From the NCBI GenBank assembly GCA_013812515.1, contig JACCTI010000005.1, positions 1 through 50,194 of the forward strand: a stretch of DNA of 50,194 bases. The letters run 5' to 3'. Positions 1 to 50,194 of this stretch are shown here, piece by piece. Source of the DNA: Chthoniobacterales bacterium (lineage in GTDB: Bacteria > Verrucomicrobiota > Verrucomicrobiia > Chthoniobacterales > UBA10450). Positions within the stretch are counted from its first letter, which is position 1. The number at the start of each line of letters is the position of its first letter. Under the pieces are notes generated by a model, which made no database searches, was not told the DNA's origin, and saw nothing but the letters and a program-made list of their open reading frames with translations. The translations under genes were made by a program, and so were the position numbers.

Positions 1-64
1 CTTCCGTGCTCCGACCGTGAACAAATGCTCGGAACCTGCCTTCCTCCCGGCGTAAGCTGACCAA

Positions 65-1225
65 ATGGAACGGGCCAACATCAGCGGAACCAATTTTCGG
101 ACGGCGTTCGTGCTGCTCCTGGTGCTCGCGGTTTCCGCGCTTTTCCTTGCCGTGACGTGGCCGTTCCTGAAGCCGCTCCTTCTCGGCGCTATTCTGGCCG
201 AATTGTGCAGTCCTCTCTACCGGTGGACGTCTCGGCTGCTCGGCGGGCGAAAGTCTCTCGCCGCTGCCCTGACGCTCCTTCTTCTCTTCCTCGTGGTCTT
301 TGGTCCGATCAGCGCGTTCGTGGGCATTGTTATTCAACAGGCATTGAACATCAGTGAGCAGGCAATTCCGTGGGTGCAGCAGCACTTCGGCACCGCCAGC
401 AGCTTCAATGTGCACGATTGGCTTGTGCAACGCTTTCCCGCGTTGGCCTCTTACGTCCCGAGCGAGGCGCAAATCCTGGAGAACGTTGGCGCCACCGCGA
501 AATCGGTCGGCGGCTTGCTGGTTGCGAGCGCTTCCCGGATGACGGCGAGCACGGCTGCGTTCCTCTTGGATTTGTTCGTCATGCTTTACGCGATGTTCTT
601 CTTCTTCAGAGACGGCCGTCGGATTCTTGAGAAAATTTTGTATTACACGCCGCTCGGTCACGAGGATGAAGCACGCGTTCTGGAGCGCTTGAGTTCCGTG
701 ATCCGGGCGACGGTGAAAGGCACGCTGGTGATCGGCGTCATCCAGGGCGCGCTCGCCGGTCTCGGTTTTTGGGTCGCCGGCATTGAGGGCGCGGCGTTCT
801 GGGGAACCATCATGGCCATCCTTTCGATCGTGCCCGGCATTGGCGCAGCCCTGATCTGGATTCCGGGCGTGGCCTACTTGTTTCTCACCGGACAAACCCT
901 CCCGGGCTTGTTGCTGCTGGCCTGGTGCGCGGCCGTCGTCGGCACGGTTGATAACATCCTGCGTCCGACCCTCGTCGGAAAAGACGCGAGGATGCCGGAT
1001 CTTCTCATCCTCGTCGGAACCCTGGGTGGTTTATTCCTCTTTGGCCCGATCGGATTCATCGTCGGCCCGATTGTCTGCGGGCTTTTCCTCACCGTGTGGG
1101 AGATCTACGGCACAACATTTCGTCACCTTCTCCCGCCTGTGCGCAGCCTGGATTCCGGAGAAGCGAAACCGCCCGAGCCAACGACCGAAGAAAAGACCAG
1201 CCTTCCGGACTCGCAGAAAGAGTGA
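65..1225 (+). CDS. AI-2E family transporter (PerM/YhhT-like, UPF0118) membrane protein
   Basis: 386-aa ATG ORF. Multiple TM segments. Family-typical C-terminal core GTLVIGVIQG...PGIGAALIWIP...VDNILRP.LVG. Confidence 0.85.
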   Translation: MERANISGTNFRTAFVLLLVLAVSALFLAVTWPFLKPLLLGAILAELCSPLYRWTSRLLGGRKSLAAALTLLLLFLVVFGPISAFVGIVIQQALNISEQAIPWVQQHFGTASSFNVHDWLVQRFPALASYVPSEAQILENVGATAKSVGGLLVASASRMTASTAAFLLDLFVMLYAMFFFFRDGRRILEKILYYTPLGHEDEARVLERLSSVIRATVKGTLVIGVIQGALAGLGFWVAGIEGAAFWGTIMAILSIVPGIGAALIWIPGVAYLFLTGQTLPGLLLLAWCAAVVGTVDNILRPTLVGKDARMPDLLILVGTLGGLFLFGPIGFIVGPIVCGLFLTVWEIYGTTFRHLLPPVRSLDSGEAKPPEPTTEEKTSLPDSQKE

Positions 1226-1440
1226 AAGTATTGTTAGACGCTGGTAAATCAGTATCAAAGCGCAAGAGCTTCCGAAGTCACCCAACGATAGTTAGATGAA
1301 TATCATGCTCCAGCTGAAACTGGCGCGCGTTCGGCTCGCTCGCCTGCGTCACGCTCCCTGTCCCTGCCCGCGACTGGCAACACGCCGCGCACTCTGCGTG
1401 ACGGTTAGTCTTAGGCGTAAGACGCAAGATAAACTTCTAT

Positions 1441-2138
1441 GTGTCCCACCTCGGACCGCGTTTTAGAATCATGAAGCGGTTTTGGCGCGAGAACAGCCTT
1501 TCGATCGTGATGCTGGGCTTGTTTTTCGTTTTTTTCATCTTTGGACAAGCTTACAGCGGCTATTTGGAGTCGAACGAAGATCGCTCGCAGCACGGCCAGC
1601 CAACGCTGCGGTTTCCAGAATATCTCACGAGCGCCCACTTTGCGGAGGCCACGATGGAGAACTGGGAATCCGAGTTTCTTCAGATGGGCGTATTTGTCTT
1701 TTTCACCGCGTTTCTTTATCAGAAGGGCTCTGCCGAATCGAAAGACCCGCAGAAGCGCGAAGAGGTCGATCGCGATCCACGCAATGTCGGCGACAAGAGA
1801 AACGCACCCTGGCCAGTGCGCCGCGGGGGCTGGATCCTGACACTCTACGAGAATTCACTTTCGCTCGCGTTTCTCTTTCTCTTCTGGCCAGCTTCCTTTT
1901 GCACGCGGCGAGCGGGCGTTCCGAGTATAACGAAGAGCAGCTTCTGCATGGCGGTTCCACGGTTTCGATTGCTGGCTATCTCGGCACCAGTCGTTTCTGG
2001 TTCGAATCGTTCCAGAATTGGCAGAGCGAATTCCTCGCCATTGGCTGCATGGTTCTCTTTACGATCCATCTCCGGCAGCGTGGCTCGCCTGAATCAAAGC
2101 CGGTCGATGCGCCGCATTCCGAAACGGGCGGCGGATAG
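1441..2138 (+). pseudogene. DUF6766-like small membrane protein, split by a single-base frameshift near 1882-1890
   Basis: The N-terminal half (MKRFWRENSLSIVMLGLFF...WESEFLQMG...LYENSLSLAFLFLF) is in frame 1. The homologous second half (LLASFLLHAASGRSEYNEEQLLHGG...FQNWQSEFLAIG...RGSPESKPVDAPHSETG) is in frame 3. The two halves are internal repeats of the same motif set. Confidence 0.6.
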
Positions 2139-2402
2139 GCTGCCTTCCCAGTTGCGTTAAGATTCCCGCGAACCTGAGGCTGTTGTGTTCGCTGGCGGGG
2201 GCTGCCGCCAATCCGAAGCGTGACTTCCGGTGATAAAGCCGGCGAATGCTACTATCGAGGAGACAACGAGCCGGCCCGAACCTCAGCATCGCCCGACGAC
2301 TTCCGAAGGCGCTCGCCAGTGAGGGCCTTCTTTCCCCCGTGTGGTCTTCGCGAACGCGATCTCGCCAAGCACGCGTCGTAATGCGGCTAACTTCCGGGCC
2401 GG

Positions 2403-3122
2403 TCAGCCGTTTGCTGGATTGTTAGGCGAAACGTCTTTCGTTAGTCCGGCGAAGGAAAGGACGAGCGTCCGCTCGAAGGCGAGAAAAGAAACGAGAAGGC
2501 CTATGAGCGTAATCGCGGTCGCGCTCCGAATTGGGTATCCGCTGTAACTTGTGCCGAGCACTGGCCAGAGGACAAGGGCCACCGCCACAAGGGGCAGCAA
2601 AATGAAACCCGCGAGGGATAGGAGGCGACGCGTTTTGCGAGACATGCGCGGCGCAACCAAGCCGTAGGCGACCCCACCGAGCCCGCCGACCACAATTTGC
2701 CCGAGGACGACCGAGCCGACGCCCAGTTGCTTCATGCGATTGTAGCCGCCTAGGCGACCCATGAGCGCGAGGAACTCGTCCGCCGGAATGAACACGGACA
2801 GCCTGTCTCCGAAAATCGCGAGCGGCGTGGCGACTCCGAACATCCAGGCGAGCAACAGCATGACTGTCGTCATGACCACTCCGGCGAGTGCCCCGGCCAG
2901 GAGACCTGCGCCCGCTACTTTCCAGCGGGAGATCGGCGGATGAGCGAGCGGTCGCTTTTCGTTGCTCACTTTGATGGGGGGCGCGGCTGCATTTTTGTTC
3001 CTCTGATCGTGCTGCGGCGGCGTATCTTGATCGATGTGCGAGCTGAAGTCTCTCCTGATTTTAATAGGGGGCTCGTTGCTCTTGCTGGAGCCGCTGGCAG
3101 CCCAATCGCCCCCCTCTTCCAA
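2403..3122 (-). CDS. hypothetical polytopic membrane protein (start uncertain; the GTG at 2969 would avoid overlap with the divergent gene)
   Basis: 239-aa ORF with 4-5 hydrophobic helices after a low-complexity N-terminus. No family recognised. Its 5' end overlaps the divergent ORF starting at 3034. Confidence 0.5.
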   Translation of the reverse strand: MEEGGDWAASGSSKSNEPPIKIRRDFSSHIDQDTPPQHDQRNKNAAAPPIKVSNEKRPLAHPPISRWKVAGAGLLAGALAGVVMTTVMLLLAWMFGVATPLAIFGDRLSVFIPADEFLALMGRLGGYNRMKQLGVGSVVLGQIVVGGLGGVAYGLVAPRMSRKTRRLLSLAGFILLPLVAVALVLWPVLGTSYSGYPIRSATAITLIGLLVSFLAFERTLVLSFAGLTKDVSPNNPANG

Positions 3123-3699
3123 ACGGCCAACGAGCGAGCCTTACACCGGTGATCTCGGGATTTTCGAAAACCCGACTCGCGCGAAAAACCTGCAGATCGA
3201 TCGCGTTATGGATCTGCTCGGGATTAGACGCGGGGCGCGCGTGGCGGATATTGGCGCGGGCTCGGGATGGTTCACGGTGCGCGCTGCAAAACGAGTCGAA
3301 GCGACCGGCGTGGTCTACGCGGTGGAAATCAATCCGGACTACGTCCGGCACATCAACAATCGAGCGAAGAGGGAGAAGCTCGCGAGCGTTAGAACGATCT
3401 TGGGCAGACCGGATGACCCGCTGCTGCCCCGAGAATCTGTGGATGCGGTTTTGCTGTTAAAAACGTACCACGAAATCGCGGAGCCGATCGCGGTCTTGCG
3501 CAAACTGCGCGTTGCGATGCGGCCCGGAGGCCGGCTTGGCGTGATCGATAAGAACGGCATCGGCAGCGATCACGGATTGAACGCGGATGTCGTGATCCAG
3601 GAAGCCGCGGAAGCTGGGTTCAGGTTCGCGGAGCAGCATGACTTTGTGAAGCCAGATGGGATGGATTACTTCCTGATCTTCCGACCTGCGGCTCTTTGA
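3034..3699 (+). CDS. class I SAM-dependent methyltransferase with N-terminal signal peptide or membrane anchor
   Basis: Motif I VADIGAGSGWFT, then VYAVEINPDYV. The hydrophobic N-terminus LLILIGGSLLLLEPLAAQ looks like a signal peptide. Confidence 0.8.
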   Translation: MCELKSLLILIGGSLLLLEPLAAQSPPSSKRPTSEPYTGDLGIFENPTRAKNLQIDRVMDLLGIRRGARVADIGAGSGWFTVRAAKRVEATGVVYAVEINPDYVRHINNRAKREKLASVRTILGRPDDPLLPRESVDAVLLLKTYHEIAEPIAVLRKLRVAMRPGGRLGVIDKNGIGSDHGLNADVVIQEAAEAGFRFAEQHDFVKPDGMDYFLIFRPAAL

Positions 3700-3745
3700 T
3701 TTCAGAGCATCTGCCACAATCATCCCCGTCGCCGCGCCAATCGTT

Positions 3746-3912
3746 TGTCATCCCGAGCCGCGAAACGGCGAGGGACCTCACAATCGGAGTCAAGACGAAC
3801 TGTTCAACCCCGCACGTGGGCCACTCAGCTCAGGCTCTCTCGCGTGACACGGCCGGGGGGAAATTGGGCGACCGGGACGTCGTTGGACGCGCTTCGGCGG
3901 CTCGGAATGACA
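3746..3912. repeat. MITE-like 167-bp element with terminal inverted repeats TGTCATCCCGAG / CTCGGAATGACA
   Basis: The termini at 3746-3757 and 3901-3912 are near-perfect reverse complements. Internal blocks (CGGCGAGGGACCTC, GCGTGACAC, CGCGCTTCG) recur in a second copy at 40138-40261. Lies between convergent genes. Confidence 0.5.
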
Positions 3913-3918
3913 GGCGTC

Positions 3919-4605
3919 CTACCGTTCCGCGGCCACGCGGAAAAATGTCGCCAGGATTCGTGTTCCGGCGACGAAAGTGCCACGCAACGTCCCGGAGACC
4001 TTTGACTCTCCGCCGGTGCGGCAGCGATGGTTCACCGGCACTTCAAGAATACGCAGACCAGCCCGGGCGGCGCGCATCTGCATCTCGAGATTCCAGCCGT
4101 AGGTCTGTTCCCTCATTCCCAGGCGGTCAAGTGCGTCGCGCCGGATCGCGCGGAACGGACACATGTCCGTATACTTCACGCCGTAAAGCGGGCGGATCAG
4201 CCAGCCGGCGAAGTACCCGGCGAACACTTGCTGCGCGTTCATGCTCCCTTTTTCGCGTTCGCCACGTGTGCGCGAACCGATGGCGAAATCCTGCTTCCCC
4301 TCGACGATCGGCTGCAGCAGCCGATCCATCAGCTCCGGGCAATCGCTCCCGTCCCCATCGAGGAAGACAACGATCTCGCAATGGGGTGAAAGCGCGTGAA
4401 TCCCTGCCGCGCACGCGCGCCCGTAACCTCGTGGAGCCTCCACCACGCGCGCTCCCGCTTCGCGGGCGCGCGCGGCTGTGCCATCCGTGCTGCCGTTATC
4501 GACTACGATCACCTCCGAGGGCAACCCCGTTGCCAGACAGCCGCGCACCACATCTCCGATTGGTTCCTCTTCGTCCAGGGCTGGGATAACGACGCAGACG
4601 TTCAT
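3919..4605 (-). CDS. glycosyltransferase family 2 (DPM1-like)
   Basis: MNVCVVIPALDEE...VIVVDNGSTDGT...FLDGDGSD...YGWNLEM motifs. Start set at the ATG at 4605; the 47 upstream codons of the long ORF look non-coding. Confidence 0.85.
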   Translation of the reverse strand: MNVCVVIPALDEEEPIGDVVRGCLATGLPSEVIVVDNGSTDGTAARAREAGARVVEAPRGYGRACAAGIHALSPHCEIVVFLDGDGSDCPELMDRLLQPIVEGKQDFAIGSRTRGEREKGSMNAQQVFAGYFAGWLIRPLYGVKYTDMCPFRAIRRDALDRLGMREQTYGWNLEMQMRAARAGLRILEVPVNHRCRTGGESKVSGTLRGTFVAGTRILATFFRVAAER

Positions 4606-4758
4606 GTGTAGCGCATGCGTCTCGCTTGCGATTGCCCGCTGCGCAAGGGGGGCACGCGCTCCGTGGGTGACGCGCGACGTTCCGTCATGGGGAAAACCTT
4701 CTCCTACGAGGGCGTGGGCCGACGAAGCTCGCGATAGAAAGAGCATCGCCCTCCAGCA

Positions 4759-5829
4759 TCAGCGGAGAACGATCGTCCCTATGCCGAAGTAAAAGAGAAG
4801 CGCGAAAAAATCCGTGAACGCCAGCGTGACCGGACCCGCGGCGATCTTTGGGTCGAGCTTCAGCGAGTGCAGCAGCGACGGAATCGAAAGGCCGAACAGA
4901 CACGCCGTCACCAGTGAGAGGGCGATGCTGGAGCCGACCGCCGCCGCGCCCGGCAGGTCACGGCGCCAGATCCAAACGATCGCCGCCACTACAATTCCGC
5001 ACCCGCCGCCCAGCAAAACCGCGGTTCCTGCTTCGCGGCGGAATGTCTCGACAAACCAACGCCGCGTTAGCGAAGTCGAGCGCAACGCCTGAATTGTAAC
5101 GCTCATCGATTGCATGCTGACGCTCTCGTTCAGGCCGAGGACCATGGTGAGGAAGAACGCGATGACGAGGCTGCCGGCCAATGTCGCCTCGAAGGCGCCG
5201 GCGAGAACGGCGCAGATCGTCCCGCTTAGCACGGTCGCCATCAGCCAGGGAAAGCGATACCGGAAAACGCGAAGCGGTGACGCGTCCTTGATTTGTGCGA
5301 GCCGAAAACCGAGCGCTTCGAAAAGGTCATCCGAGGGGGCTGACGCTGGAGCACGCTCCCCTTCGCGCTCGCCGGCCTCGAGAAGCTCCTGCCGGAAAAG
5401 ACCGACGTCCACAACGCCGAGCACGCGCTTCTCGGAATCGACCACGGGAAACGCCAGGAACTTGTAGAGGACGAAAAACTCGCATGCTTCCAGGATTGTG
5501 GCCGTCGCCGGAAGAGCGACCACGCGGCGAATCATGATTTCCTCCAGGCGAGTTTCGAGCGCGCTCGTAAGCAGACGTCGTGTCGGTAAAACGCCCGCGA
5601 GCCGTCGCTCGTGATCGACGGCGTAGAAGTAGATCACGCGTTCGCCGACACCTTCGCGGCGGATCTGGTTGAGCGCCTCCTGCACGCTCATGTCGGCGCG
5701 CAAAAGAGGCAGGTCTTTGCGCGCGTGCGCTGCGATCGGCTCGTCAAAATCCGGAATGGCCGCCGGGTCGATCATCTCCGTGGCAGATGCGTCTCGCTTG
5801 TGGTGTATCAAGGCGCAAGCCGGAGGCAT
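4759..5829 (-). CDS. mgtE: MgtE-type divalent cation transporter (CBS pair plus MgtE TM domain, lacking the usual N-terminal domain); alternative start at 5775
   Basis: CBS-like segments (VIYFYAVDHERRLAGVLPTRRLL; FLAFPVVDSEKRVLGVVD) followed by RFPWLMATVLSG...FLTMVLGLNESVSMQS...KLDPKIAAGPVTLAFTDF. Confidence 0.7.
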   Translation of the reverse strand: MPPACALIHHKRDASATEMIDPAAIPDFDEPIAAHARKDLPLLRADMSVQEALNQIRREGVGERVIYFYAVDHERRLAGVLPTRRLLTSALETRLEEIMIRRVVALPATATILEACEFFVLYKFLAFPVVDSEKRVLGVVDVGLFRQELLEAGEREGERAPASAPSDDLFEALGFRLAQIKDASPLRVFRYRFPWLMATVLSGTICAVLAGAFEATLAGSLVIAFFLTMVLGLNESVSMQSMSVTIQALRSTSLTRRWFVETFRREAGTAVLLGGGCGIVVAAIVWIWRRDLPGAAAVGSSIALSLVTACLFGLSIPSLLHSLKLDPKIAAGPVTLAFTDFFALLFYFGIGTIVLR

Positions 5830-5832
5830 GCG

Positions 5833-6969
5833 CTACTTCGTGATGCTGTGGACAATTCCTTTGGTCCGCAGAATGTCGGCGGCTTCGCTGAAGTAATCCT
5901 TTACGTCCCCCTGCTGGCGAATCCAATCGAGGTAGCGGCGGATCCCCTCGGCGAGATCCACCTGCGGCTTGTAACCGGCGGCCTGAATGCGTTCTGTTCC
6001 GCTGGTCAGATGACGCATCTCGCCGGGGCGAAATTCGCCATTCACTTCGGATTCGATGCGGATGCCGAGCGCGTCAGAAATTTGCTCAGCCACTTCGCGA
6101 ATCGGGACGCCTATTTGGCTGCCGACGTTAACCGGCAGGCCGTCGAGCTTGTCGCTCTCAGCCACGAGCAGATTGGCGCGCGCAATATCTTCCACGAAGG
6201 AGAAGTCACGCGTTTGCTCGCCATCTTCGTAGAGGACAGGCGGGAGATCGTTTAGCAGCCGCGTGCAGAAGATCGCGATCACACCGGTGTATGGATTGAA
6301 AATGGATTGGCGTGGTCCGTAGGTGCACGAGTAACGCAGCGCGACCGTCGGCACGCCGCTCTGCTTGCCCCAAAGGAGCACCAGTTTCTCCTGATCGACT
6401 TTCGTTAGGCCGTAAACGGTCTCACCCCCGACCGGCGCAATTTCGGGCGTCGGAACGCTCGCGGTGACTTCGTGGCAAATCGGGCAATGCACCGCCCAGT
6501 CGGCTGCACGGAGCTGCTCGACCTGGCGCACGGGTGGGAAGACGACCCCGTGTTTCGGACAGTTGCCCGCTCCTTCGCTGTAGACCGCCTGTGAAGAAGC
6601 GACGACGACCTTCCTGATCGGCAGGTTCTCCTCGCGAATGATCTCCAGCATTTGCGCGGTGCCCAAGCTATTGACGTCGACGTATTTTGCGATCTCCGGC
6701 ATGTACCCGCCGTAAGCCGCCTGGTGGAAGACAACGTCCATGTCTCGGAGCGCGGAGGTCATTGTCTCGCGGTCGCGCAGATCGCCCTGGACGAACTCGG
6801 CCTCGGAGTTCACCCACGAAGGTCGGCCGAGTTTGTGCGTGTTGGGCTCGAGATTGTCGAGAATCCGCACCTTCCACCGTTCGCGCACCAGCAGGTCGAC
6901 AAGATGTGAGCCAATCAAGCCTGCGCCGCCAGTGACGAGTGCGCGTTTGCCAGTGTTGAGTCCAGTCAT
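5833..6969 (-). CDS. NAD-dependent epimerase/dehydratase (extended SDR) with a Cys/His-rich insertion
   Basis: Rossmann motif VTGGAGLIGSHL and catalytic YGLTK. Start set at the ATG at 6969 (MTGLNTGKRALVTGG). Stop lies 3 nt from the next gene's start. Confidence 0.85.
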   Translation of the reverse strand: MTGLNTGKRALVTGGAGLIGSHLVDLLVRERWKVRILDNLEPNTHKLGRPSWVNSEAEFVQGDLRDRETMTSALRDMDVVFHQAAYGGYMPEIAKYVDVNSLGTAQMLEIIREENLPIRKVVVASSQAVYSEGAGNCPKHGVVFPPVRQVEQLRAADWAVHCPICHEVTASVPTPEIAPVGGETVYGLTKVDQEKLVLLWGKQSGVPTVALRYSCTYGPRQSIFNPYTGVIAIFCTRLLNDLPPVLYEDGEQTRDFSFVEDIARANLLVAESDKLDGLPVNVGSQIGVPIREVAEQISDALGIRIESEVNGEFRPGEMRHLTSGTERIQAAGYKPQVDLAEGIRRYLDWIRQQGDVKDYFSEAADILRTKGIVHSITK

Positions 6970-7089
6970 GTTGAGCGAAGAGTAGCGGAGTCGAGCCGCC
7001 TCACAAGGAGCGGCGACGCTCTTCTCGCGGTGACTGATGGCTAATCTTCGGCGACAACCGTGTCGCCGCTCCACTCGACGTGCGAGCCG

Positions 7090-7863
7090 CTAGCGGGGCC
7101 AGATGCGATCGCGGCCTTCGCGTGCGATTACTCCGGCCAGGAAGCCGTGCGTTTCAGGTGCGGCATAGCCCGAAGAGGCGTCCGGCGGCTCGAGCAATTC
7201 GGCACAAAGCCGACGCAGTGTCGCGCCATCATCCACGTCATACCACTTCGGCAACAGCTCAACGCTGAGACCGATTTCTCCCGAGCGCTCAATTGTTTGT
7301 TCCGCGACGCTTTCCGTACTCCAGTCTATTTGTTCGAACAACGGCTGATGCGCTGTTTTCAGGCCGATCAGGTAATAGCCACCATCATCAGACGGGCCGA
7401 GCACGACGCGATCCCCTGGTTGCGATAGGAGCTCGACCGCTCGCCCGTAGGCGCGCTCCGGCACCGTGGGACTGTCCGAGTCTATCAGGCAGATCGAAGC
7501 AAACCCGACCCGCAACAGGTCTTCGCAAGCCAAATGGAGTCGCTCGCCAAAGCCATCCCCGCGTTGCGGGATCATTTCGAAGTGGCCTGGGAGAATCTCC
7601 GCCCACGCCGCTTCCGCCCCGCGAGGCGTGTAGACCGCAATCCCAGCAGCTCGACCTTCTGCCGCCACCGCCGAAATGGCAGCCGCGGTGTCGCGCAGGA
7701 AGCAAATGTTCAAAGCAGCCGCTTCCTCCGATGTGAGCGGAGGCGTCAGACGCGTCTTCACCTGCCCAGCTCGCGGCGCCTTTGTCATCACCCCAAGTGC
7801 ACAAAGATCCGGCGGCACCTGCACGCCAGCACGTGGATCGAGGACGCGGTGAACGGCATTCAT
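7090..7863 (-). CDS. DUF2064 / TIGR04282-family nucleotidyltransferase-fold protein
   Basis: GVMTKAPRAGQVKTRL.PPL...FLRDT...IPQRGDGFGERL...CLIDSDSPTVP...VLGPSDDGGYYLIGL...IDWST...V are the family hallmarks. Start at the ATG at 7863. Confidence 0.75.
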   Translation of the reverse strand: MNAVHRVLDPRAGVQVPPDLCALGVMTKAPRAGQVKTRLTPPLTSEEAAALNICFLRDTAAAISAVAAEGRAAGIAVYTPRGAEAAWAEILPGHFEMIPQRGDGFGERLHLACEDLLRVGFASICLIDSDSPTVPERAYGRAVELLSQPGDRVVLGPSDDGGYYLIGLKTAHQPLFEQIDWSTESVAEQTIERSGEIGLSVELLPKWYDVDDGATLRRLCAELLEPPDASSGYAAPETHGFLAGVIAREGRDRIWPR

Positions 7864-7897
7864 TGGAGCCGCGCCCTCTCCGTTGTACGAGAGTGCG

Positions 7898-8704
7898 TCA
7901 ACCCTTTTCGCAAAGCGCGTACTGGTAGCGCCCGTCCTGCCAGGTCTCGACGCGACTCCAGGGTTGCGATGCGAACAGGGCTTTGAACGCCACCGGAGAA
8001 AGCACAGTGGCTTTGCCCGGCTCGCAGTAGCCGTTCCGCACGCGCGTGAGACCTGCCAGCGCCCACATCGCGTAAAGCGGCAATGAAGCCCAGAATGCAT
8101 ACCGCGGCTCGGCAATCAGACACCGTCCTCCTGCCCTGAGGATGCGAAACATCTCTGCCACGGCGCGTTCCTGCTTGGGCAGCACCGTGAAGAGACGCGC
8201 CGCGATGACCGCGTCCACACTGGAGTCTGCGTGCGACAGATGGGCCACGTCGTCCGTATCGAATTGGCAATTCTGCAGTGCCGCACCGTGCGCCTTTGCG
8301 GTGGCGCATTTCAATTGCTGCGCGGAGCGATCAACGCCTAACACGGAGATCTGCGGAAAGCGGGCCGCGAGACCACAGGAATAGAATCCCGGTCCGCAGC
8401 CCAGCTCGATCAACCGAGTTCCACGAGGCGGATTTCCATTTGGCCAAAGCGCTCGAACGATACGCTCCGTGTCATCGCGGAAAATCTTTTCGCGAAAAAA
8501 AACATACAGCCATGCGAAGCGCTCGAAGAGACTGTCACTTTCCGCGTCCTCAGACGCTAAGATCTCGCGGAGGCTGGATATTGGCTCGGACTTTCTCGCT
8601 GTGGGAGAGGGGGATCCTGTGAACTCGGTTTTGAGTGTGTTGGCCGATTCTGTGAGGTCGCTGGGGACAAGCCTGGCTTCAATTTGGGCGGGCGGGCTGC
8701 TCAT
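7898..8704 (-). CDS. class I SAM-dependent methyltransferase
   Basis: Motif I LIELGCGPGFYS, post-I VLGVDRS, and VDAVIAARLF. Confidence 0.8.
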   Translation of the reverse strand: MSSPPAQIEARLVPSDLTESANTLKTEFTGSPSPTARKSEPISSLREILASEDAESDSLFERFAWLYVFFREKIFRDDTERIVRALWPNGNPPRGTRLIELGCGPGFYSCGLAARFPQISVLGVDRSAQQLKCATAKAHGAALQNCQFDTDDVAHLSHADSSVDAVIAARLFTVLPKQERAVAEMFRILRAGGRCLIAEPRYAFWASLPLYAMWALAGLTRVRNGYCEPGKATVLSPVAFKALFASQPWSRVETWQDGRYQYALCEKG

Positions 8705-9016
8705 CTCCAGTTTCAGACGTGAAGAAGGCTTTGCCTATTGCAGAGAAGTTTTCGGGCCGGCGTTTTTCACAGAGCTTCTGTCTTTAATCTCTTAACCGGA
8801 ACACATCTCTTCTTCTTAAGCGGGCGAATAAGTAGCCGACCGAGCAGGTTCTTGCCTCTAAAGGGTGCGTGGAAGGATGGTGTTGATAAGCGCGGCAGCT
8901 CCCCGGTGCAACACACGACAGTGCGAGGGAGAGGCATTCTGTTGGCCTTTATTAGAAGTTGTTGGCTTCTTACTGCCGATTGCTTTAACACGAACGGCGT
9001 GCGGCTCAGAAAGGTA

Positions 9017-9829
9017 ATGTTCATCGTCTGTTGGTGTGCCGCCGGTGCGCTGGTTGCCTCAGTAAACGCGGAAGAGCCGACGCTCGCGCGTATCCAGCAG
9101 ATCCTCGCTTCGAAGCGAATGGTCGACCTGACGCATGCTTTTGAGCCGGGCATTCCGCACTGGTCTGGATTTCCAGATGAGAAACGGGAGACTATCTACT
9201 GGTACGAGAAGGGTCGAGGCACGCTTGGCGAAGGATTCTTTTCCGAGGTTTACACGCACGTTGGTCAATGGGGAACGCATGTTGATCCGCCGGCGCATTT
9301 CATCAAGGGCTTGCGCACGGTGGATCAAATCGAGTTGAAAGAAATGATCCTGCCGCTGGTCGTGATCGACGTGCACGAAGAGGCGGCGAAGAACCCCGAT
9401 TACACGCTTACGCTCGACCGAGTGAAGCGCTGGGAGAAGGAACATGGCGCGATTCCGGCGGGAGCGTTTGTCGCGTTGCGCACCGACTGGTCAAAGCGTT
9501 GGCCGGACGCAAAGGCACTGGACAACAAAGACAAAGACGGTGTCGCGCATTACCCCGGCTGGAGCAAGGAGGCCCTCACGTTTTTGTACGAAGAACGCAA
9601 GGTCACCGCGAGCGGACACGAGACGACCGATACCGACCCAGGCTTCGCGGCTTCGAAAGACGATTACGCGCTGGAGACTTATGTCTTGAGCACAAATCAT
9701 TACCAGATTGAACTGCTGACGAATCTCGATCAATGCCCAGAATCCGGCGCGATCGTCGTGGTCAGCTTTCCGAAACCCAAAGGCGGCTCGGGTTTTCCGG
9801 CACGAGTCTTTGCGATCCTGCCGGACTAA
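9017..9829 (+). CDS. secreted cyclase-family protein (kynurenine formamidase-like fold)
   Basis: Signal peptide MFIVCWCAAGALVASVNA. Cyclase motifs DLTHAF.PGIP.W, HVGQWGTHVDPPAHF, and LxHETTDTD. Confidence 0.8.
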   Translation: MFIVCWCAAGALVASVNAEEPTLARIQQILASKRMVDLTHAFEPGIPHWSGFPDEKRETIYWYEKGRGTLGEGFFSEVYTHVGQWGTHVDPPAHFIKGLRTVDQIELKEMILPLVVIDVHEEAAKNPDYTLTLDRVKRWEKEHGAIPAGAFVALRTDWSKRWPDAKALDNKDKDGVAHYPGWSKEALTFLYEERKVTASGHETTDTDPGFAASKDDYALETYVLSTNHYQIELLTNLDQCPESGAIVVVSFPKPKGGSGFPARVFAILPD

Positions 9830-9839
9830 CGCACGCAGG

Positions 9840-10448
9840 TCAGCTTCGCTTCGGCTGATACTTCCACATCCGCGGCTTGCCTTGGGCGAGCCACTCCAGC
9901 GCAGTCGCGAGGCGCTGCGCGCGCGTGGCGTCACGTTTTGCTTCGGTAAGCCACTCCACATATTCCTTCTGGTGGCTGTAGGTCAAACCATTGAAGGTTC
10001 GCTTCGCCTTCGCATTCTGGCGCAGCGCATTTTGGAAGTAATCGGGAATGACCAGAGGCTTCGTTCTGGGTTTTGCTCGCCGTGGTATCTTCACACCCGC
10101 TTCGTTCAGCTCGACTGCTTTCCGCACGTAACCAACCAGGATCTCTTCGGGCGGTAAATCAGAGAGCGTGGTGATTGGTCCGAATTGGCCCATCCCTTTG
10201 CGCTCAATGCCTAGGTCCACCGGAAGAATGAGCGCTGCCTTCCAGAATCCGAAGGAGCCATGCCGCTTGAACGCCGCCATCCCGCAGAGCGGCCCTTTGT
10301 AATCGAAGTGCGGCATACTCCACTTCAACGTCTCCTCCACGTCCGGGCAGCCCGCGTGCACGACCTTGCGCAATTGCTTCAGAATTGGCTGCGCGAATGG
10401 CGCTGACTGGGCGATGTACGCATCGAGGCGTGGATCTTTCTTGGGCAT
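9840..10448 (-). CDS. DUF1801 / YdeI-OmpD-associated family protein
   Basis: AQPILKQLRKVVHAGCPDVEETLKWSMPHFDYKG...AFKRHGSFGFWK, and a C-terminal SHQKEYVEWLTEAKRDATRAQRLATALEWLAQGK. Confidence 0.75.
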   Translation of the reverse strand: MPKKDPRLDAYIAQSAPFAQPILKQLRKVVHAGCPDVEETLKWSMPHFDYKGPLCGMAAFKRHGSFGFWKAALILPVDLGIERKGMGQFGPITTLSDLPPEEILVGYVRKAVELNEAGVKIPRRAKPRTKPLVIPDYFQNALRQNAKAKRTFNGLTYSHQKEYVEWLTEAKRDATRAQRLATALEWLAQGKPRMWKYQPKRS

Positions 10449-10578
10449 GTCAGGGTGAGACGGCGACGGGATATTTAGCAAACTCACGGAAGGATTGTCG
10501 AGCAGCGGTTGCTACGCTCACAGCCGAGCACGGCCAAATACATGTTCGGGTGCGAACCCATCGACACACCCAAACTTT

Positions 10579-11340
10579 ATGGCACTTACCGTCCAACCAT
10601 TCGCCGACAGCAAAGAACTCGATCGGGTTCGCGAGGCTCTCAACGTCAACGTCGGAGAAGTAGAGCGCATCGGTTCCGTCGCGGCAGGCGCTGGGCTCGT
10701 TCTGTACGGTTTATCACGCCGCTCGATCCCAGGGTTGCTTCTTGGGTTGGTCGGTGGAGCGCTGATTCACCGCGGCGCGACAGGGCACTGCTCCGTCTAC
10801 ATCGCCCTAGGGGTGAACGCCCGGCAGCTGAACACGGAACACGGCGTGCAAGGCAACAAGGGAATAAACGTGGTGAGGACAATCACGGTCGCCCGCGCAC
10901 CGGAGGAAGTTTATCGTTACTGGCGCAACTTGGAGAATCTCCCGCGTTTCATGGAGCACGTGGAATCTGTCCGCGAGCTTGATCCGAAGCGGTCCGCTTG
11001 GGTCGTGCGCGGTCCGCTTGGCCACAACGTTGAGTGGACAGCGCAGATCATCACTGATCGCGAAGGGCAGATGATTTCGTGGGAATCGCTGCCGGGCGCA
11101 GAAGTGCAGAATGCGGGCTCGGTTTGGTTTGAGCCAGTGAACGGCGGAAGCTCCACCGAGGTGAAGGTGTCGCTGCAATATTTGCCACCGGCGGGAGTTG
11201 TTGGCGCAGCCGTCGCGAAGCTTTTGGGCGAAGCTCCGGAGCAGCAGCTCGATGAAGATCTCGCGCGTTTTAAAAACCTGATCGAAACGGGGGCCACCGG
11301 CGCCAGCGTGCGAGATCATCAGCATCAAGCAACGCTGTAG
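10579..11340 (+). CDS. SRPBCC (cyclase/dehydrase) family protein with N-terminal YgaP-like two-TM segment
   Basis: N-terminal ERIGSVAAGAGLVLYGL...GGALIHRGATGHCSVY, followed by a START/SRPBCC-like core (VYRYWRNLENLPRFMEHVESV...). Confidence 0.75.
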   Translation: MALTVQPFADSKELDRVREALNVNVGEVERIGSVAAGAGLVLYGLSRRSIPGLLLGLVGGALIHRGATGHCSVYIALGVNARQLNTEHGVQGNKGINVVRTITVARAPEEVYRYWRNLENLPRFMEHVESVRELDPKRSAWVVRGPLGHNVEWTAQIITDREGQMISWESLPGAEVQNAGSVWFEPVNGGSSTEVKVSLQYLPPAGVVGAAVAKLLGEAPEQQLDEDLARFKNLIETGATGASVRDHQHQATL

Positions 11341-11347
11341 CGCATGA

Positions 11348-11442
11348 GTTGTAGCCGGGGGCGATGACCCCGCCTGGCCCCAAGGCAGTATTCTCTCCGG
11401 TCGGCTGTCTCTCGCCGCCGGGGTCACCGCCCCCGGTTACAA
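11348..11442. repeat. REPIN-like inverted pair of GTAG-headed palindromic repeats (family A)
   Basis: GTTGTAGCCGGGGGCGATGACCCCGCC (11348-11374) and its near reverse complement GGGGTCACCGCCCCCGGTTACAA (11420-11442). Lies between the convergent SRPBCC and polX genes. The right arm overlaps the polX stop codon. Confidence 0.6.
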
Positions 11443-13206
11443 GTTTGCTGCCACTCGTTTTCGCTCCAGTTCGCGCTCAATCTTGCCAACTGGAAGGCAA
11501 TTCACGACATCCTCCTTGGTCAGCCAGCCCTTCCGAGCGACCCCGACGCCAAACCAAAGCTCCTGGAGCCGGTCGACCGCATGCGCGTCCGGGTTGATCA
11601 CACACTTGACTCCCTTCTCTTTTGCGAATGGCCACCAGCGCCAGTCTAAATCGAGGCGCTTGGGCGCGGCGTTGATCTCGATCCAGGTGCCGGTCCCGGC
11701 GGCGGCTTCGATGATGGCCGGAATGTCCACCGCGTAAGGCTCGCGACGCAGGAGCAAACGCCCCGTCGGATGCGCGAGAAAAGTGACGTAAGGATTGCTG
11801 ATCGCGCGGATGATCCGCTTCGTCATGTCTGCTTCCCCGAGGCTGAAAGCGGAATGCACGGAAGCGACCACGAAGTCCAGTTCCGCCAGCAGTTCGTCCG
11901 GAAAATCCAGCGAGCCGTCGCGCAGAATATCGCATTCCACTCCGGAGAAGATGCGGATTCCGGTGCGTTCCTTGTTCCACCCACGGATCGCGGCCATCTG
12001 GGTGCGCAGGCGGGCCTCGTCGAGCCCACGGGCTTGGATCGCGCTGCGGCTGTGATCGGCAATTCCGATGTATTGCAGCCCCAGCTCCTCTGCCGCGCAC
12101 GCCATCTCCGCGAGTGAATTGCGTCCGTCGCTCGCCGTCGTGTGGCAATGAAACGTGCCGCGGAGATTCTCCTTCTCCAGGAGCCGCGGCAAACGCCCCG
12201 CAGCCGCCGCCTCGAATTCGCCGCGATTTTCGCGCAGCTCGGGCGCGATATAATCCAGGCCTAACGAGCGGTAGAGTTCCGTCTCATCGTTTATCTCGGG
12301 AATCTCCGCGGCCAGCGGGCGCTTCTTCTTCGTCGCGGGATCGGGCGGGGCCGGCGCCATGCGGTATTCGTTCAGGGTCCAACCGCGCTGCAACGCGCGG
12401 TTCCGCAGGACGACGTTATGCTCCTTACTTCCAGTGAAGTAATTGAGCGCAAAGGGATACTCCGCGGGCGTGATCACGCGCAGATCGCATTGAATGCCGG
12501 AACGCAGCCGGACACTCGATTTAGTCGCCCCTTGCACCAGCACGGACTCCACCTGCGGGTGTTCGGCAAAAAACTTCGAGACCACGTCCGGCGCATTGGT
12601 GGCGACGATGAAATCTAGATCGCGGACGATCTCCCTGCGCCGGCGGTAGCTCCCGGCAATGCAGACATGCAGCGCTTCGTCGAGCGCGCGCAGATCGTCT
12701 TGCAATGTCTCCGCTTCGCTCGCGATTTGCCCGAGCCGGAAAATCCCGGAGTGCTTCACGCGATCCGCAATCGCCTGGCAGAGCTTCTCCTGTGTCGTCT
12801 TGCCGAAGCCTGGCAACTCCGCGACGCGATCGGCTTCACACGCCTCCTTGAGCTGCGCAATCGAGCTAACGTGCAGCTTCTCATAAAGCGCCTTGATCTT
12901 CTTCGCGCCCAGCCCCGGGAGCGTGAAAAGCTCGAGAATATCGAGGGGAAATTCCCTCCGGAGTGCTTCGAAGAACGTGGATGATCCCGTCTCGGCCAAC
13001 TCCCGAATCACAGAACCGATACCTTTGCCCACGCCCGGAATGCTAGAGAGCGTCGCCTCATCTCGGAGGTCGGCAACGTTTCCTCCCCACGTTTCGATGG
13101 AACGGGCCGCATTTGTGTAGGCCCGGATTTTGAACGGATTTTCCGCCTTTAGTTCCAGGAGGGTCGCGATCTGCTCCATCGCGGCGACGAGACCTGCTTT
13201 ATCCAC
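11437..13206 (-). CDS. polX: DNA polymerase/3'-5' exonuclease PolX (Pol beta-like domain plus PHP domain)
   Basis: 589 aa. HhH motifs (IPGVGKGI, LPGLGAKK), the nucleotidyltransferase core (GSYRRRREIVRDLDF), and a C-terminal PHP domain (FHCHTTASDG...ADHS). Confidence 0.9.
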   Translation of the reverse strand: MDKAGLVAAMEQIATLLELKAENPFKIRAYTNAARSIETWGGNVADLRDEATLSSIPGVGKGIGSVIRELAETGSSTFFEALRREFPLDILELFTLPGLGAKKIKALYEKLHVSSIAQLKEACEADRVAELPGFGKTTQEKLCQAIADRVKHSGIFRLGQIASEAETLQDDLRALDEALHVCIAGSYRRRREIVRDLDFIVATNAPDVVSKFFAEHPQVESVLVQGATKSSVRLRSGIQCDLRVITPAEYPFALNYFTGSKEHNVVLRNRALQRGWTLNEYRMAPAPPDPATKKKRPLAAEIPEINDETELYRSLGLDYIAPELRENRGEFEAAAAGRLPRLLEKENLRGTFHCHTTASDGRNSLAEMACAAEELGLQYIGIADHSRSAIQARGLDEARLRTQMAAIRGWNKERTGIRIFSGVECDILRDGSLDFPDELLAELDFVVASVHSAFSLGEADMTKRIIRAISNPYVTFLAHPTGRLLLRREPYAVDIPAIIEAAAGTGTWIEINAAPKRLDLDWRWWPFAKEKGVKCVINPDAHAVDRLQELWFGVGVARKGWLTKEDVVNCLPVGKIERELERKRVAANL

Positions 13207-13456
13207 CGGACACCGTTACCAGAGAATCGCGCCGCGTCGATTCGGCGAGTGGTCATCCCGAATCGCGCAGACGATGAGGAATCTCGGACAGAGTGTTTTA
13301 ACGGACTGAGGGGGTCCAAGCGAGGCGAAAGATCCTATGCGAGGTGCCTCGGTGCGCTGCGCCAGCCTAGGATGACCTGTCGGCTCCACGGCTAAGGTGA
13401 CGCGAATGATCACGTTCCGACGTTCAACCAGCGTCCGCTGCCTACCTCACGCGTCG

Positions 13457-14056
13457 CTACATCCGGCCGCGCCGCTGATAAAACTCCAGACGTCCCAGAA
13501 CGCCCTTCACGTACTTCCGTGTTCCGGGAAAATCGATGTTCTGACGGAAGACCGTCGCAGGAACAACTTCCGCGTCGTCCCCGCCGGCCCAGCGCTGTGC
13601 GCGACTCGCACCTGCATTGTATTCCGCTAATGCGAACGGAATCGGATCAACCTGGTTTTTCCAATGTCCGATGGCCCGCGCCAGATACCACGTCCCTGCC
13701 TGGAGATTGACTTTCGGGTCGAATAGCTCCTCGACGCGAAAGTTCTCCACCTTCGTGCCCTGCGCCCACTCGCCCGCGGCCCGCTCCGTCACCTGCATGA
13801 GACCGCGCTCGCCCGCGCTGCCGTACTTCTGGGTATCGAAACGGCTCTCGCGCCACACGACGGCTTTCACCAGCAGCGGATCGACACGGTATTGCGCGGC
13901 GACGGTGCGGATCAGCTCATCGTGCTGCTGAAAACGCGCGGGGCTGACCCACTCGTGAAGCGTGTAGACCGCATCACCGGAACGGAGCGCGAGGTAACCC
14001 GTGCCAGCGCCCGCTGCGAGCAGTCCACAAATCAGGAGCTTAAGAACGAATCGCAT
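13457..14056 (-). CDS. lytic transglycosylase (SLT domain) with N-terminal anchor
   Basis: VVWRESRFD...GERGLMQVT...AEYNAG motifs. Hydrophobic N-terminus. Confidence 0.8.
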   Translation of the reverse strand: MRFVLKLLICGLLAAGAGTGYLALRSGDAVYTLHEWVSPARFQQHDELIRTVAAQYRVDPLLVKAVVWRESRFDTQKYGSAGERGLMQVTERAAGEWAQGTKVENFRVEELFDPKVNLQAGTWYLARAIGHWKNQVDPIPFALAEYNAGASRAQRWAGGDDAEVVPATVFRQNIDFPGTRKYVKGVLGRLEFYQRRGRM

Positions 14057-14187
14057 CGCGCGCTTTCGCTCAGTTTGCGGCGCTCTGCTCCGGGCAGTTG
14101 GAGAACGGAGAGAACGAGCGGAAACTCATGCTGCATCAATCCACAAATGCGTTCTCCTGAGCAATTGAATTCCTGCGGCGCCACCTC

Positions 14188-16416
14188 GTGAAACCGAATT
14201 TCGCTCGCGTCATTATCGATCGCGCGATTCATCGCGAGCTCGATTACGCCATTCCGCACGAGTTCGCGGGCCGGATCGACGTCGGATGGCGCGTGCGCGT
14301 GCCGTTTCGCGAGAAAGCCGCGCTTGCGACAGTTATTGCCATTCTGGCGGAAACCGACGCATCCGGCATTCGGCCGATTGAGGCGGTCGTCGGCGACGGC
14401 GCGGCTTTAAGTCCCAAGCTGCTCGAACTCGCGCGATGGATGAGCGCATATTACTGCTGTTCGATCGAGACGGTAATGCGGAGCCTGCTGCCGCAGGTGA
14501 TTCGGCGCGCGGAAGTGAGCTGGAAGAAGCAGCTCTTCGTTCATCGCATGCGAGAGGTGCCGCCGGACGCGGCAGAGAAGCTGCGGAAGCGCGCGCCGCG
14601 GCAAGCCGAGTTGCTGGACGCGGTCAGCCAACTCACTGCGCCGATCGCGGCGGCCGATCTTCTGCGGCAAACGTCGCTCGATAACCAGACGCTCCGTGCG
14701 CTCGCCAGACGTGGATATGTTGAACTGCGCGCAGCGGCGATGCCACGCGATCCGCACGCCGACGAGCAGTTCGTTGCCACCACCAACCTGTGCTTGAACG
14801 CCGAACAGTCTGCCGCGCTAACGGCGATCGAGCAGTCGTTAGGCAATCCGTCCAATGCCCGACCGATCCTGCTTCATGGCGTGACTGGCAGTGGCAAGAC
14901 AGAGATCTACTTGCAGGCGATTCGTTCCGCGCTGGCCCGAGGCGGGACGGCCATCGTGCTCGTGCCGGAAATCTCGCTCACGCCCCAAACCGTGGAGCGC
15001 TTTAAGAGCCGTTTCGCGGAGGGGGCCGACATGGTTGCCGTGCTGCACAGTCGGCTCTCGGAAGGCGAACGGCACGACGAATGGCATAAAATTCAGGCTG
15101 GCCGTGCGCGCATCGTGATCGGCGCCAGGAGCGCCATCTTCGCGCCGTTGGAAAATCTTGGGCTCATCGTGGTGGATGAAGAACACGAGACTTCCTACAA
15201 GCAGGAAGAAGCGCCGCGCTATCAGGCGCGGGATGTGGCCGTGGTGCGCGGCAAGCTGGAGAATTGCGTCGTTCTTCTCGGCACCGCGACGCCTTCGCTG
15301 GAAAGCTACTACAACGCCACCCGTGGCAAGTATCAGCTCCTGAAGCTAACCCTGCGCGTGGACGACAACCAGATGCCGTTAATCCGCATCGTCGATTTAA
15401 GAGAGGAGAAGCGGAAAGCGAAGTCCCTCACGATCATTGGCGAAAAATTGCACAGCGCGATCATTGCCCGACTGGAGAAACGCGAGCAGACCATCCTCTT
15501 CTTGAACCGCCGTGGCTTCTCCACCTCGTTGCTTTGCAGCGCCTGCGGCGAAGCGCGCGATTGCCCAAACTGCAGTGTGGCGCTCACGTTCCATCGTACG
15601 GCTTCGCGCTTGAGCTGCCATTTGTGCGGACACACTGCGGCGGTGCCGAAGAAGTGTCCGGCGTGCGGAGAAGACGCGCTTATTTATTCGGGCTTCGGCA
15701 CGGAGAAAGTCGAAGCTCACGTCCAGCAGCTCTTCCCGAAATCTGTCGTCCGCCGGATGGATGCGGATTCGATGACGCGCAAAGATGCATATCGCGAGAC
15801 GCTACGCGCCTTTCGCGCGGGCAAGATCGACCTTCTCGTCGGCACCCAGATGATCGCGAAAGGCCTGCACTTCCCGAACGTGACCCTGGTCGGAATCATC
15901 AACGCTGATCTCGCGTTGCACCTCCCGGATTTTCGCGCGGGTGAGCGCACCTTTCAGCTTCTGACGCAGGTCGCCGGTCGCGCTGGTCGCGGCGAAACTC
16001 CAGGCGAAGTGTTCGTGCAAACCTTCACGCCCTTCAGCCCGTCCATTCAGTTTGCGCGTCACCACGATTTCGTCGGCTACTTCGACCAGGAGCTGGAGTT
16101 TCGAGAACGCTGCGAGTTCCCGCCCTTCACCCATGCGGTGCTGATCACGGTGCGATCCGCGCACGAGGCGCGCGCCAGCTTCTCTGCCGAAACTCTCGCG
16201 CGCCGGCTGAAGGAAGCGCTCCCGGACGAGTTCATTCTCAGTCCACCTTCACCTGCGCCGTTGGAAAAACTGCAGGGGCAGCTCCGTTTTCACATCCTCA
16301 TTCGCGGCGAAGCGATCGTGCGCCTGAGCCGGCTCGTTCGCGAGACGCTCGACAAGCTACCTTTTCCCGAGGACGTGCTCGCCTCGGTGGATGTTGATCC
16401 ATATCAACTGCTCTAA
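14188..16416 (+). CDS. priA: primosomal replication restart helicase PriA
   Basis: 742 aa with GTG start. Walker A GVTGSGKTE, DEEH box, Cys-rich zinc insert (CSACGEARDCPNCSVALTFH...CHLCGH...CPACG), GTQMIAKGLHFPNV. Confidence 0.95.
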   Translation: MKPNFARVIIDRAIHRELDYAIPHEFAGRIDVGWRVRVPFREKAALATVIAILAETDASGIRPIEAVVGDGAALSPKLLELARWMSAYYCCSIETVMRSLLPQVIRRAEVSWKKQLFVHRMREVPPDAAEKLRKRAPRQAELLDAVSQLTAPIAAADLLRQTSLDNQTLRALARRGYVELRAAAMPRDPHADEQFVATTNLCLNAEQSAALTAIEQSLGNPSNARPILLHGVTGSGKTEIYLQAIRSALARGGTAIVLVPEISLTPQTVERFKSRFAEGADMVAVLHSRLSEGERHDEWHKIQAGRARIVIGARSAIFAPLENLGLIVVDEEHETSYKQEEAPRYQARDVAVVRGKLENCVVLLGTATPSLESYYNATRGKYQLLKLTLRVDDNQMPLIRIVDLREEKRKAKSLTIIGEKLHSAIIARLEKREQTILFLNRRGFSTSLLCSACGEARDCPNCSVALTFHRTASRLSCHLCGHTAAVPKKCPACGEDALIYSGFGTEKVEAHVQQLFPKSVVRRMDADSMTRKDAYRETLRAFRAGKIDLLVGTQMIAKGLHFPNVTLVGIINADLALHLPDFRAGERTFQLLTQVAGRAGRGETPGEVFVQTFTPFSPSIQFARHHDFVGYFDQELEFRERCEFPPFTHAVLITVRSAHEARASFSAETLARRLKEALPDEFILSPPSPAPLEKLQGQLRFHILIRGEAIVRLSRLVRETLDKLPFPEDVLASVDVDPYQLL
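16307..16416 (+). repeat. direct repeat copy 1: the last 36 codons plus stop of priA
   Basis: 110 nt, about 85% identical to 17985-18094. Nearly all differences are synonymous third-position changes. Confidence 0.85.
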
Positions 16417-16668
16417 GGGTGGCTTTTTCCCTTCGCCGGGTCCTAGCAGGCAGCCCAAACGGCCGCAAACTATGGCGTGAAGAAGGTTTGGCCGGGCTTC
16501 ATTTCCTGCGTGCTTGCGGCGGGGACGTAACTCAACAGTCGGCGAACTGTGTTGAGTCTCGCTTCTATCTCTGGACTAATGGCGGAAGTGGTAGCGGAGG
16601 TGTTGCAAAAATGTCTTGATATTGCTCATGGCGCCGGTGCTCTATGCTCGTTGGGATACCCCCTTTTT

Positions 16669-17217
16669 ATGAAAAGATTGAAATTCTTTGCCGCAATTGC
16701 TGTCGTCCTCGCAGGATCCACCAGCGCGGTGAAAGCACATTTGGTAGACGCAGGCGGCCTCTTCTCGCCCCCAGGAAGTCAGTTATTAGATCCAGCTGTC
16801 AGAGCGGCCGCGCTGGAAAGTCAATTCCACACTGGCCCACTTACCTTCCTCGGGAGGTATGTTCATGACCGAACGGGCGCGGTGACATTCGTGCCTGGCG
16901 CGATCAGCGATCCATCCAAACTGAGCTTTACGCACACGGAATTCCTGACCGGTTTGCTGTCGTGGGACCTTGCCGGTACCGGCTTTCAAAACAAGTGGGG
17001 CGTCACGCTGTTTTCTGGTGACGACTATGCATTTAATGAAGCCTACCGAGTCACCCGCGACGAGTTCCTTAACTCGCTGGGCCCGCAGCTGATGTTCGGA
17101 ACGCCGATAGATATTTTTGGCACCGCCAGTGGGGTTCCCGAGGCGGGGTCCACCGCGCTGCTTCTCGGTATTACAGGCGTGGGTTTCGGCCTATTGCGTC
17201 GTTTCCGAGCGCACTGA
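16669..17217 (+). CDS. secreted protein with VPDSG-CTERM-type (PEP-CTERM-like) C-terminal sorting signal
   Basis: Signal peptide MKRLKFFAAIAVVLAGSTSAVKA. C-terminus VPEAGSTALLLGITGVGFGLLRRFRAH (motif, TM helix, basic tail). Confidence 0.75.
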   Translation: MKRLKFFAAIAVVLAGSTSAVKAHLVDAGGLFSPPGSQLLDPAVRAAALESQFHTGPLTFLGRYVHDRTGAVTFVPGAISDPSKLSFTHTEFLTGLLSWDLAGTGFQNKWGVTLFSGDDYAFNEAYRVTRDEFLNSLGPQLMFGTPIDIFGTASGVPEAGSTALLLGITGVGFGLLRRFRAH

Positions 17218-17382
17218 TCTACTCGCGAATGCCCGCGCATGCAAGGCCTACGTTTCCGATTGGTCTGTGCCTCGCTGATGTGAGGCTAAATCCGCTGGAG
17301 GAACTGGTAGCGGAGGTGTCGATGTCTTGACAGTTGCTAGGCTGTCGCCGGCGGTTCTATGCTTCTCAAGCGTCTCAATCTT

Positions 17383-17921
17383 ATGAAAACATTAAAATTT
17401 GTCTGCCCAATGGTTGTCGCCTTCGCAGGACTTACAAGTTCGGTGAACGCGGATCGATATTTGCGGGGCAAATATTCCCTGGGATCCAGCTGACCAAGCG
17501 GCGGGTGCTGGAGGAGCAGTTCCACACTGGTCCACTTACCTTCCTTGGTCTGTATGGTCATGACCCAGAAACGGGCGCTGTGATATTCCTGCCTGGCGCG
17601 ATCAGCGATCCAGCCAGACTGAGCTTTACGCCAACGGATCGCCTGACCGGCCTGGTATCTTGGGATCTCATCGGCACCGGTTTTCAAAATAGATTCGTCA
17701 CGGCGGACGTATTTGAGGACGACTTTGACGTTGTTAACGTCTTCCGCGTCACTCAGGACGAGTTTCTTAACTCGCGCGGCGCAGCCGCCGTCCGGAATCG
17801 ATGGAGTGCTGATCTACTTTTCGGGACCCCCAGCAGAGTGCCCGACACAGGGTCTACGGCGGTGCTGCTCGGTAGCACACTCGTTGGTTTCGGGCTAATG
17901 CACCGTTTCCTCGCACACTGA
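17383..17921 (+). pseudogene. decayed tandem paralogue of the VPDSG-CTERM protein (at least two frame changes between signal peptide and mature domain)
   Basis: The signal peptide MKTLKFVCPMVVAFAGLTSSVNA is in frame 1 and stops at 17491. A DPA remnant (17483) is in frame 2. The mature domain (EEQFHTGPLTFLG...RVPDTGSTAVLLGSTLVGFGLMHRFLAH) is in frame 3. Confidence 0.65.
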
Positions 17922-17984
17922 CTTCCCGCTTCCGGCGGGCGATGCCGCTTGAATCATGCCGCGCTATGGGCTGTGTCGGACGAC

Positions 17985-18094
17985 GCGAAGCGATCGTGCG
18001 CCTGAGCCGACTCGTTCGCGAGACACTCGACAAGCTACCGCTGCCCGAAGACGTGCTCGCATCTGTTGATGTGGACCCTTACCAGCTCTTGTAG
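17985..18094 (+). pseudogene. orphan copy of the priA 3' end (direct repeat copy 2)
   Basis: Encodes EAIVRLSRLVRETLDKLPLPEDVLASVDVDPYQLL*. This differs from the PriA C-terminus by one residue (F to L) despite about 15 nucleotide differences. Confidence 0.8.
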
Positions 18095-18276
18095 GTAGCG
18101 CGACACTCTTGTCGCCGAGAAGAGGAGAGCAATCAGGGCAACAGTTCTCACGCGGTCGGTAAGCAGGTGTTGAACTATCGCTATGGATCAACCGGAGGAC
18201 GGAGTTCCGTCCCGAGTTCGCCAGCGCTTTGCTTTCGCTGCTGATACGCTAGCATAAGCCCGCCCGCTGACCTGCC

Positions 18277-19335
18277 ATGACCTTCCGGAAAACTCTGCTG
18301 TTGGCGGCTTTCGTGATTCTAGCTGGCATCACGTTGCTGCATAGCGCGTTAAATCTGCACGTTTTCGATGCTCGGCTCAAAACCGGGGCCGGCGGGCGAG
18401 ACAAATTTCGCGTGGGTTTTTTGCCGGTAACGTGCCATCTCACCTGCCCCGTCACGGACTTCATCAATAAGCAGCTCGTCGGCGCGAGCACGTTCGATCC
18501 GATCCGTTTTCAAGGCTGGCCGGAACTGAAGGAAGCGTATCTCTCGGGCTACTCGCCGGCGACGTTCATCCTCGCGCCGATGGCGATCGCGCTTCGCGAG
18601 CAAGGCGTGCCGATTAAGATTGTGTATCTAGGGCACCGTGAAGGCGGCGACGTCATGGTGCATAAAGAGTCGCAGATCTTCCGCACAGAAGATCTCAAAG
18701 GAAAAACCGTGGCGGTGCCGGGCCGCTACGCAAATCACCGCCTCATTCTCTACCGGGAGCTCAAGAAAGCGGGCATGCAGCTGAGCGACATCAAGCTTGT
18801 CGAAATGCCGCCGCCCGATATGCCGGCCGCGCTGTATTCACGCTCGGTCGATGCGATCACGTCCGGCGAGCCGTTCATGGGACAAAGCGAGCTGGATGGC
18901 TACGGCCGCGCGCTTTACCGCGTCAAGGATGTGTGGCCCGGTTTCATTTCGTGCGTGCTCGCCGTCCATGAAGACGTAATCAAAAGCCGTCGCGCGGAAG
19001 TGCAGGGGCTGGTTGACGGCATCGCGAAAAGTGGAAAATGGCTCGACACGAAAATGGAGAACCGCATGGCCGCGGCACAGTTTGTGAGCACGCTTTACTA
19101 CAATCAGAACCCGCGATTACTCAGCTACGTGCTCAGCAAACCACCCGATCGCGTGAAGTATAGCCAGTTAAAACCGACGCGGCCGAACTTCGAGGAAATC
19201 GAAATTCTGGCAAAGGAAGCGGGCATTCTGAAAGGCACGGCGCACTTTGAGGATTACATCGACGACACATTCGCACCCGATGACAACGTCGTGGTCGCCC
19301 ACGCTTACCCTGCCCCGCCCCGTGAGCGCGAATGA
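18277..19335 (+). CDS. ABC transporter substrate-binding protein, NitT/TauT (NMT1-like) family
   Basis: N-terminal anchor, then FRVGFLPVTCHL...GGDVMVHKES...LKGKTVAVPGRYANH, typical of nitrate/sulfonate/bicarbonate binders. Confidence 0.85.
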   Translation: MTFRKTLLLAAFVILAGITLLHSALNLHVFDARLKTGAGGRDKFRVGFLPVTCHLTCPVTDFINKQLVGASTFDPIRFQGWPELKEAYLSGYSPATFILAPMAIALREQGVPIKIVYLGHREGGDVMVHKESQIFRTEDLKGKTVAVPGRYANHRLILYRELKKAGMQLSDIKLVEMPPPDMPAALYSRSVDAITSGEPFMGQSELDGYGRALYRVKDVWPGFISCVLAVHEDVIKSRRAEVQGLVDGIAKSGKWLDTKMENRMAAAQFVSTLYYNQNPRLLSYVLSKPPDRVKYSQLKPTRPNFEEIEILAKEAGILKGTAHFEDYIDDTFAPDDNVVVAHAYPAPPRERE

Positions 19336-19417
19336 ATCGACGCTGGGTGGCGCGCCCGTTCCGCGTGCTGGTCTGGCCGTCTCGCCGGAACAAGCTTCCG
19401 AAGTTTGCGACTCGCGA

Positions 19418-20233
19418 ATGCTTTCGGAGTGGCCAGCACGCGAGACGCACGCGCGCCCCGGAGCTCATCTCGCGCACGTTGGGTTGAGGATCGGTCTGCC
19501 ACTCGCAGTCGCTTTTGCCTTCCTCCTCCTGTGGCATGCCGGCGTGCGCTTTTCCGGGAGCGATCTTTTCCCAACGCCGCTCGAGGTAGCGCGGGGAATC
19601 ATCGAGCTGGGACAAAGAGGCTTGCTCCTGAAATACGTGGTCGCATCGCTCTTTCGCGTCAGTTGGGGCTTTACCCTGGCCGTGCTCATCGGGGTTCCGC
19701 TGGGCCTTCTTCTCGGCTGGTACGCGCGCGCTTTTCAAGCTTTCAACCCGCTCATTCAAATTTTTCGCCCGATCTCCCCCATCGCCTGGATTCCACTCGC
19801 AATTCTTTGGTTCGGCGTGACGGACATGGCTCCGATTTTTCTGATCTTTCTCGCGAGTGTCTTCCCGATCACCGTCTCCGCCATTGCCGCCGTGCAGAAC
19901 ATGCAGCCGGTTTACTTGCGCGCCGCACAGAACTTCGGCCTCAGCAGGGGCGAGCTTTTCCGGCAGGTGATCCTGCGCGCGAGCTTGCCCCAGATTATCA
20001 CCGGGATTCGCATCGCGCTGGGCGTGGCGTGGCTCGTAGTAGTGGCGGCGGAGATGATCGCAGTGAACAGCGGTCTCGGCTACCTCATTATCGACGCTCG
20101 GAATGCCGGAAAGCGTTATGACCTGGTGGTCGCGGGGATGGTCATGATCGGATTAATCGGGCTGGTGCTCGATTTGCTCGTTAGGCAGCTGGAGAAGTTC
20201 GACGAGGTCCGGTGGGGCTACGCGAAGCGATGA
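19418..20233 (+). CDS. ABC transporter permease, NitT/TauT family (start uncertain; a GTG at 19322 is an alternative)
   Basis: BPD-transporter core with the EAA-like loop AAQNFGLSRGELFRQVILRASLPQIITG. Stop overlaps the next start (ATGA). Confidence 0.85.
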   Translation: MLSEWPARETHARPGAHLAHVGLRIGLPLAVAFAFLLLWHAGVRFSGSDLFPTPLEVARGIIELGQRGLLLKYVVASLFRVSWGFTLAVLIGVPLGLLLGWYARAFQAFNPLIQIFRPISPIAWIPLAILWFGVTDMAPIFLIFLASVFPITVSAIAAVQNMQPVYLRAAQNFGLSRGELFRQVILRASLPQIITGIRIALGVAWLVVVAAEMIAVNSGLGYLIIDARNAGKRYDLVVAGMVMIGLIGLVLDLLVRQLEKFDEVRWGYAKR

Positions 20234-21111
20234 AGGAAGAAAACGGCGGACATCCAACGTCGAACGTCGACCGCTCGAAGGAACAGCCGGCGGTGCGGTT
20301 CGATCTGCGAGGTTTTCTCACCCCGGCTGAGTCAGCAATCACCCTTCGGAATGTCTCAGTGGTGTTTCCCGGCAAGCGCTCGGGCGAAGCGATCCACGTC
20401 CTCGACGATGTCTGCGCCAGCGTCGCTCAAGGCGAGTTCGTCTGCCTGGTTGGGCCAAGCGGTTGCGGCAAATCGACGCTTCTGAACATCGTCGGAGGCT
20501 TCCTGCCTGCCACTGCAGGCGAAGTGCTGGTGGAGGGAAAAGCGGTCCGCGGCCCCGACCCGCGCCGCATCTATGTCTTTCAGGAGAACGGTGTGTTCCC
20601 TTGGCTGAGCGTGCGCGAAAACATTGCCTTCGGATTACGGAGCCGCGCGAGCACGGAACGCGCGCGCATTGTCGCTCATTACACAGCCATGGTCGGCCTC
20701 GACGGTTTCGAGGCCGCCTATCCGGGAGAACTTTCCGGCGGCATGCGGCAGCGCGTCGAGATCGCCCGCGCCCTCGCGGCGAACCCTGACATTATCTACA
20801 TGGACGAGCCATTCGGCGCGCTCGATTTTATTACCCGGCTAAAAATGCGCGCTGATCTGGTTCGCATTTGGCAGAGCGAGAAGAAGACAATTCTTTTCGT
20901 CACTCACGACATCGAGGAAGCCGTGCAGCTCGCCGACCGCGTCCTCGTCATGAGCCCGCGACCTGCAACCATTCAGGAAGAGGTTAGGATCGACCTGCCG
21001 CGCCCGCGGGATTTAGATTCGCCCGGATACCTGGAGAAGCGGGATCAAATCTTTCGCGTCATGGGTATGAGCTTGCGCGTGGGGGAACAGTTGCAGGTCG
21101 CGGCGCTATGA
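20230..21111 (+). CDS. ABC transporter ATP-binding protein, NitT/TauT family
   Basis: Walker A GPSGCGKST, signature LSGGMRQRVEIARAL, Walker B IIYMDEPFGALD, H-loop VTHD. Confidence 0.9.
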   Translation: MKEENGGHPTSNVDRSKEQPAVRFDLRGFLTPAESAITLRNVSVVFPGKRSGEAIHVLDDVCASVAQGEFVCLVGPSGCGKSTLLNIVGGFLPATAGEVLVEGKAVRGPDPRRIYVFQENGVFPWLSVRENIAFGLRSRASTERARIVAHYTAMVGLDGFEAAYPGELSGGMRQRVEIARALAANPDIIYMDEPFGALDFITRLKMRADLVRIWQSEKKTILFVTHDIEEAVQLADRVLVMSPRPATIQEEVRIDLPRPRDLDSPGYLEKRDQIFRVMGMSLRVGEQLQVAAL

Positions 21112-21309
21112 GGAAGGCTTGAACAACGCGGCATCGATGATCGACCAGAGATGGATCAGCCAGCCGAGGAGAAAGACCCACAGTACGCCCGCGAGCACGA
21201 ACTGGATTAGAGCCATCAGGACGCGCCCCTGAATCAGTTGCCCCAAGCCGGGGATGAAGAAGCTGCACAACGCGGCGATCACGTTTCCAGTCGAGCCTTG
21301 GCCTGCCAT
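21106..21309 (-). CDS. small two-TM membrane protein (67 aa), family not recognised
   Basis: ATG ORF with two hydrophobic helices and a PGLGQLIQGR motif. Codon third positions are GC-rich like the neighbouring genes. Its 3' end overlaps the convergent ABC ATPase gene by 6 nt. Confidence 0.5.
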   Translation of the reverse strand: MAGQGSTGNVIAALCSFFIPGLGQLIQGRVLMALIQFVLAGVLWVFLLGWLIHLWSIIDAALFKPSS

Positions 21310-21426
21310 GAGAGAACGCTTCAGCGATTCGTGCGCCGCGACAAGGGCTTTCTTGTGGTCGGCAAAAGACGACCACAGAATCGTGGCCGCGTAGAGCGAG
21401 ACGCGTGCGGGACGTCGGCGAGCGGG

Positions 21427-22239
21427 CTAAATCGCGCGGCTGCTGCCGGTGAATCCACCAGCGGGACTGGACGCGGCGAACCCTAGCATCTCCTCGAGGC
21501 GGCGCTGTGTCCAAGCCGTCTTAGCACGCGCACCGTCGTGGCCGCTCGATGCGGCCGCGGAGGCTTGCACGTCGTCCAAAACGCTCGCGAGCTCCCGCTG
21601 TTCCGCCGTGAGTCCGCTGCTCGTTTCGGCCGATCTCGCGCGTTCTCGCAGCTCTGCCAGCATTGCGGTGAGCGATACGTTTTCCTGCTTCGAGACGCGA
21701 AGCGCATCTCTCAACTGCTGGAACGAGAGATGAAAGGGGACCGTGGCGAGATCAACGTCGTCGTTTCGGGCAATCGCATTTGGCGGCGTGCAGATTGCTT
21801 CGGAAGTCGCCAGCGAATTCCAGATCCCCGGCGGATCAAAGAATCCAATTTCGCCGCTGTACGTCGCACCAGCTTCGGGAACCGTTACGTAGCAACTCCC
21901 GGCCATCGGTTCGATTTCCACCGTCTGTTGTTCGGAAGCACCGGAATTCAGCACTCGAAGGTAAACCTTTCGCGCGCGCGGAGATCGCTCTCGGAACGCG
22001 GTGCTCCAGTCGATATCCCAATAGACAAACAGGCTGTGTGGATCGCGCGGCATCAGGCAAAGCGTCCCACTCCCGTAAGAGCGCGGAAGCGCCCGTGACT
22101 CAGCGGCAGGCTGAGCGTTACCATAACTAATGACCGGCTGCGATGAGATCCGGTAGGCGGCGCCTTCCGCGGATGCGGCCTCCACAACCGCATCGTCGGC
22201 TGCGTCAGTTTTCGAATCCAACTCGAAGTCCTTGGCCAC
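21427..22239 (-). CDS. DUF4912 domain-containing protein
   Basis: The segment LCLMPRDPHSLFVYWDIDW...VYLRV...YVTVPEAGATYSGEIGF matches my memory of the DUF4912 signature. Confidence 0.6.
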   Translation of the reverse strand: MAKDFELDSKTDAADDAVVEAASAEGAAYRISSQPVISYGNAQPAAESRALPRSYGSGTLCLMPRDPHSLFVYWDIDWSTAFRERSPRARKVYLRVLNSGASEQQTVEIEPMAGSCYVTVPEAGATYSGEIGFFDPPGIWNSLATSEAICTPPNAIARNDDVDLATVPFHLSFQQLRDALRVSKQENVSLTAMLAELRERARSAETSSGLTAEQRELASVLDDVQASAAASSGHDGARAKTAWTQRRLEEMLGFAASSPAGGFTGSSRAI

Positions 22240-22366
22240 GATTCGGCCGAGATGTTACTCGCGGCCACGATTCCGCCAAAGACAATAATCGGTCCTGAAC
22301 GAGACGCACTGCGAGAAGTCCGCCTCTGTTCGCAATCGCGTTGCCCTTTGGAAAGCTGGGACGAAG

Positions 22367-23275
22367 ATGTCTCCGCGAATCCCGAGTGTGAAGACCTGCA
22401 TCATCTGCAATCCGGGCGCCGGTAGCGTCGACGACCGTGAACTGATTCGCGGGAAGCTCTCGGCGTTCCCCTCGTCTAGTTTGCATTTCACCGAAAAGAG
22501 CGGGGATGCGACGCGATTGGCTGCGGATGCAATCTCACATGGTTGCGATCTGGTGATCGCCGCGGGTGGTGACGGGACGTTGAACGAAGTGATCAATGGC
22601 ATCGCGGCGCATTCCGACAAAGTGGAACTGGGTCTTGTCCCGCTCGGCACCGGCAACGATTTCGCGCGCATGCTGAACTTGCCGGACTCGATCGATGATT
22701 GCGTCGAGACGCTGCGCGTGGCCGAGCCGCTCCCGATCGATCTCGTCCGAGTGACGAGCGACGAGGTCCGCTACTTCATCAACGTCTCGGCCGGCGGATT
22801 CAGCGGGACCGTCAACGAGAAACTCACGCCCGAGATCAAGCAGAGCTGGGGCCCACTCGCTTATCTGCGCTGCGCGGCGGAAGCGCTCCCCGAGTTGCGC
22901 GTCTATAAGACGACGATCACACTCGACGACATGAGCACGATGGAAGTCGATCTCTACAATGCGGTGATCGCGAATGGCCGCTACGTTGCCGGTGGAACGT
23001 TAATCGCGCCCGACGCCTCGATCGATGACGGATTGCTCGACATCATCCTGATTCCGGAAAATCCTGCCGGCAGCATCGCTTTAGTCGCGGCGCAGATTGC
23101 TGTCGGCGCGCATCTGACAAGTGAAGGGGTCATCTTTCGCCGTGCTGCCAAAGTCGTTGTAAATTCCACCCCGGGAATGTGGTTCAACGTCGACGGTGAA
23201 TTAGTTGGGAACGAACCGGCGACGTTCGAGGTATTGCCCCGCGCCTTGCGTTTTCGTGCGGGACCAAAGACGTGA
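22367..23275 (+). CDS. diacylglycerol/lipid kinase (YegS/BmrU family)
   Basis: AAGGDGTLNEVINGI, PLGTGNDFAR, VDGE motifs. Confidence 0.85.
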   Translation: MSPRIPSVKTCIICNPGAGSVDDRELIRGKLSAFPSSSLHFTEKSGDATRLAADAISHGCDLVIAAGGDGTLNEVINGIAAHSDKVELGLVPLGTGNDFARMLNLPDSIDDCVETLRVAEPLPIDLVRVTSDEVRYFINVSAGGFSGTVNEKLTPEIKQSWGPLAYLRCAAEALPELRVYKTTITLDDMSTMEVDLYNAVIANGRYVAGGTLIAPDASIDDGLLDIILIPENPAGSIALVAAQIAVGAHLTSEGVIFRRAAKVVVNSTPGMWFNVDGELVGNEPATFEVLPRALRFRAGPKT

Positions 23276-23751
23276 ACGCGAAGGTTCTCGGCCTGGAGCA
23301 GATCGCGCAGGTCGCGAGGCGTCTGCGCGCCGAAGGCAAAAAGCTGGTGGTTACAAACGGCTGCTTCGATCTGCTGCACGTCGGTCACGTGCGTTACCTC
23401 GAAAGGGCGCGAAAACTGGGCGACGCACTGGCTGTGGGCGTGAATGGCGACGATTCTGTTCGCGCTCTCAAAGGCGAGGCGCGCCCGCTGAACAACGAGA
23501 GTGACCGCGCGGAGGTGCTGGCTGCATTGGCCTGCGTCGATTTCGTGACGATCTTCCCTGAAGTCCGGGCCACGCATTTTCTCGAGCGCGTGCAGCCGGG
23601 CATTTACGTGAAGGGTGGTGACTACAAACCTGAAACGCTGGATGCGCGGGAATCAGCGGCCTTGCAGAAGGTCGGCGCGGACGTCCGGATCATTCCATTC
23701 GAGCCAGGCTATTCGACTTCGAGTTTGATCGAACGAATGCAGGGCGCGTAG
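23272..23751 (+). CDS. rfaE2: D-glycero-beta-D-manno-heptose 1-phosphate adenylyltransferase (RfaE domain II-like cytidylyltransferase)
   Basis: VVTNGCFDLLHVGHVRYLERAR..GD.L.VGVN.D.SVR.LKG..RP...E.DRAEVLAAL..VD. The GTG start overlaps the previous stop (GTGA). Confidence 0.85.
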   Translation: MNAKVLGLEQIAQVARRLRAEGKKLVVTNGCFDLLHVGHVRYLERARKLGDALAVGVNGDDSVRALKGEARPLNNESDRAEVLAALACVDFVTIFPEVRATHFLERVQPGIYVKGGDYKPETLDARESAALQKVGADVRIIPFEPGYSTSSLIERMQGA

Positions 23752-23752
23752 C

Positions 23753-24328
23753 ATGGCAGCCATCGGCATTGGCATTCTAGGCTCCGGCGCGGGCAGTAAT
23801 TGCCGGGCAATTCTGGAGCGGATCCGCGATGGCACTCTTTGCGCGGAAGCACGCGTCGTGATCTCGGATGTTTTCGATGCCGGCATCCTGCATGTGGCAC
23901 AGGAGTTCGGCGTCCCGAACGCGTATCTCCCACCCGGTAAATACCGGACGCGCTTCGAGCAGGAGGCGGAGTTCCTCCTCGTGCAGATGCTGCACGAGGC
24001 GGCCGTGGAGCTCGTGGTGCTGGCTGGATTCATGCGCGTGCTCAAGCAGCCAATGCTGGCCGCCTTTCCGCACCGAATCCTGAACATTCATCCATCGCTC
24101 CTGCCGAAATTTCCCGGGCTGGAGGCGTGGAAGCAGGCGCTCACCGCCGGAGAAACTGTCACCGGTTGTACTGTGCACTATGTCGATGCGGCCGTGGATC
24201 ATGGCGAGATCATCGCGCAACGGCAGGTGCCGGTTATACCTAACGACACCTCCGAAACTTTGCACGCGCGCATTCAAGTGGCAGAACGCGAGCTCTACCC
24301 GGATGCGATCAGGCAGTTCTGCGAATAG
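23753..24328 (+). CDS. purN: phosphoribosylglycinamide formyltransferase
   Basis: GILGSGAGSN, LAGFMRVL, NIHPSLLPKFPG, TGCTVHYVD..VDHGEII. Confidence 0.9.
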   Translation: MAAIGIGILGSGAGSNCRAILERIRDGTLCAEARVVISDVFDAGILHVAQEFGVPNAYLPPGKYRTRFEQEAEFLLVQMLHEAAVELVVLAGFMRVLKQPMLAAFPHRILNIHPSLLPKFPGLEAWKQALTAGETVTGCTVHYVDAAVDHGEIIAQRQVPVIPNDTSETLHARIQVAERELYPDAIRQFCE

Positions 24329-24358
24329 CTTCTACCTAACGAAATACTATTCGTTCAC

Positions 24359-25357
24359 TCAGAGTCGCTCAGCCTTCTGATCGCGCCCGAGCAGTTCTTC
24401 GAGCGCTTGCGCCGGAGGCTTTCCCTCGTGCAGGACACCGTGAATCTGGTCGATGATGGGCGTTTCGATCCGCAAGCGTCGCGCACACTCGAAGGCGCTT
24501 TTTGTGGTTGGGATGCCTTCCGCCACCATCCGCATGGTCGAGGTAATCTGCTCGAGCGATTCTCCGCGGCCCAACTGCTCGCCGACGCGTCGGTTCCGGC
24601 TATACTGACTGAAGCAGGTCGCGATCAAGTCTCCGGCACCGCTGAGCCCGTAGAACGTCTTCGGATCTCCGCCCATCGCGGTTCCGAGGCGGAGCAACTC
24701 GGCCAAAGATCGCGTCACAAGCGCGGCCTTCGAGTTGTCGCCCAGACCAAAGCCATCACTCACACCGGCGGCGATTGCGAAGACATTCTTCAGGGCCCCA
24801 CCCAGTTCTATCCCGGTAGTTTCGTCGCTCGAATAAATCCGGAAGCGCGCGCTGCCGAGGTGCTGCTGCAGCTCTTCAGCGCACTCCGGCTGCTGGCAAC
24901 CAAGGACCGTTGCGGTTGGGAGGTCGCGCGAAACTTCGACGGCAAGATTCGGTCCAGACAAAACGGCAACCGTGTGCCCCGGGAAAATCTCCGCTAGAAT
25001 TTCCGTCATCCGGAGACCAGTGCCATGCTCGATTCCTTTCGTGCAGCTTAACAGAATGGCAGCACGATTCACTGAATTGCGCAGCCGTTCGGCGACGGAG
25101 CGGACTGCGACCGATGGAGTCACAAACACGATCAAATCGGCGTCCGCGCAGCTGGTAATATGACTGGTCGCGGCGACGGATGGTGGCAGGGCCACTCCGG
25201 GGAGGTAATCGGAATTTTCCCTTGTCGCCTGGACTCGTTCGATGCGCTCTCTGTCGTGGCCCCAGAGCACAATTTCTTTTCCGCCTTTCGCCCAAAGTAC
25301 TGCGAGCGCTGTCCCCCAGCTGCCCGCGCCGAGAATTGTTGTGCGGCTAAATTTCAC
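24359..25357 (-). CDS. gpsA: NAD(P)H-dependent glycerol-3-phosphate dehydrogenase
   Basis: ILGAGSWGTALA, GPNLAVEV, LKNVFAIAAG, GAGDLIATC. Start set at the GTG at 25357, which overlaps the plsY stop (GTGA). The 445-aa track ORF is an over-extension into plsY. Confidence 0.9.
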   Translation of the reverse strand: MKFSRTTILGAGSWGTALAVLWAKGGKEIVLWGHDRERIERVQATRENSDYLPGVALPPSVAATSHITSCADADLIVFVTPSVAVRSVAERLRNSVNRAAILLSCTKGIEHGTGLRMTEILAEIFPGHTVAVLSGPNLAVEVSRDLPTATVLGCQQPECAEELQQHLGSARFRIYSSDETTGIELGGALKNVFAIAAGVSDGFGLGDNSKAALVTRSLAELLRLGTAMGGDPKTFYGLSGAGDLIATCFSQYSRNRRVGEQLGRGESLEQITSTMRMVAEGIPTTKSAFECARRLRIETPIIDQIHGVLHEGKPPAQALEELLGRDQKAERL

Positions 25358-25983
25358 CTGCGGGTGAACCGTTGCTCCGTGCCGTTTAGCAGCCTGGCGA
25401 TATTCGAGCGGTGTCGCCACACGACGAGCGCTGTCATGGCCGCGGAAAAGTAAAGTAGGACGACGCCTTGTGTTCTTTGCAGGTGCATCAGGACGGCGAC
25501 TGCGGGCGGCAATGCTAATGCGGCAATGATGGAAGCAAGAGAGGCGTAGCGCGTTATCAGGAAGACCACGACCCAGACCAGAAAAATCGTAATCGCGGCG
25601 AGAGGCATCACACCCAAGATGGAGCCAGCTGAGGTAGCAACGCCTTTCCCGCCCCGGAACCAGAGCCAAAGAGGAAAGGAGTGGCCCACTACGCAAGCCG
25701 CAGCGGCGAGGATTGCGAAGAAGTCAGCGTACTGAATGGTGCCCGGAGCGCGAGCGACGAGCATTAGCGCAAGACGAACCGCCAGAAACCCTTTGAACGC
25801 GTCTGTGAAGAAAACTGAATAACCCCAGCCTTTTCCAAGTAGTCGAAGAACATTCGTTGCCCCGATGTTGCCACTGCCCTGTTCCCGGACGTCCATGCCC
25901 GCGATTTTTCCTACGATATAACCCGTTGGAAAAGACCCAATTAGGTAGCTCAGTAGGATGACAGCCGTGGAGAGTTTCCACAT
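25354..25983 (-). CDS. plsY: glycerol-3-phosphate acyltransferase PlsY
   Basis: LIGSFPTGYIVGK..G.D.R..GSGNIGATN, FRGGKGVAT. Confidence 0.9.
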   Translation of the reverse strand: MWKLSTAVILLSYLIGSFPTGYIVGKIAGMDVREQGSGNIGATNVLRLLGKGWGYSVFFTDAFKGFLAVRLALMLVARAPGTIQYADFFAILAAAACVVGHSFPLWLWFRGGKGVATSAGSILGVMPLAAITIFLVWVVVFLITRYASLASIIAALALPPAVAVLMHLQRTQGVVLLYFSAAMTALVVWRHRSNIARLLNGTEQRFTRR

Positions 25984-25986
25984 GAC

Positions 25987-27879
25987 TCAAGCTCCATAGT
26001 CAGCGATATGAGGTGCGCAGCCGAGATCAGATAACCCATACCTTCGTAGCCAGATTGATATAATCGCGACATCAGCTGGCGTGATGCCGCTCACGTTAGA
26101 GGCTTGTTCGAGACTAGCTGGCCGCACGAAGGACAGCTTTTCACGCGTTTCAGGACGTAAACCGGGAATCGTCTGGAAATCGATCCCGTCCGGGATGAGC
26201 TGTCTATAGGTGTGATTACGGTTCCGATTCTCCGTCGCTTGTCTCCGCACGTAGCCGTCGTACTTGAAGTCTGTTTCAACACTATCCCAGAGCTCATCCG
26301 ATGCGAGGGTTCTTATCTGTATGGGAAGGTGTTCCTTACTGAACTCCGGACGTTTCAGGAGTTCATCGATCTGTCTCCCCCCGATTCGCATCTCTCGTGT
26401 AATTGATCTGAGCCGCTCTAGAGCTTGAAGTTTGGCGGTGAATACCTGCCAACGATCATTCGGAACAAGTCCAGCAATTCGTCCAATGCTCGTGAGTCGC
26501 TGATCTGCGTTATCGTGCCGTAATGAGAGCCTCTCTTCGGCTCGACTAGTAAACATGCGATAAGGCTCTTCTGTGCCTTTGGTTACCAAATCATCAATCA
26601 GCACGCCGATATATGCATTTTTACGGGAGAGGAGGAGCGGGGCACGCTTCGTTGCTTTCAAAGCGGCATTCGCACCGGCGATTAGACCTTGCGCAGCAGC
26701 CTCTTCATAGCCCGAGGTTCCATTCACCTGACCTGCAAAAAAGAGACCTTGCACCAGCTTTGTTTCTAGCGTGTGGTGCAACTGCGTAGGGGGAAAGTAG
26801 TCGTATTCGACGGCATATCCTGGCCGCATAATTTCAGCGCCTTCGAGTCCGGGGATCGTTCTAAGAAATCTGAGCTGAATATCGTACGGGAGACTGGTCG
26901 AGACGCCGTTGACGTAGAACTCGTCGGTGTGAAGGCCTTCAGGCTCAAGGAAGATCTGGTGAGCCCCTCTGTCCGCGAACTTCACCACCTTGTCCTCAAT
27001 GGAAGGACAGTAACGCGGTCCGCTTCCCTGAATTTGTCCGGAGTAAAGCGGAGACCTATGTAAGTTCTCCCGGATGATCGAATGTGTTTCGCTCGTGGTG
27101 TGGGTAATCCAACATGGCACTTGTTCCACATGGAACGCCTCGGAATTCAATGTGAAGAAATCAGCGGAGCGATCCCGCCGAATTACTGGCAGGAAGCTAA
27201 ACCGGGGCGGCGGATCTTCGCCTCGCTGGACCTTGCAACGGTCAAAGTCAATCGAGGTGCGGCTAACTCGGCACGGCGTTCCGGTCTTGAAGCGCCCAGC
27301 GCTGAACCCGATCTCGCGCAAACAGTCACTCAGAGTCGAAGACGCATCTGCCATTCTGCCGCCCGGCTTCTGCTGGTCACCAACGTGCAAAAGTCCGCGG
27401 AGAAAAGTTCCGCAGGTGATAACGACCGTTTGCGCTCGAAACGCAACGCCTATATCCGTCTCGACTCCAATGGCCTTCTCCTCCTTTACGAGGACGCGCT
27501 GAACCGTTGCTTGCTTAACGTCCAGATGGGCAGTTCGCTCGATTTCCGCTTTTGCACGAAACTGGTAAGCCTTCTTATCACATTGAGCCCGCGGCGCGCG
27601 AACGCTTGCCCCCTTTGAGCGATTTAGAAGGCGAAACTGGATTCCAGTCGCGTCCGCGTTTTGTCCCATAAACCCGCCCAAGGCGTCGATCTCGCGCACA
27701 ATTTGTCCTTTCGCGAGTCCACCAATTGCAGGGTTGCAGGACATCTGCCCGATGGTGTCGAGATTCTGACTGAGAAGCAGCGTCGAGCAGCCTATTTGAG
27801 CGGAAGCCATCGCGGCTTCGATCCCTGCGTGGCCACTACCTACCACTACAACATCGTACGTTTGCGGTAGGATGAACAT
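25987..27879 (-). CDS. mnmG: tRNA uridine-5-carboxymethylaminomethyl modification enzyme MnmG (GidA)
   Basis: 630 aa. [59 protein letters not shown]. Confidence 0.95.
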
Positions 27880-28031
27880 ACGTAACTAGTCTAAATCGCT
27901 GGTTCGCACGGATGGATAAACTCCTGAACTCGTCAGCCCCTCTCGTAAGCGTTCTGTTATCAACGTGCAATCCGTATACATATATTGCTGAATTCGTAGG
28001 ATTTGTGTATCCCAGCTTACATTGCCGTCCG

Positions 28032-28808
28032 TCATTTCACGCTTCTTTCCAGCACGAGTTCGCGCGTAGCCGACACCTCAGTGCGCTCGTCGCTCGGGCC
28101 CTTCGCAAGAGCCTGCGCCTCTTGGAGCAGTCGCAACGCGATGCGCCCCAGCAGAAATAAGATCACTGCGGAGGCGAGCAGGCCGCCACTCCAAAGCAAG
28201 TATTCGATCGCGCGCGGGTGCGTTTTGCCTCTGACCAAACGCAGTCCAAGCTGCCCGAGTGTGCCGAGATAAGCGTAGAGAAACAGGCCCGGCGCCTGAC
28301 CAATTGCGACCCATAGCATGCATGTGCGGAAACGAATCCGCGTCAAGCCGTACAGGTAATTCAACAGGCTTGTCGGAAATAACGGGTGCAGCTGACTAAG
28401 TAAAATGATTTTCCAACCTTCGCGTTCGACCGCCGGTTCCAGCGCTTCGAGGGTTGCATTGCGCATCAGACGTCGCCGCAGCCAGCGCTTTCCTACCCAG
28501 CGACTGATATAGAACGAAAGCGCCGCCCCCCCGACATTTCCGACGAGGACAATTAGGAAACCCCACCACAAACCGAAAAAAAATCCACCCCCGACGCTAA
28601 GAAAACCGCCAGGAAGTAGCAGCACATTACAGCAAGCGTAGAGCAGGGGGTAACAAATGGCACTCCAGGCGCCCCAACCCATCACGTGTTCCTGCACATC
28701 CGCCAGCCAATCGGCCACAGGGAAAAAGAGCGATAAGAGAACCACTGCGATGGACACAATGACCAGTCCCGCCACTTGAACAAAGACTGCGCGGTGGACG
28801 TGGAGCAT
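28032..28808 (-). CDS. TVP38/TMEM64 (DedA-related, SNARE-associated) family membrane protein
   Basis: LLPGGFLSVGGGFFFGLWWGFLIVLVGNVGGAALSFYISRWVGKRW and a downstream RL.PLFPTSLLNY. Confidence 0.8.
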   Translation of the reverse strand: MLHVHRAVFVQVAGLVIVSIAVVLLSLFFPVADWLADVQEHVMGWGAWSAICYPLLYACCNVLLLPGGFLSVGGGFFFGLWWGFLIVLVGNVGGAALSFYISRWVGKRWLRRRLMRNATLEALEPAVEREGWKIILLSQLHPLFPTSLLNYLYGLTRIRFRTCMLWVAIGQAPGLFLYAYLGTLGQLGLRLVRGKTHPRAIEYLLWSGGLLASAVILFLLGRIALRLLQEAQALAKGPSDERTEVSATRELVLERSVK

Positions 28809-28826
28809 CGCGAGATATTCGCAACG

Positions 28827-30650
28827 TCAGAGGCTCCGCGCAAACTCAGCCAACTCCACCGTCGTCTCATACTGCAGGAACGGCGTGATCAGATAAACGC
28901 CACCGTATTCGGAAAAGATCGCGCGCACGATCTCCTTGGCTAGCTCCACTCCGCGGGCGCGACCTTTCGCGCCTTCGCTCCCCATCATCTCTGCCCGCAC
29001 CGCATCAGGCACCACGATACCCGGCACTTCGTTATGCAGGAACTCCGCCTGCCGGCCACTTAGCAATGGCCAAACGCCGACGAAGATCGGAATGTTTAGA
29101 TGCGCCGTCCTCCGCTTCGTTTCCTTAATCAGGCGAACGTCGAAGACGGGCTGCGTCATCGCGTACTGCGCACCGGCCGCGACTTTGCGCTCCAACCGGC
29201 TTACCTGTGCATCAGGGTTCCGCGCGTTCGGGTTATAGGTGCAGCCGACGACGAATCGCGTGGCAGATTTGATCGACTTGCCAGCGTGGCTAAAACCTTC
29301 ATTCAACCGCTTGATGATCGAGATTAACTCCACCGAGTTCACATCGTAAACCGATGCTGCCCCGGGATGATCTCCCACCCTCGAAGGGTCACCTGTGAGC
29401 GGTAAAACATGTCGCATGCCGAGGGCAGCCATTCCCAGCAGCTCGCTCTGCAGCCCGAGCACATTACGATCGCGGCAACTCAAGTGCAGCAACGGCGTAA
29501 TCCCGAAGCGCTCCTTCAACATCGCGCCCATCGCAAGATTGCTGACACGCAGAATCGCAAGCGAATTGTCCGCCAACGTGATCGCATCGCATCCCGCTTT
29601 CACGAGCGCCTGCGCGCCGGCGAAAAACTTTTCCAAGACGAGAGTCTTCGGAGGATCAAGCTCACAGATAATCACACGCTGGCCACGTCCGATCCGATCG
29701 AGAAGACTCTCCTCCCCGGCAAGTTCCTGCGCGCGACTCCGGCTCGGCAGGGGCTCCGTCGCAATCCGCACCGTCTTGCTCTTGACTGGCTGCAAATCTG
29801 CAATTGCACTTGCGATCGCCCGGATGTGCGCCGGATTCGTCCCGCAACATCCCCCGACTAGCCGGGCGCCCTGCGCCACCATCTCGCGTGCGGCCTGCGC
29901 GAAGTAATCGGGCGCCGTGTGGTAGATAAAACGGCCCTCGTGATACTTCGGATATCCGGCGTTTGGGTATGCCGCGAGCAGATAATCAACCGGCACTCGC
30001 TCCAGCAGCTGCACCATCGCACGCGGACCGTTCATGCAATTGACGCCGAGAATTTTCGCACCGCTTTGCTGCAGTTTTCCGAACGCCTCCACGATCGGCG
30101 TGCCAGTGGGGAGCCGGCCTTCAGCGGCACACGCGAATGAACAGATCGCGAGAGCATCGCTTACTTCGTTTTTCACGCGAAGCGCCAGCGCCAGCTCCTC
30201 GAAATCCATGAACGTCTCGAAAAAGATCAGCTCCGCTCCGCCGTCGAGCAGCGCCGTAATATGTTCGCGAAAACAGTGCGCCCGATCTATTCCGCGCGCG
30301 CTCGCTTCATCCGCGCTGATCCCGAGCGGGCCGATACTTCCGGCCACGGCCACATCCTTGCCCTTCATCGCTGTGCGGGCGAGTTGCGCGGCCGCGCGAT
30401 TGATCTCGCCCACCTGATTCTCAAGCCCAAAGCGCGCCAGTCGCACCGCGTTCGCCCCAAACGTGTTCGTCTCGATAACGCGCGCACCAGCGCCTGCGTA
30501 TTGCTCGTGGGCAGTGCGGATCCGGTCCGGCTCACTTAAGCAGAGTTCTTCCAAACAGCGCTCCAGCGGCACGCCCCGTTCCAGCAGCAGCGTGCCCATC
30601 GCCCCATCTCCGCAAATCAGGCGTGTCTGGAGTTCATCGATCAAATCCAC
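28827..30650 (-). CDS. bifunctional homocysteine S-methyltransferase / 5,10-methylenetetrahydrofolate reductase (YitJ-like)
   Basis: The N-terminal Hcy-binding domain has GDGAMGT, ETNTFGAN and GGCCGT. The C-terminal MetF-like half has LHLSCRD, LTGD and GVWPL. GTG start. Confidence 0.85.
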   Translation of the reverse strand: MDLIDELQTRLICGDGAMGTLLLERGVPLERCLEELCLSEPDRIRTAHEQYAGAGARVIETNTFGANAVRLARFGLENQVGEINRAAAQLARTAMKGKDVAVAGSIGPLGISADEASARGIDRAHCFREHITALLDGGAELIFFETFMDFEELALALRVKNEVSDALAICSFACAAEGRLPTGTPIVEAFGKLQQSGAKILGVNCMNGPRAMVQLLERVPVDYLLAAYPNAGYPKYHEGRFIYHTAPDYFAQAAREMVAQGARLVGGCCGTNPAHIRAIASAIADLQPVKSKTVRIATEPLPSRSRAQELAGEESLLDRIGRGQRVIICELDPPKTLVLEKFFAGAQALVKAGCDAITLADNSLAILRVSNLAMGAMLKERFGITPLLHLSCRDRNVLGLQSELLGMAALGMRHVLPLTGDPSRVGDHPGAASVYDVNSVELISIIKRLNEGFSHAGKSIKSATRFVVGCTYNPNARNPDAQVSRLERKVAAGAQYAMTQPVFDVRLIKETKRRTAHLNIPIFVGVWPLLSGRQAEFLHNEVPGIVVPDAVRAEMMGSEGAKGRARGVELAKEIVRAIFSEYGGVYLITPFLQYETTVELAEFARSL

Positions 30651-30771
30651 CGCTCGATGGGATTACCGCCAACGCACGCGTCGGTCAACGCTATAGAGAA
30701 GAGACAAATTACTACCTGCGCGCGAGGCTAGTGCGGAGCACTGCCGTGGTGTAGTTTCGAAATGGGTTGCA

Positions 30772-33331
30772 TTGATTACGTCACGTCGCCGCCGTTTGTG
30801 CATCGCCCTCTTCGCGACGGCGCCGCTCTGTTTCGCTCCGTCCGGTGCCGCGGCAGCGCAGCCTGCTTCCGTCACCAGCGACCATCGCTCGGTTGATCGC
30901 GCGCGGCTACCGGAAGCTCTCCGCAACGTGCCGCTCGAGCATCTCTCTTCCGGTGCACTCCTGCGTCTGGATGTCGATGGAGAGCTAGTGGAGGCGGCTG
31001 ACATCTACTCTGCGCGGCGGGAGCGCTCACTCCGCTCGACTTCCCGCATGACGGCGCCGATTCTCTCGTTAGACCCGCGCGTCGCCTCGAACATTCGCCT
31101 CGGCGATGATCCGCCCGCCTTACCGCAAACCCTTCCGGGCTCAGGCTGAGCCGCACATCGCGCGCGCGCCTTCCAATCCCGACTTTCTCCTCGCCACATT
31201 TCAGGAGGGCCGCTTCACGAATGGTGGTGCCGTGGATTGCGGCTATTCCGTCAGCCGTGATGGCGGACTGACGTGGAGCCGTGCGCTGAGTCCAAAGCTG
31301 ACCACCACCAGCGGCGGCCCATATTTGCGCGCGACCGATCCGGTGGCGGCCGTTGACTTGAACGGCACCGCGTATCTGAACACAATCGGCGCAACGAACT
31401 CGCAGTTCACCACTGGCGCCGTTGTTGTTAGTCGTTCGACCGACGGCGGCAATAGCTTCCTGCAGCCTGTGGTGGTTTATCAATCCGCGAATAGCACTCT
31501 CCTTCCCGACAAGAATTGGATGGCGGTGAACACCTTCGCCGGAACGCCGACGGTCGGGCGGATTGTTGTGACCTACTCTCTCTTCGACTTCGCCAACCTG
31601 AGCGTGAATGGCGCTCCAATCATGCGCTCGTTCAGCGATAATGGCGGGCTGACCTGGAGCGCTCCCGCAGCCATCTCTCCGACAACACGCGACACGCAAT
31701 CATCCCAGCCGGTATTTCTGGCGGACGGCCGGCTGGCGATCGTGTTTTGGAACTTCAACAACACGGATTCGAGCGCCGATGATTTTATGCAAGTCGTCGT
31801 CTCGAACGACGGCGGCAATACATTCGGCGCGCCGAAGTTTATTACCCCGGTAAATCTCTATGCCGAACCGGCGATTCGCAGCGGTGGCTTTCTGCCTTCG
31901 GCAAACGCGGACCGCGCCGGCCATCTCTTTGTTGTCTATCAGGCGCTCAGCGCCGGCTCGCCAAAAATCCTCTTCACAAAGTCATCAAACGCCGGCGATA
32001 CCTGGACCGCGCCAATTCCCATCACTGATAATCCGGTGGGTTCCGGTGTCTTTAATCCTGCGGTGTCTGCTTCGCCTGACGGTCAGATCGTGACGGTTGT
32101 GTTCTACGATCATCGCGACAATCCCGGTTCGACCACCCTCGTGGATATGTACCTCGCGCAATCGTTCGACGGGGGTGCAACGTGGCGGCCGAACATTCGT
32201 CTCACCAACGTCTCGAGCGATGCCACTCTCGCCCCGCTCACGGGCGGCGGCTACATGCTAGGCGATTATCTTGGCGTGGCGGAACCGACCAGCCGCGATG
32301 TCCCGGCCGTGCCCGTCTGGATCGATACGCGCACCGGTAATCCCGACCCGTTCGTTGCGCGCGTCGGTATTGCGCCGTCATTCGATTTCACGAGCTGGCA
32401 GGCCGGTCGTCTCTCGTTAGGCCAAATCACTAATCCAGCCACCGGTGGTCAGGCAGGCGATGCGGACCACGATGGCGAAGACAACAAGTCCGAGTTCCTA
32501 AGCGGCACAGATCCGAATGACGCGGCCTCTGTCTCTCATACCGCGCGGCAACTAAACATCTCCACGCGCACGCGCGTCGAAGCGGGGGATGAAAACGCGC
32601 TTATCGGGGGATTCATCATCACAGGCAGCGATCCGAAGCAGGTGATCGTCCGTGCGATCGGCCCGTCGCTTACTGCGCGCGGCGTTCCGGGTGCTTTGCA
32701 GAATCCGACACTCGAGCTCGCGCCGGAGAACGGCGCACACATTTTCAACGACAACTGGAAGGACGCGGACACCGCCGCCATTCAAGCGACCGGCATCCCT
32801 CCGGTGGACGATCGTGAATCGGCCATCGTGCAGACGCTCGCGCCTGGGCGCTACACCGCGATCGTGAGAGGGGTGAGCAACACGACCGGGGTCGCACTAG
32901 TTGAGGTCTACGAGATCCCGCCGGCAAACTCTTCGCAGCTCGGAAACATCAGCAGCCGAAGTTTTGTGGGGCTGGACGACAATGTGATGATTGGCGGATT
33001 TATTGTCGGCAGCGGACAGGGAATCAACGGAACTGGAAGCGTGCGGGTTGTCGTGCGTGGCATCGGCCCGTCCCTGGCGAGCCGCGGCGTTTCCGGTCCG
33101 CTGCAGGATCCAGAGCTGCTTCTGTTCAACAGCAACGGCACCCCGATCGCCGCAAACGACAATTGGAGAAGCACGCAGCAATCCGAGATTGAGGCGAGCG
33201 GCCTGGCGCCGGAAGATGATCGCGAGGCTGCGATATCAACGACACTGACGCAGGGCAACTATACGGCGATCGTGCGCGGCAAGAACGGCACGATTGGAGT
33301 TGGTCTGGTAGAGGTTTACACCGTTCGGTAG
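30772..33331 (+). pseudogene. secreted BNR/Asp-box sialidase-like beta-propeller protein with two C-terminal tandem domains; reading frame broken near 31126-31136
   Basis: The signal peptide and N-terminus (…NIRLGDDPPALPQ) are in frame 1 and stop at 31149. The continuation (RAQAEPHIARAPSNPDFLLATFQEGR…) is in frame 2. Six Asp-boxes are present (SRDGGLTW, STDGGNSF, SDNGGLTW, SNDGGNTF, SNAGDTW, SFDGGATW). Confidence 0.7.
32549..33325 (+). repeat. two tandem copies of a ~125-aa domain at the C-terminus of the sialidase-like protein (coding repeat)
   Basis: Copy 1 (32549-32914) and copy 2 (32936-33325) share the skeleton QL.NIS.R..V...DN..IGGFI..G......V.RAIGPSL...GV.G.L.DP.L.L.......ND.W......I.A.G..P.DD.E.AI...L..G.YTAIV.G.....GV.LVEVY. 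Confidence 0.6.
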
Positions 33332-33564
33332 ACGCTGCCGATCACGCTTCCAACTCGTAACCGAAGGGACGCTGAGTGCAGCGGAATGCGACACCCGACC
33401 GTGGGACAACTACTGTATGTTAGGTAAATTTGGGTAACACGTGGAAATCCTTGGGTAGCGCACGCGCCTCACGTGCTGTTGTCGCGCCTTCGCTGCGCGA
33501 ACTTCCCCCTTTCTTTCCTTCAGCATATGAGAGCAATGCCAGAGCGGGTTCCTTTTCGGGCGAA

Positions 33565-33674
33565 GTTGTAGCCGGGGGCGTTGACCCCCGGCGGCGCGGA
33601 CGCTGCTACTTCAACGGTCTGCGGGCGCGCGGACTGCCGATTCCCGCAAAGTCGGGTCAGCGCCCCGCTACAAC
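33565..33674. repeat. REPIN-like inverted pair, family A (GTAG-headed palindromes)
   Basis: GTTGTAGCCGGGGGCGTTGACCCCCGGC (33565-33592) and the inverted GGGTCAGCGCCCCGCTACAAC (33654-33674), inside a 450-bp non-coding gap. Confidence 0.55.
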
Positions 33675-33785
33675 TCGCGTGTTTCAACCGAAATCTTCTT
33701 GGCAAATGCCCTCGCGAAGCTCGTTAGTCCCGGCTGCAACTTTCATGACCAGTCGAATGCTTTGCGGCGGAATTACGAGAATGCG

Positions 33786-34595
33786 CTACGCGCAGCTTTC
33801 GCGTTGGGGCATATGCATCGTGAGGCACTTGCACGCCCCGCCGGCTTTCAGAAATTCACTCATCGGTAGAGGATGGCAAGAGTAGCCACGATCGCGAAGC
33901 TGCGCGATCACGCTTCGCGCGCCCTCCGGCAAAACGATGTCGTGGTCGAGCACGACCGCATTGCAGCAGAATCCAGTCGCCTCTTCCTCCGGCACGTCGA
34001 TCAGGTTCGGCAGATGATCACGGATGGCACGCTGGCCGTACTCATCAAAGGCGGCCGGGAACCACATCGCGCCACCATCCGTCAACGGACAGAAGCAGGT
34101 ATCAATGTGATAAAACCGGGGGTCGACCAGCTCGACCGAGATGACTAGACAGCCTAACAAGTCGGCGACGGCGCGGTGCGAATTGATGTCGGTACGGAAT
34201 TTGTAGCCGCAGAAAAGAGCGTCGCCGCCAAACAGCGCGTCACCTTCGCCTTCGAAATACAAATTCGACGGCAGCCAGCTGATTTCATAGCCGCGCTCCT
34301 CCATCCATTTCGCAAAGAGCGGCGCTTCTCCGGAACGTTCCTGGTGTCGAAAATTGCTCGGGATGAATTTGCGCCCGACCGTGAGCCCTGCATTTGCGGT
34401 GAAGACCATGTCCGGCAGCCGTTCTTTTGGCGGGATCAGGTGCACTTTCGCGTCCAGCTTCGAGAGTGTCTCGTAGAGTCCCTTCCACTGCGCCTGCACC
34501 AGCGGTGTATCGGCGCCACGGGCGCGGCTCATCCACGGGTTGATCTCATACTCGATGCCGTAGTGATCCGGCGGGCAAAGAAGCAGCTCGCGCAT
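33786..34595 (-). CDS. guanidino-group-modifying enzyme (amidinotransferase/arginine dihydrolase-like fold), similar to the N-terminal domain of ArgZ/AgrE
   Basis: LLCPPDHYGIEYEINPWM start, FTANAGL, HIDTCFCPL, and the C-terminal catalytic-Cys motif KAGGACKCLTM. Confidence 0.7.
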   Translation of the reverse strand: MRELLLCPPDHYGIEYEINPWMSRARGADTPLVQAQWKGLYETLSKLDAKVHLIPPKERLPDMVFTANAGLTVGRKFIPSNFRHQERSGEAPLFAKWMEERGYEISWLPSNLYFEGEGDALFGGDALFCGYKFRTDINSHRAVADLLGCLVISVELVDPRFYHIDTCFCPLTDGGAMWFPAAFDEYGQRAIRDHLPNLIDVPEEEATGFCCNAVVLDHDIVLPEGARSVIAQLRDRGYSCHPLPMSEFLKAGGACKCLTMHMPQRESCA

Positions 34596-34605
34596 GCGAC
34601 AGAAA

Positions 34606-35850
34606 TTACGCCACCGCGGCGCCGTTCGCGCCGGCGGAGGCTTCGATGTTTTCCGTCAGCTCGCGCAAGAACGGCTTCACATCTGTGACCAAACCGACGG
34701 CCTGGAATGGTTGGTAACTCGTTAGGCGATTCACCACTCGGGGATCGATATCGACGCAGACAATTTTCACCGTCGCAGGAACCATGTTCAGAACGGCAAT
34801 AGAGTGCAGCATCGAGCCCATCATGAGCACCAGCGCAACGTCGCGAACTTTCTCGCGCATGATGCGCTGCGCCTCAACCGCGTCCGTCGTGACGCCTGGA
34901 ATGGGCCCCTCATCACGAATCGAGCCCGAAAGAACAATGTCGACGCCCTGTCGCACGCAAGCGTGCATGATCCCGCGCGTGAGAATCTTCTGCTCAACCG
35001 CTTCTGCGATCCCACCCGCCTCGCGAATCCTGTTGATCGCGCGCATGTGATTCACGTGGCCGGCATCACTCAATGCGCCGTGCTCCAGGTTCACACCGAG
35101 CGAAGTGCCGTAGAGTGCGCTTTCCACATCGTAAACGGCCAGGCCGTTCCCCGTGAAAAGACGCTGCACATAGCCGTGGGTGATCAGGCTCTCCAAATAA
35201 GCGCCCGCGCCTGTGTGCACCACCGCCGGTCCGGCGACGACGAGGATTTGCCCGTGCTCTTTCCGGATGCGCTGGAACTCGCCGGCTAGCTCGCGGATGA
35301 TCGCCGTCTTCGGCGTCTCCGACGAGATCTGGTTGTTGAAATTGAAAACGCTCGTGTGTGATGTCTCACGTTCCGCAGCCTGGACGCGAATCCCTTGTTG
35401 CCCCACGACAACATCATCGCCTTTCCTGACCTCGTAGAACTTCACGCTGCGTGCGGTCCGCCCGTCGCGATTAACCACGATGGCGCTGTCCATCATGGGT
35501 GACTCAACCGCGAGCTCTTTGCCGCCGATCTGCGCGAACGTTTGCTGGTTGGTTGTGACGTAGAAATCCTCCGGAAAAACTCCATCAGCCGGCGCCGGCG
35601 CAAGCTGCACTTCTTTGCGCTCCACTACCTCGGCGCCGTGCTGACGGAGTCGCAGGAGAAGATCTCCCAGGGCGTCGTTAGAAGCGGATGAAACGTCGAT
35701 CCGCGCGTAGCTTTGATCGACGCGGTTCTGCCCGATCCGGATTTCGGCGATCGTAAATTCGGCGCCGCGGGTCAGGATTTCATCCAGCACCTTCGGCAGG
35801 ATCAGGGAATCGATGATGTGGCCGCGCAATTCGACAGTTTCGGATGACAT
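34606..35850 (-). CDS. TIGR00300-family LOR/SDH conserved-region protein (putative ornithine cyclodeaminase-type enzyme), similar to the C-terminal domain of ArgZ/AgrE
   Basis: ELRGHIIDSLILPKVLDEI...IAEIRIG.......YARIDVS at the N-terminus. Rossmann-like GPAVVHTGAG. Stop lies 10 nt upstream of the next gene. Start at the ATG at 35850. Confidence 0.75.
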   Translation of the reverse strand: MSSETVELRGHIIDSLILPKVLDEILTRGAEFTIAEIRIGQNRVDQSYARIDVSSASNDALGDLLLRLRQHGAEVVERKEVQLAPAPADGVFPEDFYVTTNQQTFAQIGGKELAVESPMMDSAIVVNRDGRTARSVKFYEVRKGDDVVVGQQGIRVQAAERETSHTSVFNFNNQISSETPKTAIIRELAGEFQRIRKEHGQILVVAGPAVVHTGAGAYLESLITHGYVQRLFTGNGLAVYDVESALYGTSLGVNLEHGALSDAGHVNHMRAINRIREAGGIAEAVEQKILTRGIMHACVRQGVDIVLSGSIRDEGPIPGVTTDAVEAQRIMREKVRDVALVLMMGSMLHSIAVLNMVPATVKIVCVDIDPRVVNRLTSYQPFQAVGLVTDVKPFLRELTENIEASAGANGAAVA

Positions 35851-35938
35851 CGGCAGCCACCCTAGCCTAAGGGTGCGCGACGCGCCAACTTGCCGCGGCC
35901 CCAAGACAAGGCCAGCGCCTCGTCAGGTTTCGTTTCTC

Positions 35939-36133
35939 ATGCTGAAGGAGCTGTGGATTATGGACGAAATGGAGAAACCGGAAGCGCACGGCTCGCCGTC
36001 GGAGAAGGCACGAAAGTCGCTCGGCGAGAAGTTAAATCGGCCGGCCAAGCCGCCGCCAACGTTCCCCGGCAAGAAAGCGGAGAAGAACGATCCGCTGGCG
36101 CGTCGCGTGACGGACGAAGTCGATGATCTCTGA
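35939..36133 (+). CDS. hypothetical small charged protein (64 aa)
   Basis: ATG ORF with GC-rich third positions. Lys/Glu/Pro-rich and probably disordered. Overlaps the next ORF by 11 nt. Confidence 0.4.
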   Translation: MLKELWIMDEMEKPEAHGSPSEKARKSLGEKLNRPAKPPPTFPGKKAEKNDPLARRVTDEVDDL

Positions 36134-36335
36134 CGATCTCTTCGCGCTGGAGACAAAGATTTCCGCGGAGCTGGCACAGCGGCCGGAATGTTTCATCACC
36201 CATCCGGCCGAGGTGCAGGTGTTCGAACAGATCTCGGAGGGCGAATTAAACGACTTTGCGCATCGGCACGGATGGCGTGTCGTGCGGCGACTCGGCGGTA
36301 AGCAGATTCAATTCTACCACGACGCGACCGAGTAA
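36123..36335 (+). CDS. hypothetical small protein (70 aa)
   Basis: ATG ORF with GC-rich third positions, translationally coupled to the upstream small ORF. No family recognised. Confidence 0.45.
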   Translation: MISDDLFALETKISAELAQRPECFITHPAEVQVFEQISEGELNDFAHRHGWRVVRRLGGKQIQFYHDATE

Positions 36336-36346
36336 CTGCGGTCGAA

Positions 36347-36373
36347 GTTTAGCCGGGGGCGTTGACCCCGGGG
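36347..36373 (+). repeat. single family A palindromic repeat
   Basis: GTTTAGCCGGGGGCGTTGACCCCGGGG, between the convergent small ORF and thiG. The stem is CCGGGG/CCCCGG. Confidence 0.5.
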
Positions 36374-36405
36374 CGGGGAGAGGAGGTTTCTAGCTTCCTC
36401 TGCCA

Positions 36406-37227
36406 CTACTGTTCGTACGTTGCGGGCTGTTCAGTGAAGAAACCCGTCAGCGGGCTAGTTGCGCTGGCGGTTGCCCGCGCCTCCGCCAAGCCGATCTCAT
36501 AAGCTTCACGGCCCGCTTCCACTGCTTTGCGGAACGCCTGTGCCATGCGACTCGGGTCCGAAGCGATCGCAATTGCCGTGTTTACGAGCACAGCGTCAGC
36601 ACCCATCTCCAACGCTTCGGACGCTTGACTCGGCGCGCCCAAACCCGCGTCGACCACCACGGGAACCGTGGCTTGTTCAATGATGATCTCAATTTGCGCG
36701 CGCGTCTCAATCCCGCGATGGCTCCCGATTGGCGAGCCGAGCGGCATGACCGTAGCAGTGCCGACGTCCTGCAGCCGCTTCGCGAGCACCGGATCGGCGT
36801 TGATATAGGGCAGGACGACAAAGCCTTCCTTCGCGAGAATTTCCGCGGCAGCCAGCGTCTCGACACCGTCGGGCAGCAGGTAACGTGGATCGGGATGAAT
36901 CTCGAGCTTCACCCAATTCGGCAGGCCCGCGGTGACAGCGAGCCGCGCCAGGCGGACAGCTTCCCCAGCGTTGCGCGCGCCGCTCGTATTGGGCAAAAGC
37001 AGGAAACGTTTTGGATCGATGAAATCGAGAATGTTCGCGAACGGGTCGCCCTTGCCGGAAAGGTCCGCGCGGCGCAGTGCCACCGTCACGATCTCCGTCC
37101 CGCTTGCTTCCAGCGCGTCCCGCATCAACTCGTTAGACGCGAACTTGCCCGTGCCCACGAGCAGGCGGGAAGTAAACTCCCGGTCAGCGATCTTCAGCTT
37201 GGAGGGCTTGTCAGACATCGAGAGCAA
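36406..37227 (-). CDS. thiG: thiazole synthase
   Basis: [63 protein letters not shown]. Confidence 0.92.
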
Positions 37228-37300
37228 TTTAACAGCCTTCGAGCCGGGCTAAACCCGGAATTTGTTGTTCACTCTCCCCCTGCCGGTAATCTCCTCCCGC

Positions 37301-38209
37301 ATGACTGAGCTGGGATTGTTTCCGTCAGACGGGGGCGCGGTGAAAGCGTCTCCCGTTTCGGGAAAAAACCGCACGGAATTCCAACTGCATAACGAAGACT
37401 GCATCGCCGGAATGGCGCGTCTTGCGGACGATTCCGTCGAATTGGTGGTTACCTCGCCGCCTTACAATCTCGGACTTCGCTACGGGAAATACCGGGATAA
37501 GGAGGAGCGCCCGGAATACCTGCTGTGGTGCGCGGAATGGGCGGCGCAAATTCGCCGGGTTCTGAAGCCGCTCGGTTCTTTTTTCCTAAACGTCGGCGCG
37601 TCGCCGAAGAATCCATTCCTGCCGCATGAAATCGTGCTTGGGCTGCGCGCGACGTTCGTGTTGCAAAACACGATCCACTGGATCAAAGCCATTACGATCG
37701 ACGAAAACGAGGAGGCGCCATGGTCGCGGGGCCATTTCAAACCCATCAACTCACCGCGTTACCTCAACGATTGCCACGAGTACGTTTTTCATCTCACACC
37801 CTCGGGCGCGACGGCGGTGGATCGCCTCGCGCTTGGCGTGCCGTATCAGGACAAGAGCAACATCGCGCGTTGGAGTCACACCGGCGGAAGCGATCTGCGT
37901 TGCCGCGGCAACACCTGGTTCGTGCCTTACAAGACGATCATGAGCCGCAACAAAGAACGGCCGCATCCCGCGACGTTCCCGGTCGAGCTGGCGGTGAATT
38001 GCATTAAGCTGCATGGCGTCAGCCGCGCGCAGACGATGCTCGATCCTTTTCTTGGGATCGGGAACTCCGCCCTGGCTGCTCAACAATGCGGCGTGGCGAA
38101 ATTCATCGGCTTCGAAATTGACGATCAGTACTTGGCCGAGGGGAAACGGCGGATAGGAGCACATGCAGCCTCGCTTGTGCCGCCAGCGGGCGTCTCGCCT
38201 GCTGGTTGA
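37301..38209 (+). CDS. beta-class N4-cytosine/N6-adenine DNA methyltransferase (PF01555-type), no cognate nuclease nearby
   Basis: Catalytic motif IV VTSPPY precedes the C-terminal SAM motif I DPFLGIGNSALAAQQCG. HPATFPVEL is also present. Confidence 0.85.
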   Translation: MTELGLFPSDGGAVKASPVSGKNRTEFQLHNEDCIAGMARLADDSVELVVTSPPYNLGLRYGKYRDKEERPEYLLWCAEWAAQIRRVLKPLGSFFLNVGASPKNPFLPHEIVLGLRATFVLQNTIHWIKAITIDENEEAPWSRGHFKPINSPRYLNDCHEYVFHLTPSGATAVDRLALGVPYQDKSNIARWSHTGGSDLRCRGNTWFVPYKTIMSRNKERPHPATFPVELAVNCIKLHGVSRAQTMLDPFLGIGNSALAAQQCGVAKFIGFEIDDQYLAEGKRRIGAHAASLVPPAGVSPAG

Positions 38210-38231
38210 GGAGACAGGCGAGACGCCTGTC
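38189..38231. repeat. palindromic repeat with stem GACAGGC/GCCTGTC, related to the hairpins flanking the carB insert (different loop)
   Basis: GGCGTCTCGCCTG (38189-38201) is the reverse complement of CAGGCGAGACGCC (38215-27). The local hairpin is GACAGGCG-AGA-CGCCTGTC (38213-38231). Spans the methyltransferase stop codon, between convergent genes. Confidence 0.5.
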
Positions 38232-38260
38232 GGCCGCACAGCAGGGACGGCCGTGCTCCG

Positions 38261-39304
38261 CTACGCCTGCTCCGGTCGAGCGGCAAATTTATCCAGCGGC
38301 TTGACAAGATTTCCCGGCAGCGGACGGACGCGATCGTAGATTCGCTCGGCGATTGGCTTCGCAACCAGATAACCGGCCGCGAACATCTCCAGCCGCGCAT
38401 CCATGTTATCGATGTAGTTCAGCGCCATCGCTTCGGGCGTTTTCGGACTAACGGGCGATCCAAACTGCGGCTCGCCGTGATGCGCGCCGATGAGATGCAG
38501 CAGATGCAGACGCACATCCTCGGAAGCTGGCGACAGACCACTCCATGTCTTGGCCACATCTGATGCCTGCACCTTCCGCCACAATGAATTTACCAGCTCC
38601 AAGCCAATGGAGATGTGGCCCATCAACTCCCCGCGTTCATCGAATCCCATCGTGAAACCCGTCTCGGGCAAATGATTTTCCCAAAGCTTTCCGGCATCGT
38701 GAAAAAGAATGCCGGCGATGAGTAAATCGAGATTGAGCTGCGGATACAGGGGCGCGACCTGCTCGGCCACGCGCATCATCTGCGCAGTATGTTCCACGAG
38801 ACCGCCGCGGCGCGCATGATGATAACTGCGCGCTCCGGCCGTGCGACGGAAGCGCTCGCCAAATTCGCCCAGGAACGCTGCGGATAATTCCCGCAGCCGC
38901 GGATCACCGATCGCACTCACGCGCGCAGTCAGGTGGTTCCAATCGGCTGATTGTTTAGCGCGCAGCTCTGGCGGACCGGAAAGAAGGTCCGACACTTCCT
39001 CACTCGTTAGGGCACGAACCTTCCACTGTTTCGCTTCGAGCCCGAACTGCTGATGCTGCGCAAACTCTCCGTTCAATTCGACAAAGTCAGAGGCCTGCAG
39101 CGACTCGCACGCGCGGTAATCCGAATGATCGCTCCAGACGCGCAAGAGCATGCGGTCGCATGCATCCGCCAGCGCCAGTTCGCAGTAAGGCTTGCCTTCA
39201 CGGGTTGATTTCGCCTCCGCCGCGCTCACCTGCACGTGAATGCGCGCTGAGAGCGGCCCTTTGTGCGCGCAGCGCCTAACGTCGCTGATGGTCAGCAGTT
39301 CCAT
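38261..39304 (-). CDS. OB-fold plus HD-domain protein, YhaM-like 3'-5' exoribonuclease
   Basis: N-terminal OB fold (…KPYCELALADA...LLRVWSD), then the HD domain HHARRGGLVEHT...LFHDAGKLWE...HHGE. Confidence 0.75.
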   Translation of the reverse strand: MELLTISDVRRCAHKGPLSARIHVQVSAAEAKSTREGKPYCELALADACDRMLLRVWSDHSDYRACESLQASDFVELNGEFAQHQQFGLEAKQWKVRALTSEEVSDLLSGPPELRAKQSADWNHLTARVSAIGDPRLRELSAAFLGEFGERFRRTAGARSYHHARRGGLVEHTAQMMRVAEQVAPLYPQLNLDLLIAGILFHDAGKLWENHLPETGFTMGFDERGELMGHISIGLELVNSLWRKVQASDVAKTWSGLSPASEDVRLHLLHLIGAHHGEPQFGSPVSPKTPEAMALNYIDNMDARLEMFAAGYLVAKPIAERIYDRVRPLPGNLVKPLDKFAARPEQA

Positions 39305-39524
39305 TTCGAACCCCACGATAACTGCATCCCGCGTCCGCGGCACAAAGAGATTAAGTCGGGCACTTCCCGAGCTTCGCCCTCACCCTACCCTCACCGCAGA
39401 GAGACGACGGACGCGAACAGCGCCAAGGGAGGATGGTGCGGCATTCAATTGTACGCCATTTCAAACCCAAAGCGCTATCGTCGCTTGGGCAGCGACCCGG
39501 CACGCCCCTAACAGCGAATGGCGA

Positions 39525-39549
39525 CCGGGCTCACCGCGCCGGCTACAAC
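39525..39549 (-). repeat. single family A-like palindromic repeat abutting the sodC stop
   Basis: The reverse complement reads GTTGTAGCCGGCGCGGTGAGCCCGG. Confidence 0.45.
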
Positions 39550-39550
39550 A

Positions 39551-40081
39551 TCACTGCTTTGCGACGCCAATCACGCCGCACGCGAGACGGCCGCCGGCAT
39601 CGCCTGTGGGTTGTGTTTTCAGGTCGTCGGCTTTCTCGTGCACGATCACGGCATGACCCAGGATTGAATCATTGCCGCTCAGCTTCATCGATTTGTCAGT
39701 CAACTCCAGATGCGCTTTGCCGGACGGGTCCGCCTCGATGTTTCCCAGGTCACCCGCGTGCCGGTCGCTCGCGTCAGGCGCGCCATGTTGATGCTTGGTC
39801 GGATTAAAATGGCCGCCGGCCGAAGTCGCATCGGGTGCCGAGCAATCTCCGAATTCATGAACGTGGAAGCCGTGCTTGCCGGGCGTCAGGCCGCTGATGT
39901 CCGCAACTACGTTCACATCTTCGCCGGACCTGGTGAACGTAACCATGCCGGTGACTTTGCTGTTTGAGGCTGATTGCAAGACGGCGACTGCTTTTTGCAC
40001 ATCATCCGCCGCGTGCGTCACGGCTGCGGAAGAGCAAAGTGCGAAATAGCAAGCGAGGAGGAAGCGCAGATTGGATTTCAT
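39551..40081 (-). CDS. sodC: periplasmic Cu,Zn superoxide dismutase
   Basis: Signal peptide MKSNLRFLLACYFALCSSAAVTHA. HGFHVHEFGDC, GGHFNP, HAGDLGN, HEKADD..TQPTG.AG.R.ACGVI. Confidence 0.9.
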   Translation of the reverse strand: MKSNLRFLLACYFALCSSAAVTHAADDVQKAVAVLQSASNSKVTGMVTFTRSGEDVNVVADISGLTPGKHGFHVHEFGDCSAPDATSAGGHFNPTKHQHGAPDASDRHAGDLGNIEADPSGKAHLELTDKSMKLSGNDSILGHAVIVHEKADDLKTQPTGDAGGRLACGVIGVAKQ

Positions 40082-40137
40082 AAGGGGACGATACACCCGC
40101 ACCTTTCGCCCTGTAAAATGAAGGCTAACATTCAACG

Positions 40138-40261
40138 TGTCATCCCGAGTCGCGCAGACGGCGAGGGACCTCGCATGGGCTGCTTGACCACGCTTCTCAG
40201 GCGCGTGACACCGACGGCAGGTGCGGGGTCTTCGGCGCGCTTCGCCTGCCTCAGGTGGACA
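40138..40261. repeat. second, shorter copy (124 bp) of the TGTCATCCCGAG MITE-like element
   Basis: Shares the 5' 40 nt and internal blocks with 3746-3912. The 3' terminus CTCAGGTGGACA is a degenerate inverted repeat. Confidence 0.45.
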
Positions 40262-40280
40262 TGAGAGAGCGTACTTGTGC

Positions 40281-41195
40281 TCAATCTATCAGCCGTTGCT
40301 CGATCCCACCATACGCGTCGATGCGACGGTCCCGCAAAAACGGCCAGTGCGTGCGGTGCTTGTCGATTGCTCCCCAGGTGACATCAGCCATTACGATCTC
40401 TTCGCTATCGACGCTGCCCTTCGCGAGGATCTCGCCACTCGGTGCGCAGAGGAAGCTTTGGCCCCAGAACTCAATGCCCGGTCCGCCCACTGGCGCTTCG
40501 TGGCCGACGCGATTGACCGCCGCCACATAGCAGCCGTTCGCGATCGCATGACTGCGCTGCATCGTCTCCCAACTCGAGTGCTGCGCGTTGCCGTATTTCT
40601 CCTTCTCTGCCGGGTGCCATCCGATCGCGGTGGGATAAAACAGAAGCTGGGCGCCGCGCAACGCGGTCAGCCGCGCCGCTTCCGGATACCACTGGTCCCA
40701 GCAAACACAGACGCCGATGTTCCCGTGCTGCGTGGGCCAGGCTTTGAACCCGAGATCGCCGGGCGTGAAGTAAAACTTCTCGTAGAAGGCCGGGTCATCC
40801 GGGATGTGCATTTTGCGATACTTCCCGATGAACTTGCCGTCCGCGCCGATGATGGCGGCGGTGTTATGATAAACGCCGGCCGCGCGTTTCTCGAAGAGCG
40901 ACGCGACGATCACAAGTTTGTTATCGCGCGCAACTTCGCCTAACGAGTCGGTAGTTGGTCCGGGCACTTCCTCCGCGAGCGCGAAGTTCGCGTGATCTTC
41001 CGATTGGCAGAAATATTGCGAGCGAAACAGCTCGGGGAGACAGACAATCTGCGCGCCTTTGGCAGCGGCATCACGGATGAAGGTGATCGCTCGTTCCAGA
41101 TTCGCGGCCGGATCAGGGATGCACCGCATCTGCACCAGGGCGACCTTTGTAGCGGCGGTCTGTGACCGCCCGCTTTTTTCATCCACTTCAGTCAC
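40281..41195 (-). CDS. aguB: N-carbamoylputrescine amidase (carbon-nitrogen hydrolase family)
   Basis: KVALVQM, LPELF, the catalytic triad context (E…K…CWDQWYPE), and the YRKMHIPD.P.Y.EK.YF.PG motif typical of AguB. Confidence 0.85.
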   Translation of the reverse strand: MTEVDEKSGRSQTAATKVALVQMRCIPDPAANLERAITFIRDAAAKGAQIVCLPELFRSQYFCQSEDHANFALAEEVPGPTTDSLGEVARDNKLVIVASLFEKRAAGVYHNTAAIIGADGKFIGKYRKMHIPDDPAFYEKFYFTPGDLGFKAWPTQHGNIGVCVCWDQWYPEAARLTALRGAQLLFYPTAIGWHPAEKEKYGNAQHSSWETMQRSHAIANGCYVAAVNRVGHEAPVGGPGIEFWGQSFLCAPSGEILAKGSVDSEEIVMADVTWGAIDKHRTHWPFLRDRRIDAYGGIEQRLID

Positions 41196-41238
41196 AGTTC
41201 GAAATAAGAGTTTCCGCGGTCACAGACCGCCGCTACAC
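41146..41238. repeat. REPIN-like inverted pair, family B (TGTAGCGGCGGTCTGTGACCGCC), bracketing the aguB start codon
   Basis: Arms at 41146-41173 and 41216-41238 contain a perfect 21-nt reverse-complement match. The ATG at 41193-41195 lies in the loop. The inner arm encodes residues GRSQTAATK of the annotated N-terminus. Confidence 0.6.
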
Positions 41239-41267
41239 GATCAGCTACAACGGTGTCCGGTGCGGCG

Positions 41268-41906
41268 CTATTTCACGGAATCGGCTGGCACGATTTTGAT
41301 GCTCTCAACCGCGACTCGCTTTGTCGGTTTACTCTTTTCGCCGCCGGCGCTCATTGTCGTCTCGATGTCGCCAAGCTTCCCGAGCACGTCATCACCTTTG
41401 ATCACTTTGCCGAAGGTTGTGTATTGGCCATCCAGCCGCTTCACATTCTCCAGACAGATGAAAAACTGACTGCCGGCGGAATCCGGATCGCTCGAGCGCG
41501 CCATCGAAAGCACCCCGCGCTCGTGCGAGCGCTTATTAAATTCGGCTTTGACCTTATAACCGGGATCGCCCGTGCCCCAGCGGCTTTCTTTCGAAGGATC
41601 CTTCGTGAGCGGATCGCCGCCCTGAACCATGAAGCCTTTCACGATGCGGTGAAACGCGGTGCCGTCGTAGAATCCCTGGCGCGCGAGCTTCTTGAAATTT
41701 TCCACCGTGTTCGGCGCCACGTCCGGCCAGAACTCCGCGACCATTTCGCCCTCGCTGGTTTGAATGACGGCGACTTCGTTGGTTGCGGGGCTGGGTGATG
41801 TGCTCATTGCTGGTGAAGGTGAAGGGGTGGTGGTTTCGTCCTGGCTAAAGGCGGGTGCCGCGGCGAGGAGGAGCCCCGCGAGACAACCGAGCATGATCGA
41901 TTTCAT
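41268..41906 (-). CDS. secreted cyclophilin-type peptidyl-prolyl cis-trans isomerase
   Basis: Signal peptide MKSIMLGCLAGLLLAAAPAFS. FHRIVKGFMVQGGDP, LSMARS..PDSAGSQFFI, and GKV motifs. Confidence 0.9.
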   Translation of the reverse strand: MKSIMLGCLAGLLLAAAPAFSQDETTTPSPSPAMSTSPSPATNEVAVIQTSEGEMVAEFWPDVAPNTVENFKKLARQGFYDGTAFHRIVKGFMVQGGDPLTKDPSKESRWGTGDPGYKVKAEFNKRSHERGVLSMARSSDPDSAGSQFFICLENVKRLDGQYTTFGKVIKGDDVLGKLGDIETTMSAGGEKSKPTKRVAVESIKIVPADSVK

Positions 41907-41917
41907 GCGGGCAATGC

Positions 41918-42089
41918 TAACGTTCAACGCCCAACGTTCAACGTCCAACGCTGGAATGGGCCGCAGACGCGGCCACGCGGCGGGGATGGGTTGGGAGCCC
42001 TGCAAACTGAAAAAGAGAACGAACGCCGAACGTCGAGGTGTGGAGGACACCCGGTTCGTCATCATACCTGGCATTCGACGTTCGGCGTT
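41918..42089. repeat. AACGT-rich repeat cluster: 14-nt tandem units (41918-41953) and a 15-nt perfect inverted repeat (42022-42036 / 42075-42089) spanning the carB stop
   Basis: TAACGTTCAACGCC CAACGTTCAACGTC CAACGCT. AACGCCGAACGTCGA and its exact reverse complement TCGACGTTCGGCGTT. A related CCAACGTCGAACGTCGAC occurs at 20254-20271. Confidence 0.5.
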
Positions 42090-45000
42090 TCTTTCTGTTC
42101 CCGTTCCATCGCGTGATATTCCTGGAGGCTCTTTACCGAAACACCATGGGACTGAAGCGCGCGAATGCCGGTCACGCTCGCGTGCGCTGCGCGCATTGTC
42201 GTGATAATCGGGATTTTGTTCGATCGCGCGCCGCTGCGCATTTTCAGCTCATCCTCGCGCGGGATTTTTCCGCTCGGCGTATTGATAATTAGCTGCACAT
42301 CACCGTTCGTGATGCGGTCGAGCACGTGCGGGCGACCTTCGCGCAATTTGAAGACGCGCGTCACGGGCACGCCGGCTGCGGCGAGGGTCGCAGCGGTTCC
42401 GCTGGTCGCGATGATGCCGAACCCGAGAGCGGTGAAGTCGCGCGCCAGGGGAACGACCCGCGCTTTGTCGGCGTCTTTCACGCTGATGAAGATGTTGCCG
42501 GATTTTGGCAGCGGAGGCGGCGCAGCCATCTGTGCTTTGGCGTAGGCGCGGCCCAGATCGACATCGATTCCCATTACTTCGCCGGTCGACTTCATTTCGG
42601 GACCGAGAGCTGTATCGCTGCCTTGATACCGAAGGAACGGGAACACCGGCGCTTTGACCGAGAAGTGTTTCGGAACGACTTCCTTCGTAAAGCCGAGTTC
42701 CGATAGCGTCTTCCCCGCCATCACTTTCGCGGCCAGCTTCGCGAGCGGCACCCCGATTGCCTTGCTTACGAATGGGGCCGTGCGGGACGCGCGCGGATTC
42801 ACCTCCAACACGTAGACGTCTTCGTCTTTCACGGCGAACTGCACATTCATCAAGCCGCGAACCTCCAGCTCCCGGGCCATCGCTTTGGTCGCAGCCGAAA
42901 TCTCGTCCAGGACGTGTCGCGACAATGAAAACGTAGGGATCGCACAAGCGCTGTCGCCGCTATGAATTCCGGCGAGTTGCACGTGTTCCATGATCGCGCC
43001 GAGCACCGCGATTTCACCATCCGCGATGCAGTCGACATCCACTTCAATGGCATCCTCGAGGAAGCGATCCACCAGCACTGGCCGATCTGCGCTGACCTCG
43101 ACTGCGTTCTCCATGTAACGGCGGAGATCGTGGTCGTTGTAGATCAGTTCCATCGCGCGTCCGCCCAGAACGAACGACGGCCTAACGAGCACCGGATACC
43201 CAATCCGATCCGCGATCGCGAGGGCTTCTTCCGCGTCGAGAGCAGAGCCGCTCGGCGTCTGCCGAAGCCCGAGCTTGTCCAGCATCGCGGCGAAGAGTCT
43301 GCGGTCTTCAGCTTTCTCGATACTTTCGGGCTGGGTTCCGACGATCGGCACATTCGCGGCCCGCAGGCCGGCCGCCAGGTTAAGTGGCGTTTGTCCGCCG
43401 AATTGCACGATCACGCCTTCCGGCTGCTCCTGATCGTAAATGTTCAGGACGTCTTCCAGCGTGAGTGGCTCGAAGTAGAGTTTGTCGCTTGTGTCGTAAT
43501 CGGTCGAGACCGTCTCGGGATTCGAATTGACCATGATGGTCTCGAACCCGAGCTCGCGCAGCGCGAAGGCCGCGTGCACGCAGCAGTAATCGAACTCGAT
43601 GCCTTGCCCGATGCGATTGGGTCCGCCGCCTAGAATCATGATCTTGCGACGATCCGTCCGGCGCATCTCGTTCTCGCTGCCGTAGGTGGAGTAGTAGTAT
43701 GGCGTGTAGGCCTCGAACTCTGCGGCGCAGGTGTCGACGAGGCGGTAAGTGGGGAGGACGCCGAGATCTTTTCGTAACGCGCGCACCTGCTCGTCGCTCA
43801 TGTTCCATGCGACAGCGAGTTGGCGATCGGAGAAACCGAGCTTCTTCGCGCGGCGAATGGTTTGGAGGTCAGGCTTCCAGCCTGACTCGGCCAGCGGGCT
43901 TCCAGCCTGCCGGCTCAGCTCAGCGCCATCCCGCACCGCCCCCCGCGATTCTAAAACAAATTCGCCCGCCTTTAGACCAGCTTTCACCGGGTTTCTTGCG
44001 ACATACTCACGGCAGACCGCGAGGTGCGAAGCATCTCGTACGATCGTGTCGAAGCTCTCTTCCATCCAAAACGTGCCGGCCTGATGGAGGACGCGATTGA
44101 TCTCATTAGCCGAGTACGATTTCCAGGAATGTAGAATATCCGAAAGGGCGCTCGCGCCGAGAGGCTTCGCGATCGCATGGACGTGATTCGGCATCACGAC
44201 GAAGGAATCCAGGAGATAACGTTCCGAGTCGAAGTGCCGCAGCGCGTTCGCGACGATCCTCGCAGCGCCGGGCTCTCGCAGCAGACAAGAGCCATGACCT
44301 TGGTCGAGCCATTCTTCGCGGCTTTCCTCGCAAAGCCGAATGTAAGCTCTGGTGGCCTGCCAGTCCCACGGAGGAGGATGGTGCTGAAGCCACTGTTCGC
44401 GTTCTTCCCGCCATCGCTGGAGGACGTTCGCCGCGACGGAATCGTTGAGCCGGAAAGTGACGAAATAGGTCGCTCCCTGCTGTTCCCAATGAGGAAGATT
44501 ACGGCGCGTTTGCTTGATTTCGCCGTGCGGATTGAACGGTTGGAAACAACAGGCTGGAAGCCTGTCGCCCGAGTCAGGCTGGAAGCCTGACTTCCGTTCC
44601 GGCGAGATGTCCGCCGGCTGGACAGGCGCATCGGCAGTGCTCCGCGCTTTAGCGTCGGCAGTCGCGACACTCCGCAGCCTCTCCGCTTCCTCAACGATCT
44701 GCCGAATGTTGTGCAGGAACCAGCGGTCGATCTTCGTCGCATCGAACACCTCGTCGATCGACATGCCGTCCTGAAAAGCCTGCGCGACATGGAAGATGCG
44801 CTCGGCATTTGGAACGGTGAGCCTGACCCGCAGTGTCTCGGGGTCAACGCGCTTTTCATTCCCGTCGCCGCACAAGCCAAAGCGTTTGATTTCGAGCGAA
44901 CGCAGCGCTTTTTGCAGGGCCTCCTTGAAGGTGCGCCCAATCGCCATCGCTTCGCCCACGCTTTTCATCTGCGTCGTCAGCGTAGCGTCGGCTTGCGGGA

Positions 45001-46099
45001 ATTTTTCGAAGGTGAAACGCGGCACTTTCACCACGCAGTAGTCAATCGTCGGCTCGAAGCTCGCCGGCGTTTCGCGCGTGATGTCGTTGCGGATCTCATC
45101 CAGCGTGTAGCCGACCGCCAGCTTCGCGGCGATTTTCGCAATCGGAAATCCAGTCGCTTTTGACGCCAGTGCCGATGATCGCGAGACGCGCGGGTTCATT
45201 TCGATGACTACCATCCGGCCATTCTCCGGGTTCACGGCAAACTGGATGTTTGACCCGCCGGTCTCGACGCCGATCTCACGGATCACCGCGAACGACGCGT
45301 CCCGCATGAGCTGAAACTCGCGATCGGAGAGCGTCTGCGTCGGCGCGACCGTGATCGAGTCGCCGGTGTGCACGCCCATCGGATCGAGGTTCTCGATCGA
45401 GCAAACGACCACGCAATTGTCGGCGCAGTCGCGCATCACCTCCATTTCGAATTCCTTCCAACCGACGAGCGATTCTTCGATCAACACTTCATCGACCGGT
45501 GACAGGTTCAGGCCACGCGCGACGATCTCATCGAGCTCCTCACGGTTGTAAGCGATGCCACCGCCGGAGCCACCGAGGGTAAACGCCGGCCGAATGATGA
45601 GGGGAAAAGCGCCGATCTCATCGGCGATGCGACTCGCATCCTGCAAGGAATGGGCGATCCCGGAACGGGGAACATCGAGCCCGATCCGCAGCATCGCTTC
45701 CTTGAAGAGGTGGCGATCTTCGCCCTTTGCGATCGCCTGCGCGTTCGCGCCGATCAACTTCACGCCCTGCCGGCTGAGCGCGCCGTTGCGATTCAATTCC
45801 ATGGCGGCGTTGAGCGCGGTTTGTCCGCCCATCGTGGGCAGGATCGCATCCGGCTTTTCGCGTTCCAGAATCGCCTCGATCACCTCTGGCGTGATCGGTT
45901 CGATGTAGGTGCGATCCGCGAACTCCGGATCGGTCATGATCGTGGCCGGATTCGAGTTTACGAGCACGACCTCGTAGCCTTCTTCCTTGAGCGCTTTGCA
46001 CGCTTGCACGCCGGAATAATCGAACTCGCAGCCCTGCCCAATGACGATGGGCCCGGAGCCAATCAGGAGGATTTTTCGAAGCTCGTTATTCCGCGGCAT
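42062..46099 (-). CDS. carB: carbamoyl-phosphate synthase large subunit carrying an in-frame ~250-aa insertion (1345 aa in total)
   Basis: Both ATP-grasp halves ([21 protein letters not shown]...; [23 protein letters not shown]...) and the C-terminal MGS-like domain are intact and collinear with E. coli CarB. The exception is the insert between ...EEAERLRSV and [14 protein letters not shown]. Confidence 0.9.
43868..44591 (-). mobile_element. REP-hairpin-flanked IS200-like Y1/HUH (RAYT-type) transposase module, inserted in frame within carB
   Basis: [20 protein letters not shown], the HUH motif [10 protein letters not shown] (His codons 44183-44185 and 44177-44179), and [13 protein letters not shown] (Tyr codon 44003-44005). 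An identical 19-nt hairpin GTCAGGC-TTCCA-GCCTGAC sits at 43868-43886, with its inverted copy at 44573-44591. Second hairpins lie at 43894-43910 and 44549-44565. Confidence 0.75.
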
Positions 46100-46142
46100 C
46101 TGCGCAGCGGGAGCGTAGACGAAATTATTTCGCCGTCACTCG

Positions 46143-47066
46143 TTAAACCGCGAGCCCGACACGCTCCAGCCAGGGCGTGATCCACCATGCGATCGCTTCC
46201 TCGTCCCGGCGCGGTGGCACACTCGCGCCTTCGAAGAGATCCCAGTGCTCGGTGTGTTGTGTCGACGCGCCTGGCGCGAGCTCCACCAGCGGTCCGAGCG
46301 CTTCCACCTCGAGCATCTCCTCGTTCGTGAAAGTCTCGAAGTTGCAGCCGAAATCGGGATACGTTGCGTCTTCGCGGAACTCGATCGTCTTCAGAAAAAG
46401 TGAGTCCTCGCGATGGTAAGCAATCCATCGTTCGCGATGCGCCAAACCGATCTTTGTCGGCCCTGCATCTCCCTGGCGCAAAGTGATGAAACGTTCTCCC
46501 CAGCGCCACCGTGGGTCGGTCATATGGGTGAATGGCCACAGGACGAGGGAGCGATTCGGGAGCAAATAGCGTGGATGTTCCCCGCGCGGCGGAAGTGGAA
46601 TGATTTCGCATCCGCCGGGCACCATCACGCTCAGCCCCCAGGTCGCGACCGGCATCGGTTTGTCACCGCAGTTTTCCGCGCGATGAGTCACGCTCACGCG
46701 GGACGAGACACGATCAAGCGTCACCGTCAGTATTTTCCGGATCGGCAACTGCTCGGCCGGCGGGGTGATCGTCTCGACTTCATGATCCGAGATGATGCGG
46801 TGTGCGACTGGGCTGTTATCCGGCAAATAGCTGAGCACCGGATGCTCCGGCGCGAGCCAGAAACGATGGCCGCCGCGCGACATCCATTCGCGTTCGCCAG
46901 TCTGGCCAAGCTGCGCGCTGAAAGTCTTGAAGACGTTTGTGCAATCCGCGGTGCGATACGAGATCACCCGCGGCCCCACATCAAGTGTGATGATTAGCTC
47001 CGTCCGACCGTTCTCGATTCGAACATTGTTTTCCCAACCGCCGAAGCTGACGTGATCGACAGCCAC
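46143..47066 (-). CDS. hypothetical protein, possibly with a mutarotase-like beta-sandwich (DUF4380-like); function unknown
   Basis: 307-aa ATG ORF with good coding character, 43 nt upstream of carB. The family call is only a weak recollection. Confidence 0.55.
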   Translation of the reverse strand: MAVDHVSFGGWENNVRIENGRTELIITLDVGPRVISYRTADCTNVFKTFSAQLGQTGEREWMSRGGHRFWLAPEHPVLSYLPDNSPVAHRIISDHEVETITPPAEQLPIRKILTVTLDRVSSRVSVTHRAENCGDKPMPVATWGLSVMVPGGCEIIPLPPRGEHPRYLLPNRSLVLWPFTHMTDPRWRWGERFITLRQGDAGPTKIGLAHRERWIAYHREDSLFLKTIEFREDATYPDFGCNFETFTNEEMLEVEALGPLVELAPGASTQHTEHWDLFEGASVPPRRDEEAIAWWITPWLERVGLAV

Positions 47067-47070
47067 GCTC

Positions 47071-47535
47071 TCAAGCTGCCGAAGCCATTTTGCGTTCGCG
47101 ATGAAGGTAAACCTTACAGATACCTTTCATCCGCGTGAGGATGTAATAGGTCGTCTGACTGCGGACGCGCACCAGCTCCGCTCCCACAATCCGCGTCACA
47201 AAATCGCTCGGCAGTTCAAGGATTTCCTGCGGCGTTGCTCCCTCGAGGCCTTTGCAGAGGATGGCGGTCATGGCGCGAGTGAGCGTTTGCACTTCCGGGC
47301 CGAGGGTCATGCGGAAGTGCGCCTTCCCGTTCTCATCCACATGCAGATAAACGCCCACGGTGTCAGCGCATTCTTCGTCTTTCCGCACGTCCTCCAGTTG
47401 GAACTGCTCGCCGGTCCGCGGCTCCTGTTTCTTCGCGCTGTCCGCGTAAGAAACCAGCGTCTCTCGTCGCTCCACTTCCGGCAGCATTTCGAAGAGATGG
47501 ATGATCTTGTCGAGCTTCGGCGGGTACATCTTCAA
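47071..47535 (-). CDS. SufE-family sulfur acceptor protein
   Basis: SufE-like layout with a conserved Cys in DEECADTVGVYL, and ...LCKGLEGATPQEIL...RSQTTYYILTRMK. Confidence 0.75.
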   Translation of the reverse strand: MKMYPPKLDKIIHLFEMLPEVERRETLVSYADSAKKQEPRTGEQFQLEDVRKDEECADTVGVYLHVDENGKAHFRMTLGPEVQTLTRAMTAILCKGLEGATPQEILELPSDFVTRIVGAELVRVRSQTTYYILTRMKGICKVYLHRERKMASAA

Positions 47536-47613
47536 CTCCTACTCATAATCCTGATCTTACTCTTGATCTCTTAAGCCCGATCGAGCAAGAGCAGGATCAA
47601 GACCAGGTAAACC

Positions 47614-48480
47614 TTATGCGCCCCGCTCGATCGGCGCGCCGACCTTGTTACCCCACTCCGTCCACGAACCGTCGTAATTGCGCACATTATCAAGTCCCAG
47701 CAGATACGTGAGCACAAACCAGGTGTGGCTGGAGCGTTCGCCGATCCGGCAGTAGACGATGGTTTCGTTGTCGGCACTGACACCACAGCCTTCCAGATAA
47801 ATCTTCGCCAGTTCCGACGCGGACTTGAAGGTGTTGTCCTCGTTTGTCGCCGTCTTCCATGGAACGCTTTTCGCGCCCGGAATGTGTCCGCCGCGCAGAA
47901 CGCCTTCCTGCGGATATTCAGGCATGTGAGTGACGTCGCCCTTGAACTCACCGGGCGAACGCACGTCGATCAGGGGCTTTCCATTTCTACTTTGCGCGAG
48001 CGCTTCGTCCGCAAATGCGCGCACCTCTTTGTCGTAACGTTTCTCCGGTACCGGGTATTCCGTCGCCGGATATTTCGGTACGTCGCGCGTCATGCTGCGG
48101 CCGTCGGCTTTCCATTTATCGCGGCCGCCGTTCAGGATCTTGACGTTCTTGTGGCCGAACAATCGAAATGCCCAGAGCGCGTAACAGGCCCACCAATTCG
48201 CCTTGTCGCCGTAAAAAATGCAAGTGGTCTCAGGCGTAATGCCATTCCGGCGGCAAAGCTCGGCAAATTTTTGGGGCGCGATGTAGTCGCGAATTACTGG
48301 GTCCTGTAGATCGGTCCGCCAATCGATGTGGACCGCGCCCGGGATGTGCCCGGTATCGTAGAGAAGGATGTCTTCGTTCGACTCGACGATCCGGACATTG
48401 TTGTCCTTGGAATGTTGCTCGAGCCAGTCAGCGTCCACTAATGCATCGGGATGGGCGTAGGAAGCAGGTTGCGTAGCCAT
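47614..48480 (-). CDS. thiosulfate/3-mercaptopyruvate sulfurtransferase (tandem rhodanese domains)
   Basis: Active-site loop [12 protein letters not shown] in the second rhodanese domain. N-terminal LVDADWL and [11 protein letters not shown]. Start at the ATG at 48480. Confidence 0.88.
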
Positions 48481-48638
48481 GCGGCTACCTTCAATTCCAC
48501 GCAACGCTGCGGCAAGATGATTTCGATCGGGTCAGCGACGGCTATTCTGTAACTTTGTGCTTCTGTTCCGCGGCAGTTCCAGACATACCTCAGCGCGGTC
48601 CGCGGCGGCAGCGAGATGGGGCGGCAACCAAAGTTTAA

Positions 48639-50003
<1,365 letters not shown>

Positions 50004-50035
50004 CACCCGCTCCTCTGTTTCTCAGCCACCGATTA

Positions 50036-50106
50036 ACACGGATGAAACACGGATGAAACACGGATGTCGGAACGTAGACGCCGTATGAATCCGTGTCTCG
50101 TCCGTG
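50036..50106 (+). repeat. 11-nt tandem repeat (ACACGGATGAA x2.8) plus inverted partial copies, forming a hairpin just downstream of gdhA
   Basis: Units at 50036-50046, 50047-50057 and 50058-50066. ATCCGTGT at 50089-50096 is complementary to ACACGGAT. A further TCCGTG is at 50101-50106. Confidence 0.5.
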
Positions 50107-50194
50107 GCAAAATCCTTCTTCTCTTCGTCCCGACGAACACGAACTGAACGAGCATGACGCCCGATCCCTATTTCTTCCTCATCATCTTCGTCGT

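Follow-up and report, generated by a model that had tools for sequence, protein, structure and literature searches.

The window analyzed here is a 50,194-nt stretch of DNA from a Chthoniobacterales bacterium (GCA_013812515.1, JACCTI010000005.1). The 3′ end of its priA gene is a site that varies among strains of this soil Chthoniobacterales species, and the window has the less common 'insertion' allele. In this allele, at least 1.74 kb from a closely related yet distinct lineage (16243–17986 or more; all features discussed lie on the plus strand) stands in place of at least 66 nt of host priA. The incoming DNA comprises a synonymously diverged priA 3′ end, a scrap of the donor's ssuA gene and two VPDSG-like genes, one of them frameshifted, and the host's own last 108 nt of priA are retained downstream as an untranslated relic. 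Homology-anchored recombination, of the homology-facilitated illegitimate recombination (HFIR) or 'displacement' type, is our best reading of this arrangement, held with slightly better than even confidence.

An insertion polymorphism at the end of priA

A repeat search and direct alignment show that the last 110 nt of priA (copy 1, 16307–16416) recur at an offset of 1,678 nt (copy 2, 17985–18094), and the direct alignment reveals no similarity beyond either side of the 110-nt repeat. The copies are identical at 92 of 110 bases (86% within the first 103 nt), including an exact 25-nt run at the left edge of the repeat (16307–16331 and 17985–18009). Sixteen of the 18 nucleotide differences fall in the third codon position, two in the first and none in the second. 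By codon, 14 sense codons differ synonymously, one changes the amino acid (TTT to CTG, F to L), and the stop codon is TAA in copy 1 and TAG in copy 2; apart from the F/L difference, the copies encode the same 36-aa peptide. Random substitution, simulated 20,000 times, never left the repeat with fewer than two non-synonymous codons. The original prediction, which put identity at ~85%, was accurate on all these features of the repeat, as it was in proposing that the copies evolved as coding sequence in different lineages. Both the codon pattern and the comparison with empty-site alleles described below support such separate histories, which explain the synonymous-only divergence: before they were merged, the two copies served as functional gene ends in different lineages.

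Ten public assemblies of the same species, with an identical SsuA product (L081–L090), supply the predicted empty site: priA is followed by 182 nt and then by ssuA. This native intergenic spacer (18095–18276) has the same spacing and sequence in the ten assemblies, and in the window it leads into the resident ssuA-like gene for an ABC substrate-binding protein (18277–19335; Pfam NMT1_2, TIGR01728), with permease and ATPase genes 3′ of it. The same ssu operon is found 3′ of priA in many relatives, and ssuA is the ancestral neighbor of priA. Comparison with the empty-site alleles also answers the question of which copy is foreign. Copy 2 has no differences from any of the ten over 17987–18094 (108/108; position 17986 differs), whereas copy 1 matches them at 90 of 108 positions, with the same 18 of 108 differences separating it from copy 2, nearly all of them synonymous. 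Because of its identity to the empty-site priA end, we assign copy 2 as the displaced native end, now a relic that is host-derived over 17987–18094, and copy 1 as the functional, imported surrogate. The native allele is still identical to copy 2, and the event is therefore recent.

Several observations establish that this structure is a real insertion polymorphism and not an assembly artefact. First, Logan contigs pass directly from 16308 to 17987, skipping 1,678 nt, at a depth of 10.1, the insert itself reaching 3.5 in that run; run X1 has the flanks at ~58–83 and the insert at ~4–7. Second, the 17984/17985 junction is covered by independently built Logan contigs from runs X1, X2 and X5, which come from three studies, and a run X2 contig covers priA through copy 1 and into the insert (16272–17292). 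Third, a second assembly of the insertion allele (L096) contains the priA end, copy 1 and the insert, with 99.93% identity over 16219–17709. The collapsed or misassembled repeat that might have undone the original prediction was not found in these contigs and assemblies. Logan contigs place the insertion and empty alleles together in many soils, and the flanks in the window are otherwise ~99.7% identical to the empty-site alleles.

The mosaic priA end and its cargo

The priA gene (14188–16416) is intact and encodes a 742-aa protein with PriA domains (Pfam). Over its full length, the product scores above the NCBIfam PriA equivalog cut-off (NF004066, 838.9 bits versus 813; TIGR00595, 635 versus 230), identifying it as the PriA replication-restart helicase. 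Up to 16242, the gene matches the empty-site alleles, save at sites that also vary among those alleles. Beyond this point, the window departs from every one of the ten empty-site alleles at 16243, 16245, 16282, 16302 and 16308, and all ten are without 16309–17986. These differences are strongly clustered, with five in the 66 nt left of the repeat versus about four in the other 3.6 kb (binomial p = 2e-7), and four of the five foreign bases at 16243–16308 are also present in L096. The foreign tract begins no later than 16243, 64 nt or more to the left of the repeat. Its minimum extent is 16243–17986, a segment missing from the empty-site alleles, and at least the last 174 nt of priA are foreign in this allele. 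The mosaic pattern suggests that one junction arose left of 16243 by a homologous crossover, where donor and recipient had sequence in common. Across the last 174 nt of priA, 23 positions separate the insertion allele from the empty-site allele, and each allelic end differs at 30 or more of 174 positions from that of any of 80 species representatives. Copy 1 and the insert are a recent arrival from a sister lineage as yet unsampled, and no donor was found among the sequences compared.

GC content is 52–57% across 16350–17700 versus 60–64% in priA, a drop that the original prediction had also noted. Its description of the insert as containing two tandem VPDSG-CTERM genes alone holds to the extent that two VPDSG-like genes are the only ORFs in 16417–17984; the second is frameshifted, the family label is sub-threshold, and a foreign ssuA scrap is present as well. 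Gene 1 (16669–17217) is intact and, by its ORF call, encodes a 182-aa secreted protein with a PEP-CTERM/VPDSG-like C-terminal anchor. No Pfam or NCBIfam family matches it above cut-off, and just five homologues are present in 5.8 billion proteins. Gene 2 (17385–17921) is a paralogue that is 73% identical to gene 1 at the DNA level; a frameshift near 17455–17495 leaves its signal peptide and body in separate frames, making it a likely pseudogene, and L096 matches its sequence up to 17709. The VPDSG-CTERM label is approached by gene 2 only (PF18205, 23.5 versus a cut-off of 25; TIGR03778, 17.6 versus 22), gene 1 giving no hit to either model. A sequence alignment nevertheless displays the motifs VPEAGSTALLLG...RRFRAH and VPDTGSTAVLLG...HRFLAH.

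The ssuA-like scrap of ~50 nt (16465–16518) corresponds to SsuA residues ~212–229 (..YGVKKVWPGFISCVLA). Its core (16475–16517) is 81% identical to ssuA of the window (18920–18962) and 88% identical to ssuA of a related species (L059), and nine of its 18 codons differ synonymously and three non-synonymously. The scrap suggests that the donor was a related chromosome rather than the backbone of a mobile element.

Models for acquisition of the foreign tract

We propose that linear incoming DNA paired homologously within conserved priA sequence, with the left crossover upstream of 16243, and that its non-homologous far end was then rejoined within the 3′ end of the host priA, the joint falling at or inside 16309–16331/17987–18009. 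An additive event of this kind, where a conserved gene borders a variable region, would not need an element-encoded recombinase. The surrogate 3′ end keeps priA intact, and the native end has been displaced downstream. The right-hand joint lies within a 23-nt block (16309–16331) that is the same in copy 1, copy 2 (17987–18009) and the empty-site allele, and these 23 nt are common to both sides of the 16308-to-17987 joint in Logan contigs. By alignment, the right flank of the insert has no similarity to the recipient. Two features fit the HFIR reading less comfortably. First, the host-derived part starts precisely where this block, the longest identical one, starts, although 23 or more identical bases are expected after only ~9% of random joint positions, and the two preceding bases (GC) match copy 1 and not the empty-site allele. 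In these respects, the joint looks more like a crossover of two priA-like sequences, carried by a circle or by a donor with a prior duplication, than like a random illegitimate joint. Second, the joints in all four species with priA-end duplications fall within the last 90–170 nt of priA, which is not obviously predicted by a purely random illegitimate process.

The insert could instead be a decayed site-specific island of the type that e14 and phage 21 form at icd, a history we consider unlikely. A larger element with an integrase and a surrogate priA end would have integrated by a crossover at or left of 16243, and the integrase would later have been deleted along with most of the element and the left portion of attR, with 17985–18094 remaining. 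The arrangement is indeed a classic attL/attR layout, with direct repeats, a surrogate end on the gene, a displaced native end and an empty attB in other strains. The lower GC content of the insert, the identical block of 23–25 nt at the repeat edge and the recurrence of priA-end duplications in related species also fit, and elements that integrate in the protein-coding icd gene are well documented in references given in PMC12803456. However, this history requires two events, and neither the ORF survey of the insert, which contains no integrase or recombinase as the original prediction stated, nor a tblastn search of the 50-kb window for an IntI-type tyrosine recombinase (L007 IntI-like) detects the enzyme expected within or beside such an element. 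No Rfam match was obtained, and the ends of the insert lack stable structures or hairpins. Contigs contain no circle junction ('goes back' joints) that would mark excision, which is weak evidence at their low read depth. Neither an intact version nor recurrence of the element was detected in the protein, JGI, viral, plasmid and phage collections searched, and the latter four yield no cargo match. The original prediction suggested a search for the VPDSG gene pair beside an integrase elsewhere; the five homologues in 5.8e9 proteins lie in short, unrelated contexts, none beside priA or an integrase. Surrogate ends from L007, L033 and the window do not resemble one another, so a common element family is not evident, and the ssuA scrap adjoining copy 1 points to a chromosomal source. 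Moreover, host sequence is expected left of an att-core crossover, so the foreign bases found there, where unchanged host DNA should flank the repeat on its gene side, speak against clean att-site integration. An inserted block with a surrogate 3′ end, as originally envisaged, is borne out by the ten empty sites; the site-specific mechanism proposed for it is not.

Alternatively, and with still lower probability, the duplication could be older, having arisen in another lineage, and have been moved in by double homologous recombination with crossovers in 16198–16242 and 17987–18009. This history would account for the foreign bases left of the repeat and for the way copy 2 starts, with GC and then the identical block. 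The flanks are otherwise ~99.7% identical to the empty-site alleles, and the presence of the two alleles together in many soils is as expected for a recombining segment. Against it, the right crossover must fall in the first ~23 nt of homology, since donor differences would otherwise show in copy 2 and none is seen among 108 positions, the origin of the duplication is merely pushed back a step, and no donor with such a structure was found.

Three further possibilities carry very little weight. It is highly improbable that the priA end was duplicated in tandem in situ, that the copies then diverged and that the VPDSG genes inserted later. This scenario shares the direct-repeat geometry, and the repeats of L013 and L033 are head-to-tail units that include intergenic DNA, but a non-coding duplicate should gain mostly non-synonymous changes, whereas only one of 15 sense-codon differences is of this kind (simulation p < 5e-5). 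It is also contradicted by the identity of copy 2 to the single copy of the empty site, with copy 1 being 17% different, the opposite of what is expected if copy 1 were the original. We find it just as implausible that copy 2 was kept as a functional 50-codon ORF (17942–18094) for a PriA C-terminal mini-protein, which would explain the synonymous-only pattern: an ATG-started ORF is present and a similar one is called in L007/L094, but the identity of copy 2 to the native allele makes it unnecessary to invoke selection, family or structure support is lacking, and the copy in L013 carries indels. Finally, a chimera setting two strain alleles of the priA end in tandem could be imagined for a MAG-type contig from samples containing both alleles, but it is contradicted by the junction-spanning contigs from three studies, by the run X2 contig and by L096, and its probability is negligible.

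Known systems and the priA border in relatives

HFIR, the mechanism we favor, is known as additive integration in transformation or conjugation (de Vries & Wackernagel 2002, Prudhomme et al. 2002 and Meier & Wackernagel 2003, as cited in PMC5361080 and PMC3240628) and has also been proposed for 3′-end displacement at T6SS/Rhs/CDI loci (PMC5361080, PMC3240628). HFIR and our reading of the priA event have in common the homologous anchoring of one foreign end in a conserved gene, a second end joined with no long stretch of homology, the loss of some tens of recipient bases and the gain of 1–2 kb of foreign DNA, with no recombinase gene. The known cases come mainly from laboratory selections and usually involve microhomology of 3–10 nt, whereas the present one is inferred from natural polymorphism in an uncultured soil bacterium and its joint coincides with a 23-nt identity. 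In the C-terminal displacements of Rhs/CDI/T6SS loci, which leave 'orphan' 3′-end arrays (PMC5361080), an incoming module likewise brings a new 3′ end while the old end persists downstream as an orphan. There, however, the exchanged ends are different toxins, each with an immunity gene, and their diversity is selected. At priA, by contrast, both ends encode the same PriA peptide with a single amino-acid difference, the payload consists of unrelated genes past the stop codon, and different functional C-termini with cognate downstream genes are not seen.

The priA insert also resembles 'insertion with long target duplication' (Nobusato et al. 2000; Furuta et al. 2010, PMC2853133), the mechanism of which is unknown in the published cases (PMC2853133). 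These are small, integrase-free blocks bounded by direct repeats of >30 bp. In a genome with the empty site, both repeats correspond to one single-copy target, which often lies at a gene 3′ end. By the features that Furuta et al. 2010 used (size <20 kb, no mobility genes, repeats >30 bp, an empty target), the 1.68-kb insert with its 110-nt repeats and the empty sites of L081–L090 would belong to this class. Its repeats set it apart, as both published repeats are near-identical to the target (for example, 45/46 and 417/423), whereas here the downstream copy matches at 108/108 and the upstream, foreign copy at 90/108; the published cargo, moreover, consists of restriction-modification genes. A surrogate 3′ end that keeps the target intact is also a feature of e14 and phage 21 in icd (Hill et al. 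1989 and Wang et al. 1997, as cited in PMC12803456), where the far junction retains the native end and only silent changes distinguish the copies. P4-like islands at tRNA 3′ ends similarly bring a replacement 3′ end. Elements of the e14/phage 21 type encode an integrase and leave host sequence left of the crossover untouched; at priA, no integrase was detected and the foreign tract extends at least 64 nt past the repeat.

More broadly, it is conceivable, although we put this forward only tentatively, that the priA 3′ border is a recurrent landing site for recombinase-free, homology-guided gene gain, with 4 of the 81 soil Verrucomicrobia species sampled affected. DNA from relatives would pair with priA, add a silently recoded end together with trailing DNA, and strand the old end. 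If such gain happened regularly and the four cases were not mere accidents, additive recombination would leave a general footprint that could be counted in uncultured bacteria, namely orphaned gene ends whose divergence is purely synonymous, and small accessory cassettes could spread without a mobility gene. In the wider comparison, the priA 3′ border is a hot spot of recurrent rearrangement. The upstream neighbor slt is conserved, whereas 33 different genes occur as the first downstream neighbor of priA in 75 loci. Diverged priA-end duplications are present in 3 of 80 related species (L007, L013 and L033), and those of L033 and L007 are reproduced in other assemblies.

Two priA ends and the DNA between them

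NCBIfam and Pfam models identify the product of priA (14188-16416) as full-length PriA, and the last 110 nt of the gene (copy 1, 16307-16416) recur downstream at 17985-18094 (copy 2). Repeat search and base-by-base alignment confirm this recurrence, the starting point of the original prediction: 92 of 110 bases are identical, the left edge of the repeat is an exact 25-nt run, and alignment of both flanks revealed no similarity beyond either end. The codon pattern also proved as predicted, with one amino-acid change and otherwise silent divergence. Sixteen of the 18 differences fall at codon position 3 and the other two at position 1, with position 2 untouched. They leave the amino acid unchanged in 14 sense codons and replace F with L in one; copy 1 stops with TAA and copy 2 with TAG. 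Random-substitution simulation reproduced this pattern in none of 20,000 trials. The only other diverged direct repeats within the 50-kb window are the VPDSG-like paralogue pair between the copies, where GC content is indeed lower (52-57%) than in priA (60-64%).

The insert had been described as two tandem VPDSG-CTERM genes and nothing else, with no recombinase. No recombinase ORF was found in it, but the rest of that description requires amendment. Gene 1 (VPDSG1, 182 aa, 16669-17217) is intact, whereas gene 2 (VPDSG2, 17385-17921) is likely a pseudogene, because its signal peptide and body lie in different frames. Both C-termini carry VPxxGST followed by a hydrophobic stretch and a basic tail, but 'VPDSG-CTERM' models in NCBIfam and Pfam score the proteins below cut-off. 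A 24-nt block, TGGCGGAAGTGGTAGCGGAGGTGT, precedes each gene (16580-16603 and 17296-17319; copies 92% identical), and the tandem gene duplication therefore took in the upstream leader.

The insert also holds a fragment of an ssuA-like gene (16465-16518; ..YGVKKVWPGFISCVLA, SsuA residues ~212-229), whose core shares 81% identity with the resident ssuA of the window and 88% with ssuA of a related species (L059). Because its 18 codons contain nine synonymous and three non-synonymous differences, the fragment is formerly coding DNA from the priA-ssuA locus of another lineage. A comparable truncated ssuA remnant lies behind priA in a further species (L058:9272-9490; 55% identity over ~73 aa).

Among 5.8 billion proteins the cargo has just five homologues, which makes its secreted-protein family a very rare one, and the event has no evident phenotype. 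The original prediction suggested looking for the gene pair next to an integrase; none of the five homologues lies beside an integrase or priA. Exact-product look-ups of the window PriA and the 182-aa VPDSG1, a profile scan for proteins of the cargo family, and searches of JGI metagenome contigs (for the right end of the insert) and of viral contigs, plasmids and phages gave no match. No Rfam family was detected in the insert, folding of its ends gave no notable structure, and a scan for promoters and terminators turned up nothing distinctive.

An insertion polymorphism and its native end

The empty site anticipated in relatives exists: in ten public same-species assemblies (L081-L090), with exactly the same SsuA, priA (742 aa) is followed by 182 nt and then ssuA, without the insert. 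A second assembly (L096) carries the priA end, copy 1 and insert at 99.93% identity. Logan contigs from runs of several studies independently cross the right junction (17519-18016 in run X1, 17857-18016 in X2 and 17928-18016 in X5), and another X2 contig (16272-17292) connects priA, copy 1 and the insert. Together with L096, these junction-spanning contigs exclude an assembly chimera or scaffolding artefact, and the collapsed or misassembled repeat raised as a possible undoing of the original prediction is not what the independent contigs show. In run X4, contigs that skip from 16308 to 17987 have a depth of 10.1, versus 3.5 for insert contigs, and the same skip is present in X3. Because depth in X1 is ~58-83 in the flanks versus ~4-7 in the insert, the insert is a minority allele that is absent elsewhere from the dominant genome. 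The empty allele, filled allele and displaced relic co-occur in the same soils.

Comparison with the ten empty-site alleles also indicates which copy is foreign. Copy 2 (17987-18094) has no differences from them and the 2.4 kb downstream of it only 1-2, whereas copy 1 has 18 differences in 108 nt; copy 2 is thus the displaced native priA end and copy 1 the foreign one, which confirms the proposal that each had been coding sequence in a lineage of its own. Foreign sequence extends further left. Fixed differences from all ten alleles occur at 16243, 16245, 16282, 16302 and 16308, and these differences cluster, with five in the 66 nt left of the repeat versus about four in the other ~3.6 kb (binomial p = 2e-7). 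L096 has four of the five insertion-type bases at 16243-16308. At 16282, priA encodes Leu (CTC) in the window but Phe in L096, all empty-site alleles and related species, a change private to the window contig's allele.

On this evidence, the imported tract runs from at or before 16243 through 17986, with the host losing at least 66 nt and gaining at least 1744 nt. The event is recent, because the relic copy 2 is undecayed. As judged from the last 174 nt of priA, the donor is an unsampled sister lineage: 23 of these 174 positions distinguish the insertion allele from the empty-site allele, yet each differs by at least 30 from every one of 80 species representatives, none of which comes as close to either allele's priA end as the two alleles come to one another. 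Directly after the native stop codon, 18092-18118 reads GTAG and then a palindrome (GCGACA-CTCT-TGTCGC), which may be a REP-type hairpin like others in the window; a 19-nt inverted look-alike at 7048-7066 is a weak match (E ~1).

Displacement of the priA end

Displacement by homology-facilitated illegitimate recombination (HFIR) is the simplest account of the insertion allele, and we consider it somewhat probable, because the sequence just left of the repeat is not that of the host, the ssuA scrap is chromosomal and features of a mobile element are lacking. A single homologous crossover within conserved priA, upstream of 16243, would come first; the heterologous far end of the incoming DNA would then be joined into the host's own priA end. 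Our view of the mechanism is drawn from one mosaic pattern. Within it, the first host-derived base is also the first base of a 23-nt block in which donor and host are identical, and the two bases ahead of this block agree with copy 1 and not with the empty-site allele. These features weigh against a purely illegitimate right joint, which could instead be a crossover between two priA-like sequences.

The same block and bases would also fit two other histories. First, a larger integrase island could have inserted and then undergone a deletion that removed its integrase and part of attR, a history that seems unlikely and is countered by the lack of a recombinase ORF. Second, an older structure could have moved into the present background by double homologous recombination via short identical blocks, a rather improbable course that the 23-nt donor/host identity and the two copy-1-type bases would nonetheless accommodate. 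Clean site-specific integration at the priA end, the mechanism originally predicted, is not supported, as an att crossover of that kind would keep host sequence left of the repeat, where the sequence is foreign. Both the codon pattern and the single-copy allele, which matches copy 2 and not copy 1, contradict an in-situ tandem duplication. We also rejected an integron cassette (no attC-like palindromes in the window's insert, and an IntI-like gene in L007 alone), a REP/RAYT-mediated event (no REP hairpins at the junctions) and shufflon-like C-terminus switching (both ends encode the same peptide).

A silently diverged gene-end duplication is usually taken as the att-site scar of an integrase-borne island. 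The window cautions annotators that such a pattern can come about where no mobile element can be detected. As with e14/phage 21 at icd, the target gene is preserved, but here the insert has no integrase and the sequence next to the repeat on the priA side is not that of the host. The anatomy is that of an 'insertion with long target duplication' (PMC2853133) in all but the upstream repeat, which is a foreign allele and not a copy of the target. C-terminal displacement at Rhs/T6SS loci is alike in its working, but here there is no functional diversification; HFIR has been put forward along these lines to explain the displaced 3' ends of T6SS, Rhs and CDI loci (PMC5361080; PMC3240628). We file the window case with known integrase-free 'additive or displacement' recombination. 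The two alleles provide a natural before/after pair in which the end of an essential gene was harmlessly overwritten by a relative's DNA and new genes were added behind it. Such footprints may be among the few means to observe and count recombination-driven gene gain in uncultured, slow-growing soil Verrucomicrobia (Udaeobacter relatives).

The priA border in related species

Across 80 related Chthoniobacterales/Udaeobacter-type MAGs, slt is conserved upstream of priA, and 33 different gene families occupy the first downstream position; the priA 3' border is a recurrent rearrangement site. A further priA end that has diverged from the first is also present in three other species. In L007 it spans 161 nt with 21 differences, every one of them in a synonymous codon; in L033 the 90 nt that end with the stop hold 11 differences, ten of them silent, counting the stop change, and one L>I; in L013 the two ends are about 90% identical, with indels. 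The repeat units of L013 and L033 extend past the stop into intergenic DNA, head-to-tail, over 244 and 326 nt, respectively. The L033 structure recurs in three other assemblies and the L007 junction in another contig. Lineages related to L007 with an empty priA-merR junction exist, but are 8-12% diverged; in both L007 and L033 the distance to relatives is too great to assign the native copy. No comparable duplication was found at other genes in ~0.97 Mb of surveyed loci. Because the four duplications have different left edges (window positions ~16250, 16256, 16307 and 16328) and the surrogate ends are unlike one another, we see them as independent events and not as one element family.

Several of these loci have features of their own. 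Just upstream of priA, L007:1-1650 replaces slt with a tyrosine recombinase that resembles integron integrases (its N- and C-terminal halves are IntI-type), found in this locus only; a small GIY-YIG-type ORF (..YVYALRSLTDNRFYVGLTNDL..) apparently interrupts the gene, whose end has Pfam Phage_integrase on record. The 540-nt insert between the L007 priA ends (3873-4411) holds no convincing ORF but contains multi-copy repeats, with Logan depths of 250-730 at 3870-3983 and up to 550 at 4269-4439 versus ~27 in the flanks; one of these repeats is a ~30-nt inverted repeat (GTTCCCTCGTTCCCAAGTTGCACTTGGGAAC...) that abuts copy 2, and the insert looks REP- or MITE-like. In L033 (3849-4390), each tandem unit behind priA contains a ~190-nt self-complementary element (a long hairpin) that also occurs downstream of priA in L024 (9203-9403) and L028 (8533-8734). 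Finally, direct repeats lie just past the priA stop in L025 (8257-8932; 99 nt, 81% identity, 577 nt apart) and L026 (8251-8515; a 126-nt tandem, 97%), another sign that this border is unstable.

Follow-up and report, generated by a model that had tools for sequence, protein, structure and literature searches.

REPs and RAYTs are among the commonest bacterial repeats. The ends of IS200/IS605 elements are hairpins in direct orientation, with no terminal inverted repeat, and these elements occur in multiple copies and often carry tnpB. Inteins, in turn, are recognised by a Hint domain, an N-terminal Cys or Ser, and a C-terminal His-Asn followed by Cys, Ser or Thr.

The REPtron and its transposase TnpA_REP (RAYT) have been described by Nunvar (2010), Ton-Hoang (2012) and Corneloup (2021, PMC8266576), and classified by Quentin (2018, PMC6006769), whose subclass 2.4 has REP insertions inside tnpA_REP genes. 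The E. coli TnpA_REP acts on REP single-stranded DNA in vitro by cleavage and strand transfer (Corneloup 2021, PMC8266576). Palindromes that lie in frame within coding genes are known from the Rickettsia palindromic elements (RPEs) and from GTAG/CGTC REPs in ORFs, including those of Opitutus terrae (Di Nocera 2013, PMC3733652). The main survey of RAYT proteins dropped long ones as fusions or errors, and in the literature searched we found no RAYT described as lying within the ORF of a host gene.

Here, we analyse a stretch of 50,194 nucleotides from a Chthoniobacterales bacterium (the window), in which a RAYT-like transposase (RayT) is found in frame within carB. An earlier note on this DNA, made from the letters alone, had read the locus as an uninterrupted carB ORF of 1345 amino acids, probably still functional, with an insert of 266 codons that encodes a RAYT-like Y1/HUH transposase without start or stop codon of its own, bracketed by inverted REP doublets. 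The ORF check, the codon scan and the alignments, profile searches, folding and structure predictions that the note had proposed or that followed from it uphold this description, as set out below. The note had also stated that it knew of no described precedent. This holds for an embedded RAYT, but in-frame REPs and RPEs without transposase are known (PMC3733652).

The insert shares with known REP/RAYT systems an IS200-like HUH-Y1 nuclease, inverted REP flanks, dispersal of the same REP, and co-variation of RayT and REP types. It differs from them in that known RAYTs are free-standing intergenic genes with their own start and stop codons, whereas the carB insert is an in-frame segment of an essential enzyme, and in that the REP of the window lacks the GTAG foot. 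The REPs and RPEs in ORFs resemble it in that palindromes are translated as extra loop peptides, with the in-frame insertions as survivors, and solo REPs occur here too; those elements are, however, short (20-150 nt) and of non-coding origin, while the carB insert carries the transposase thought to mobilise them. When a REP lies inside a tnpA_REP gene there is a similar in-frame nesting, in which REP and coding gene belong to one system, but in that case the REP is inside the transposase gene, and here REP and transposase are both inside a host gene. Inteins with homing endonucleases are also selfish nuclease elements in frame at conserved sites of essential genes, and they, too, have a fixed site at which presence is polymorphic and horizontal replacement occurs. 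In contrast to them, the carB insert has neither Hint domain nor splice residues and presumably stays in the protein, and its nuclease is an HUH single-stranded DNA enzyme, not LAGLIDADG or HNH. The TnpA Y1 enzymes of IS200/IS605 (IS608, ISDra2), finally, have the same catalytic fold and use single-stranded hairpin ends as recognition elements, but the arms of the carB insert are inverted and the cassette, in the window as well as in relatives, is without a second gene.

Three known classes of element were rejected. An intein does not fit, since neither Hint nor intein families were matched when the whole protein was scanned with Pfam and the residues at the two junctions are V478/A479 and D744/L745. 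An IS200/IS605 element does not fit, since the ends are inverted rather than direct and tnpB is absent. A group I/II intron or an IStron does not fit, since there was no Rfam match in the window at the gathering score or in 43600-44900 at E <= 1.

Results

Host gene and insert

The features of the locus are collected in Table 1. The window CarB has the full domain set in Pfam when the whole protein is searched (CPSase_L_D1 twice, D2 twice, D3 and MGS), which corresponds to two preATP-grasp/ATP-grasp halves, an oligomerisation domain and an MGS-like allosteric domain. The match to CPSase_L_D3 (PF02787) is interrupted at aa 479, so that aa 426-479 cover profile positions 2-55 of 80. When the insert is taken out, the protein is collinear with the solved E. 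coli CarB (1CE8/1BXR) across the junction. In insert-bearing relatives the carB flanks have dN/dS ratios of 0.01-0.06, which means strong purifying selection, and together with the intact domain set this suggests that the insert-bearing CarB is enzymatically competent.

Table 1. Features of the carB locus, ordered by position in the window (+, - strand).
Feature	Position	Strand	Basis or remark
carB, carbamoyl-phosphate synthase large subunit	42062-46099	-	ORF 1345 aa, uninterrupted; Pfam; collinearity with E. coli CarB
CarB oligomerisation domain, C-terminal remainder (aa 745-778)	43766-43867	-	collinearity with other CarBs resumes; AF2 model
Gene-distal REP doublet, other inverted-repeat arm	43864-43909		hairpin matches, inverted repeat, ssDNA folds
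Distal hairpin 1'	43868-43886		GTCAGGCTTCCAGCCTGAC on + strand
In-frame insert, 266 codons (aa 479-744), REPtron without own start/stop codon	43868-44665	-	ends set against relatives
Distal hairpin 2'	43894-43910		
RayT / TnpA_REP-like HUH-Y1 core (aa 521-712)	43964-44539	-	PF01797, PDB profile search, AF2 + Foldseek, motifs
Catalytic Tyr motif REYVARNP (Y699; aa 697-704)	43988-44011	-	Tyr in 71/71 carB-embedded copies
HuH motif MPNHVH (aa 636-641)	44177-44194	-	intact in 70/71 carB-embedded copies
Proximal hairpin 2	44549-44565		
Gene-proximal REP doublet, inverted-repeat arm	44550-44595		hairpin matches, inverted repeat, ssDNA folds
Proximal hairpin 1	44573-44591		GTCAGGCTGGAAGCCTGAC on + strand
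Low-complexity linker (aa 479-502)	44594-44665	-	length and sequence differ among relatives
CarB oligomerisation domain, N-terminal part (aa 426-478)	44666-44824	-	PF02787 match; pLDDT 84-95

The ends of the insert were defined against an empty-site allele (L205) and other relatives. Insert-free relatives have only an 11-residue linker at the site (IVEEQGKLAQV/DLRRAKKL), which is in a loop of the oligomerisation domain at approximately residues 480-486 of E. coli CarB. The low-complexity linker at the amino-terminal end of the insert is missing or different in P0121/L083, P0151 and L090, and in the AlphaFold2 (AF2) model pLDDT is below 50 over aa 488-512, while aa 479-485 are still modelled with high confidence together with the D3 helices.

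An in-frame ATG, GTG or TTG is absent between aa 451 of CarB and the LPHW motif of RayT, there is no stop codon anywhere within the insert, no sigma-70-like promoter was found in the insert region, and the insert has no second gene inside. A promoter or start codon of its own for RayT was accordingly rejected, as neither was detected. From the lack of start codon, stop codon and detectable promoter it would follow that RayT is made as an internal domain of CarB.

The RayT core

Searched alone, the insert matches Y1_Tnp (PF01797) with 27.4 bits at a cut-off of 23. The best match in a PDB profile search is 4ER8, the TnpA_REP of E. coli (E 1.3e-4), to the YIYINP of which REYVARNP is aligned. The AF2 model of the RayT core has a pLDDT of 85.8, and when Foldseek is run on this model 4ER8 comes first (E 2.6e-6, TM 0.46-0.53), followed by the TnpA proteins of ISDra2 and IS608. 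In an alignment of 176 homologues, the HuH and Tyr motifs are at columns without variation. When aa 396-840 of CarB are modelled with AF2, both D3 and RayT are predicted with confidence, and the REP-coded stretches are below 50 in pLDDT, as at aa 732-740 on the distal side.

Structure and dispersal of the REP

The two arms (43864-43909 and 44550-44595) form a 46-nt inverted repeat that is 89% complementary, and each arm folds as two single-stranded DNA hairpins with z from -3.1 to -4.4. Exact copies of GTCAGGC-N5-GCCTGAC occur in the window at 43868-43886 and 44573-44591 only. When up to two mismatches are allowed there are four hairpin matches in the window, against 0.21 expected, a number that was reached in 0 of 100 shuffles, and further copies of the insert's REP elsewhere in the window were not found. 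Both doublets are translated as part of the carB ORF (KSGFQPD..., ...ESGWKPD). The window REP reads CGGAAGTCAGGC..., and the canonical 5' GTAG (or CGTC) foot is absent beside the stem; GTAG feet are present in several relatives of the RayT clade and in two other REPs of the window.

Outside the window, at least 120 metagenome contigs contain the exact 19-mer. In 111 of them there is neither RayT nor CarB nearby, and in the cases where the 19-mer is adjacent to RayT, it is in carB (6/6). The dispersed copies of the 19-mer are mostly outside long ORFs, and 23 of 129 dispersed REP copies are within ORFs that continue without a stop for 100 aa or more to either side. The inverted two-hairpin layout is also present in relatives, where the flanks are retained and co-vary: the hairpin stems, including that of hairpin 2, vary with changes on both sides of the stem, and the subclades of the RayT tree match REP types.

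Recurrence at the carB site and selection on RayT

About 60 protein clusters, which come from Chthoniobacterales, Udaeobacter and other Verrucomicrobiota, have CarB with Y1_Tnp at the identical site, and the arrangement is thereby seen in many Verrucomicrobia of soils. The spacing between the CarB anchors is divisible by three in all 16 loci. Uninterrupted carB+RayT ORFs of full CarB length are present in the GTDB species representatives L003 (on a contig of 1.18 Mb), L008, L009 and L036, and in L006 and L010 the arrangement is cut by the contig end. Frame breaks were seen in L001, L002 and L004, which may be indel errors of long reads or real decay; the frame changes in L001 and L002 were not counted as evidence either way. 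The RayT core of the window is at most 72% identical in amino acids to its nearest relative, and at most 64% identical to RayT of the loci in the searched genome contigs.

The RayT protein sequence is under purifying selection in carB-embedded relatives: in unsaturated pairs of relatives dN/dS is 0.08-0.17 for the embedded RayT and 0.01-0.06 for the carB flanks, where these values, like the turnover evidence below, are drawn from relatives because every pair with the window copy is saturated at synonymous sites. HuH is intact in 70 of 71 carB-embedded copies and Tyr in all 71, as in free-standing relatives. Since the LPHW motif is changed in about 15% of the carB-embedded copies and some are truncated (P0146), not all embedded copies are maintained.

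Turnover of cassettes

To exemplify how the cassette relates to its surroundings, consider pairs of relatives in which the carB flanks are 90-96% identical. In some of these pairs the RayTs are only 52-61% identical, and in the one such pair that was checked for REP type (P0147 and P0123) the types differ, being B and A, respectively. The identity of the carB flanks correlates only weakly with that of RayT (Spearman 0.26). In some pairs the opposite is seen, with a third-position identity of 81% in the cassette and 56% in the flanks. The same carB position may, furthermore, be empty or have a solo REP, a REP-only filler or a truncated RayT in relatives, and in P0183 there is a REP doublet without RayT.

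When close carB alleles have different RayT and REP types, REP-only remnants or an empty site, it follows that the cassette turns over. The hypothesis that the cassette was inserted once, long ago, and has since diverged together with carB by vertical descent alone was therefore rejected, being incompatible with the low rank correlation, with RayTs this different under near-identical flanks, and with third-position identities that in some pairs are higher in the cassette than in the flanks. The histories of cassette and carB are, in other words, incongruent. In the pair L181/L004 a tract of high identity starts at the proximal REP and ends inside RayT, short of the distal REP, which points to recombination and not to transposition of the whole unit. 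Whole-unit transposition as mode of spread is thus unsupported by this pair, the sole one examined.

The same RayT clade in other host genes

RayT is inside a larger ORF in 44 of 80 genome loci, and among the best 150 cluster representatives of the clade 64 are at least 400 aa long. The hosts of embedded RayT include MqnA, ValRS, LeuRS, PriA, a DinG-like helicase, DnaE and PdxA as well as the restriction-modification enzymes HsdR and those of Eco57I and MmeI type, and the insertion site is constant within each host family. One MAG has two embedded RayTs, in carB and valS (L006, L015), with different flanking REP-coded peptides, and in P0214 domains of CarB, MqnA and RayT are combined. The carB-embedded RayT is thus part of a lineage-wide, multi-host phenomenon and not a singular event. 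RayT in host genes is prominent in Chthoniobacterales and Udaeobacter.

Discussion

The insert is probably a complete REPtron, with RayT between two inverted doublets of its cognate REP, that occupies a variable loop on the surface of the CarB oligomerisation domain in frame, where its transposase is carried as an internal guest domain and persists through the indispensability of CarB. RayT would then be transcribed and translated within a CarB of about 148 kDa, with the REP-coded peptides (KSGFQPD..., ...ESGWKPD) acting as disordered linkers. The insertions that survive would be those with a length that is a multiple of three, without stop codons and compatible with folding, because CarB is indispensable, and the mutations by which genes usually become pseudogenes could not rid the host of the element. 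By analogy with the in vitro reactions of the E. coli TnpA_REP, we infer that RayT is an active enzyme within CarB and that, working in trans on single-stranded DNA, it mobilises the dispersed REPs. Turnover of the cassette may occur by recombination through the conserved carB flanks, by REP-targeted insertion, or by both.

The earlier note had left two readings side by side, namely a mobile element kept translationally open in a tolerant surface linker and an HUH domain domesticated in a metabolic enzyme. The mobile-element reading fits better, since the same RayT clade is found in many unrelated host proteins, since the site exists in filled, REP-only and empty states, and since cassette types are swapped among close alleles, and domestication for a CarB function fits less well. 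An exaptation, where the HUH domain has been recruited for regulation, localisation or nucleic-acid binding of CarB and no longer works with REPs, would account for a long-retained domain under purifying selection at a fixed position of the oligomerisation domain, but we consider it very unlikely when dozens of unrelated proteins are hosts to the same clade, when the inverted REP flanks are kept and co-vary and the REP is dispersed elsewhere, when close carB alleles lack RayT or have another type, and when the conserved residues are those of the nuclease. The transposase could also be dead and stay open only because frame breaks would kill carB. Selection on carB alone does explain the absence of stops and the lengths in multiples of three, and some copies have motif changes, truncation or REP-only filler; such an inert passenger should, however, as neutral filler have a dN/dS near one, and neither the low ratios observed, nor the retention of HuH and Tyr at the level of free-standing relatives, nor a core that is predicted to fold with confidence agrees with this, which makes the reading quite unlikely.

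That RayT instead is made or released as a separate product, by non-canonical initiation, by proteolysis in the linkers or by removal in the manner of introns or inteins, is unlikely. Disorder is predicted for the REP-coded linkers, which may plausibly be accessible to proteases, and in the mRNA one arm could base-pair with the other, but against this stand the stretch free of start codons upstream of LPHW, the lack of a sigma-70-like promoter in the region, the absence of intein or Hint domains in Pfam with junction residues that are not intein-like, and the result that Rfam, even at E <= 1, recognises neither introns nor ribozymes in the insert. Repeats like REP and RayT can cause chimeric assemblies, and the mixture of domains in P0214 and the frameshifts of some long-read loci could be taken as signs that a RayT locus was joined into carB by assembly or annotation. 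This is extremely improbable, as 16 assemblies that are independent of each other, made by different projects with different technologies and with contigs above 1 Mb among them, have the identical in-frame architecture, and the divergence between their sequences is consistent with real evolution.

To the reading of the carB insert as a REPtron carried by CarB a wider one may tentatively be added, which we regard as possible. It is that of a guest-domain lifestyle, intein-like but without splicing, in which active elements occupy fixed permissive sites of essential or conserved genes, are expressed only with the host, spread or are replaced horizontally at the same site in a manner similar to homing, seed the genome with REPs, and have the essentiality of the host gene as insurance. 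If true, bacteria would here have a counterpart to inteins that does without protein splicing.

RAYTs persist as single, vertically kept genes, and residence in an indispensable enzyme would be a concrete mechanism for this, since an embedded RAYT would be immune to loss by ordinary inactivating mutations and its expression would be tied to that of a housekeeping gene. For the host proteins it would mean that a guest domain of about 25 kDa can be accommodated at defined loops of each of CarB, LeuRS, ValRS, DnaE and PriA, and HUH domains seem to remain functional when fused internally; both are relevant to HUH-tag technology. The embedded RAYTs, roughly 40% of the clade's best 150 cluster representatives, are missed by surveys that discard transposases as too long and by gene callers that break such genes up.

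Results

An in-frame REPtron within carB

The carB frame of the window is unbroken, as the earlier note had claimed, and its Pfam architecture is that of a complete CarB, with two preATP-grasp/ATP-grasp halves and an MGS-like allosteric domain. The match to the oligomerisation domain (PF02787) is interrupted at aa 479, which is profile position 55/80. Insert-free relatives, which set the ends of the insert, have an 11-residue linker here (IVEEQGKLAQV/DLRRAKKL), close to the dozen or so residues that the note had given for E. coli, against 266 here. When the insert is deleted in silico, the alignment with E. coli CarB (1CE8/1BXR) runs collinearly through the junction, so that the collinearity read earlier on both sides holds, and the insertion point falls in a loop matching E. 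coli residues ~480-486. The insert has no stop codon, and no in-frame ATG, GTG or TTG occurs from CarB aa 451 to the LPHW motif; the embedded RayT thus indeed lacks a start and a stop of its own. No sigma-70-like promoter was detected for it.

Coordinates of features in the window
Feature	Position (nt)	Strand	Description
carB ORF	42062-46099	-	1345 aa, Pfam CarB domains
Insert	43868-44665	-	266 extra codons relative to insert-free relatives
Distal REP arm	43864-43909		inverted repeat, hairpin core 43868-43886
Proximal REP arm	44550-44595		inverted repeat, hairpin core 44573-44591
REP-like hairpin cluster of another type	38186-38260		e.g. GACAGGCGAGACGCCTGTC
ORF upstream of this cluster	37262-38209	+	DNA-methylase-like by eye
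GTAG-footed palindrome and near copy	33567-33592 and 36347-36373		GTAGCCGGGGGCGTTGACCCCCGG, canonical
Weaker copy of the palindrome	11352-11374
Direct repeats	16307-18087		2 or 3 copies, 59-120 nt

The Y1_Tnp model (PF01797) matches aa 628-702 with a score over its curated cut-off. For a profile built from the core and related sequences, the best solved structure is E. coli TnpA_REP (4ER8), a RAYT in complex with a REP hairpin, followed by ISDra2 and IS608 TnpA. With the AlphaFold model of the core (pLDDT 85.8, pTM 0.79), Foldseek also ranks 4ER8 first, ahead of IS200/IS605 transposases, and the RAYT-like Y1/HUH transposase proposed from the sequence is thereby confirmed. WLDxGxGxC, MPNHVH (the HuH motif), SWKS, W.ESFD.IVRD and Y..NP are all present, in columns that are invariant among 176 aligned homologues.

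The exact hairpin GTCAGGC-N5-GCCTGAC occurs in the window solely as the two cores of a 46-nt inverted repeat, whose arms are 89% complementary. With up to two mismatches there are four matches against 0.21 expected, a number that no shuffled sequence reached. On folding, each arm gives a pair of single-stranded DNA hairpins with stability far above that of shuffled sequence, which bears out the inverted copies, each with a second hairpin, of the earlier reading. Counted with both arms, the element has 732 nt (244 codons). The fold matches, the signature motifs and the inverted REP flanks identify the insert as a REPtron, in which inverted REPs enclose a RayT.

Recurrence at the same site

A query consisting of the insert and 150 aa of CarB on either side, run against 5.8 billion proteins, retrieves about 60 clusters in which CarB carries Y1_Tnp at the identical position, from Chthoniobacterales, Candidatus Udaeobacter and other Verrucomicrobiota MAGs; the insert is thus no isolated case. 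Several clusters bear the JGI pipeline label 'carbamoylphosphate synthase large subunit/REP element-mobilizing transposase RayT'. These cluster matches are proteins below 1000 aa, and full-length genes were confirmed in DNA instead: single carB+RayT ORFs of 1325-1386 aa occur in the GTDB species representatives L003 (on a 1.18-Mb contig), L008, L009 (Ca. Udaeobacter) and L036, where L denotes DNA loci from related genomes or metagenomes, and the same arrangement is broken off by the contig end in L006 and L010. The distance between CarB anchors is divisible by 3 in 16/16 carB loci examined. The closest CarBs belong to MAGs named Chthoniobacterales, the order from which the window most likely derives. 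The nearest RayT, L083/P0121 (P for protein cluster entries), has 72% amino acid identity in the core and an identical hairpin 1, while both sides of its hairpin 2 stem are changed (ACAGGC..GCCTGT against GACGGGC..GCCCGTC); in further relatives this stem is different again and perfectly paired.

In L007 (614-1180, Chthoniobacter sp. MAG JANPHJ010000184.1) a RayT occupies a second carB site, which corresponds to ~aa 1004 in the CarB of the window and falls within the second ATP-grasp half. The long-read style contigs L001 and L004 have frame changes in carB+RayT, two in L001, one of them distant from the insert; these are possibly assembly indel errors rather than decay. P0214 (907 aa) joins CarB domains, an MqnA domain (PF02621) and Y1_Tnp in one predicted protein, probably an assembly chimera formed via near-identical RayT cassettes in one organism's carB and mqnA.

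Turnover of the cassette

At least five REP types with matching RayT subclades occupy the carB site, told apart by their translated hairpins (e.g., KSGFQPD…ESGWKPD, STGILPVG…TGKMPVP and LRNIDFQSVRP…AGRTGQRPMF), and another RayT family (RRLPHFER) is also found there. Elsewhere the site holds fillers made of REPs alone (e.g. 162 nt of other hairpins without RayT in L084, among the CarBs nearest the window's, with flank segments 87-95% identical), a solo degenerate REP (L206) or a RayT with half deleted (P0146), and in some relatives it is empty. A neighbour-joining tree places the RayTs of carB together in one large clade, with MqnA-embedded copies and one Lactamase_B_2-embedded copy nested within it.

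CarB-flank and RayT identities correlate weakly (Spearman 0.26): in many pairs the flanks are 90-96% identical and the RayTs merely 52-61%, and in P0147 (type B) and P0123 (type A), the sole such pair checked for type, the REP type differs too. Conversely, third-codon-position identity is 81% in the cassette against 56% in flanking carB for L181/L004, and 81% against 63% for L171/L201. Given this disagreement between cassette and host histories in relatives' sequences, our conclusion is that the carB site undergoes horizontal exchange or replacement of its cassettes. The high-identity tract of L181/L004 starts at the proximal REP and stops within RayT, an extent that points to recombination and not to the unit having moved as a whole.

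Other host genes

An exhaustive HMM search of 1.84 billion cluster representatives gives 2075 RayT relatives at E<=1e-30; the top-ranked 150 include 64 proteins of 400-1523 aa with an internal RayT, which match 62 Pfam families. In GTDB species representatives, RayT lies within a longer ORF (open >100 aa upstream or >60 aa downstream) in 44 of the best 80 loci, most of them extended on both sides. Single-ORF hosts assigned by Pfam are MqnA, ValRS, LeuRS, PdxA, adenosine deaminase, an ADH/GFO oxidoreductase, PriA, a DinG-like helicase, DNA polymerase III alpha, type I HsdR, and Eco57I-type and MmeI-type enzymes, to which the first search adds Dtd, NUDIX, B12-binding and metallo-beta-lactamase-fold proteins. 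Within any one host family the insertion site is the same across genera, and inverted hairpin repeats flank embedded and free-standing members alike. One MAG (JACCZQ01, Chthoniobacterales MGR_bin234; L006 and L015) harbours an embedded RayT in carB and a further one in valS, with different flanking REP-coded peptides.

In L035 (564-5063, Verrucomicrobiota MAG JBEKRA010000176.1) RayT is in frame in DnaE, a 1500-aa ORF, between finger and HhH domains. The mqnA host L005 is fully in frame; in L002 (3538-5101, ERZ1700618 contig) the N-terminal mqnA ORF comes to an end within the left REP block, RayT and the C-terminal part run on in another frame, and the flanks are direct repeats of ~110 nt with several hairpins each.

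The REP beyond carB

The exact hairpin occurs in at least 120 metagenome contigs; among the 120 listed, 111 lack both RayT and CarB in the vicinity of the hairpin. The RayT-adjacent occurrences among them (6/6) are inside carB, and one further copy sits where a contig ends in carB. This makes the hairpin a true REP, dispersed, with its RayT resident in carB. Most of the dispersed copies lie outside long ORFs, as is usual for REPs, and the 23/129 that lie within ORFs open >=100 aa on both sides resemble the in-frame REPs of Di Nocera et al. (PMC3733652). In L109, L122 and L198 a solo carB-type REP is kept in frame in an ORF of ~640 aa that, judged from a motif in its sequence, looks like threonyl-tRNA synthetase.

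In the window, the cluster of REP-like hairpins at 38186-38260 is located between two convergent genes, so its genome holds at least one REP family besides that of carB; the ORF upstream ends in the REP-coded residues ...PPAGVSPAG. The GTAG-footed palindrome and its near copy represent a third REP-like family. The direct repeats (81-86% identity, spacing ~700 and 1680 nt) look like tandem paralogous genes or domains.

Selection and folding of the embedded RayT

In pairs of relatives unsaturated at synonymous sites, dN/dS is 0.08-0.17 for the carB-embedded RayT core against 0.01-0.06 for flanking carB, so that in these relatives' sequences both the RayT, as a protein, and its host are shown to be under purifying selection. 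The HuH motif is intact in 70/71 embedded cores and the catalytic Tyr in 71/71, rates equal to those of free-standing relatives. A filler held open merely by selection on carB is contradicted by this dN/dS and by the retention of HuH and Tyr. An intein is ruled out, since the Pfam scan shows no Hint domain and the residues at the junctions are not intein-like; a negative Rfam scan rules out an intron or ribozyme. In the AlphaFold model of CarB aa 396-840, the oligomerisation-domain helices and the RayT domain are confident, and the low-confidence stretches between them are the REP-coded peptides, which fits a RayT that is a guest domain on flexible linkers.

Discussion

The REP/RAYT system, reportedly described in Nunvar 2010 and Ton-Hoang 2012, shares with the carB element its fold, catalytic motifs, inverted REP flanks and REP dispersal, but the window's RayT is not a free-standing gene and its REP has no GTAG foot. 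The parts of the insert belong to that system (Corneloup 2021, PMC8266576). In-frame REPs and Rickettsia RPEs within genes have been described (PMC3733652), and REPs are also known to sit in frame within the tnpA_REP gene (Quentin 2018, PMC6006769). The most complete survey discarded unexpectedly long proteins, which it took for fused genes or errors of annotation (PMC6006769). Among the papers retrieved by full-text searching, none mentions a whole RayT embedded in a host ORF, consistent with the lack of precedent noted earlier. In its lifestyle the carB RayT comes nearest to an intein that carries a homing endonuclease, from which it differs by the absence of splicing.

The REPtron lies in frame within a variable loop of an essential gene, its REP is dispersed and its site turns over. 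RayT would be made solely as an internal domain of CarB, and would act from within CarB on single-stranded REP DNA; alternatively, it may be released by proteolysis or started by non-canonical initiation. Cassettes would be replaced via recombination between the conserved flanks, via insertion targeted to REPs, or both, and the essentiality of the host would select in-frame, stop-free insertions and guard the element against loss.
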